IMG/VR virus record: IMGVR_UViG_3300025168_000504
Location: 1 to 27,834 of that record
Reading direction: 5' to 3' (one strand)
Origin: a virus
Taxonomy: Duplodnaviria; Caudoviricetes
Length of the DNA stretch: 27,834 nucleotides
In this document: positions 1 through 27,834 of the stretch, piece by piece
How positions within the stretch are numbered: position 1 is the stretch's first letter
Layout of the letters: each line of letters opens with the position of its first letter
The notes under the pieces: generated by a model
Database searches by the model: none
The model's input: the letters and a program-made list of their open reading frames with translations, nothing else
Told to the model about the DNA's origin: nothing
Position numbers and translations under genes: made by a program

Positions 1-1169
1 GACCTGCCAAACAATGTATAATTTCGCATTGGGTTAGCCAGACTGCGTTCGTCGCTCATCGATTTAGTCGGCATGGTCACCACATCCACCAGCGCATTAG
101 TCGTCTTAATTCTTGGCGCGATCATCCCCATCGCTACAAGCATTGTCGTCTGCGCTGCTGCTGAGTAACGCCGCGACGGGGCGATCTTCGCCACTACTTT
201 CTGCGCTGCCGCTTTGATTTTCTGCTGCCGTGTTGGTGGTGCAACTGCTGCTGGCGCGGCTTCGGGCGCGGCTTCTGGCGCTGCTTCTGTTGTTTCTTCT
301 GACGATGACGATGCCTCCGCTGGTTCAGGTGCCTGTTCTATTTGTGCCTCAATAGTCGCCTCGGCTTGAGCTTCCTGTTGTTGCTGTTCTACAGGCGGTG
401 GTGGGAGGTCAAGTTGTATAGGAGCGATTTCAGGTGGAGGAGGTGGAGCCTCTGGAGCAGCAGCTACAACAACTGGGGCTGCTGCCGGTGGGGGAGACGA
501 GGACACCGGGGGCGCTACAATAATCTCAACAGGCGGCGGTGGGGCAATTGCAACTTGCTGATCGACCACCGAAATCTGATCGAGTATCTGTTGCTCGATA
601 ATATTTTGATAAGTGAACGACAGGGTGGGATCAGAAAACTTTGGTCCAAAGAACCCTGAGTGAAATCCCGCGTCTATGCCAAACAGAGAGAAGCTCCCTG
701 TCAAAATTCCAAAACTGTTCGCTGCTATAGAGTTGGAAAACGAGAACAGCCTGTTGCCAGTGAAGTCCAGCTCCACTTCGTGCGTGAACTTTTTCGCTAC
801 TGCGTCCCCGTCCAAAAGCGTAACGCCTAACGTAAAAAGATCGCGGCAGTCTCCCGCCTGTGTGACGCTGGTGCATGTAGCAAGTCTTGAATTTGAAACA
901 TGGCTGTTCACCGTCACCGCACTGTTAAGATCAAATCCCCTTTGAACCTCGGCCTTGGTCAAAGGGACATCAAAAGTGCTTGTGTAAGTGCCGCCACCCG
1001 CCGAAGCGTTGCCCGTGCAAAACTCTCCGGCACTGCATCCAGATGTAGAACTCGAAGTTGTTGAGCCGCTTGTCGTGAACGTAGATAAGTTTGGAAGGAT
1101 GTTGCCGGTCGTCACAGTCTCTGCAAACGCAGAAAAAGACATCAGCAAAAGTACGACAAGCCAGCGCAT
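1..1169 (-). CDS. Exported protein with signal peptide and Pro/Glu/Ala-rich region, >389 aa, 3'-truncated by the window edge (not in ORF track)
   Basis: ATG at 1169 overlaps the TAA of the upstream gene (TAATG). Translates MRWLVVLLLMSFSAFA-ETVTTGNILPNLSTF...APPPPVEIIVAPP...EAAPEAAPEAAP...MRNYTLFGR, with no stop seen before base 1. AFA|E resembles a signal peptidase I site. Confidence 0.85.
   Translation of the reverse strand, partial: MRWLVVLLLMSFSAFAETVTTGNILPNLSTFTTSGSTTSSSTSGCSAGEFCTGNASAGGGTYTSTFDVPLTKAEVQRGFDLNSAVTVNSHVSNSRLATCTSVTQAGDCRDLFTLGVTLLDGDAVAKKFTHEVELDFTGNRLFSFSNSIAANSFGILTGSFSLFGIDAGFHSGFFGPKFSDPTLSFTYQNIIEQQILDQISVVDQQVAIAPPPPVEIIVAPPVSSSPPPAAAPVVVAAAPEAPPPPPEIAPIQLDLPPPPVEQQQQEAQAEATIEAQIEQAPEPAEASSSSEETTEAAPEAAPEAAPAAVAPPTRQQKIKAAAQKVVAKIAPSRRYSAAAQTTMLVAMGMIAPRIKTTNALVDVVTMPTKSMSDERSLANPMRNYTLFGR
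250..289 (-). repeat. Imperfect 12-nt coding tandem repeat encoding (EAAP)x3
   Basis: ctggcgcggcttcgggcgcggcttctggcgctgcttctg on the + strand, inside the low-complexity region of the 1..1169 CDS. Confidence 0.6.
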
Positions 1170-1720
1170 TAGTCGGTCCACTCGTTTTCTTGAATTTGTT
1201 TCAAAGAATTTTCAACGGCTTTTTTCTGGGCCGCAGCTACTATGGCTGGTGCCTCCTTGCGGATTATGGAACCTTCCGGTGATTTCTCCGGGAACTTGAT
1301 CCACTCATCGCGAGCCGCGTTCCCAATCTTGCCCATAAACGGACAGGGCGAACCAGCCATCCACATGGCGTCCCACACGCGCACATCCTGACAAAGTAAG
1401 GCGATGCCCGCGATTTTGAGGCCCATTCCGAACACGGATCGAGATAGCTTAATCCTCTGGCACACAGAATCTGTGGTAGTAGTACCCCCGCTAAGACCAA
1501 AAATACCCGTCTGTAACGCCGCACTGGTGCCGGTCTGGCAGATATCGCTGTTGACAACGTTGATGCTGGGACTGGAGGCCGTGGGCGGCGTTTTATCTAC
1601 AACCGTTGAACTACTGACCGTCGAGACTGTATCTGCGGACTTAACCACCCCCGCCGTCAGGATAAAAACCAACACCGCGAGGAACGCGGCTAGTGCAATT
1701 ATCAGCGGCCTAAAAGCCAT
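1169..1720 (-). CDS. Conserved-looking phage membrane/exported protein with four Cys (183 aa)
   Basis: N-terminal hydrophobic segment, then DICQ...DSVCQRIKLSR...GLKIAGIALLCQDVRVWDAMWMAGSPCPFMGKIG. I recognise this pattern from uncharacterised marine phage proteins. Starts 1 nt after the upstream stop. Confidence 0.85.
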   Translation of the reverse strand: MAFRPLIIALAAFLAVLVFILTAGVVKSADTVSTVSSSTVVDKTPPTASSPSINVVNSDICQTGTSAALQTGIFGLSGGTTTTDSVCQRIKLSRSVFGMGLKIAGIALLCQDVRVWDAMWMAGSPCPFMGKIGNAARDEWIKFPEKSPEGSIIRKEAPAIVAAAQKKAVENSLKQIQENEWTD

Positions 1721-1721
1721 G

Positions 1722-1889
1722 CTACATCTTCCACAGCATCCCGGCCATCAGAAGGATAACCGCACCGGCTGATGAAATCATCACCAACTCCAACCGTTTA
1801 ATTCTTACGATAGTCTCTCGCCAACGCTCGGAACACACCGCCTCATGCGTCGTCAGCTTAGCTTGCACATCTTTAATAGTATTTGCCAT
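1722..1889 (-). CDS. Small membrane protein, XhlA/holin-like (55 aa)
   Basis: Start re-assigned to ATG 1889, which overlaps the TGA of the chaperone gene (TGATG). MANTIKDVQAKLTTHEAVCSERW...RIKRLE is a coiled coil followed by one C-terminal TM helix. Holin function is inferred from architecture and position. Confidence 0.75.
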   Translation of the reverse strand: MANTIKDVQAKLTTHEAVCSERWRETIVRIKRLELVMISSAGAVILLMAGMLWKM

Positions 1890-2239
1890 CACGGAGCGAC
1901 CGGCCAAGTGACGTTCCCTAGAACGCCGTTGCTATCGAGGGTTGGACTACTGCTCGTGGCGGGCAGGTTTCTAAGCGCGACCCGATACGCTTTCCAAGCG
2001 TCTGTCAGGGTGAGGTCTGATGATGCTCGCCAGTCACACTCGGCCAGTTTTCTGTCCCGTTGCCGCCGCAATTCCGCCATCGGAGCAGCAGATTCGAGGG
2101 CACTTTTTTTATTATTAATGTCAGCTTCAGAAGGCTTTGCCGCTGCATCGAGCCAAGTCAGGCCGGAATATTCGTCGCCGCTCCACTTCCACTCTTCTCC
2201 GGGGCGCAGTGCCGCTAAAGCTTGTTGTTTAGTGGTCAT
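1889..2239 (-). CDS. Tail fibre assembly chaperone (XkdW-like N-terminus plus Phage_tail_APC-like C-terminus)
   Basis: Motifs ALRPGEEW and LRRQRDRKLAECDW...WKAYRVALRNLP...VTWP; directly downstream of the tail fibre with ATGA overlap. Confidence 0.85.
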   Translation of the reverse strand: MTTKQQALAALRPGEEWKWSGDEYSGLTWLDAAAKPSEADINNKKSALESAAPMAELRRQRDRKLAECDWRASSDLTLTDAWKAYRVALRNLPATSSSPTLDSNGVLGNVTWPVAP

Positions 2240-4332
2240 GGTGCAAACTCCATAATTGTTATTAGTGCGCCAGATCGAAGGTTATTGGCACTCCCGTTAC
2301 TGCCATAATTTGACATAAATATGCCAAACGGCAGGGCGCTAGTACCGCCAGCCGCCGCACTATAGCTAAGAGTAAAAGAGCCGTAATCTCCGTCACGATC
2401 TGCGCCGTAACAACCTACTACATCACCGGCATACAAGGTCGCAGTATTGTCCGATGCTGATGCTCGCATTTGAATGTTGATGGCAGCGGTATCGTAATTG
2501 TAACCATGATCGCCTAGCAAAAAACCACTGCATGTAACGTATAGTATGTGGCTCGCAGAAGTCGGGGTGATGGAAGCATCAAGGCCAGTATCCTGCAAAG
2601 TATTGCTGGTGCTTCCAAAATTACTGGCTAACTTGGCAGTAATGAACTGCGTGCATAAGCCGCCACCCGGCGCAGCAGCAAAAACTGGAACGCTGCCCGC
2701 GCCCTGACTAGTCAATACTTGGGTAGCGCTGCCAGCGGCCACATATGCTGGATTTCCTGAAGCGTCGTATGTAATGAGGTTCCCGTCAGTTCCGGGTGCC
2801 ATTTTCGCCAAGGTCACCGCGTCATCCGCGATCATTGCCGTGGCGACCTGACCGTAGGCTGGGTCAGTGCCGTCGCTCTTGAGCACGGTATTTGCGCTGC
2901 CGACCGCAAGTCTTGCAGTTGCGTTCGAGCTGTCGCGAACAATGACGTCGCCGCGTGTAGTCATAGGGTCGGCGAGATCGCCCGCGTTGCCCGTTCTTAC
3001 AAACTGAACGCTAACACTGTCAGAGTTGCTTATGGTCCCTGCGGATAGAACGTGCGTTGCCGCAACTTTGGAATATGTCGATGCGCTCGTGACAGCGCCG
3101 GTTACATTAAAGATATGGAAATTTTCGGGGGCCGTGTTTTTCTTAATCGTAATTGTGCCGCGCAGCGCTGTGTTTGTACTGTCATCCCAGCTATCGACAA
3201 AGCTGTTAATGGATGCACCGCCCGCCTCAACATCATCGACATAGACAATCGTTGCGCTCGACGCCGTGCCATTATTGAGATGGATTTTTCCGGCTCCTTG
3301 ATCACTATCTGCTGTCGCAGTCGAGAAGATCATCCGCAAACCCGGCTCGTCAGCACGCGGGCCAGTGCTGCCCGTACTGCCCGTTGATCCGGTATCGCCT
3401 TTATCCCCGGTTCGTGCAAAAGAGAGGCGGATGCTGTCCGTATCGCCGAAGGTTCCCTGACTGTCTACATGAGTGACCGCAAGCTGAATAAAACCACTAC
3501 TGTCTGTCAGGCCAGTGATATTGTAGACGGCATAGTTTGCCGGAGTGCCGGGCTCGACTAAACGGACGTAACCTTTTATTGTAGAGGTGCTGTCGTCAAA
3601 TCCCTTCAGCCAATCTTCGACGTTGGGGTTGCCGGTATCCGCAGTCTGATCATCTAGAATTATGACCGACGCCGAACTAGGGGTGGCGTGGTTCAGCCGC
3701 AGCTTGCCAACACCGGGATCAGCGATTGTTGTCGTAGTACTAAAAGTATACTTCGGCATCGTCGCTGAAGCCTCGTTGGCCGCTGTAACTGCTGATGCCG
3801 CTGCCGCAGCAGCGTCGCTTTCTGCTGACGATATTTGCGAAGACGTCGGGCCGGTCGTGTAGCCCGTCCCCGCAGCGTTGACTATAAGGGCGGTGTTAGC
3901 CGTCAGTGTTAGAGGAAGTTCAATATCTGTGAGGGCCGACGACACGGGAAAGCGTGGCATACGGTTAAGCAACTCAACCTTATCCTGAGATAGCTGTGTA
4001 AGTTTATCGTAGGCTCCCTCAAGTATCTCAGGCTGAACACCACCCCGGTTCGCAAGATCCACCTCCTGCGTCTGCGGAACTGCGCGGCTGAATGTAAGCT
4101 GCTCCCCGCTGGCCGGAGCAACACCCATTGTGATGTTTCCGCCTGACGCCGTACCGACGCCGGATACCGTGTAGTTCGTCGTCAACGTCTGCACCGTCTC
4201 GACGTTAGCGGCGTTCTTTAAGGTCACCACAATGTGGGTCTGATCTAAGATGCGGAAGTCGTAGGCGAACACGGTCGTAGACCCGTTGCCGCTGTATGGC
4301 CCTGTCCGCGCTGTTTGGCTAGATATCGTCAT
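2236..4332 (-). CDS. Tail fibre protein (698 aa)
   Basis: N-terminal T7 gp17-like attachment motif GPYSGNGSTTVFAYDFRI...LEGAYDKLT; Ala/Thr/Ser/Gly-rich; duplicated internal domain, short collagen-like stretch, MTTRGDVIVR motif; GGAG SD upstream; followed by a chaperone gene. Confidence 0.9.
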   Translation of the reverse strand: MTISSQTARTGPYSGNGSTTVFAYDFRILDQTHIVVTLKNAANVETVQTLTTNYTVSGVGTASGGNITMGVAPASGEQLTFSRAVPQTQEVDLANRGGVQPEILEGAYDKLTQLSQDKVELLNRMPRFPVSSALTDIELPLTLTANTALIVNAAGTGYTTGPTSSQISSAESDAAAAAASAVTAANEASATMPKYTFSTTTTIADPGVGKLRLNHATPSSASVIILDDQTADTGNPNVEDWLKGFDDSTSTIKGYVRLVEPGTPANYAVYNITGLTDSSGFIQLAVTHVDSQGTFGDTDSIRLSFARTGDKGDTGSTGSTGSTGPRADEPGLRMIFSTATADSDQGAGKIHLNNGTASSATIVYVDDVEAGGASINSFVDSWDDSTNTALRGTITIKKNTAPENFHIFNVTGAVTSASTYSKVAATHVLSAGTISNSDSVSVQFVRTGNAGDLADPMTTRGDVIVRDSSNATARLAVGSANTVLKSDGTDPAYGQVATAMIADDAVTLAKMAPGTDGNLITYDASGNPAYVAAGSATQVLTSQGAGSVPVFAAAPGGGLCTQFITAKLASNFGSTSNTLQDTGLDASITPTSASHILYVTCSGFLLGDHGYNYDTAAINIQMRASASDNTATLYAGDVVGCYGADRDGDYGSFTLSYSAAAGGTSALPFGIFMSNYGSNGSANNLRSGALITIMEFAP
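2980..3753 (-). repeat. Tandem duplicated ~115-aa domain in the tail fibre, separated by a Gly-X-Y stretch
   Basis: Copy 1: YTFSTTTTIADPGVGKLRLN...FDDST...VTHV...FARTGDKG. Copy 2: MIFSTATADSDQGAGKIHLN...WDDST...ATHV...FVRTGNAG. Spacer: GDKGDTGSTGSTGSTGPR. Confidence 0.85.
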
Positions 4333-4381
4333 ATTTCATTCTCCGCTATGCATATCGTATACATTAAATCAACCTTTAAAT

Positions 4382-7300
4382 CTAGTCTTCTAACCGGCGG
4401 CGTAGCTTATCTTCACTGGCCGGACCCAGTAAAAGATCCATAGGTGAAGCACCTTCTACCTCATCAAGAAGGTTTCCGAGACCACCAGCAGTTCTGTTGG
4501 GCTGCACGGCAGGTATGCCCTTCAGTACTCCGAGCAACATAACGTAGGGGGCGAGCTTCTTAGCCCTGTCTGACCACACACGCTCGTCATCGGGAACCTT
4601 TGCATTTTCGTCTTCAACAAAAAGTTCCGGTACTTTTTTAGCTACACCAGATATAGCTTTGTCAATGGTTTCCCACGCAATAGTGCCTGCGCCCCCGCTG
4701 TATCCAAACCCACTTGCCCAGCCAGAAGACATCTCACGTAGCACTGGTATAGACCCTGTAAAAGTAGACAAACTTTCCCGTGCTATAAACTTTAGCATGG
4801 CGTGCTCTCTTTCTCCGGTTTTAAGATCTTCCTCTTCCCAATCAGGAAGCTTTCCCCGAACTAAGCCTACGCCTACAGAGGTTAAAGCCAGCAAGACAAA
4901 CATGCGCGTCGCAGCCCGTGCTATAGCAGCCGTAGGTCGCGTGGTTATATTGTCACGGAACTCTACGCCCATACCACGTTGCGTAGCGTACCACGCCGCA
5001 AACCATGTGTAGAACATGAGGAAGGGTTTCAGGTACGCCTTACGCTGAATGGGAGACAAGTCCTTCAAAGCTCCGGCAGATTGGCTGAGGCGAATTACTC
5101 GATCTGCGTATTTGACTGCGCGAGAAATGTCATTGGGGTTCGAGCGCAAAGATGTATTGTAAGCCGCTGTCCACACCGGCATATCCACGCTGTAGAACTG
5201 AACTTGCGCGATAGCCTGCATCGCAGTCCGCTGTATTACAGGTAGAACCGAGGTCTTGCCCTTGAGGTTGCGGAGGGCTTCATCCACGTTTTGATCGATA
5301 TTCTCACGCCTAAAGCGCATCTCGCCGGACACTTCCATAATCCACCGGGCGTGCTGTCCGTCCAAAGCCTTCAGACTACCAAAGGCCATATCTTTCTGCA
5401 GCATGGCAGCGTTCTTCGGGGTATAACCCACATCAGCAAGGATGCGGTCTTGACCGTTTATTATCCCTAGCGTCTGCATACCCAATGTAGTGTACGATGC
5501 GCCCAGAACGGCGACTGTCGTGTTTGTATATATCTGATTAAACAGCTCCCCCACTGCCCCGAGGTCTGTCGTATCGTTACTATTCACGGCCAATGCGGCA
5601 AGCCACGCCCGCAACTCTTTATAGTAGGCAGCGCCAACTTTAATCTCTACAGCAGCCTTAATATCTGGCTGGTTTAATATCTTGTTGCCGTTCTGCACTG
5701 CCTCGTAGTGTGTAATGAAATGAATGGTGTTCCGAAAACTGCTAGCTAGTTTGTCTATGTTCATAGTGATCGGCGCGGCATAGCCCGTTCGAGCTTTAGT
5801 CATCGAGCTGTTTACACTAGCCCGCCCAGCTTCGGCCTGCATCAACTGCAGAGCGTCTTTCTGCTCTGCATCAGCAGAGGCCCCCGCAACACTCTTGTCG
5901 TACATAAGCGGGAAGTATCCTCCCGTTACGTCCCCAAACTTAGTGGTAATCGTTCTTGGTTCTACACGGCCCGGAGATACGCCGTTTGTTTTGCGGTAAA
6001 TCGCATCAACCGCAGGCCACAATTTTTCTGCGTGCGCCCACACCGTTTTAACTAGGCTCCACTCTGCTTCTGTAAGCTGATCAAACGCGGTGTTCAATAT
6101 ATCTTCACTGATGTTCCACCCCGCACCCGTAACCTTGGTGTCTGCGTCTCCCCCCATACCCCGAATAAGCTTGTCGAGGTTACTTTCGTTTCCGGCGTTG
6201 AGGGCAAGCATGACAAGATTGCCGCGAGTGATACGCATACCCGGCTTACCTAGACCACCCAAAAGGCTAGGGTTTACAGCTTTTCCAAAACTCTTTTGCA
6301 CGCTCTTCGGCAGAGCAGCTACCAGCGCCCCGATTAAGTCGGACACTTCCAACTGCAATTCCTGAGATTGCACTGCCGCTGCACTAAACGGCTCGTACAG
6401 GGCTTGGTGCCACGGTCCCAGTACTGACCCATCCATTGCCTCTAGCAGCGCCTCGATTTTAAGTAATTGTCCGTCGATTGAGGCCATAAGAGATAGCGCT
6501 TTGAAACCGGTGATATTTTCTTCGGATGCGCTTTTGGCCCTGAACCTACTTACAAGAGTTTCTTTTCTTGCCGAAAGGGTGGTTAACAGCTCCGCTTTCA
6601 AAAGGCTTAGCTGTACGGCGTCTTCGCCTTTAAGGGCTCGCTTCGCATTGCGTCCTTGCGTGTCGTATCGTTTGATTACCTCGTGCAACTGCAAGAAGCG
6701 CAGATAGCTCATGCCCCTAATACTGTTATTTGGATTTGTTTCCGGGTCTAACAAGAAGTCGGGGACACTTAGCAATGCGCCGTCCTGCTCCTGCCTAGTT
6801 TCTATAAAGCTCTGTAACTCCGCTATCTCTGTTGTCCGCTCTGCTCTACCTGCAGCGCCGCCTTTAAAGTTAACGCTTTTAAGGATTGTCTTAATAACAT
6901 CTACATATTCGGCCTCGATAGACGGGAACTTCGCACCCGGTTTCGAGAATGTTTTCATATACGCGCTTTTCTTATCTACGTCGCGCTGTGCTTTAAGGGC
7001 TTCTGTAGCCATGTAGTGGTTAACAAGGCGGTGAAATTGGTGCTTGTAAGCCTCGGTGCGGTCGCCGCGCTTTAAGGCGGCACCTGCCAGATCAGCGTGT
7101 TTCTTCTCTGCTTGAATATATTTAACAGGGCGGATGTCTTTTGTAGCGGCTGCAAGGAGACTGTCTACGGCGTACTGGCGTACAAACTTTTGTTTAAACG
7201 CAGGCTCCGTTGTTCTCAAAGCCTGTAACTCTGCAGCTAGAACTTGAGCTGTCTTGTCTATATGAACGCTATCTACCGCTTCGTACATGCTGTCGAACGC

Positions 7301-10300
7301 GCCGTGGGTTTCCTCCATCTTGCTCTCGACTACTGCCTCTACCGCATCAGCGTAAGGCGCAACCTCGACAAGCTCTGCAATCATACTTATTACATCTTCG
7401 TAGCCAAAGGCAGCGGCTACTATGGCGGGGGCTTCGCCTCCCTCCATGTACAAGGTCTTACCAGCAACTTTAGGCATATCGGATAAGGAATACCCTTCAG
7501 CCTGCAAGACTTCTACCAGAGCAGTTTCGTCCATACGAGCAACTGCCTCGCCGTCAGGGAGAACAGATCCGTCAGCTAGGCCCAACTCCGTTATCGCGTA
7601 CATCAAACGGTAGACTGGTAGGGCCGCAACCTCCTGCCCTACTTCTGGTCGCAGTGCGTCTTTATTGTCTTTCCACCACTTTGTCAGCGTGCGCTTATGG
7701 TCTTGATTAGTTTTAGATAACTGCTTTGCTCGACGGGCCTCACCGGCTTCGGCAATGTTCTTCTGGTAGGCAGCAAACTGCGTCGGCGTCATACCGGCTT
7801 GCTCGGCGGTTTGTAGAAGAGGGGCCATACTGTATTGCCCCTCAACAATTGTGATCTCCTCATCCGAAGACAACATTCTATCTACGACACCCGTAACTTC
7901 TGGGGAAAATTTTACATCGAGGCCCGTAAAGCGCCTGTAAACGCTGCCTATCCACACTTTTAACTGAGAGAAGATGTTGCCAAGGGCGAGACTTGGAGCG
8001 CGTGCCGTAGCAAAGTAATCTTCTGCGCCGCGAGCAAATTGTTCGTGCATGGCGACGCTAAGGTATCGGCTGGGGCCTTCGCCGCGCAGCTCGCCGGATC
8101 TGGCATAAGCCGAGACTTGAGCCTCGGTCATCTGTTGCAGGGCAGCGACGCTGTCTTTGTCCTTGTCCTTCTTGGCGCGACGGACGGCCTCCTCGCGCAG
8201 CTCCAGAGGGCGGCTAGCCCACCAATCAGTGACGGTCTTAAAGTCTTGCTGGAAACCACCACCTACGGCGAGGGCGTCTGCCTTGAGCTGCTCCAGCCAG
8301 AAGTGACCACTTTCGTGCAGGAAGGTAGTCGGATCGGCCTTTTCAAATATCTGTATAAGGTTGACCGGGTTACCGTCCTGATCGTTAATTAAGTCTGAGG
8401 GGGTAAATCCGCCTCTGGGGCCTGCTGCTCCGCGCTGCTGCTCGAGGGCTGGTTGTTGTCCGCCTCGCTCGTACTGGTCGATGGCTGCGGCGACTTCTTG
8501 GGACGCTTGATCCCTGACATCACGATACCGCTGCCGAGCCACTCCCGCACTTCCTGCTGGGTCATTTCTGTCACTGGCATAGTCGTAATCCTTTTTCTCT
8601 GGGAACGCCGCCTGTAGTCGAGCGGCCTTAACATCATACTCTGAAGCAAGCGCATTATCAACAGCGTCTGCAAAACCACGCGGATCAACACCTTCTTCTA
8701 GGATTAGTGTCATCTGACCGTCTGTCGTTGACTGGCCGCCGATCTGAGGAAAACCCTCAATGCCGCGCAGGGTTTGATAGATCGCATCGATCTCCTGCAG
8801 GCTTTTGTCGCCAACCTGTATACGAACAGCCCCAGCCTCAAACGACCCCTCAAAAGCGTCGGCTGACAGGGCGACCATACTATCTTGGGACAGCACAAAA
8901 CCCACAGCATTAGCGACGGCAGCGGGGTCACCGGAAGTTAGACGCAGAGAGAACGACGGGTTTGTGTCTTCTAGGTAGCTACCGATTTGAGGAGATACTG
9001 AACCTTCAGCTTCTGCTGCTTCTAAGACAGAAGGCAGAACACTCTTCGATACGGTGTCGCTGATTGCGAGCTGCGCTGCAGGGGGAAGGGCGTTCCACCG
9101 GGCAGACAGCTCTACATTATTAGGGTCCGGCGCGACCTCGAATATAACGTCGCCGGCAAAGTCTACTTCTTGGAAGAGTTCTCGGCCATTATCTTGGACG
9201 CCAGCTTGCCCAGTCCCTGCAGTACCTTCGGGTCCGACAGATCCAGCATCTTGTCCAGAGACGGCTCCCTGTCCAGATCCTCCTGCTCCATCTCCTTCAA
9301 TTCCTTCGACTTCATATCCTTGGCTCCTAAATATCCGCGCAAACGTGGTGTCGTAACTCTCGTTGAGTGAGTTTGCTGTGACGACAGGGATGCCGTCCGC
9401 ATCAACCTCTAACTCGTCGCGCAGACCGCCCCATAATTCTTTCTCAGGATACCATAACAGAGCCTGCAAGTCAGCAGTAGTAACATCGATACCCCGCTCG
9501 GAAAGTATCTCGCGGGCGCGCTGCCCGACAGCCTCGACCTGCTTTCTCTGCGTGCCGTTAGCAATTTGGTCTAGGGGCGTAGACAGATTAGATTTGATAG
9601 CTTTTGCTGCTCGCGCCCATGTTGGCTGCAGCTCTGTGGGGATGTTGGCTGATCCATAGGTTTCCTGTAGCCGCTTATATTCCTTAGACCATGCCGTTAT
9701 TAAACGGTTTGAGTAAGCAAGCAGCGCGTCGTCCGTCTTTCCGTACTCAGCCTTCCAAGGCTCGGGGGCTTTAAGCCCTGCAAGATCAGACAACAGCGCC
9801 TTACCCTCAGAGACTTCTTTATTAAGACGGCGCGTCTCGGCGCTAAAATCTTTCTTTGTCTGGCCTTCAAGTTGTCCGGCGCTCTTATGCGCCTCAAGAG
9901 CGGCCTCGGAAGATGCTAGGTCAGATCGAGCCATCTCAATAAGGTCTGGCGAACCCTGCTCATTTGACCGGGATTTAGAGATTGCGGCTTTTAACCTGCG
10001 CCGCTGTGCGGGAACCGCGTCCGGCTGTCCAATACTCTTACCCGTTAGACGGCCCCAAGTGCGGCGCATCCACAAGTCGATTGTCAGCGGGTCAAAATTT
10101 CCGTTGAGGTTCTGCCAGAACCCATTGCCAATCTTAGGTCCGAGCGTCGAAGATCCGTAGACCACAGCATCCTTGGCTGTGTTACCCGGCGGGCTATACG
10201 GTATACCCGCAGCCTTCATCTCCACTTCCCACTCCCGCACTGTCTTACTAGCGCGGAACATGGCATCTAGCGCAGTCATACGCTCCGCAGAAGTGTCTCC

Positions 10301-13300
10301 GGGCATAGCATTAAGCATCGGGAGAAACTTCTCGAAGTTCTTGCCCATCGCTGCTTGCTTGTCTCCGGTCCCCCACTCCTTCTTCATGGAGTAGTCGCCG
10401 GATTTTATACTCTCCACCATTTCGGAGAAAGCAGTGTCTGCTGCTGTGGCGTTAAGAGACACACTCAGGTTTTGTGACGTCACCGCCATGATGTAGGTGA
10501 ACGCGAAGCGCGCGTTGCTCGACGTACCGAAGCCAGCCTCGGCTGCTGCCGCATCATCTTGCAGCATCGGGTATTTAATAGAAGCGACGTCCATTGCCCG
10601 GAGAACGGCTTCTGAGTACCAGTCAGCGGCGTTACCTGTACTCTCAAGGGCGAGCTGCGCCTCAGCAGCCGTAAGCCTGCCAAGCTGATTTATCTGCTCT
10701 TCGGATAATACCTCAGTGAAATCAATTATGGCGTCGCCGTCGAACTGATCCTCAAGCCACTTCGCAGCCTTCTCGTTAGTACCCAGCCGTTTAGTAGGCA
10801 TTGCCTCGGGTCGGTAGATCGGGTTGATCCGGGCCGCTTCATCCGCCGTAAGGCCGAGAGCTTCTGGATCTTGTACGGTAGCGCGTGCCTGCTCTAACGC
10901 ACCGTCAGGCGCGTCTTGGAACAGGATGTTGGGATCAGCCGGGTCAAACGCGCCACGGTTAAACGTGGACTTGATCTGCGTCGGCTCGAACGCGATTATC
11001 TCCTTAGCGCGTTCGTTTATAATGCCGTCATAACCCTGCGCTTTTAGTTCTTCTATTCTCGATTGCGGAATATACGATGTTTCTGCGCCATAGACCGGAG
11101 GTCTACGGCCCGCCCCGACGTTCTGAATGCGCTCTTTTATAGAACCCCAGAATGTCTGATCGGTAATGACCAAAGGGTTCTGAATACTTAGGTAAACAGG
11201 GTAAATCGCTGGGCCGGTGCCTTTTCTACCAGACCCCGTATAAGCCGAGGCATAATTTGAATCGTCGGTAAAATACATACCGGCTTGCCCGAACTGCCGT
11301 AAATACTCCTGACGCTCGGTAGAACCAGAAGCTGTAGGGTCGAACGCCTTAATGTCGTACTGGGTGCCGTGGTAGACGACCAGCGGATTGCCCTCGGCAT
11401 CGACGACTTTACTCTCACCAAACCATTCCTTGAAGCGCGGCGTCTGAGTGATGTCTCCGCCAGCCTCAGCAAGCTCTGCCTGTAGAACCTCTGTAGATAC
11501 GCCGAACTCTTTGGCTGACTGCTCAAGAAGGTCTTGGCGCAACTGGACTGGGTCGCCTTCTGTGACGTCGAACAGCTCGGCGCTGTCGAGAAGGGCCTGA
11601 TCCCAAATGACCATCTCGTTAATAGACTTCTTCTCATGCCCACTAATACCGGCTTCGACAAGACGCTCGGTTCCGTTTTCAAGCTCGCTGCGTATGCGCG
11701 AAATTAAGTTGCCGACCGACTCATTTGCGCCAATCTCAATACCGGCTTCGGCGGCTAAGTCAGCAAGCGTCTGCTGCATTTCTGAAGACAGGTCAGAAAC
11801 ACGAGACATAAAATCGACAACACCGGATAAACTTTCGGCGGGGAGGCGCGCTTCGTAGCTACGCCCACCGCGTGCAAACTGTGTTGCTTGATTTCCGCCT
11901 TCTGTTGAGAAGTAGATGCCAGCAGTTTCTCTGGGGCTTGTAGAAGTTGGGTCGTTGGCGCGGCCCGTGAATGCGAGATCTAACTTACCGCCTTCAAGAG
12001 CTGGGCCGCCGTGGCGGAGAGTAACGACAGAAGAGGAGCTGTCTTTGCCTCGTATTGTATCCCACACAGAACGAAGTCTGCCTTGTTCAAGCGCAGAGGA
12101 CTGTGCTGCGGGCTGGCCTCCCTGTATCCGCAAGTTATCGGCCTCAAACAGAGCAGCAGCGTCTACTGGCTCTCCGGTTTCGCGGGCAATGCGGACGGCT
12201 CGGGCGGTGTATCGGCTTGCAGTTAAGAGGGCAAAGGCGTCGGACTTATCTGCGTCGTATCGACCAGTAGCCTTGATCTGCTCTGCTACTAAAGAGCGAA
12301 TAGCCGCTGCGTCATCCGCAAGCTTGTCAAGAACAGGCTTAGTAAGTTCTGGGCCTAGCAGCTTGTCAACTTCCTCTTTTAGAAAGTCTTCAATACGTAC
12401 ACCTTCTTCGACGGCTCTCTCCGCCTCATCTGGTGTTAGAGCGCCTTCTTCAAAAGTGGTGTGGCGGATCAAAGAGTCAAAACCGTCTTTACCTAGAATA
12501 TGGCGTATAAACGTCTCAGCGCCTATCTGGACATCTTGACCTTCGGCTGCTGCAAGCCTTACTTCTTCCTGCGTAAGGCCCAGCGTGTCTATTGCGTCTC
12601 CATCCTGATTAAATATTAATAAGTTTTCGGCACTAATATAGACGTCTGGGGTTCCCTCAGCAGCCATTCTATCGGCTAGGATGCTGGCTGCGGTGTCTAA
12701 TTTTTCAATGGGGATACCTGAGACAATGCCCGACAACTCCTCGTTACCGCGCAACCACTCTTTAAGTCTTTTATCGTCGGCACGTTTAAGAACATCCGCA
12801 TGTCCAGCAACAGTTAGCTGTAGACTTGTCATAAGCGGGCCGCTGCCTAAGATACCTTCAAGAAGCGCCTCTTGGAAATCGTAATTTCCAGTAGCAAGCC
12901 GTCCTGCGTACAGTTCGCCGAGGGATTCTCCCAAAGTATTTACTCCGGTAGCCCTAGAAACATTCAAGGTCATAGACCGCGTAGGCTTTAGGGCAGCCGC
13001 AACTTTTATTCCCGTGAGGCTTGCAACGCTAATCGTAGCAGCGCGAACGCCTAGAAAGCGCTTCATTTCTTGGTTGGCAACGACAGAGGCGTCTGTCTCG
13101 TTTCGAGCAAATTCAGCTCTACCCGAAATTGTTCTAAGATCGATCTTTCCATCGGTTATGTCTAAGATAGATTTATAAAGCTTAGGGTCATTAATGTTTG
13201 CTAATTCTCGCAGCGCACCATGCGCCGTCATTAGAGAGAGCCCAACGGTGGGGGCACCTAGCGACGTTGCAACTAACCCAGCAGCTATGCCGGGGAAACT

Positions 13301-14401
13301 CTCCGCACTTGTAATCGTCGCCCACTTCGCCGTGGCGACTGGATTTGCAGCTAAATAGGCAAGCGTCTCTCCTTGATCAAAAAACCCATCTCCTTTAGGC
13401 ATACCGTCAATCAGAGCCTGCACGTCTGAAGGGTACTTGTAGTCTTTACCCGCTTTAATTATAGCTTTGGTGGAGATGTCAAACACCCGCACAGCTTCGG
13501 CTCTAAGCGCAGCGGCGTCTTCTGGGTCAGTAACGGACGCAGCTATTGCGGCGGCGGCACCGGCTCCCGTTTTGCCTACAACCTCAACGGGAAAAGCGAG
13601 CGGTTTAGCCACACCGAGTATTCCTAAATTTAAGCTCCAATTCTCAAATGCATCAACAAACGCCTCGCCCGGCTTACCGGCAAACTTCGCTCGGCTTGCA
13701 GCACTGCGTCTTTGAGCTTCGCCTACAACGCCCCAAAAAGTTTGAATAGAAGATTTGACTGGGGCTTCAATTACCGCATCTACAAAAGATACGTCTCGAC
13801 GGCGCGCAGCCAGAGCCTCTGCTGTACGGTCTTCAGGAGACATCATTATACGAAGGTACGTCGCTATCGAGCCCTCAGCAGAGAACATCAGTGGGATATC
13901 CCCACGCAAAATGGCCGCCTCTTCGGCGCTTTGCGCTAAACGCTCTCTAGTCGCGCTTTCAAGGGCCAAAGCTTTACGCAGCCCCGGGGTTCCTATAATA
14001 GATTTGAGTTGGTCGTCGGAATAACCTGATAAAACTTCTTTGCTAAGGCCGGAGTACGTCTTGATTGCGATCTTTTCGATGGCCGCACGATTGCTGTTTA
14101 TATCTGAAGTTAGGTCGAAGTTTTGGAGAACAGCTTCCGATAGTGGGTTTATCGTCAAACCTCGGTCAGCGGCTTCGGTATTGGGAAGTGCGCCACCCAT
14201 AAAATTCCATTGGCGCTCGGGAGCAACCACTGGCTCTTGCCCAGCCTTGTATGGCGCGACGCGACTAGGATCTAAGGGAGGGGGAGCTGGGGCTTCGGGA
14301 ATGGGTTTAGACGGGAAAACAATTCTAGGCTTTGGAGCCGCAACATCTGGCGCAACATCTGGCGCAACAGATGGCTCAGACGGAAAATTATAGACGGCCA
14401 T
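4382..14401 (-). CDS. Giant internal virion/DNA-ejection protein, polyvalent multi-domain protein (3339 aa)
   Basis: Third and largest gene of the ejection-protein block, between tail tube/GNAT and tail fibre (T7 gp16 position). Hydrophobic helices near aa 370-395; central effector cassettes; HESGH metallopeptidase; long helical C-terminus with GGYFPLMYD...TKARTG. Confidence 0.9.
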   Translation of the reverse strand: MAVYNFPSEPSVAPDVAPDVAAPKPRIVFPSKPIPEAPAPPPLDPSRVAPYKAGQEPVVAPERQWNFMGGALPNTEAADRGLTINPLSEAVLQNFDLTSDINSNRAAIEKIAIKTYSGLSKEVLSGYSDDQLKSIIGTPGLRKALALESATRERLAQSAEEAAILRGDIPLMFSAEGSIATYLRIMMSPEDRTAEALAARRRDVSFVDAVIEAPVKSSIQTFWGVVGEAQRRSAASRAKFAGKPGEAFVDAFENWSLNLGILGVAKPLAFPVEVVGKTGAGAAAAIAASVTDPEDAAALRAEAVRVFDISTKAIIKAGKDYKYPSDVQALIDGMPKGDGFFDQGETLAYLAANPVATAKWATITSAESFPGIAAGLVATSLGAPTVGLSLMTAHGALRELANINDPKLYKSILDITDGKIDLRTISGRAEFARNETDASVVANQEMKRFLGVRAATISVASLTGIKVAAALKPTRSMTLNVSRATGVNTLGESLGELYAGRLATGNYDFQEALLEGILGSGPLMTSLQLTVAGHADVLKRADDKRLKEWLRGNEELSGIVSGIPIEKLDTAASILADRMAAEGTPDVYISAENLLIFNQDGDAIDTLGLTQEEVRLAAAEGQDVQIGAETFIRHILGKDGFDSLIRHTTFEEGALTPDEAERAVEEGVRIEDFLKEEVDKLLGPELTKPVLDKLADDAAAIRSLVAEQIKATGRYDADKSDAFALLTASRYTARAVRIARETGEPVDAAALFEADNLRIQGGQPAAQSSALEQGRLRSVWDTIRGKDSSSSVVTLRHGGPALEGGKLDLAFTGRANDPTSTSPRETAGIYFSTEGGNQATQFARGGRSYEARLPAESLSGVVDFMSRVSDLSSEMQQTLADLAAEAGIEIGANESVGNLISRIRSELENGTERLVEAGISGHEKKSINEMVIWDQALLDSAELFDVTEGDPVQLRQDLLEQSAKEFGVSTEVLQAELAEAGGDITQTPRFKEWFGESKVVDAEGNPLVVYHGTQYDIKAFDPTASGSTERQEYLRQFGQAGMYFTDDSNYASAYTGSGRKGTGPAIYPVYLSIQNPLVITDQTFWGSIKERIQNVGAGRRPPVYGAETSYIPQSRIEELKAQGYDGIINERAKEIIAFEPTQIKSTFNRGAFDPADPNILFQDAPDGALEQARATVQDPEALGLTADEAARINPIYRPEAMPTKRLGTNEKAAKWLEDQFDGDAIIDFTEVLSEEQINQLGRLTAAEAQLALESTGNAADWYSEAVLRAMDVASIKYPMLQDDAAAAEAGFGTSSNARFAFTYIMAVTSQNLSVSLNATAADTAFSEMVESIKSGDYSMKKEWGTGDKQAAMGKNFEKFLPMLNAMPGDTSAERMTALDAMFRASKTVREWEVEMKAAGIPYSPPGNTAKDAVVYGSSTLGPKIGNGFWQNLNGNFDPLTIDLWMRRTWGRLTGKSIGQPDAVPAQRRRLKAAISKSRSNEQGSPDLIEMARSDLASSEAALEAHKSAGQLEGQTKKDFSAETRRLNKEVSEGKALLSDLAGLKAPEPWKAEYGKTDDALLAYSNRLITAWSKEYKRLQETYGSANIPTELQPTWARAAKAIKSNLSTPLDQIANGTQRKQVEAVGQRAREILSERGIDVTTADLQALLWYPEKELWGGLRDELEVDADGIPVVTANSLNESYDTTFARIFRSQGYEVEGIEGDGAGGSGQGAVSGQDAGSVGPEGTAGTGQAGVQDNGRELFQEVDFAGDVIFEVAPDPNNVELSARWNALPPAAQLAISDTVSKSVLPSVLEAAEAEGSVSPQIGSYLEDTNPSFSLRLTSGDPAAVANAVGFVLSQDSMVALSADAFEGSFEAGAVRIQVGDKSLQEIDAIYQTLRGIEGFPQIGGQSTTDGQMTLILEEGVDPRGFADAVDNALASEYDVKAARLQAAFPEKKDYDYASDRNDPAGSAGVARQRYRDVRDQASQEVAAAIDQYERGGQQPALEQQRGAAGPRGGFTPSDLINDQDGNPVNLIQIFEKADPTTFLHESGHFWLEQLKADALAVGGGFQQDFKTVTDWWASRPLELREEAVRRAKKDKDKDSVAALQQMTEAQVSAYARSGELRGEGPSRYLSVAMHEQFARGAEDYFATARAPSLALGNIFSQLKVWIGSVYRRFTGLDVKFSPEVTGVVDRMLSSDEEITIVEGQYSMAPLLQTAEQAGMTPTQFAAYQKNIAEAGEARRAKQLSKTNQDHKRTLTKWWKDNKDALRPEVGQEVAALPVYRLMYAITELGLADGSVLPDGEAVARMDETALVEVLQAEGYSLSDMPKVAGKTLYMEGGEAPAIVAAAFGYEDVISMIAELVEVAPYADAVEAVVESKMEETHGAFDSMYEAVDSVHIDKTAQVLAAELQALRTTEPAFKQKFVRQYAVDSLLAAATKDIRPVKYIQAEKKHADLAGAALKRGDRTEAYKHQFHRLVNHYMATEALKAQRDVDKKSAYMKTFSKPGAKFPSIEAEYVDVIKTILKSVNFKGGAAGRAERTTEIAELQSFIETRQEQDGALLSVPDFLLDPETNPNNSIRGMSYLRFLQLHEVIKRYDTQGRNAKRALKGEDAVQLSLLKAELLTTLSARKETLVSRFRAKSASEENITGFKALSLMASIDGQLLKIEALLEAMDGSVLGPWHQALYEPFSAAAVQSQELQLEVSDLIGALVAALPKSVQKSFGKAVNPSLLGGLGKPGMRITRGNLVMLALNAGNESNLDKLIRGMGGDADTKVTGAGWNISEDILNTAFDQLTEAEWSLVKTVWAHAEKLWPAVDAIYRKTNGVSPGRVEPRTITTKFGDVTGGYFPLMYDKSVAGASADAEQKDALQLMQAEAGRASVNSSMTKARTGYAAPITMNIDKLASSFRNTIHFITHYEAVQNGNKILNQPDIKAAVEIKVGAAYYKELRAWLAALAVNSNDTTDLGAVGELFNQIYTNTTVAVLGASYTTLGMQTLGIINGQDRILADVGYTPKNAAMLQKDMAFGSLKALDGQHARWIMEVSGEMRFRRENIDQNVDEALRNLKGKTSVLPVIQRTAMQAIAQVQFYSVDMPVWTAAYNTSLRSNPNDISRAVKYADRVIRLSQSAGALKDLSPIQRKAYLKPFLMFYTWFAAWYATQRGMGVEFRDNITTRPTAAIARAATRMFVLLALTSVGVGLVRGKLPDWEEEDLKTGEREHAMLKFIARESLSTFTGSIPVLREMSSGWASGFGYSGGAGTIAWETIDKAISGVAKKVPELFVEDENAKVPDDERVWSDRAKKLAPYVMLLGVLKGIPAVQPNRTAGGLGNLLDEVEGASPMDLLLGPASEDKLRRRLED
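7850..8437 (-). other. Zincin-like HExxH metallopeptidase domain within the giant protein (MPTase-like)
   Basis: RGGF...IQIFEKADPTTFLHESGH (H2029-H2033, nt 8303-8317), with a downstream HEQFARGAEDY (E2120 as candidate third ligand). Boundaries approximate. Confidence 0.75.
8389..8580 (-). CDS. Overprinted small ORF (63 aa) in the +1 frame of the giant gene
   Basis: AAAAAGGA SD, with AAGGA 8 nt before ATG 8580. Product MPVTEMTQQEVREWLGSGIVMSGIKRPKKSPQP... has a protein-like N-terminal half. Located at the 3' end of cassette 4. Confidence 0.6.
   Translation of the reverse strand: MPVTEMTQQEVREWLGSGIVMSGIKRPKKSPQPSTSTSEADNNQPSSSSAEQQAPEADLPPQT
8438..9169 (-). other. Cassette 4 of the giant protein (aa 1745-1988), uncharacterised alpha/beta domain, possibly SAM-lyase-like
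   Basis: Bounded by ELFQ and ALEQ. Motif IGSYLEDTNPSF...AVGFVLSQDSMV loosely recalls the G-x-Y...Q-D-x-hydrophobic pattern of phage T3-type SAM lyases. Confidence 0.35.
9163..9315 (-). CDS. Overprinted small ORF (50 aa) in the +1 frame of the giant gene
   Basis: TAGGAG SD, with AGGAG at 9324-9328, 8 nt before ATG 9315. Product MKSKELKEMEQEDLDREPSLDKMLDLSDPKVLQGLGKLASKIMAENSSKK. The host frame here becomes a Gly-rich linker, and the stop falls just after the LFQ boundary. Confidence 0.65.
   Translation of the reverse strand: MKSKELKEMEQEDLDREPSLDKMLDLSDPKVLQGLGKLASKIMAENSSKK
9170..10888 (-). other. Cassette 3 of the giant protein (aa 1172-1744), helix-hairpin-helix DNA-glycosylase-like domain
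   Basis: Ordered motifs DWYS, AVTSQNLSVSLN, LGPKIGNGFWQNL, PLTIDLWM, DLQALLW. GPK...TIDxW...QAxxW mirrors the HhH-GPD pattern (HhH Lys, then conserved Asp). Confidence 0.55.
10916..11518 (-). other. Cassette 2 of the giant protein (aa 962-1162), ART-PolyVal-type ADP-ribosyltransferase domain
   Basis: FKEWFGESKVVDAEGNPLVVYHGT...GMYFT...YASAY...IYPVYLSIQNPL...GYDGII...EIIAFEPTQIKS, the typical signature of this family. Confidence 0.85.
11534..12082 (-). other. Cassette 1 of the giant protein (aa 774-956), divergent ADP-ribosyltransferase-like domain
   Basis: TLRHGG...AGIYFS...ATQFA...SYEARL...AGISGH...NEMVIWD has the same motif order (H-G, G-x-Y-F, G-x-x-G, E-x-V-x-W/F) as cassette 2. Confidence 0.65.
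14341..14369 (-). repeat. 12-nt direct repeat x2.4 encoding VAPDVAPDVA at the N-terminus of the giant protein
   Basis: caacatctggcg caacatctggcg caaca on the + strand. Confidence 0.7.
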
Positions 14402-16456
14402 CTATTGTTGCCCCCACGCCTTGAGAAAGTCAGCCTTGGTTTTGGTGGACATGCTAGCGTACCAACCCAACACAGCGGCCACATCAGTTGCATTGTAAGA
14501 GATATTGGGAGTTGTCTTGCGAGTTTGTTCGATAAGAAAGTCTAGGAGGGAAGCAGGGACGCCTGCGTCTGCGGCGTCGCTATACGCCGTCTCCTGTTTC
14601 TGCAGCTCGGCGCGTGCATCAGGCAGAGTGTCTACATCCAAATACTTGGCAAGAGTAGTCAAGTTGATAGGGCCTTCCATGTCGTCGAACGCCTGCTTCA
14701 TAACCTGCTCCGTTTTACCGAATACAACTGCCAAGAACCGGCGGTTCTTGCGACCGGGTTGTAGTTCTGCAGTGAACTCGTCGAAGTCTGGCTCTGTTTC
14801 TGCAACAGTTAACGCACCACGAATAGTGTATTTGTCGGCCATCATAAAATTATCTGTAATTGCTACTCGAATTAAAACACCGGAGACAGCTTTCTCGATA
14901 TCCTTCATATCGGGAGCTTTGCCTTGCTCCGCTGCTCGCTGCTGCACGTCTAAAATAGCGGCCTTCATAGTTTCATTATATTTATTAAGACTACTTCTTT
15001 GATTACTCGGTACACCGATACGGTTAAGTACGCTACCTACGGTTACAGGGTTTTTGCCAGCCAGCTTCTCTAGGCTTTTCTCTACCCTATCTTGGATTAG
15101 TTCTAAGTCGTTGTAATCAACTCTATCGAGAAATTGCTTAAACTTACCGGATTTCATTGCCGCGACAAACTGAGCGGGGTGGCTTATAGCCAACCCGGAT
15201 AATGTGCGCTCAATCCCATCAAACGAGACGGCAGCGCCTTTCTCTACCTCTACCCACTTTTTATCGGCTATGGACTCCCCTTGTGCCTCACTAACTTTCT
15301 TCACATTAGATGGTAAAAGTAGCCGGGGATATGCGGCAAAAAACTCCTTTAGTTGCACGACGTTTTCCGGTGCCATAGGGTTTTGATCTTTACGAATCAT
15401 ATCGACGTAGAGGGAAGCCTGCGCGTTGACAAGATCAGTGCGGGCTTGCGACCTATTACCCGCATACGCGGTAAATTCTTGATTGAGGTCTTGCTGCTTC
15501 TGTGGGTCATTGGGGTAAGCCGCATAAACAGAGGCCCGGATTGCGGAGACCGACGGCTCGTTTCCGTCTACCGTAAGTTTGCGGACAATATCGGTAAGCT
15601 GGACACGCGCCTCAACACGTCCTCGCAAAGGTGCAACTCGGGCCTCGGCGGCTGTCCTGTCAGCCGTGTCTTTTCCAAAATCAGGATTATCTGCTAAGAA
15701 GGCAATGGCTTCGGCTTCTTTCCCATCAGCAAGAAGTTTGCTGATTGCTTGGGATACACCCTTCCCCTCATACGCCCTAATACTATTTTCAAGAATTAAT
15801 CTCTTATCCTTTTTAGCAGGGTCGTCGCCGTTGTAGTTTATAAGGGCCGGATCAATGCCAGCGGCTTCGGCCTCTAAATTGAGTACAGTGCTTTCAGAAG
15901 CGCTTCTAAAAGCCTTAACGCCTTCCGCCGTTAAATTAGCTACAAGAGTTTGGGTGGCAGTACCAATACGAGCTGCTGATACTTGCTTAGTTACCGTGTT
16001 CTTACCAGCGGTGAACGCTGCGACAGAGGCTGCAGAGAACTGGCTCTGAGATACTGTAGAGAAATTGTCTGCGGCAGTGTTACTAGAAGGAAGCTGAAAA
16101 TTATATTTAGCCCGCACATCTGCTACAAAAGCATTAAATTCAGTCGGTGCTGTAGCAGCGGCGTCTTGTTGCGCCTGCCCGACAAGAGACTTTATGCGAG
16201 CGTTTTCGCTAAGCTGATACGCTTTGACTTCAGTCTCAAATTTAGTTAGGTCTCTCGTGTCGTCTTCCTCAACATCTTTTATAACCGCTGTGCTGAGAGC
16301 ATCGGCCCCTTTAGCGAGCTGACCCAAGGTGCGCGCTTGAGCAGCGCCAAACACGTCCTTGTCGGGGTTAAGATTTTGAAATGGCGTCGGAGTGAACTGA
16401 GACTGTACAGACCCTATTGCTTGTCCACGCAATGCTGGTGTTGGTATTCTAGCCAT
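14402..16456 (-). CDS. Internal virion (ejection) protein, T7 gp15 position (684 aa)
   Basis: Start re-assigned to ATG 16456 (MARIPT..., a typical start for this class). Ala-rich helical composition; stop abuts the start of the giant gene. Confidence 0.8.
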   Translation of the reverse strand: MARIPTPALRGQAIGSVQSQFTPTPFQNLNPDKDVFGAAQARTLGQLAKGADALSTAVIKDVEEDDTRDLTKFETEVKAYQLSENARIKSLVGQAQQDAAATAPTEFNAFVADVRAKYNFQLPSSNTAADNFSTVSQSQFSAASVAAFTAGKNTVTKQVSAARIGTATQTLVANLTAEGVKAFRSASESTVLNLEAEAAGIDPALINYNGDDPAKKDKRLILENSIRAYEGKGVSQAISKLLADGKEAEAIAFLADNPDFGKDTADRTAAEARVAPLRGRVEARVQLTDIVRKLTVDGNEPSVSAIRASVYAAYPNDPQKQQDLNQEFTAYAGNRSQARTDLVNAQASLYVDMIRKDQNPMAPENVVQLKEFFAAYPRLLLPSNVKKVSEAQGESIADKKWVEVEKGAAVSFDGIERTLSGLAISHPAQFVAAMKSGKFKQFLDRVDYNDLELIQDRVEKSLEKLAGKNPVTVGSVLNRIGVPSNQRSSLNKYNETMKAAILDVQQRAAEQGKAPDMKDIEKAVSGVLIRVAITDNFMMADKYTIRGALTVAETEPDFDEFTAELQPGRKNRRFLAVVFGKTEQVMKQAFDDMEGPINLTTLAKYLDVDTLPDARAELQKQETAYSDAADAGVPASLLDFLIEQTRKTTPNISYNATDVAAVLGWYASMSTKTKADFLKAWGQQ

Positions 16457-16458
16457 TA

Positions 16459-16560
16459 TTAAATATCCATAATCGACATCTGTTTCCAAATCATCTTAGC
16501 CATGAGAATAAGCGCTGCGCCGCAAGCGCTGATAAGGATCATCTCCAATCGCTTGATGCG
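16459..16560 (-). pseudogene. 3' fragment of a second XhlA/holin-like gene; may be expressed as a 27-aa peptide (16459..16542)
   Basis: Reads RIKRLEMILISACGAALILMAKMIWKQMSIMDI*, with 16 of 26 residues identical to the C-terminus of the 1722..1889 product. No upstream ATG in this frame; an internal ATG at 16542 overlaps the upstream TGA. Confidence 0.7.
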
Positions 16561-17117
16561 CTCAATCTTGGGTACGCTGTACTGCCTCCGCCGCCCCACC
16601 ACCCAGCCGTTTTGCCTGCGCCGTATACTTTACCTGCGCCGCCTAATAGAGATCCCACAGCACTCATGCCGGGGCTTTGCTGGGACGCTTTGAGAGACTG
16701 CAAACCAGCTTCAGCTTGGAAGTTTACGCCCTGCACTTTTGCTGCTTGAACTTGCTGCGCGTAGCGATCTCGCAGTTTTAAAATGTCGTACTCACCTTCA
16801 CCAGCAAGGTCTATCTGCAGGCCCGTAGCTGTAACTCCGAGATCGTCATCTACTAGTAAGCCATTAGCCGCTAGGCGCGCTCTGGCTGCACCCCTAGTAG
16901 CTTTGAGACGCTCGCGTTGCTCGTCTTCGGCAATATCACCGTACTGCTGAAGTCGTTGTGCATTCTGCTGCGCGACGATGGCGTTATTGTTTGCCACTTG
17001 CGCTTGGTAGTCTGCCTGCGCTTGGGCGGCAGACGATTGTTGCATAGCACTTACAGCACTAAACGCCACCGACGCTACTTTTCCTATTGCGGTCAACGTC
17101 GCTGCACTAATACACAT
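16539..17117 (-). CDS. Internal virion (ejection) protein, T7 gp14 position (192 aa)
   Basis: Met-Cys start, hydrophobic N-terminus, Gln/Ala-rich coiled coil, GAARARLAANG motif, Gly-rich C-terminus; follows the GNAT gene with TAATG overlap. Confidence 0.85.
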   Translation of the reverse strand: MCISAATLTAIGKVASVAFSAVSAMQQSSAAQAQADYQAQVANNNAIVAQQNAQRLQQYGDIAEDEQRERLKATRGAARARLAANGLLVDDDLGVTATGLQIDLAGEGEYDILKLRDRYAQQVQAAKVQGVNFQAEAGLQSLKASQQSPGMSAVGSLLGGAGKVYGAGKTAGWWGGGGSTAYPRLSASSDWR

Positions 17118-17563
17118 TAAGCTGCCCTCATCATATGAAGTGTACCTGACTTAGTGTAGCCCATGCGGTCAAGGATGCGGCCTAGTGTGGCATTCTCAAT
17201 TCCCGCAAAAACAGAGATAACAATCTCATCAGCGCGGGGCGCGGCCCACTCTTTAAAAGATTTTAATAAACGAACACCTTGTCCTCCCGAACGATGCTCA
17301 GGCAGGACATATAAGATAATGTCGCGAGCTACCTGTACGTCAGTCCACAAGTCAGTAGATACCTCGCCAAGGAATACCCCAATTAATTTATCGTTGAGAA
17401 CAACACCTTTAGTGTAAACAGACGTATTTAAGATTAAATCGCACAAGATATACTCTGTGCGCTCTTCGTGCAGAGCATAATCTTTGTACACGCTTTCCAC
17501 ATGCATGGAACGAGCGATATGCAGTAGCTGAGGTACGTCGGCTTGGGTCAAATCTCGGATCAT
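17117..17563 (-). CDS. GNAT-family acetyltransferase (148 aa)
   Basis: MIRDLTQADVPQL...LYVLPEHRSGGQGVRLL (acetyl-CoA-binding motif A)...RMGY; occupies the conserved slot between tail tubular B and the ejection proteins. Confidence 0.9.
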   Translation of the reverse strand: MIRDLTQADVPQLLHIARSMHVESVYKDYALHEERTEYILCDLILNTSVYTKGVVLNDKLIGVFLGEVSTDLWTDVQVARDIILYVLPEHRSGGQGVRLLKSFKEWAAPRADEIVISVFAGIENATLGRILDRMGYTKSGTLHMMRAA

Positions 17564-20352
17564 CAGTTACCCCCAATCAACACGTCCGGCACCAAAGCTA
17601 GGAGGTTCATCGGCAAAGGATCTCGCTGTTGCACGATAACGTATCCGTCTTTATTCCAGCTTGGTGACATCGTAACGCCTTTGTCTCCAGTGACCCACTC
17701 GGGAGGTTGGCCGTATTGAGCCGAAAGGCCGTATTTTATTTCGCGCATGTGGTCCCGGTCGGGTCCGTACCATCCGCCTAGTGTAGTCGCAAACCTCAAA
17801 CTAAGGCGACTAATTTTCTTGTCTCTGCCTTGTATGGTGTCGCCGACGTTGCCGTTGTCTATGCGAAGAGACTGGATCTCCGACGTGTAGGGTAGACCGA
17901 TATGCACCCTGCTCGCGGCGCTAGGAAGCGTCACAGAGCCATTTGCTATAGTAAGGTCGCGTATGACATAGCCGTTAGCTAGAGCGACCACTGTCTGGCC
18001 TTCTAGGTGCCATAAGCCGCCTAGTGTGGTCACAGCTTCACGAACTTCACCGCTTGAGCTGTAAACCTTGAAGGCAGTGCTGTTGACGTTAACGCCGTTG
18101 TTCTGAAGTTGGAATGTGTGGGTCGTAGCCCCAGCTACAGTATAGCCGGTTCCCTCAAGCTCAGTGTCGTATGACCACCCACGAGTAGCAGCGCTGTCAA
18201 CGACCTTAATACCCGTTATGTCAACGACATCTCCGTTGCTAAACCCGTGAGAAGTTGCGGTAACGACAACCGGATTTGCATTGGTAAAACCCGTAATTGT
18301 TACCGGGCTGTCTAGCGTCAAACCGCTGTCCACAAAATAACTGTCTTGCACATCCGATATGTCGCGGCTCCGCATACGCTCAATGTATTTGACAGTAGCA
18401 CCACCGATGATGCGGTCTACGACGTAGTACGTGAAGTCGTCGTCCCCTTCCCGAATAGCGGCAGCAGATTTAAAGTCGCCCTTAGTAGTATGGCGATGCC
18501 ATCCAAATACGTTTTGTTCTCGAGAGTACGTCATGCCAAGGAGCACGCCGTCATCCCGCACACACCAGATTATGCTGTGTGGTGCCTGAGCGTATGTCCA
18601 ATCTACAATGGTGTCGTTGTCGAACAAGTGGCGGGCCAACACCGACAGATCGTTACCGGCGTAGCTGTCGCTCTCAAACTTATATCCAAGATCGCGGACG
18701 GACTGACCCGGTTGCATATAGATGACGATGTCGCCAGCTACGATGGGGGGTAGACTTGTAGAGCCGTAGTATGACTGCGGCTTAATCTGAATACCGGCAG
18801 GGGTAATAACGCCGTCTACGCCCTGAACCAACCACTCACCACCCGACGTCAAGATTACAAGATCGGACAGAGAAACGTAGTGGCGTATCTCATTGACCTG
18901 CCTACTCGCGAGGGTCACCGTTATTGCGTCGTCGTCTCGCGCTGGGCTGGAGACGGCGAGATTAGTAAAATGCGCTGTCTGCGTCATCCACACACGCTGT
19001 GTGTAGCTGTCGCTGTTACCGAAAAGTTTGCGCTGCTCGTGATAACCTGCCGTAGACGGAAAATTACCGGTCCCCACAAAAGGGTTTCGTGTACGAGGAG
19101 GGGTGTCGCTTACCTCTGGGCCAATGTTTATGTCAGTAAAATCAGTCAACTCAGTGCGGCCAATAAAACCAAAGAGGCCGTTCTTCTCCCGGTATACGGT
19201 GTAGCTCTCCGCATTAGCTGCTGCGGTCCACGCTACCGTATTATCTGGCTCGAGGTGACTGTTTGTGATCTTGATAAACATCGGGAACACGCTGCCCCCA
19301 GACGAGTAAGTTGTGTAATTCGTCGTATTGACTTGCGCTCCGGCGTTGTCAGTAAGCTCAAAAGTAGTACTACCCTTGTTGGAAACTTTAAAAACTTGGC
19401 CGTTAGCCTCGGTCATCCCCACTACGCCGCTGATATACACGTCGTCGCCATTTAAAAGCCCGTGCGATCCCGAAGTCGTAACCACACCCGGATCTGCTTT
19501 TGTTATGGCAGTAATACCGCTACCTACTGCCGGGGCGGTGCCGCGAAGGCTTTCTTCCCCGCTGTCAAGATTGGTTGCGGTCACAACGTAGCGGTATGTC
19601 GTCGAACCAGTGGTGTTTACCGTGACCCCTAACCCTGTAGGAAAGGCTTGCTTTGGTTGAAAATCTATCTCCGTAATTGTCCAAGCATCGTGACCTGTGC
19701 GGGCAATATCTCGGGGAGCGTAGTCTGGGTGCGTAACGGTTAACACGTCCGCTGATTGGACATACTGCAGATCAAAGATGTCGGCGGCGGTGTAGGGCGT
19801 GGTCAACTCGAAGACCTTCTGCGCGGTTCCTGCAGATCCGTAAGTTGTAAACGCAGTGCTATTTATGTTTGCTCCTGCGTAATCAGTTAGGGCGAAGGTG
19901 TTCGTCGTGACACTAGCGGCGCGTAGAAACCTACCGTTAAGCTCTGTCATGCCAACTACGCCAGTGATAAACACGTCGTCACCGTTGCTAAATCCGTGGC
20001 TGCTTGACGTGACTACCGCAGGGTTTGCCTTAGTTACCGCACTAATGGTTTTTGCGCTTCCAGTCAGAACCTGACCGCCGTCTTTATAGACACGCATGTA
20101 CAGGTTACCGAACTCTAGAATGTAGGTCTGAGTAGTGTTGAACTCAAACGGTATTAAACGAACGGCAGTAGATGGTGTCTTAGCTGGGGAAACGTACTCC
20201 AAACCGGGTCGGTTAGTCAGACCCCCATGTACTTGCACAAAGAAATTTTCAGCCTTGTAAACAGAGGATTTATATTTGTCGATATCAACACGAGCCGCAA
20301 TAGCATCGCTGACCTCACCCCCTGACAAATTTGCCTGAATAACTTTTGTCAT
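17563..20352 (-). CDS. Tail tubular protein B / nozzle (T7 gp12, P22 gp10-like; 929 aa)
   Basis: QANLSGGEVS...GGLTNRPG...RLIPFEF...LEFGNLYMR...QSADVL...GWHRH...VDSG...QQRDPLPMNLLA signature; follows tubular protein A. Confidence 0.92.
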   Translation of the reverse strand: MTKVIQANLSGGEVSDAIAARVDIDKYKSSVYKAENFFVQVHGGLTNRPGLEYVSPAKTPSTAVRLIPFEFNTTQTYILEFGNLYMRVYKDGGQVLTGSAKTISAVTKANPAVVTSSSHGFSNGDDVFITGVVGMTELNGRFLRAASVTTNTFALTDYAGANINSTAFTTYGSAGTAQKVFELTTPYTAADIFDLQYVQSADVLTVTHPDYAPRDIARTGHDAWTITEIDFQPKQAFPTGLGVTVNTTGSTTYRYVVTATNLDSGEESLRGTAPAVGSGITAITKADPGVVTTSGSHGLLNGDDVYISGVVGMTEANGQVFKVSNKGSTTFELTDNAGAQVNTTNYTTYSSGGSVFPMFIKITNSHLEPDNTVAWTAAANAESYTVYREKNGLFGFIGRTELTDFTDINIGPEVSDTPPRTRNPFVGTGNFPSTAGYHEQRKLFGNSDSYTQRVWMTQTAHFTNLAVSSPARDDDAITVTLASRQVNEIRHYVSLSDLVILTSGGEWLVQGVDGVITPAGIQIKPQSYYGSTSLPPIVAGDIVIYMQPGQSVRDLGYKFESDSYAGNDLSVLARHLFDNDTIVDWTYAQAPHSIIWCVRDDGVLLGMTYSREQNVFGWHRHTTKGDFKSAAAIREGDDDFTYYVVDRIIGGATVKYIERMRSRDISDVQDSYFVDSGLTLDSPVTITGFTNANPVVVTATSHGFSNGDVVDITGIKVVDSAATRGWSYDTELEGTGYTVAGATTHTFQLQNNGVNVNSTAFKVYSSSGEVREAVTTLGGLWHLEGQTVVALANGYVIRDLTIANGSVTLPSAASRVHIGLPYTSEIQSLRIDNGNVGDTIQGRDKKISRLSLRFATTLGGWYGPDRDHMREIKYGLSAQYGQPPEWVTGDKGVTMSPSWNKDGYVIVQQRDPLPMNLLALVPDVLIGGN
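18043..20049 (-). repeat. Three dispersed copies of an ~76-86-aa inserted domain (E1-FCCH-like phage domain) at ~19822-20049, ~19288-19515 and ~18043-18300
   Basis: ISAVTKANPAVVTSSSHGFSNGDDVFITGV / ITAITKADPGVVTTSGSHGLLNGDDVYISGV / ITGFTNANPVVVTATSHGFSNGDVVDITGI, each ending TFxL...N[ST]TxxxxY. Confidence 0.88.
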
Positions 20353-20945
20353 TAAACCCTAGCCCTAATCCAATCTGCGTCCGGTATTGCGGGCTCAATA
20401 CCTTCATTAGAGTCACTAGCCCATGCGCTGTTAATCACGGCTTGCGCTTGCTGAAACAAGAAATCAGCAATACCGTTGTCGCCTGTCAGCGGCATAGCCA
20501 TGCGCGCACCAAGGACATAGGAAAACGCCATAACAAACTCTGGGTCGTAGTCTGCGGTATCTTCAGCTCGGAAGGTGTAAAATATTTGTGGGGTTTCTTC
20601 GTTACTTAACATGACGCGAGTGTTGTCCGCATTGCGGGCAACCTCAAACTTAATCTTTGGCTGGTCGTCACCTAATGGGTTTACGATGCCGAGCAGCTTA
20701 ATGCAGTCCGTAGGGTAGGTGTACATGTACGTCCAGTTACCGGGCACCGTACCGGCCAAAGCGGCTGGTGACGTATACTTTGTGGCGAACACCCACGGAT
20801 GTTGACGTAGTAAAGCATCCCGCGTGTCGTCATAAAGCAGGTTGACCTGCTCCGCTTCTGGCGTTGCCTCGGTGATGTCGCTTATATCGTAGCGGTCACC
20901 GACGTGCTGCAAAGCCAGCTTGGCAATTTGTACCTTACTAGCCAT
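20352..20945 (-). CDS. Tail tubular protein A / head-tail adaptor (197 aa)
   Basis: SKVQIAKLALQHVG...LYDDTRDALLRQHPWVFA...YTYPTDCIK...FVMAFSYVLGARMAMPLTG...WIRAR; GAGGAG SD. Confidence 0.9.
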   Translation of the reverse strand: MASKVQIAKLALQHVGDRYDISDITEATPEAEQVNLLYDDTRDALLRQHPWVFATKYTSPAALAGTVPGNWTYMYTYPTDCIKLLGIVNPLGDDQPKIKFEVARNADNTRVMLSNEETPQIFYTFRAEDTADYDPEFVMAFSYVLGARMAMPLTGDNGIADFLFQQAQAVINSAWASDSNEGIEPAIPDADWIRARV

Positions 20946-20951
20946 CGGATA

Positions 20952-21125
20952 CTACTCCTCAGACTTAACGGAAGCGCGGCGGCGAACAGGCTTTTCAACT
21001 TTCTCCTCAATAATCTCGATGCCACGAGTGGGCAGCACTACACTATCACTGACGTCGTACTCGACGCCGGTACGGTAACGACGGTTATTGTCGAAGAAGT
21101 CAGTGTGAAAAATAACTTTAGGCAT
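20952..21125 (-). CDS. Small hypothetical protein (57 aa), below the ORF-track cutoff
   Basis: AAGAGGA SD then ATG 21125: MPKVIFHTDFFDNNRRYRTGVEYDVSDSVVLPTRGIEIIEEKVEKPVRRRASVKSEE*. Fills the gap between the cement gene and tubular A. Confidence 0.85.
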   Translation of the reverse strand: MPKVIFHTDFFDNNRRYRTGVEYDVSDSVVLPTRGIEIIEEKVEKPVRRRASVKSEE

Positions 21126-21139
21126 GGGTCAATCCTCTT

Positions 21140-21174
21140 AATAGAGAGTGGTGGGGGCGACTAAGCCCCCACCA
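21140..21174 (-). terminator. GC-rich hairpin, probable leaky intrinsic terminator after the capsid genes
   Basis: Perfect 10-bp stem TGGTGGGGGC-ttagtc-GCCCCCACCA (21149-21174), 5 nt after the cement gene stop, followed by an imperfect U-tract CTCTCTATT. Confidence 0.75.
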
Positions 21175-21179
21175 AACAC

Positions 21180-21629
21180 TTAGTTAGTTGAGTCAGGCAA
21201 AGCAGTCCAACCGACCGGATCGTAGGTCAAGAAGGCATTGATCTTACCTGCCGTCAACGCCGCAGTTGCGGTTGTAGTAGCAACACCGAGGAACCGTTCG
21301 TAAGTTCCAATAGGTAGGGCAACCACAGCAACTGTGTAACCGGCGATTAACGTAGCCTTTGCAACAGGACCGGACGCAAAGTGCTGCGTGGCCGTTCCGT
21401 CAACTGCAATAGCAGCCGCTGCGTCAGACAACAGTTTAAAATCGACAGTGGCAGATCCGCCCGACGTTACCGCAGTGTCCACTTGGATCACGAGGTAGAT
21501 CGGCTGGCCGTTACCAATGTCAGAAGTTGTAGAGCCAAGGTCAATGACATCACCAATAAGGTCGGTGTCAGTTCCCGAGGTATCGAGTGCGGTGGCATCC
21601 GCAAATTCAAGCCGTTCGTCCATAATCAT
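21180..21629 (-). CDS. Capsid cement/decoration protein, Bbp16-like (149 aa)
   Basis: Start re-assigned to ATG 21629 (AGAAAGGA SD). MIMDERLEFADAT...DVIDLG...DIGNGQPIYL...ERFLG...TAGKINAFLT; directly after the major capsid gene. Confidence 0.88.
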   Translation of the reverse strand: MIMDERLEFADATALDTSGTDTDLIGDVIDLGSTTSDIGNGQPIYLVIQVDTAVTSGGSATVDFKLLSDAAAAIAVDGTATQHFASGPVAKATLIAGYTVAVVALPIGTYERFLGVATTTATAALTAGKINAFLTYDPVGWTALPDSTN

Positions 21630-21655
21630 GGGATAATCCTTTCTATATGGATGAG

Positions 21656-22654
21656 TTAGGAAACAGTCGCTTCGTTGCCACGAAGGGCATCGCAACGACG
21701 GATCGGGATACCACCCCATGAGGTCTGCATCGTACCACCTACGATATCAGTAGTCAGGGTCGAGCTAGAAACAGCACTCGACGTCTGGCGACGCAGCATG
21801 GACAGGATTGACTTATCCATGTACCACGCACAACGACCCATCGACACGTTTGGAATTTCCGTCCACGCCTGATGCATTAGGTCATTAAGGTTAGCGCCGG
21901 ATGCTGCTGTAGCCAGAAGGGCTGAACGATCAATGTTTGCGATACGAACTGCGTAGCGCCAATCACGAACAGACAGACCAACATCCCAACGGTAATGCGT
22001 GCGGAATGCCTGCATACGACCGTTGGAACCATCAGCGTTCTCAAGGGTAACTTCACCCAGATCGCGCTGCTGAACGCCAGCTTTCGAGCCTTTAGGGATA
22101 ATACCGTGGCAGGTATTTGGTCCCCAGCAGATCAGCCAGATGGACGCATTGTCCGAACCCGACCCACCGCCTGCAATGATGTTGTCACCGTTTTCAGCGG
22201 AGAGAGAGTTATACCGAGCTGACAGACCCGTGAACTCTTCAGGTGCAGTGCTTTCATCGCCATAGAACAACGTAGACGCGAACTCTTGGTTCATGCCTTC
22301 GATGTGCGGACGATCTTCCTGAAGACGGAATGCAGCAGGGTTACCTGCCATTTCAACAAGGGCTTTATCAACTTCGGAGTAGTCCTCCATCATCCCTGTG
22401 TTGTCCGTGACCTGTACTGCGCGACTCTTCGTTGGCTGTACGCCGCCGTAGAGTTTACGCCAAGTCGGTGTAGGCAGACCAGAACGGATCGAAGTCCGGT
22501 GGCCTGTGGTTAAGTTGCCCTCAAGGAACGTCATGTCCATGAGAATTTCATTAGTGGCGTTGAGAATTTCTACAACGTCAGCAATGGACCCGTCAGGATC
22601 GGTGACCTTTGCAAGGTCAGCGAGCGTCGGGTTAGTTACGCTAAGAGTAGCCAT
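21656..22654 (-). CDS. Major capsid protein, BPP-1/epsilon15-like HK97 fold (332 aa)
   Basis: PTLADLAK...NEILMDM...EGNLTTGHRTSIRSGLPTPTWR...LFYGD...FTGLSARY...WDVGLSVRDWRYAVRIANID...GIPIRRCDAL; AAGGAG SD. Confidence 0.95.
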   Translation of the reverse strand: MATLSVTNPTLADLAKVTDPDGSIADVVEILNATNEILMDMTFLEGNLTTGHRTSIRSGLPTPTWRKLYGGVQPTKSRAVQVTDNTGMMEDYSEVDKALVEMAGNPAAFRLQEDRPHIEGMNQEFASTLFYGDESTAPEEFTGLSARYNSLSAENGDNIIAGGGSGSDNASIWLICWGPNTCHGIIPKGSKAGVQQRDLGEVTLENADGSNGRMQAFRTHYRWDVGLSVRDWRYAVRIANIDRSALLATAASGANLNDLMHQAWTEIPNVSMGRCAWYMDKSILSMLRRQTSSAVSSSTLTTDIVGGTMQTSWGGIPIRRCDALRGNEATVS

Positions 22655-22666
22655 AAAGTTTTCTCC

Positions 22667-23323
22667 TTAGTTGGCTGCGAACATCGTTGGATACATCTTC
22701 TCCAAACTATCTCGGCCTTCGATTTTATTGTCTCCGGTGACGAGATCGCTTTCAGAGATGGCGCGCCCAACACGATAAAAGAGGCGAATTACCTCTGGAT
22801 GGTTCCCCAAGCCGAGCCCGTCAGGGTTATCAGCAGAGGGGGCGTCAATCAGCTTAGCCAGTTGCGGACTACCAAACGTGTCGATGGCCCGCTTTGCCAG
22901 CCCAAGGTTCTCGTCGAGGTTCTCCCCGCCAAGCTCCTTGTCAGCCTTAGTGTCTTCAGCCCAGTGATTAATGCGTTCACTAAACTGTGTAGACATCTCT
23001 TCCAGTGCTGCCGCACTGCGTTGGATGTCGTATTCCACAAGTTGCTGGAACTGTTTCTGATTAAGACCTAATTCCTTGGCGGTCTCGCCAAAGACTTCGA
23101 TTTTATCCGAATCAACTTCAACACCTTCTGGTGGCTCGAACTCGTACTTTTCAGGTACTACGTTGTCGCCTTCTCCTTCTCCCTCGTCACCCGACAGCAG
23201 GGTCTTGGATTCTTCTTCGCCAGCGACTTCTTCAGTCTGCTCGGCGGATACCTCTTCGGTTACAGGAGCTTCTTCAGCCACTGCTTCCTCAACTACTTCT
23301 TCAACTACTTCTTCGTCTGCCAT
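22667..23323 (-). CDS. Capsid scaffolding protein (218 aa)
   Basis: Acidic N-terminus, PEKYEF...AKELGLNQKQFQ...W...DKELGG...GLGNHPEVIRLFYRVGRAISE. GGAGG SD favours ATG 23323 over 23335. Confidence 0.85.
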   Translation of the reverse strand: MADEEVVEEVVEEAVAEEAPVTEEVSAEQTEEVAGEEESKTLLSGDEGEGEGDNVVPEKYEFEPPEGVEVDSDKIEVFGETAKELGLNQKQFQQLVEYDIQRSAAALEEMSTQFSERINHWAEDTKADKELGGENLDENLGLAKRAIDTFGSPQLAKLIDAPSADNPDGLGLGNHPEVIRLFYRVGRAISESDLVTGDNKIEGRDSLEKMYPTMFAAN

Positions 23324-23338
23324 GTTCTCCTCCATTGG

Positions 23339-23632
23339 CTATTCATCGAAATGGTTCTCTTCAAGCATCTTCATATAGGCCGCAGAATTTTGACCGCGAA
23401 GATGCTCGTGAAGCGTCGTGCCTACAGATCGTGCGCCTTCGTTAAACGCCGTAGCGTTGGGGCTGTCTGGCACAAAGCTCGGTGAGTTAATGTGGCTATG
23501 AGCAAACATCAGATTGTACAGCCACCGCCTGCCCCGAGGCTCAGACACAATGAAATCAATGTCCTTCTGCAGGTCATCTTCTTCCCGCTGAGCCTTGGCT
23601 ACTTGTTCAGGGTCGGAGGCGTTGTAGGTCAT
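23339..23632 (-). CDS. Conserved small protein between portal and scaffold, Bbp19-like (97 aa)
   Basis: DIDFIVSEPRGRRWLY...TAFNEGARSVG motif; ATGA overlap with the portal stop. Confidence 0.85.
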   Translation of the reverse strand: MTYNASDPEQVAKAQREEDDLQKDIDFIVSEPRGRRWLYNLMFAHSHINSPSFVPDSPNATAFNEGARSVGTTLHEHLRGQNSAAYMKMLEENHFDE

Positions 23633-25377
23633 ACGGCAGTTTCCGGTGTACCACCACCGAGGCCGCTAATCAGCTCCGTCAACGCGTTGGGGTTCTGCGT
23701 ATCAGTCTCGCTCAATACTTTGGCGCTTTGTGCAGCTTGTCCGCCCATCTCCATAACCTGCGCGGCCTGCTGCTCCTCAGCCCTAGCTTGGCGCTTGGCT
23801 TCAAGATCGTCGCTGGAAATGATAACGTTAGGGCTGGTGCCGAGGATGTCTGAGTATTGACGTAGGGCTTCGTCGGCATCTATGCCGTCTACGATATCTG
23901 GGAACACCGCGACCATATTACCGGCAAAACCAAGGACGCGCTCGAGGCTGGAGGCGGCAACAGCCTGCTGGGCCTGTGCAAGTAGAGACACATACTCTAC
24001 CTCCAAGTCTTCACCTTCGAGTGCTTCCGGTATTGGGGGGAGGAGACCACCCTCGAGAGCATACTCGAAGACGTCGTCCAATAGTGGGTCCAACAGTTCT
24101 ACATTGATCCGTTGTAGCACAGGCCCAAGCAGCACTAATTTCTCTTCGTGTCGTTCCACTACTTCAGTAGCGGTCATCTGTCTGCGGTCTGAGTTAATCA
24201 TCATGGCAAACAAGTCGGCGTAGAAACCACGCTGCACACGGTTCTGCACTTCCTGAATGTCGAGCATCAAGTCATTGATGCGAGGCTGCACTTGATACGC
24301 TGGGGCAAAGCCTTGCGCTCCCTGCAAAGGGTCAACGTATGTCGTCTGCCCCGGCAGCACTGTCGAAGGTTTACCTTTCAGGCTTGTCGGTGCAACCATC
24401 GGAGGGTTGACCATCTTGTCGATAGCCTGAGCCTTACGCTTCTGCTGGTGCTGCAACTGCTTGATGTCACCGAGGTTGTCCATTCCGGGAGATCTGCCGT
24501 AGACCTCGCCACTAAGAACGTCCCATCGCGGCACATACGCAGGAAATTTATTGTATCCGCTCTCCATCAAGAACTCGTCGCTCTCGGAAGACAGCTCGAA
24601 GTAGCAGCTCTTGAACGGCATATTCTTGCCGTCCTTTTTGCCGTACTCGCGATCTGCCATCAGGCGGGGCTCGATAAAGTGTACGACCTCGACGCGGGCA
24701 TCGTAATTGCCGTCGTCCCACAATTTCTTGGTTGCCTTGCTGACACCCTTCCAGTCCATCGCGCCGTCTTCGCTATGGACAAACTTCTGAATGATCTGGC
24801 CGACAGTCATTGTAAAGTGACGGCCCAAGGTATCCACCTCGCCAAGGTCGTTCTCGGCAATCACATACTCGCCAGCAGTGAACGGGCGGAAACGGATCAC
24901 GTTATCAAACGACGGCTGGCGGTACAGGGGTGCAGTGCCGAACGACCCAAGCTCTGTGTAGACAGTGTGAATTGAATTGTAGAAGTTAGATTTGTGTAGA
25001 ATGGATCTTTCGATGTGCTCGACCTGAGCCAGCCACGCCCGCACTTCACCGTCATCCATCAGATCATCGCGCACTTTGCGTCGATGCCACGGGCGTGCCG
25101 GTGACGTCATGCCGGACATCAGACCAGCAGCCATAGTCCGCATTGCCTGCGTGCCAGTGCTGTCAATAATCTTAGTGGTGCGCTTGCGGCCTTTGCTGTT
25201 CTGGCTCTCGATCAGATACCGACCACGACGAGGTGTGATGTAGTCTGTAATCTCCTGCCAATGCGAACGCCACGAAGAGCGGTCGTCTTCAAGCTGCAGG
25301 TAACGACGATAGAGCGCGGACTTCTTACCGCGCAAAGGCACGGTCGTGTACGTGTTGTCTACGCTAGGTAAAGGCAT
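23629..25377 (-). CDS. Portal (head-tail connector) protein (582 aa)
   Basis: WQEITDYITP...AAGLMSGMTSPARPW...FGTA...PRW...GEVYGRSPGM...MTATEVVERHEEKLVLLGPVLQR...EYVSLLAQAQ, the T7/BPP-1-type portal signature. Confidence 0.95.
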   Translation of the reverse strand: MPLPSVDNTYTTVPLRGKKSALYRRYLQLEDDRSSWRSHWQEITDYITPRRGRYLIESQNSKGRKRTTKIIDSTGTQAMRTMAAGLMSGMTSPARPWHRRKVRDDLMDDGEVRAWLAQVEHIERSILHKSNFYNSIHTVYTELGSFGTAPLYRQPSFDNVIRFRPFTAGEYVIAENDLGEVDTLGRHFTMTVGQIIQKFVHSEDGAMDWKGVSKATKKLWDDGNYDARVEVVHFIEPRLMADREYGKKDGKNMPFKSCYFELSSESDEFLMESGYNKFPAYVPRWDVLSGEVYGRSPGMDNLGDIKQLQHQQKRKAQAIDKMVNPPMVAPTSLKGKPSTVLPGQTTYVDPLQGAQGFAPAYQVQPRINDLMLDIQEVQNRVQRGFYADLFAMMINSDRRQMTATEVVERHEEKLVLLGPVLQRINVELLDPLLDDVFEYALEGGLLPPIPEALEGEDLEVEYVSLLAQAQQAVAASSLERVLGFAGNMVAVFPDIVDGIDADEALRQYSDILGTSPNVIISSDDLEAKRQARAEEQQAAQVMEMGGQAAQSAKVLSETDTQNPNALTELISGLGGGTPETAV

Positions 25378-25381
25378 ACTG

Positions 25382-25663
25382 TTAGCCCTTCATCGTCGGA
25401 TACATACGATCTGTAACCGCGTTTGCGTCTTCTTCTTCTTCGCCGTCTTCCATAAACGCGATCTCTGTAACTTCGAGCGTAGCGGTCATGCCGTCGTCAG
25501 TCTCGGACAGTGATGCGACCTTAACCGTGCAATGTATCTCGCGCTCAGTTCCTATAGGGCCTACGTCGCCCAGCTCAGACAACTGGTCGCTATCAAGGTA
25601 CAGCTTAGGCATAGGTTTTTTATCCTCGCCCATGAATGTCTTCATTACGTCGCCCATACCCAT
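25382..25663 (-). CDS. epsilon15 gp10-like capsid staple protein (93 aa)
   Basis: LYLDSDQLSELG...PIGTE...VKVASLSE...TLEVTEIAF...RMYP matches, from memory, the gp10 pattern LxLDxxxLxxLG...PxVG...VxSVS...LQITDI...FYP. Confidence 0.65.
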   Translation of the reverse strand: MGMGDVMKTFMGEDKKPMPKLYLDSDQLSELGDVGPIGTEREIHCTVKVASLSETDDGMTATLEVTEIAFMEDGEEEEDANAVTDRMYPTMKG

Positions 25664-25667
25664 AGGA

Positions 25668-25907
25668 TTAATTCCCTAACAGAGTTTTGTCTGCAGTATC
25701 AGCAGCGGCCATCGGACTTTTGTTAGTGCGGATAGTGCTACGAAGACCACGCGCTTGTTTCAAGCGGCGCTGCTCTGCTTCCCTAGATTGCACGACAGCC
25801 GGATCAGCCTTGGTAGGCGGCGGAGGCAAAGGCGGCGGAGGAGGAGGTGGCGAAGAAGACTTTCCCATACCAAAGCCGGGGACTGTGAATAGTTGTTTCA
25901 ATTTCAT
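25668..25907 (-). CDS. Small Pro-rich virion protein ending KTLLGN (T7 gp7.3-like slot), from an internal in-frame start (79 aa)
   Basis: AAGAAAGG SD (25915-25922) 7 nt before ATG 25907. MKLKQLFTVPGFGMGKSSSPPPPPPPLPPPP...RGLRSTIRT...KTLLGN. Confidence 0.7.
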   Translation of the reverse strand: MKLKQLFTVPGFGMGKSSSPPPPPPPLPPPPTKADPAVVQSREAEQRRLKQARGLRSTIRTNKSPMAAADTADKTLLGN

Positions 25908-26270
25908 GGTAAGACCTTTCTTGCGGGTCAGTGAGTTGTAAAGTTGATACGGCGTCAATGCCCACGATTTAATAGCGCACACTACTTTAACGTGCCCGAC
26001 ACAATTGTTGAGAATTGAGAACGACATACATGGAACGTCACCGCGCTCAATGGATACGACCTCAAAGCCGTACGACAAATAGTGTGCCTTTAAATCAAAG
26101 TCGGCTGCAGCCTCAGCTCGAATAATCGGCAGCCCCTTATGCCAGTTGTAACTGAGCCACATGTTCTGCTCGGTATCCTGCAGCGCACACCAGACATGAC
26201 GGCGGCTGCGGCTAAGCATCCACGCAAGTGGGTGTGCATTCTCTGCGCCAAAGACAACCAGACACTTCAT
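25668..26270 (-). CDS. Putative permuted papain-like Cys peptidase domain, in frame with the Pro-rich virion protein (200 aa)
   Basis: ATG 26270 (track start is GTG 26282). RRHVWCAL...W...NNCVGHVK...LTPYQLYNSL gives His-before-Cys order plus a TPxxL motif. No stop before the Pro-rich part. Confidence 0.6.
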   Translation of the reverse strand: MKCLVVFGAENAHPLAWMLSRSRRHVWCALQDTEQNMWLSYNWHKGLPIIRAEAAADFDLKAHYLSYGFEVVSIERGDVPCMSFSILNNCVGHVKVVCAIKSWALTPYQLYNSLTRKKGLTMKLKQLFTVPGFGMGKSSSPPPPPPPLPPPPTKADPAVVQSREAEQRRLKQARGLRSTIRTNKSPMAAADTADKTLLGN

Positions 26271-26305
26271 GGCTTGACACACTACATTATGTGTCGGTTG
26301 CTTGT

Positions 26306-27787
26306 CTAGCTACTAAATGGGTCATACTCTGTAGCGGTTGCTTGCTGCGTGCCGGTGAAACCCAACCTCGAGGGGTAGACCGGCAGGACGTAGGTCAATG
26401 CCAGCGCGTCAGCCATATCAGGCGATGCAACGCCCCGGCTCTTCGCGGCCTCCTTGCTCTCCAGCTTGATCTCATTCTTCAGGGTGTAGCCGTACTCGAG
26501 GCCGGTCAGGTCAGTGATCAGGTCTGCGCTGTCTGGCAGCCTGATGCCGTCAATGATCGCCTCTTTCAGATTGCCCCACATCTGTGCCCGTAGATTTGAA
26601 TAGCCACGCTGCGTCGCCTTACTGCCGAAGTTGATCTCGACGACATCAAGGCCGAGCTGCCTGCACCGATCCACGACACCGCCGCCTACACCGCCGCCAT
26701 CGATGAACACAGTGTCGGGGTTCTTTGCCCTCGCAATCTCCACGACCTTGGCTGACAGCTCCATCGTATCCATGCCTCGGAACGTGTGCCATCCTTGGCT
26801 CTCTGCATCTCTGCCCTGTCGCAGGCAGATCACCGACTGATCGTCGCCGAACCGTGCAACATCGACACCCATGACCAACGGATCGTGAGGCTGCACCGCA
26901 ACTGTCAGGTTGATGCAGTCGCGTGCTGCCTCGCTCGGGATGAACTGCAGCTCGCCTGCTGAGGGAAATTCGCCAAGCACCCGGACCTTAACGAAGTCGC
27001 TCTCGATGCCGTAGTCGTCGATCCACGTCTCGAACAGCCGCTTGTTCGTGATCTTCACATCCCTGCTGTCGATGTGACGTCGGTTGTATCGATGCCGGAA
27101 CCGGCCCGCCATGTTCTCGTAGAACCGGCCTGTATTCCGCGTCGGGTTCCCGAAGTCGAATGTCATCGCCTCGCCATCGGTCAGCCCACCCTCTCGGACC
27201 TCGAAGATCTTGTCGGGCACCGCTGATGCCTCGTCAAATATGTAAAACGGTGTCGCTGCCGCAGCGTGCAGTCCAGCAAATGCCTCGCTGTTCTCCTCCC
27301 TGCAGGTCTGAGCATCGACACGCCACGTCTCCCGGTGATCATTGTGATACATGTTCATCGAGCCACCGCCGCCAGCATTCAGGGTCCACCAGTGTTTCGT
27401 GATCCCCATATGATGCCACTTAGCCAGCTCGGCCCACGTCTTGGTGCGAAGCTGCTCCGACGTGTTGGCAGTCACAATGCCTTTCGAGAATGGCCGGGTG
27501 TCCATAATCCATCGGATTAGCCAAGCGGTGAGCGCGGACTTGCCGATGCCATGTCCGCTCGCAGTGCTGAATTGAATTGGATCGACTGCGTTGTGTCCGT
27601 CAAAGCCCCGGCTCCTGACCTCTGCGCCGACCTCGTTAAGAAACTCTCTAGCCCAGTCGTCGGGGCCTGCAAAGCCTTCGAGCTGCCCGCTGTTCCAAGG
27701 ATAGCTGAACAGAACATGGCCGAGAGGATCGGCATAGAATTGCGCGACCTCCTCCGCCAGCTCAACGTCTAAGGCAGGCTGGTTCAC
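26306..27787 (-). CDS. terL: Terminase large subunit (493 aa)
   Basis: Walker A ASGHGIGKS, Walker B YIFDEAS, coupling motif GNPT, RNase-H nuclease motifs GVDVARFGDD, IDGGGVGGGVVD and SPDMADALALT; GTG start overlapping the upstream TGA. Confidence 0.97.
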   Translation of the reverse strand: MNQPALDVELAEEVAQFYADPLGHVLFSYPWNSGQLEGFAGPDDWAREFLNEVGAEVRSRGFDGHNAVDPIQFSTASGHGIGKSALTAWLIRWIMDTRPFSKGIVTANTSEQLRTKTWAELAKWHHMGITKHWWTLNAGGGGSMNMYHNDHRETWRVDAQTCREENSEAFAGLHAAAATPFYIFDEASAVPDKIFEVREGGLTDGEAMTFDFGNPTRNTGRFYENMAGRFRHRYNRRHIDSRDVKITNKRLFETWIDDYGIESDFVKVRVLGEFPSAGELQFIPSEAARDCINLTVAVQPHDPLVMGVDVARFGDDQSVICLRQGRDAESQGWHTFRGMDTMELSAKVVEIARAKNPDTVFIDGGGVGGGVVDRCRQLGLDVVEINFGSKATQRGYSNLRAQMWGNLKEAIIDGIRLPDSADLITDLTGLEYGYTLKNEIKLESKEAAKSRGVASPDMADALALTYVLPVYPSRLGFTGTQQATATEYDPFSS

Positions 27788-27834
27788 AGGGGGTCGTAGT
27801 CCGACAAAGTGTGAGCCACAGGCATGTCGGGTGC
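27784..27834 (-). CDS. 3' end of the upstream gene (probable terminase small subunit), partial
   Basis: Open frame ...APDMPVAHTLSDYDPL* whose TGA overlaps the terL GTG (GTGA). Identity is inferred from position only. Confidence 0.5.
   Translation of the reverse strand, partial: APDMPVAHTLSDYDPL

Follow-up and report, generated by a model that had tools for sequence, protein, structure and literature searches.

The window, by which we mean the whole 27,834-nucleotide stretch of viral DNA analysed, carries genes in the order GNAT, gp14-like, a 695-aa product, a 3339-aa open reading frame (ORF) and tail fibre. The 3339-aa ORF hence lies in a late virion-gene context, flanked by the gp14-like and 695-aa genes and by the tail fibre gene. 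In homology searches, both its peptidase and its C-terminal regions match bbp10 of BPP-1. Note that Bbp10 is assigned to IVP-D in Table 2 of PMC4819975. Judged by homology to the Bbp10 cores and by syntenic position, the ORF encodes a podoviral ejection protein resembling Bbp10 of BPP-1. From the IVP-D homology, we infer that the protein would be packaged and ejected into the host. It is also a polyvalent protein; one chain combines unrelated domains (ART-PolyVal, an HhH-like fold and an HExxH domain) and its homologues differ in domain content. The features, all on the minus strand, are as follows.

4382..14401, minus strand: Bbp10/IVP-D-like ejection (polyvalent) protein, 3339 aa (ORF call; PHROG 9880, E 6e-203)
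12083..14401, minus strand: N-terminal core, aa 1-773, ending DNLRIQGG-linker-LEQ (PHROG 9880, partial match)
12083..12091, minus strand: junction 1, LEQ, aa 771-773; in homologues the sequence changes directly after Q and the linker is kept
11519..12082, minus strand: cassette 1, aa 774-961, divergent, weakly ART-like; ends LRQDLLEQ
11519..11542, minus strand: junction 2, doubled LRQ-DL-LEQ, aa 954-961; homology blocks end at 957-964
10916..11518, minus strand: cassette 2, aa 962-1162, ART-PolyVal ADP-ribosyltransferase (PF18760, E 1.7e-28); tail FDPADPNI-LFQ
10889..10924, minus strand: junction 3, doubled LFQ-DAPDGA-LEQ, aa 1160-1171; homology-block boundaries at 1150-1179
9170..10888, minus strand: cassette 3, aa 1172-1744, predicted HhH-GPD DNA-glycosylase-superfamily fold (model); disordered linker before LFQ
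9170..9178, minus strand: junction 4, LFQ, aa 1742-1744; block boundaries at 1741 (ends) and 1744 (starts)
8438..9169, minus strand: cassette 4, aa 1745-1988, acidic domain; 12 stored sequences carry it as a mobile block
8438..8446, minus strand: junction 5, LEQ, aa 1986-1988, just before the first strand of the peptidase (RG-x-hydrophobic)
7802..8437, minus strand: zincin-like metallopeptidase domain, aa ~1989-2200 (model pLDDT 83.5)
8303..8317, minus strand: HESGH zinc-binding motif, aa 2029-2033 (E2030), from sequence conservation
8027..8047, minus strand: HEQFARG, with predicted third zinc ligand E2120 (E invariant in 94/94 rows)
4385..7801, minus strand: C-terminal core, aa 2201-3339 (PHROG 9880, E 2e-153)

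Residues 640-762 of the N-terminal core are conserved among close homologues. The C-terminal core, likely the ejection-conduit part, matches 47 phage records, BPP-1 Bbp10 included. This search, made to find relatives without the peptidase, gave the same records, judged by name, as the search with the peptidase. Within the peptidase, HExxH is kept in 120/120 homologues, and the pattern with a downstream E occurs in 255/262 contexts, the other seven being close variants. In the model, these residues are placed as expected of a zincin: helix 64-86 contains H2029, E2030 and H2033, and helix 151-171 contains E2120. The domain's only whole-domain fold matches are lethal-factor zincin domains, and these are weak (Z 4.1, rmsd 5.2, 121 aligned; Z 4.0, rmsd 4.1, 127 aligned). 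Comparison of the model with the PDB using Foldseek gave nothing at E 0.001. The peptidase sequence found nothing significant in the PDB, SprT appearing only at E 2.2. Relatives with a dead HExxH were not found, in searches that were anchored on that region and so favour intact domains.

The preliminary description had drawn attention to the word L-[E/F]-Q at six places (L771, L959, L1160, L1169, L1742 and L1986). Residues, nucleotides and codons are all as it reported. The protein contains seven copies, all within aa 771-2036, and none in aa 1-770 or aa 2039-3339; both the motif-free ends and the single further copy had been noted correctly. Composition predicts 1.39 copies and at least seven were reached in 8 of 10,000 shuffles, a figure that alone overstates significance since the motif was picked post hoc; the real support comes from the homologue tests below. 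Six other large ORFs checked in the window, among them capsid and portal, have no L[EF]Q. Six of the seven copies are at module joints. The seventh (WLEQ at L2036, just after HESGH) is inside the model's catalytic helix (H64-86), its Q occurs in 22/94 aligned rows, and it is not a junction. The 38 residues before LFQ1742 have pLDDT <50, consistent with a disordered linker. At junction 5, L1986-E1987 are assigned a strand state in a block of pLDDT 63, where we could see no partner strand.

The motifs were originally said to separate recognisable domains. Boundaries defined by homologues do fall on them (blocks end at 774, 961 and 1741 and start at 1744 and 1986), although only ART-PolyVal has a library match. 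This match spans aa 1001-1148 of cassette 2 (PF18760, 100.5 bits against a cut-off of 31.2). Cassette 1, present in 7/48 close homologues at the first or second position, has no Pfam match, and PF18760 is unmatched even at E 10. Its resemblance to an ART-core HMM is weak (best E 0.06, hhalign probability 33%), and we regard it as weakly ART-like. Cassette 4 gave no usable match in Pfam, NCBIfam, PHROG or Atlas. Its 12 carriers include P0227, a protein with another peptidase type; it also matches three phage records.

Cassette 3 is predicted to have an HhH-glycosylase-like fold. The model (pLDDT 84) was folded from 26 sequences only. VIA Z scores are 9.4 for a queuine salvage enzyme, 9.3 for Ogg, 9.1 for ROS1 and 8.4 for NTHL1, with 188-233 residues aligned at rmsd 4.0-4.4. 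In all, seven HhH-family entries (Z 8.2-9.4) span the domain, although this is a helical model, for which unrelated hairpins also reach Z 9.0. The predicted fold resembles that of the HhH-GPD superfamily (Ogg, NTHL1/EndoIII, ROS1 and the queuine salvage enzyme), whereas sequence identity is 6-12%, there is a long helical insert and Pfam HhH is unmatched. The PDB gave nothing significant by sequence and no match with Foldseek, and a Foldseek viral library matched only similar uncharacterised phage proteins. Residues K1423 and D1442 (K252/D271 in alignment A4) are invariant and 19 residues apart. In OGG1, Lys and Asp are likewise 19 residues apart. Cassette 3 is DUF7178-like in Atlas, and relatives of 482-574 aa also occur as standalone proteins. 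Putative host-takeover or anti-defence roles for the cassettes are plausible.

Among 48 close homologues, two conserved flanks enclose a shuffled array, with the same cassettes in differing orders. The payload is thus modular and swappable, as had been proposed. Within the variable region, L[EF]Q is enriched (98 observed, 20.4 expected), whereas in the N-terminal core it is not (17 observed, 16.2 expected). De novo motif discovery in the same homologues ranked L.Q and F.Q as the top two gapped pairs. The family-wide word is in fact wider than first described, namely [L/F/Y/M]-x-Q. Unrelated folds end in this same word. Breakpoints called blind to the motif lie within 5 aa of [LF]xQ for 70/145 starts and 56/98 ends, against a background of 10%; for the control word [LF]xE, counts were 12/145 and 12/98. 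Interior breakpoints alone gave 32/60 at >=80% identity (background again 10%), 42/107 at 70% and 68/206 at 60%; about half to two thirds of them are away from any motif. Note that our 59 segment groups were cut partly using the motif and are over-split; they are neither a family count nor evidence for the motif.

Individual joints differ in strictness. The junction 5 word is kept in 42/48 close homologues. Among 204 non-redundant relatives, 144 have [LF]xQ, and 165 have [LFY]xQ, in the 22 aa that precede the peptidase, compared with 16-24 in three control windows. For this count, 13/254 sequences without the RG anchor were dropped, and about one third of 31 misses, mis-anchored on an ART tail by eye, were still scored as misses. 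L190 has no word within 22 aa of the peptidase and, among relatives with linkers of up to 62 aa, 3/13 lack it. At the left joint, [LF]xQ is within 25 aa of the left flank in 34/48 close homologues. This joint is less strict; the word is found in 118/218 relatives with cargo, and P0003, P0006 and P0008 have a cassette joined without it. Insertions inside the peptidase itself also occur: in L137 the cassette is bracketed by FAQ and LFQ, and in Xylella phage Usme the insert has no flanking words.

The strongest test of a link between word and peptidase, made by sequence comparison, is the co-variation of ART tails with peptidase type. In the same register, tails end in LxQ in 43/46 cases (20/21 proteins) with a Bbp10-type peptidase, and in 0/348 cases (0/95 proteins) without one. 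The 348 tails end RFS, RYS, xKS, DEA and others. Register-free counts are 63/65 and 21/287, respectively. One Pseudomonas prophage cluster, with no Bbp10-type peptidase, has 15 tails with LEQ, LTQ or LAQ, one residue off register. Tail and ART core are not inherited together, because among cores that are 85% identical some carry the tail LYQ and others QAS, depending on the host protein. Similarly, the nearest neighbour of 41/65 cores belongs to the other peptidase class. Nine independent pairs, taken from a FastTree tree of short divergent cores, gave on average 8.9 pairs the same way and none opposite (p about 0.004). In P0137, P0144 and P0172, the Bbp10-type peptidase is 133-140 aa from the C-terminus, so that there is no Bbp10 C-terminal core; their tails are nonetheless LxQ. 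Hence, as in a self-processing polyprotein, a protein-level word recurs at the joints and matches the type of the resident peptidase.

We propose, with a probability of about 75%, that this is a self-processing ejection polyprotein, whose own zincin recognises [LFY]xQ at the cassette joints as candidate cleavage sites. The zincin would release four cargo domains, with the N-terminal core as one remaining piece and peptidase plus conduit as the other; a cut at the last site would keep the peptidase joined to the C-terminal core instead of freeing it. Of the two candidate bonds, we give the one after Q about 60% and the one before L/F about 40%. The 3C-like cut after Gln suggested initially is not established, given that a zincin could just as well cut ahead of Leu or Phe. 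Cutting before packaging would be less likely than cutting during ejection or afterwards, because an intact chain would carry its cargo into the capsid. Once released, cargo domains would act in the host cytoplasm. Cassettes are likely swapped by phage-phage recombination and would be retained only if the linker gains the word of the resident peptidase.

An unlikely alternative is that the word serves for docking and is bound, uncut, by the peptidase domain or by an adjacent element of the core. Envisaged roles are capsid packing, pacing of channel threading, and inhibition of the peptidase until a host target is met. Co-variation demonstrates recognition, not hydrolysis. Moreover, N4 vRNAP, which has an HExxH domain, is described as packaged unprocessed, with the MPTase region needed for encapsidation (text of PMC5512222); text on the N4 structure (PMC13434306) notes the HExxH, and a term search of it returned no vRNAP cleavage. 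However, the same text of PMC5512222 has P1 DdrB, with a C-terminal MPTase, as processed. The general-base Glu and three predicted zinc ligands are kept throughout, partly by construction of the search. Release accounts better than docking for the facts that unrelated enzymes have a word at each of their joints, that some joints are doubled and that cargo also occurs as standalone proteins.

It is less likely still that the joints are cut by another enzyme, either a phage head-maturation protease or a host protease. The window is ~61% of the genome, so a second protease gene could be missing from it, and a 222-aa ORF (22667-23335) matches PHROG 458, 'protease'. However, this ORF has 57/222 acidic residues, no Cys, two His and no HExxH, lacks a Pfam or NCBIfam match, and lies between the portal and capsid genes; from composition, position and the missing HExxH we judged it a scaffold. 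Furthermore, the word, absent from capsid, portal and other large ORFs, goes with the type of the embedded peptidase in diverse hosts and architectures.

Two readings have very little probability left. That the word is the translated shadow of an integron- or shufflon-like recombination site for swapping cassettes would suit the frequent breaks in homology within a few residues of Q, but is largely refuted by the codons of 110 loci: Leu uses all six, Gln is at background (CAG 80, CAA 30; background 73% and 27%), information at the flanking third positions is <=0.25 bits, and no repeat family linking the joints was found. Since its codons match background, the word acts at the protein level, as the preliminary description held. 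A structural cap or compositional accident, to which post hoc choice of the motif and the family character of the ART tail FDPxxPxI might point, is refuted by the co-variation and independent pairs, the same tail having other endings elsewhere, unrelated folds sharing the word and control words being unenriched.

A wider rule is slightly better than an even bet: a general protease-linker code among polyvalent proteins, in which each zincin type would have its own word, effector cassettes would move between unrelated phages and have their tails rewritten for the new protease, and free anti-host enzymes, a previously undescribed HhH-glycosylase-like one included, would be released at infection. 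Words under such a code would be LxQ for the Bbp10 type and RF/RYS, xKS, DEA and others elsewhere. The word parses giant proteins into single cargo domains, mostly missed by Pfam, and so provides a catalogue of candidate injected anti-host and anti-defence enzymes. If cleavage holds, a defined slot in which protein cargo is delivered together with phage DNA and then released would make a useful tool in bacteria; were the general code true, ejection proteins would be programmable injection platforms. The prediction can be addressed in cultured phages whose hosts are harmless, namely Caulobacter phage Jess A (gp39), Cobetia phage Carin1 (gp32) and Limnohabitans phage DC33.

Short degenerate words that mark cuts freeing injected or functional units have precedents. 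T4 gp21 cuts head cargo, including internal proteins and the injected protein Alt, after L/I-x-E, and 3C-type proteases cut viral polyproteins after Gln. Here, in contrast, the candidate protease, a zincin, is part of the chain that it would cut; its chemistry is unlike that of serine or cysteine proteases, and the substrate is a variable cassette array. The nearest concept is that of Iyer et al. 2017 (PMC5512222), the text of which proposes autoproteolytic release of domains from polyvalent proteins, likewise large late-gene products with ART-PolyVal, other enzymes and an HExxH...E MPTase. In that text, supplementary alignments aside, we found no recognition word, fixed insertion site or word-peptidase co-variation; 'linker', 'BPP-1', 'Bbp10' and 'glycosylase' have 0 occurrences in the main text, and our literature search found no printed recognition word for polyvalent-protein self-processing and no report of the cleavage. 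The word at the joints and its link to peptidase type turn the 2017 conjecture of polyvalent-protein processing by MPTase domains into a residue-level prediction. For the epsilon15-group IVP-D, the text of Hardies et al. 2016 (PMC4819975) describes IVPs as carrying 'passenger domains'. Bbp10 itself is annotated as a 'crystallin beta/gamma motif-containing protein', which mentions neither peptidase nor junction word. BPP-1 Bbp10 occupies the same gene position, is 31% identical in the peptidase region and has a matching C-terminal core. It is 2052 rather than 3339 aa long, and has one cassette rather than four: a single 171-aa insert, with FDQ (606-608) and FYQ (766-768) around it.

The window, 27,834 bases long, covers a linear virus record from end to end; its estimated completeness is 61%. 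Its minus strand carries a BPP-1-like podovirus structural module:

Minus strand: terminase, portal, acidic 222-aa ORF, major capsid, Bbp16- and Bbp19-like genes, nozzle
Minus strand, remainder: GNAT, T7 gp14-like gene, 695-aa ORF, 3339-aa ORF (4382-14401), tail fibre

The 3339-aa protein, encoded by what we call the large ORF, matches BPP-1 Bbp10 in the HExxH region (31%) and in the C-terminal core. Bbp10 is listed as a homologue of the ejection protein IVP-D by Hardies et al. (PMC4819975), who portray IVPs as proteins that carry passenger domains. The nearest genome-borne relatives (43% over the peptidase) sit in alphaproteobacterial assemblies, a weak hint that the host may be alphaproteobacterial. 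Elsewhere on the minus strand, the acidic 222-aa product (22667-23335) is labelled 'protease' by PHROG 458; it is scaffold-like, without evident catalytic motifs. In the nozzle protein (17563-20352), E1_FCCH-like beta domains are inserted, matching in two stretches to Pfam and in three to PHROG 584. The ORF at 3-1181 extends past the window edge; its product starts like a signal peptide and includes a long tract rich in Pro, Ala and Glu. A family match was sought for it and none was found.

The preliminary description reported six L-[E/F]-Q motifs at cassette junctions in the large ORF. All six positions, and the codons given, are correct; the motifs mark five joints, two with a doubled motif, as described. 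The one extra copy claimed, WLEQ, is indeed the seventh. Seven motifs compare with 1.39 expected, and at least seven arose in 8 of 10,000 shuffles. Note that WLEQ sits within the catalytic helix of the peptidase model and its Gln is kept in 22 of 94 alignment rows. Hence, only the other six are taken to mark joints. We conclude that this junction motif, hereafter the word, is a real feature of the large ORF.

The words delimit four cassettes. Cassette 1 weakly resembles ARTs, and cassette 2 is an ART-PolyVal domain, predicted by Iyer et al. (PMC5512222) to modify host proteins. Cassette 3 has a confident fold prediction with likeness to HhH-GPD glycosylases, invariant Lys1423 and Asp1442, and standalone relatives; we infer that it acts on nucleic-acid bases. 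Cassette 4, for which Pfam, NCBIfam, PHROGs and the Atlas gave no usable match, also occurs in the protein P0227, there behind a different word, PKFS.

For close comparisons, residues 1990-2420 were used as query and the best 120 of 454 proteins taken. The close set comprises the 48 nearest in which both flanks could be mapped (P0001-P0047 and P0051), and all counts from it are among the matches listed. Conserved flanks enclose a variable region of some 700-1500 aa, in which the same cassettes recur in differing orders, as expected of the swappable payload proposed earlier. A shared linker followed by divergence directly past Q is common; PTGTLEQ, for instance, is followed by a different cassette in each of P0013, P0014 and P0016. 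The form [LF]xQ is found no more than 25 aa from the left flank in 34/48 proteins and from the right flank in 42/48 (random windows, 13-16%). L[EF]Q is enriched 4.8-fold in the variable part, 1.05-fold in the N-core and 2.5-fold on the C-side, the last figure including the helical WLEQ. When BLAST breakpoints were placed without regard to the motif, 70/145 starts and 56/98 ends were at most 5 aa from a word, against a background of 10%; for the control [LF]xE, the counts are 12/145 and 12/98. Among interior-only breakpoints, 32/60 (80% identity), 42/107 (70%) and 68/206 (60%) are at a word, so many lie away from it.

The word extends across the wider family. From 307 peptidase-bearing sequences (254 distinct, 241 anchored), 204 were non-redundant. 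In the 22 aa that precede the first peptidase strand, [LF]xQ occurs in 144/204 and [LFY]xQ in 165/204; control windows gave 16, 16 and 21, and 24, 21 and 22, respectively. At 173 sites, the P3 residue is L (93), F (46), Y (26) or M (8), and the middle residue is degenerate. Cultured phages conform to this pattern, examples being FDQ...FYQ (BPP-1), LAQ (Caulobacter phage Jess A gp39, directly ahead of the peptidase), YNQ (Cobetia phage Carin1 gp32), LRQ (Limnohabitans phage DC33) and FFQ (Octadecabacter BD1); one of eight such records checked, L190, has no word close to the peptidase. Near-cargoless forms with linkers of up to 62 aa keep the word in 10/13 cases. In ten cargo-less loci, only 13-19 aa join the N-core to the peptidase (L046, L056, L071, L083, L110, L122, L127, L128, L153, L179); seven keep the word and three have LEK or YEA.

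Some loci are unusual. By eye, L137:1-4848 has a GNAT-like cassette (aa ~272-425) within the peptidase, between the HESGH and third-ligand helices, flanked by FAQ and LFQ. L189 (Xylella phage Usme, 7369-12534) has an ART-like insert there, also by eye, with no word on either side; directly upstream is another HExxH domain. L191 (Limnohabitans phage DC33, PQ492659.1) is classed as Inoviridae, yet has 39 kb and a 3125-aa Bbp10-type protein; the record is probably misclassified.

We then compared ART cassette endings with peptidase type. The ART query gave 770 proteins, of which the best 120 were taken (116 new); a Bbp10-type peptidase was called at 40 HMM bits or more. Among the matches listed, cassettes end in FDPxxPxI plus three residues. 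Beside a Bbp10-type peptidase, LxQ is found in 43/46 tails and 20/21 proteins, the three other tails being offset FQD or RQG. Without one, it is found in 0/348 tails and 0/95 proteins; endings are RFS, RYS, RFA, RKS, DEA and others, usually alike within a protein. Scored register-free over all 236 proteins among the matches listed, the figures are 63/65 versus 21/287. Of the 21 exceptions, 15 are from one Pseudomonas prophage cluster and six are RFSQ or RFKQ. Tail and ART core do not move together: P0187 and P0189 have cores 85% identical and tails QAS and LYQ, respectively, and for 41/65 Bbp10-type cores the nearest neighbour belongs to the other class. On a FastTree of 270 ART cores, 9 independent pairs on supported branches went the same way 8.9 times on average and the opposite way never (p about 0.004). 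The count of 48 state changes on this tree is probably too high, owing to weak resolution. Three proteins with the peptidase at the extreme C-terminus and no Bbp10 conduit still have LxQ tails, a sign that the word tracks the peptidase and not the scaffold. Other zincin clusters, as judged by eye, have their own F/Y-S words on either side.

Two further groups differ. ART tails of P0228 and P0235 end in I-D-E-A/G, and the P0228 peptidase is a diverged Bbp10-like domain (13 bits, DLSTLVHEGGH); specificity may possibly have shifted from Q to E. Eight proteins of about 5000 aa (P0136, P0138, P0139, P0142, P0143, P0145, P0148, P0156), several labelled Pseudomonas aeruginosa, carry another type of zincin (HEVGEH) and end in a mixture of tails (ILLEQ, ILLTQ, ILHRD); they are exceptions to the code.

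HExxH is present in 120/120 homologues (the best 120 of 454), and virtually every context examined has a Glu further downstream; this conservation is partly by construction because many loci were retrieved with the pattern TFLHESGH. The model (pLDDT 83.5) predicts strands, then an HExxH helix and a Glu helix, and gives L1986-E1987 a strand state with modest confidence. Fold searches returned weak zincin matches at best. Iyer et al. (PMC5512222) assign an N4 domain to the same lethal-factor superfamily, and the phi24B gp47 peptidase has been read as a peptidoglycan enzyme (bioRxiv 2026.04.10.717836).

Self-cleavage of the large ORF product at the words is the likely, though putative, explanation. 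The chain would be packaged, ejected like T7 gp16 and refolded; the zincin would then cut at every word, freeing four domains of about 20, 22, 62 and 26 kDa, and itself remain on the conduit. The cut could fall after Q or before L/F, and in the capsid or in the cell. Non-catalytic docking at the word is the strongest rival, with a low chance of being correct. That another protease cuts the joints is improbable. Least credible, equally, are a structural accident and a DNA site. Against the latter, word codons match background usage (110 loci) and a search within the window found no DNA repeat linking the joints, which bears out the earlier view that conservation is at the protein level.

The junction code of the polyvalent/Bbp10 class was not found described in the literature searched, which included PMC4819975, PMC13434306 and bioRxiv 2026.02.16.706137, and no paper there assigned these proteins a junction word or a site of cleavage (most subscription journals were outside its scope). 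None is named in the consulted text of Iyer et al. (PMC5512222), and the consulted part of PMC10172136 yielded no cleavage terms. The large ORF product itself is a member of this known class; Iyer et al. (PMC5512222) report DdrB as processed before packaging and the N4 vRNAP as packaged whole.

Follow-up and report, generated by a model that had tools for sequence, protein, structure and literature searches.

We propose that two small genes, here called A and B, which lie out of frame at the ends of two enzyme-like cassettes of a giant phage protein, encode cognate inhibitors of effectors injected with the virion, and that satellites have captured these inhibitor genes; we put the probability of this reading at about 0.7. 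The broader picture, in which toxic enzymes are stacked for injection together with out-of-frame antidotes, satellites harvest the antidotes as acquired immunity to virion-delivered effectors, and nested genes reveal which cassettes are self-toxic, we regard as only slightly better than an even bet. The window, that is the whole stretch of DNA analysed here, is a 27.8-kb virus record (Caudoviricetes), and all positions refer to its full length. Its relevant features are as follows.

4382..14401, minus strand: host gene, 3339-aa polyvalent protein (ORF)
11522..12079, minus strand: cassette 1, ART-like by eye (H..G.YF motif; no Pfam match), no nested gene seen
10913..11521, minus strand: cassette 2, ART-PolyVal ADP-ribosyltransferase (PF18760, E 1.8e-28), end without nested gene
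9317..10912, minus strand: cassette 3 domain, predicted HhH-GPD glycosylase-superfamily fold, DUF7178-like (AF2 and VIA-align)
9324..9328, minus strand: SD-like AGGAG of nested gene A (sequence)
9163..9315, minus strand: nested gene A, 50 aa, +1 frame, host aa 1696-1747, candidate cassette-3 inhibitor (sequence and homologues)
8579..9166, minus strand: cassette 4 domain, two predicted ferredoxin-like domains, the first SAM-lyase-like (AF2 and VIA-align)
8589..8594, minus strand: SD-like AAAGGA of nested gene B (sequence)
8389..8580, minus strand: nested gene B, 63 aa, +1 frame, host aa 1941-2005, candidate cassette-4 inhibitor (sequence and homologues)

The N- and C-terminal parts of the host protein match phrog_9880, and the middle between these ends is made up of swappable cassettes. 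Its upstream neighbours match internal virion protein, tail, head-tail adaptor, capsid and terminase families, and the host gene occupies the position of the largest ejection protein in a podovirus-type genome. From this gene order and from passages of the paper on polyvalent proteins (PMC5512222) we infer that the protein is located in the virion and delivered by it. The Pfam search of the host protein named ART-PolyVal alone, and thus no N-terminal MuF domain.

The two same-strand +1-frame ORFs at the ends of cassettes 3 and 4 had been noticed in a sequence-only reading of the window, and their coordinates, lengths and frame proved correct. Both start at a host-frame TAT-G, 45-48 codons ahead of the LFQ/LEQ motif, and the SD-like AGGAG of A and AAAGGA of B both end 8 nt before the ATG, as had been described. 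The resemblance of B's start context to that of the cement gene agrees with the cement-gene translation RKDYPM, at the translation level only. What did not survive is the argument that the same geometry occurring twice is unlikely by chance: the host gene alone has 16 +1-frame ATG ORFs of at least 25 aa, so that the evidence within the window does not go beyond chance. The gene carries 63 ATGs in the +1 frame versus 7 in +2. Longer in-frame starts exist in the window at ATG 9402 (A) and ATG 8655 (B); homologues carry +1 stops upstream of the positions equivalent to 9315 and 8580, which makes the latter the conserved starts. Neither small protein had a Pfam match or an accepted PHROGs match; two PHROG rows for B were weak (E above 0.05) and were dropped.

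It is the comparison with homologues that indicates that A and B are real genes. For cassette 3 the homologue set was drawn from the best 80 of 125 viral loci, and for cassette 4 from the best 80 of 99; removing redundancy and loci with too little DNA downstream left 60 and 63, with one truncated locus (L144) excluded. In 56/60 and 61/63 of these loci, respectively, the cassette is followed by a +1-frame ATG ORF at least 40 aa long, and in one of the two cassette-4 misses (L140) the start simply lies 15 codons earlier. By comparison, the +2 frame yielded two such ORFs after cassette 3 and none after cassette 4, and control windows of equal size inside the domains held a +1 ORF in 6-10 of 58-60 (cassette 3) and 0-13 of 63 (cassette 4). 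Since the homologue counts far exceed those of the control windows, the two ORFs are evidently real and not chance products. Adding an SD requirement left 48/60 and 54/63 loci with a nested ORF. An SD of at least 4 nt precedes 47/56 of the homologous A starts and 49/55 of the starts on B's exact codon; among 622 control +1 ATGs the share is 6.4%. Stops in the +1 frame are depleted to 0.004 (A) and 0.0008 (B) per codon versus 0.046 and 0.049 in the domains, and the +2 frame is unchanged. The earlier proposal depended on conservation of the SD, the ATG and the open frame in homologous cassettes, and all three held.

Codon choice and substitution patterns are in line with these counts. The Tyr codon that forms B's ATG is TAT 55 times and TAC twice, versus a background of 121:166 (Fisher p 4e-16), and the Tyr two codons ahead of it is TAC 49 times. 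Under A, pN/pS is 0.34 in the +1 frame versus 1.92 in the host frame (38 codons, seven close sequences), whereas the cassette-3 domain used as control gives 1.11 and 0.23; under B the values are 0.60 and 1.06 (25 sequences), with 1.12-1.19 and 0.38-0.44 in the cassette-4 domain. Selection thus appears to shift from the host frame to the +1 frame beneath the nested genes. The host linker beneath A looks like an unconstrained shadow of the nested gene, and the host frame beneath B keeps some conservation (R218, A221). Within B itself the first ~30 residues are conserved and the tail is of low complexity. Contigs of relatives were also present in RNA runs, some of them spanning the B region only, and say nothing on transcription or translation.

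Each nested family is tied to one cassette type across 30-98% identity: A tracks cassette 3 and B tracks cassette 4, whatever the neighbouring cassette, and neither was seen inside phages without its own cassette among the loci examined. Domain and peptide co-diverge (Spearman 0.71 and 0.34), as expected from linkage alone. The cassettes are internal in the window's host protein and C-terminal in just 13/60 cassette-3 homologues, with the host frame ending no more than 107 codons from WYPEK; the small ORF is kept in 11 of these 13 and often extends beyond the early host stop, giving a layout of putative toxin followed by small gene. Standalone gene pairs, which the sequence-only reading had suggested looking for, therefore do exist, as ordinary overlapping two-gene forms where the host frame stops after the cassette.

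The nested-gene pattern is general. Over 204,258 host codons, ORFs with both SD and ATG numbered 197 in the +1 frame and 7 in +2. Zeta and epsilon are a toxin/antidote pair, and zeta-like kinase cassettes carry a nested gene in five of six cases; RelA/SpoT-like cassettes have an antisense nested gene in four of eight. More nested families lie behind zincin peptidase and other cassettes; in one family the overlap is with the beginning of the following cassette, not with the end of the previous one. None of 16 ART-PolyVal homologue ends had a nested ORF with SD and ATG, in agreement with the original remark that the ART cassettes lack an equivalent. A 149-aa +1 ORF (11188..11637) spans cassettes 1 and 2 of the window and falls outside the scope of this SD-requiring test. 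Zeta and RelA/SpoT domains belong to toxin families with protein antidotes, MuF-Apk2/IapK being an example described in passages of PMC12226406.

Cassette 3 is predicted to be a base-excision enzyme, that is a DNA glycosylase. Its AF2 model (pLDDT 93.5) aligned in VIA-align with the HhH-GPD members QNG1, Ogg, NTHL1, MagIII, ROS1, MIG and EndoIII at Z 7.8-9.8 over 173-223 residues, values that lie under the caution level which the tool sets for helical proteins; 11 of the 50 rows listed matched this superfamily over the whole domain, the rest being short helical hairpins. The ESM Atlas match was DUF7178, and Foldseek against the PDB gave no match. Lys260 (10133..10135) and Asp279 (10076..10078) are invariant in 56/56 sequences, and their spacing of 19 residues is, we assume, that of bifunctional glycosylases, in which this Lys and Asp presumably have a catalytic role. 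Cassette 3 thus resembles HhH-GPD glycosylases in its predicted fold and its Lys/Asp pair, and differs from them in that its sequence matches no solved structure. For cassettes 3 and 4 alike, Pfam, PHROGs and profile searches of solved structures gave no match.

For cassette 4, the AF2 monomer model (pLDDT 92) shows two ferredoxin-like domains; SAM lyases are trimers whose active sites lie at the interfaces. Among the VIA-align rows, T3 SAMase, Svi3-3 and a SAM-AMP lyase (7ock, 6zm9 and 9gab at Z 7.2, 7.1 and 6.5) rank below RND-pump rows at 7.5-8.3 and in a range that common folds reach. The RND-pump rows at the top of the list were set aside as common tandem ferredoxin-like arrangements. Foldseek against the PDB returned generic ferredoxin folds, the ESM Atlas returned sub-0.9 rows only, and phage SAMases were among the weak BFVD matches. 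Aligned by eye, G62/Y64/Q94/D95/S96 of cassette 4 mirror G56/Y58/Q104/E105/S106 of Svi3-3 as given in passages of PMC7877911. At residue 69, the column taken as equivalent to the catalytic E69 of Svi3-3, Asn occurs 51 times, Ser nine times and Thr once, so that the catalytic Glu of SAM lyases is absent at this aligned column in all 61 sequences. The exchange E69Q lowers Svi3-3 activity 4500-fold, and SAM lyases are toxic upon expression, according to passages of the same paper (PMC7877911). The invariant E10 and D14 might stand in for the missing Glu. Cassette 4 may resemble the phage SAM lyases T3 SAMase and Svi3-3 in its predicted fold and, by eye, in the pattern of Gly, Tyr, Gln, acid and Ser, and differs from them by the missing Glu and an extra domain; it is predicted to be SAM-lyase-like, which is less than a demonstrated SAM lyase.

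The small genes also occur without their enzymes. A profile of B matched 37 proteins, 19 of which are B fused straight to A with no enzyme between (three of the 19 from the window's own clade), and a wider search gave 261 clusters, with a second nested module in 11 of the 52 long proteins examined, all of these being proteins without DNA context. A metagenome scan found nine loci, namely four unfused phage-type loci (two of them short) and five island loci (L191-L195); a genome-wide scan added L201 in a Limnohabitans MAG. A fused B-A ORF is present in L191-L193 and L201, and A plus a stub of B in L194 and L195. Both enzyme domains are deleted in all six orphan loci: L191-L195 retain no more than the final 65 residues of cassette 4 and have lost cassette 3, and neither cassette was found in the Limnohabitans MAG of L201, for which no completeness is given. 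The fused or stub ORF is open in 6/6 orphan loci and the host frame has 1-3 stops in each, in a sample where five of the six loci have one assembly prefix, several stops are common by descent, and the search with the intact peptide favours open frames. The strict co-occurrence of the small genes with cassettes 3 and 4 that a portable unit had been expected to display therefore fails.

These six loci look like integrated islands. L191 sits behind lysC, tRNA-Ser and an integrase, primase genes adjoin L192, L194 and L195, and L193 has the common backbone; these five are partial, and L201 alone is a complete satellite-like element. It measures ~8.8 kb, is bounded by tRNA-Asp and a 14-bp repeat of the tRNA end, and encodes an integrase, AlpA and a primase (L201/L218), with no capsid gene seen. 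The cargo is mosaic: it consists of patches of 70-390 bp, most of them with 72-97% identity to polyvalent genes of phages. The main island patches coincide with nested genes (B, A and the antisense genes of RelA/SpoT-like cassettes); for a few patches, shorter ones or ones from the MuF-C region, no corresponding nested ORF was found. By eye, a zeta-follower-like peptide is also present in island cargo. Among the orphans pN/pS is 0.30 and 0.28, values that may be inherited from the phage donors. Orphans are rare (1/401 family genomes, 1/139 genus genomes), and related island pieces in 11 other Limnohabitans genomes had no nested-family peptide within their 1.5-kb flanks. A marine B-A fusion with DNA context was not found: the viral-record scan with the fusion protein P0015 gave unfused loci only, and the metagenome and genome scans covered the freshwater clade. 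As effector-less small genes arrayed on a mobile element, the orphan loci fit the orphan-immunity pattern.

According to the reading that we prefer, each small protein would bind and block its own cassette while the giant protein is made, A targeting the predicted DNA glycosylase and B the SAM-lyase-like domain. Late in infection the small proteins would thereby protect the producing cell and the phage DNA, and the giant protein would be packaged and then injected into the next cell without them. Nesting would keep the giant frame open, so that cassette and antidote could travel as one unit and several such units be stacked; the glycine/arginine-rich ‘linker’ would then be the shadow of the nested gene. 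Satellite-like islands would have picked up the small genes, leaving the enzymes behind, and joined them into arrays, the most likely purpose being to neutralise phage-delivered effectors: a satellite would benefit from disarming the injected enzymes whether it travels in such a virion or encounters one. The simplest account is that of a cognate inhibitor which acts in trans, because the small gene tracks one enzyme type, follows known toxin domains and outlives deletion of the enzyme. The portable toxin-plus-inhibitor unit envisaged in the sequence-only reading thus stands as far as conserved, SD-bearing, cassette-linked genes, two-gene forms and enzyme-less orphans in islands are concerned, and falls short in that co-occurrence is not strict. 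Against the inhibitor reading count the ART cassettes, a common toxin class with no nested gene; the nested genes behind zincin cassettes and the family located at the next cassette's start; cassette 4, with no catalytic Glu and a Z of ~7 in the range of common folds; and the rarity of orphans among the genomes searched.

The same observations bear on other explanations. The small proteins could instead serve single cassettes as chaperones or as loading adaptors, keeping the domain in a foldable or packageable state so that it can pass through the tail, and satellites would use them as decoys that disturb virion assembly of the helper. The tight tie to cassette type would suit such a role, as would the nested genes behind zincin cassettes, which are not obviously self-toxic, and satellites are known to interfere with phages (PMC10803314); yet the small gene is kept where the cassette forms the C-terminus of proteins that are much shorter, the ART cassettes of the same protein need none, and islands gather peptides of several unrelated toxin-type cassettes, a better fit to antidote collecting. 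We therefore consider the chaperone or adaptor role unlikely. An equally improbable explanation, in our estimate, is that the small proteins act on host targets as effectors or regulators in their own right, for example in anti-defence or superinfection, and merely hitchhike with cassette DNA. Their survival in islands without the cassette implies that they can act in trans, and phage genomes contain many small independent genes, but a hitchhiker would hardly track one cassette type across such a range of identity and with differing neighbours, or be missing from cassette-less phage loci among those examined. That the ORFs are non-functional linker shadows or cis-acting signals, and the island patches recombination debris, is very improbable. 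The ATG-rich +1 frame with its other chance ORFs and the conserved host residues R218 and A221 under B speak for it; against it stand the pN/pS inversion, the loss of +1 stops, the TAT bias and the SD enrichment, together with the islands, where the +1 frame has remained open and the host frame is broken.

Several known systems resemble parts of this arrangement. In phage lambda, the small gene Rz1 is embedded in the larger Rz, in its +1 frame, and the two products are proposed to interact; Rz/Rz1 is a fixed lysis pair, whereas the nested genes described here are modular, one per cassette, and lie in linkers. Polymorphic toxin-immunity pairs share with A and B a type-specific small gene directly downstream of the effector domain, and differ in that their toxin domain is C-terminal in the delivery protein, whereas the window's cassettes are internal. 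The MuF toxins of temperate phages (passages of PMC5576092; Apk2/IapK, PMC12226406) likewise comprise a virion-associated protein with an enzymatic toxin-type domain, followed directly by a small cognate gene, and RelA/SpoT-type domains are common to MuF systems and loci related to our host gene. Unlike in MuF toxins, the present cassettes lie stacked in the interior of a single 3339-aa frame, their small genes are nested in it out of frame or antisense, the MuF N-terminal domain is missing, and neutralisation is putative. Phage-type polyvalent proteins (Iyer et al. 2017, PMC5512222) correspond to the host gene as giant multi-cassette proteins among virion genes with ART-PolyVal, and in passages of that paper relatives carry zincin, InPase, RelA/SpoT, zeta and MuF-C domains. 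Its text contains no ‘overlap’, ‘linker’ or ‘glycosylase’, and the passages concerned give no immunity gene for polyvalent proteins.

The islands in turn recall the AID/rAID arrays (10.1101/471110), in which effector-less immunity-like genes are likewise arrayed on mobile elements. AID counters T6SS effectors in Bacteroidales, whereas the donors here are cassettes of phage virion proteins and the carriers satellite-like islands of Betaproteobacteria; unlike AID genes, the island genes are fused or stitched together from out-of-frame patches, and protection is putative. PICMI/PICI satellites (PMC10803314) are, like L201, small integrated elements with integrase, AlpA, primase and accessory cargo and no capsid gene seen. 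L201 integrates at a tRNA end in Limnohabitans and PICMI next to fis in Vibrionaceae; unlike PICMI, L201 has cargo that stems from nested phage genes, and its mobilisation by a helper phage is putative. By analogy, the arrangement may work like a polymorphic toxin-immunity pair, and the islands like AID arrays on PICMI-like elements. Among the open papers that full-text searches brought up, most of them judged by their abstracts, we found no description of nested immunity genes in polyvalent virion proteins or of their capture by satellites.

A cultured phage offers an experimental entry. Limnohabitans phage DC33, which passages of PMC12195039 describe as isolated, short-tailed and lytic, has a cassette-3 homologue and, directly behind it, a nested +1 ORF of 71 aa that is missing from the annotation; the tail of this ORF matches a peptide of the L201 element (39% over 46-49 aa, E 1e-7). 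This phage-host pair makes the idea of nested antidotes testable.

Polyvalent virion proteins occur widely and are for the most part unexplained; genes nested within them escape gene callers. Should these genes prove to be antidotes, each cassette could be cloned and assayed with its own off-switch, and a nested gene would mark those cassettes that are harmful to the producing cell. The small proteins would then be natural inhibitors of glycosylase-fold and SAM-lyase-fold enzymes, and the island arrays would represent an unrecognised layer of the conflict among phages, satellites and hosts.

Nested genes also accompany other cassette types of the polyvalent proteins. Two further nested families come after zincin (HExxH) metallopeptidase cassettes, and antisense nested genes with a strong SD lie at the ends of RelA/SpoT-like cassettes; the latter form two families, both of which are held, as captured genes, by the satellite-like islands. 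In a +1-frame family with the motif IRAEALRRL, the overlap is with the start of a cassette lying downstream, not with the end of the preceding cassette; this family is fused to A or B (the candidate inhibitor genes nested after cassettes 3 and 4) where it neighbours them.

Nested families by locus (codon offsets and coordinates within each locus):
L039, L057, L079, L053, L063, L091, L093; L154-L178: zincin-cassette families
L187:4889-5119(-), L188:7556-7792(-), L129, L132, L136: antisense, RelA/SpoT-like cassettes
L060:280ff, L162 (+61 codons), L111 (+70 codons): IRAEALRRL family, +1 frame

Polyvalent proteins commonly contain more distantly related cassette-4-like domains (rows 2-16 of the match list). 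In locus L168 (-288 codons), a tandem pair of such domains carries related nested genes, one per domain. Another +1-frame ORF of the window, which lacks a clear SD, is probably due to chance:
11188..11637, (-): 149 aa, spanning the cassette 1/2 junction

In the freshwater clade, a gene judged ferritin-like by eye is flanked by two polyvalent genes:
L185:6333-6830, L186:6426-6923, L187:2984-3472: ferritin-like gene

A stand-alone B from the window's clade (P0014) has its record on a contig of 847 kb, which may be a chromosome of a marine bacterium. The protein collection also contains triple fusions (B, unknown and A parts) and tandem B-B proteins (among P0098, P0204, P0103 and P0226).

The giant gene of Limnohabitans phage DC33 contains a second unannotated +1 ORF (62 aa, locus position 11030). 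Its record (L203, PQ492659.1) places DC33 in Inoviridae, whereas the paper on this phage describes an icosahedral head and a short tail. Some islands contain pieces of MuF-C domains that derive from phage polyvalent genes (L191:4345-5721, L194:2753-3088). An island gene of a Limnohabitans MAG (L201:9843-10442(-)) ends in a peptide that is related to the tail of the DC33 nested gene and, by eye, also resembles tails in L075 and L079; this end peptide is a further portable module.

Follow-up and report, generated by a model that had tools for sequence, protein, structure and literature searches.

The question raised by this locus is whether the Gly-rich linker of a giant phage protein hides a second gene in another reading frame and, if so, what the product of that gene does to the domain that precedes it. 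The window (the whole 27,834-nucleotide stretch of viral DNA analysed here, IMG/VR record IMGVR_UViG_3300025168_000504) carries a minus-strand podophage structural block, comprising terminase, head-tail adaptor, major head protein, two tail proteins, acetyltransferase and internal virion protein. Downstream of this block lies a giant polyvalent virion protein gene (4382..14401, minus strand; ORF 14401..4382, 3339 aa). PHROG 9880 is matched at both ends of the 3339-codon gene and an ART-PolyVal domain occupies aa 1001-1148 of the protein, therefore the gene fits the polyvalent proteins as they appear in the accessible part of Iyer et al. (2017; PMC5512222), being a large multidomain protein with a known polyvalent domain, encoded in a virion gene block. 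BFVD matches are likewise large polyvalent proteins, all of them uncharacterised, and the nearest sequencing runs are marine and brine metagenomes. Polyvalent proteins are expected to be packaged and injected, according to the same portion of that paper (Iyer et al., 2017; PMC5512222), and such a protein has been detected in virions, with ejection proposed, in the available section of the phi24B preprint. The giant protein encoded here is a chain of swappable cassettes and, judging from its context, is likely packaged and ejected.

Cassette 3 of this chain (host aa about 1205-1692; 9326..10789, minus strand) is followed by the linker in question. Here a Shine-Dalgarno-like TAGGAG (9324..9329, minus strand) is separated by an 8-nt spacer from the start codon, ATG, of ORF A, a nested +1-frame gene of 50 aa (9163..9315, minus strand), as can be read directly from the sequence and as the original prediction had described. 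The ATG (9315..9313) spans the host codons for Tyr1696-Glu1697 (TAT GAA), and the product has the core EPSLDKM..L.DPKVL.GLG.L and is, on the evidence set out below, predicted to bind cassette 3 and probably to inhibit it. The open +1 frame reaches back to 9408 and includes a weak ATG at 9402, but conservation begins at the Met at 9315. Across the +1 and +2 ORFs of the giant gene, ATGs preceded by a five-base SD occur only at 9315, 9291, 8787 and 8580; the one at 9291 sits inside ORF A, and the one at 8787 has a spacing of 4 and opens 25 codons. The host frame had been said to turn Gly-rich where the +1 ORF begins, and host aa 1701-1740, with 14 Gly and 4 hydrophobic residues, are indeed extreme among all 40-residue windows of the giant protein, forming its most Gly-rich and least hydrophobic stretch. 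The recovery of the host frame at the end of ORF A lies near LFQ, as claimed, but the stop does not follow LFQ immediately: it falls two codons later, as a TAG at 9165..9163 overlapping the host V-D of LFQEVD. The acidic stretch ascribed to the +1 product exists in its first half (10 D/E and 5 K/R in residues 1-28), whereas the whole peptide is not net acidic (11 D/E, 10 K/R). No Pfam or PHROG family was found for ORF A. The peptide alone is sometimes predicted as a gene by gene callers (7 matches). Contigs from two RNA libraries cover 9202-10000 and are uninformative on strand, level and translation.

Searches returned 167 loci, of which 125 were distinct and anchored on the domain end motif, the other 42 being duplicates or lacking the anchor. 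Among the 19 distinct loci of the close clade, the +1 ATG is present in every one, 42-53 codons past the anchor, and the +1 frame is open in all. The ATG stays while the host residue beneath it varies (Y/N/H/D), the host codon being TAT in 11 loci, AAT in five, CAT in two and GAT in one, against a background in the domain of 416 such T-ending codons in 1132. By reading of the sequences, GGAG or GAGG precedes the ATG in 18 of the 19, L095 being the one without it. Selection was then compared between frames on the same bases. In pairwise comparisons of 11 core loci, dN/dS over the overlap comes to 0.22 for +1 and 2.07 for host, and the relation flips in the upstream domain (host 0.15, +1 1.32); over all 18 full-length loci the overlap values are 0.41 for +1 and 1.75 for host. 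These are pairwise rates in which pairs are not independent and synonymous sites are partly saturated. The corresponding pN/pS values for the 11 core loci are 0.35 in +1 (codon-bootstrap 95% interval 0.24-0.50) and 1.83 in the host frame (1.29-2.84). A host dN/dS above one is not positive selection, since it mirrors selection in the other frame. The original prediction held that selection acts on the +1 frame while the host frame is merely kept open, and the flip between domain and overlap supports this. The frame-specific comparison that it proposed gives purifying selection in +1 and not in the host frame, and the pattern that it named as refuting, +1 stops or a missing SD or ATG in homologues that keep the Gly-rich linker, is not seen in the close clade, apart from the SD of L095. 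With an open frame, conserved start signals and purifying selection on +1, ORF A is confirmed, at the level of sequence, to bear the marks of a real overprinted gene.

The arrangement extends well beyond the close clade. A strict test, for which the +1 frame had to contain an SD-ATG ORF no shorter than 35 codons and lying 36-68 codons past the domain end motif, was passed by 55 of 100 internal loci. In the +2 frame none of the 100 loci passed, and in each of 15 shifted windows 0-7 of 81-100 did. In a further 20 loci the host ORF stops shortly past the domain, and the strict test was passed by five of them in +1 and by one in +2. When homologues were clustered at 50% identity, 25 of the 26 clusters had an ATG-led +1 ORF after the domain, which in 15 comes with an SD; the cluster-level controls yielded 3-7 ATG-led ORFs in 18-26 clusters, 0-3 with an SD, and the +2 frame yielded one in 26. 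An unannotated AAGGAG-ATG +1 ORF is also found at the equivalent place in the cultured Limnohabitans phage DC33 (PQ492659.1), whose record (L197) has a taxonomy line that says Inoviridae and a genome of 39 kb with a 9.4-kb podophage-type gene. In three further loci (L146, L147 and L160), from genomes of cultured alphaproteobacteria (Methylobacterium, Pararhizobium and Mesorhizobium), the domain terminates shorter ORFs and an overlapping +1 ORF is still present, and experiments may be simpler there. A looser test was failed by 9 of 133 loci, eight of which do carry the peptide, though it begins at a different start, has a shortened end or lies in a different frame. The ninth, L161, is the only homologue without a nested ORF (1 of 133 loci); its Lys and Asp (see below) are intact, and it is also without a long Gly/Arg-rich linker, a single case. 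At about 3943-4300 of L161 the host frame encodes a short helical segment, loosely like the helix of the peptides, which could be an in-frame replacement acting in cis.

What the partner domain might be is suggested by its structure. The AlphaFold2 model of cassette 3, built without the peptide, has a pLDDT of 94, and its best VIA match is the 8-oxoguanine glycosylase 3n0u (Z 10.4, rmsd 4.0, 195 aligned), followed by MagIII, DUF2419, endonuclease III, NTHL1 and ROS1. These top six rows span Z 9.1-10.4 with 181-228 aligned residues; Z values of 8-11 are middling for a helical protein, and short helical hairpins reach up to Z 9.0, on the insertion of cassette 3 only. For the compact homologue L116, the top 23 VIA rows are of HhH type and the first unrelated row has Z 5.5. 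We take the top rows for cassette 3 and L116 to belong to one HhH superfamily. Foldseek against the PDB returned no match for either model, so the fold was found by VIA only; PDB sequence searches of the domain gave nothing significant, and no Pfam or PHROG family was found for cassette 3 of the window. Weak matches to DUF7178 were obtained in 15 of 91 cassette 3 members, and the Atlas places DUF7178 at 14% of members. Cassette 3 is thus predicted, from modelling, to have an HhH DNA-glycosylase-like fold with a long helical insertion.

Two residues of the domain are invariant in 91 of 91 rows, namely Lys1423 (Lys219 of the domain; codon starting at 10135, minus strand) and Asp1442 (Asp238 of the domain; codon starting at 10078, minus strand). 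In the HhH glycosylases, the catalytic Lys lies on the second HhH helix with the Asp after it, and the HhH is a DNA-binding element, as stated in the available part of one source (PMC8307549). The antiviral Dag1 uses a Lys-Asp pair and a Trp against modified phage DNA, according to the accessible portion of a preprint (10.1101/2025.10.29.685425). Cassette 3 resembles these enzymes (OGG, Nth, AGOG, Dag1/Dag2) in its predicted fold and, putatively, in an invariant Lys where the second HhH helix begins, in an Asp 19 residues after that Lys and in a conserved Trp nearby. It differs in being a cassette of a phage virion protein, with a long helical insertion and a nested partner ORF. Structural alignments with HhH glycosylases run at 7-14% identity, and Lys219 opens helix 218-228 of the model, Lys219 and Asp238 being candidate counterparts of the catalytic residues of the solved enzymes. 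The fold does not settle activity, because its matches include enzymes that do not damage DNA, such as the queuine salvage enzyme DUF2419 and the phage base modifier gp46/PUGT.

When cassette 3 and the ORF A peptide were modelled together, the complex score was 0.70 (median of three runs), and the best of three controls scored 0.00. The 0.70 mark is reached by 116 of 157 solved pairs and by 2 of 215 mismatched pairs, a calibration that applies roughly here, with our own alignments. Between runs, 63% or more of the contacts are shared, and the partner pLDDT is 72 or higher. Searches for solved structures related in sequence to the domain came back empty; that the score merely reproduces a memorised structure is thereby less likely, though conceivable. 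Peptide residues 14-43, the conserved core, contact domain residues 154-222, 237 and 408-415 in the model. The modelled interface includes 214-218 (STLGP, just before the invariant Lys219), 221-222, 237 and 408-415, and much of the interface, 154-205, is variable across the domain family. Leu20 and Asp21 of the peptide pair with domain residues 212-217, Asp21 with Ser214 and Gly217; Asp21 is invariant in the 10-row core, though not in all 19 close loci. Lys219 and Asp238 themselves are absent from the confident modelled contacts. The peptide is predicted by the model to sit on the HhH hairpin of cassette 3.

Taken with the genetics, this placement leads us to the reading that ORF A probably encodes a peptide that blocks DNA access in the producer cell, with the enzyme acting after ejection; our confidence in it is moderate. 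Late in infection, one mRNA would yield both the giant protein and, from an internal ribosome-binding site, the peptide, which would cover the DNA-binding face of cassette 3 and keep the domain switched off. The replicating DNA of the phage and the producer cell would thereby be protected. Packaging and ejection would then bring the giant protein into the next cell with too little of the peptide, and there the domain could act on DNA, either the host genome or the modified DNA of a competitor. With the inhibitor gene placed in the linker, enzyme and inhibitor would move as one cassette and the giant reading frame would be unbroken, and the Gly/Ala/Arg-rich linker would be a by-product of the overprinted ORF A. 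Inhibitors of the acidic DNA-mimic kind (Ugi/Ocr type) carry a strong net negative charge. A plain acidic DNA mimic finds no support in the charge of ORF A and was set aside, since the peptide as a whole is not net acidic.

Binding need not mean inhibition. The peptide may instead bind cassette 3 as an aid to folding, packaging or ejection, or as an activating subunit, which we consider unlikely but the most serious of the alternatives. The complex model gives a binding site only, and its lowest-error contacts include helices and a loop (158-199) that are distant from the putative catalytic Lys and Asp. However, the predicted site also covers the HhH hairpin, a DNA-binding element in the part of the source cited above (PMC8307549), and L161 manages without any nested partner. 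The domain model is confident without the peptide, which is uninformative on kinetics.

A different possibility is that ORF A is a real small gene with a target of its own, in host or phage regulation or in anti-defence, and merely hitch-hikes with cassette 3. Adjacency alone yields co-inheritance and matching trees. A search with the peptide alignment placed all nine matching loci downstream of cassette 3, so that the peptide was never found without the domain. Of the giant proteins, 65 have the close domain; the start leaves its host-frame shadow in 63 of them and EPSLDKM does so in 53, and the neighbours of domain plus linker are diverse: the next cassette falls into 15 groups (65 proteins) and the previous one into 22 groups (61 proteins). 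Contigs of other runs part from the window at 9173-9202, past the peptide core, so these swaps alter only the peptide tail. Further out, the nested ORF is held at the same position across about 27-35% domain identity. Seven peptide motif families follow the domain clades, with 15 label changes on a quick tree, where shuffled labels average 58 (the tree omits 12 of 103 rows, in which the motif was missing from the segment taken); this tracking is not proof of co-evolution, because kin share labels. In profile comparisons, families B, C, E and F match one another weakly to well (probability 52-95%), and for family A the best match to any of the six other motif families, at a probability of 1.8%, is not significant. 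Cognate genetic linkage, as in effector-immunity and toxin-antitoxin pairs, is thus found here with one exception, L161, and judged from gene neighbourhoods the analysis shows that the peptide stays tied to its cassette through cassette shuffling. This constancy, together with a passing complex model whose three controls all score 0.00, makes a mere hitch-hiker quite improbable.

We give a low probability to a third alternative, in which the +1 frame is reached by ribosomal frameshift, producing a shorter giant protein with the peptide as a C-terminal tail that possibly inhibits in cis. It draws on the IEPHE-type loci (L030, L108, L112-L115, L123, L126, L128-L134 and L143), in which the ATG is conserved and is without an SD, the upstream sequence being A-rich, and in which the +1 frame often continues past the host stop. 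This subfamily keeps TAT at the start position in 16 of 19 cases against a background of 85 of 167, and either initiation without an SD or a frameshift may apply to it. In family A, however, the +1 frame carries a stop four codons upstream of the ATG in nine of the 19 loci and immediately upstream in one, the ATG survives changes of the host residue, and the SD stands at initiation distance. The partner in L033, moreover, is a separate, ordinary adjacent gene that overlaps the host stop and resembles the nested peptide of L034. Finally, that ORF A is an untranslated by-product of the Gly/Ala-rich linker is barely credible and is strongly disfavoured by the comparison of frames: Gly-rich host sequence does bias the +1 frame to Glu and Asp, but over the overlap the host residues are less constant than those of +1 (identity 0.50 vs 0.68), and the selection signal remains where no host frame overlaps, the peptide core lying beyond the host stop in six distinct loci with a pN/pS there of 0.48.

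Cassette 3 is not the only part of the giant protein to be followed by such an ORF. Cassette 4 (host aa about 1748-1945; 8567..9160, minus strand), for which 20 homologous loci were found, has no Pfam or PHROG match and no convincing Atlas match (none at 0.9 or above). It is closed by ORF B, a second nested +1 ORF of 63 aa (8389..8580, minus strand) with AAGGA 8 nt before its ATG. In 20 of 20 loci the ATG of ORF B lies at the same host TAT codon and the frame is open, and the product has a conserved motif of its own, unrelated in sequence to ORF A. The selection signal is weaker than for ORF A, with a pN/pS of 0.67 in +1 vs 0.89 in the host frame (18 distinct sequences). The ART cassette of the giant gene has no such nested ORF. 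In 13 of the 20 cassette 4 loci a distant cassette 3 relative lies directly before (L181-L184 and L189-L196, counting L178), and given this frequent adjacency the two domains may work together. Cassette joints recur at ALEQ or LFQ codons (8437-8449 and 12082-12094, minus strand, and 9173-9202), and contigs of other runs switch sequence there, which suggests that these places are shared recombination joints. Before the ART-PolyVal domain, at about 11550-12030 (minus strand; host aa 790-950), there is a cassette with H and Y motifs reminiscent of ART, for which no Pfam or PHROG match was found. In the +1 frame there, 171 codons (11703..11188) are free of stops, and no good SD precedes them.

Both nested genes and effector-immunity pairs are known kinds. 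The lambda Rz1 gene inside Rz is, like ORF A, nested in +1 on the same strand and has a ribosome-binding site of its own, and its product partners the outer one, as is predicted for ORF A; ORF A, in contrast, is not a lipoprotein or a lysis gene, and nested ORFs recur per cassette and move by shuffling. As in effector-immunity and type II toxin-antitoxin modules, a small cognate partner stands beside an enzyme, co-diverges with it and is predicted to bind near its active face. Unlike in those systems, the partner lies out of frame inside the giant ORF of the enzyme itself, which would make several pairs chainable in one polypeptide gene, and inhibition is putative. Engineered alternate-frame insertions, in the accessible part of a preprint (10.1101/2024.11.07.622342), are synthetic and place a toxin inside a resistance gene, whereas ORF A occurs naturally and here it is the inner gene that probably inhibits. 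The polyvalent proteins, as presented in the portion of Iyer et al. (2017; PMC5512222) available to us, share with the giant protein its large multidomain, late virion character, the ART-PolyVal domain, an HExxH metallopeptidase-type motif, the swapping of domains between relatives and the proposal of packaging and injection. Neither nested partner genes nor a glycosylase-like cassette are named in that portion; 'overlap', 'glycosylase' and 'linker' each occur 0 times in the main text, and the supplement could list the domain under an LPD name. A literature search, with most subscription journals outside its coverage, found no published description of nested genes in polyvalent proteins.

A broader reading, which we advance tentatively and rate at somewhat less than an even chance, is that giant ejection proteins are chains of enzyme-plus-antidote cassettes with the antidotes placed out of frame in the linkers; here an HhH glycosylase would attack the DNA of the newly infected cell, and a 50-residue peptide would cap its DNA-binding hairpin in the producer cell. 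If this is true, it would reveal a new class of glycosylase inhibitor and a layer of unannotated small genes across thousands of phages. It would explain how DNA-attacking enzymes can be chained in one protein with the phage's own replication unharmed, and also why the linkers of such giant proteins are rich in Gly and Arg. The rule for finding missed genes would be a simple one, namely to inspect the +1 frame behind each cassette. The arrangement is testable, the domain being common (546 confirmed matches in one viral-contig scan) and carried by the cultured Limnohabitans DC33. A peptide inhibitor of an HhH-fold enzyme and a glycosylase-like effector delivered by the virion would each be relevant to the biology of phage conflict and to DNA repair.
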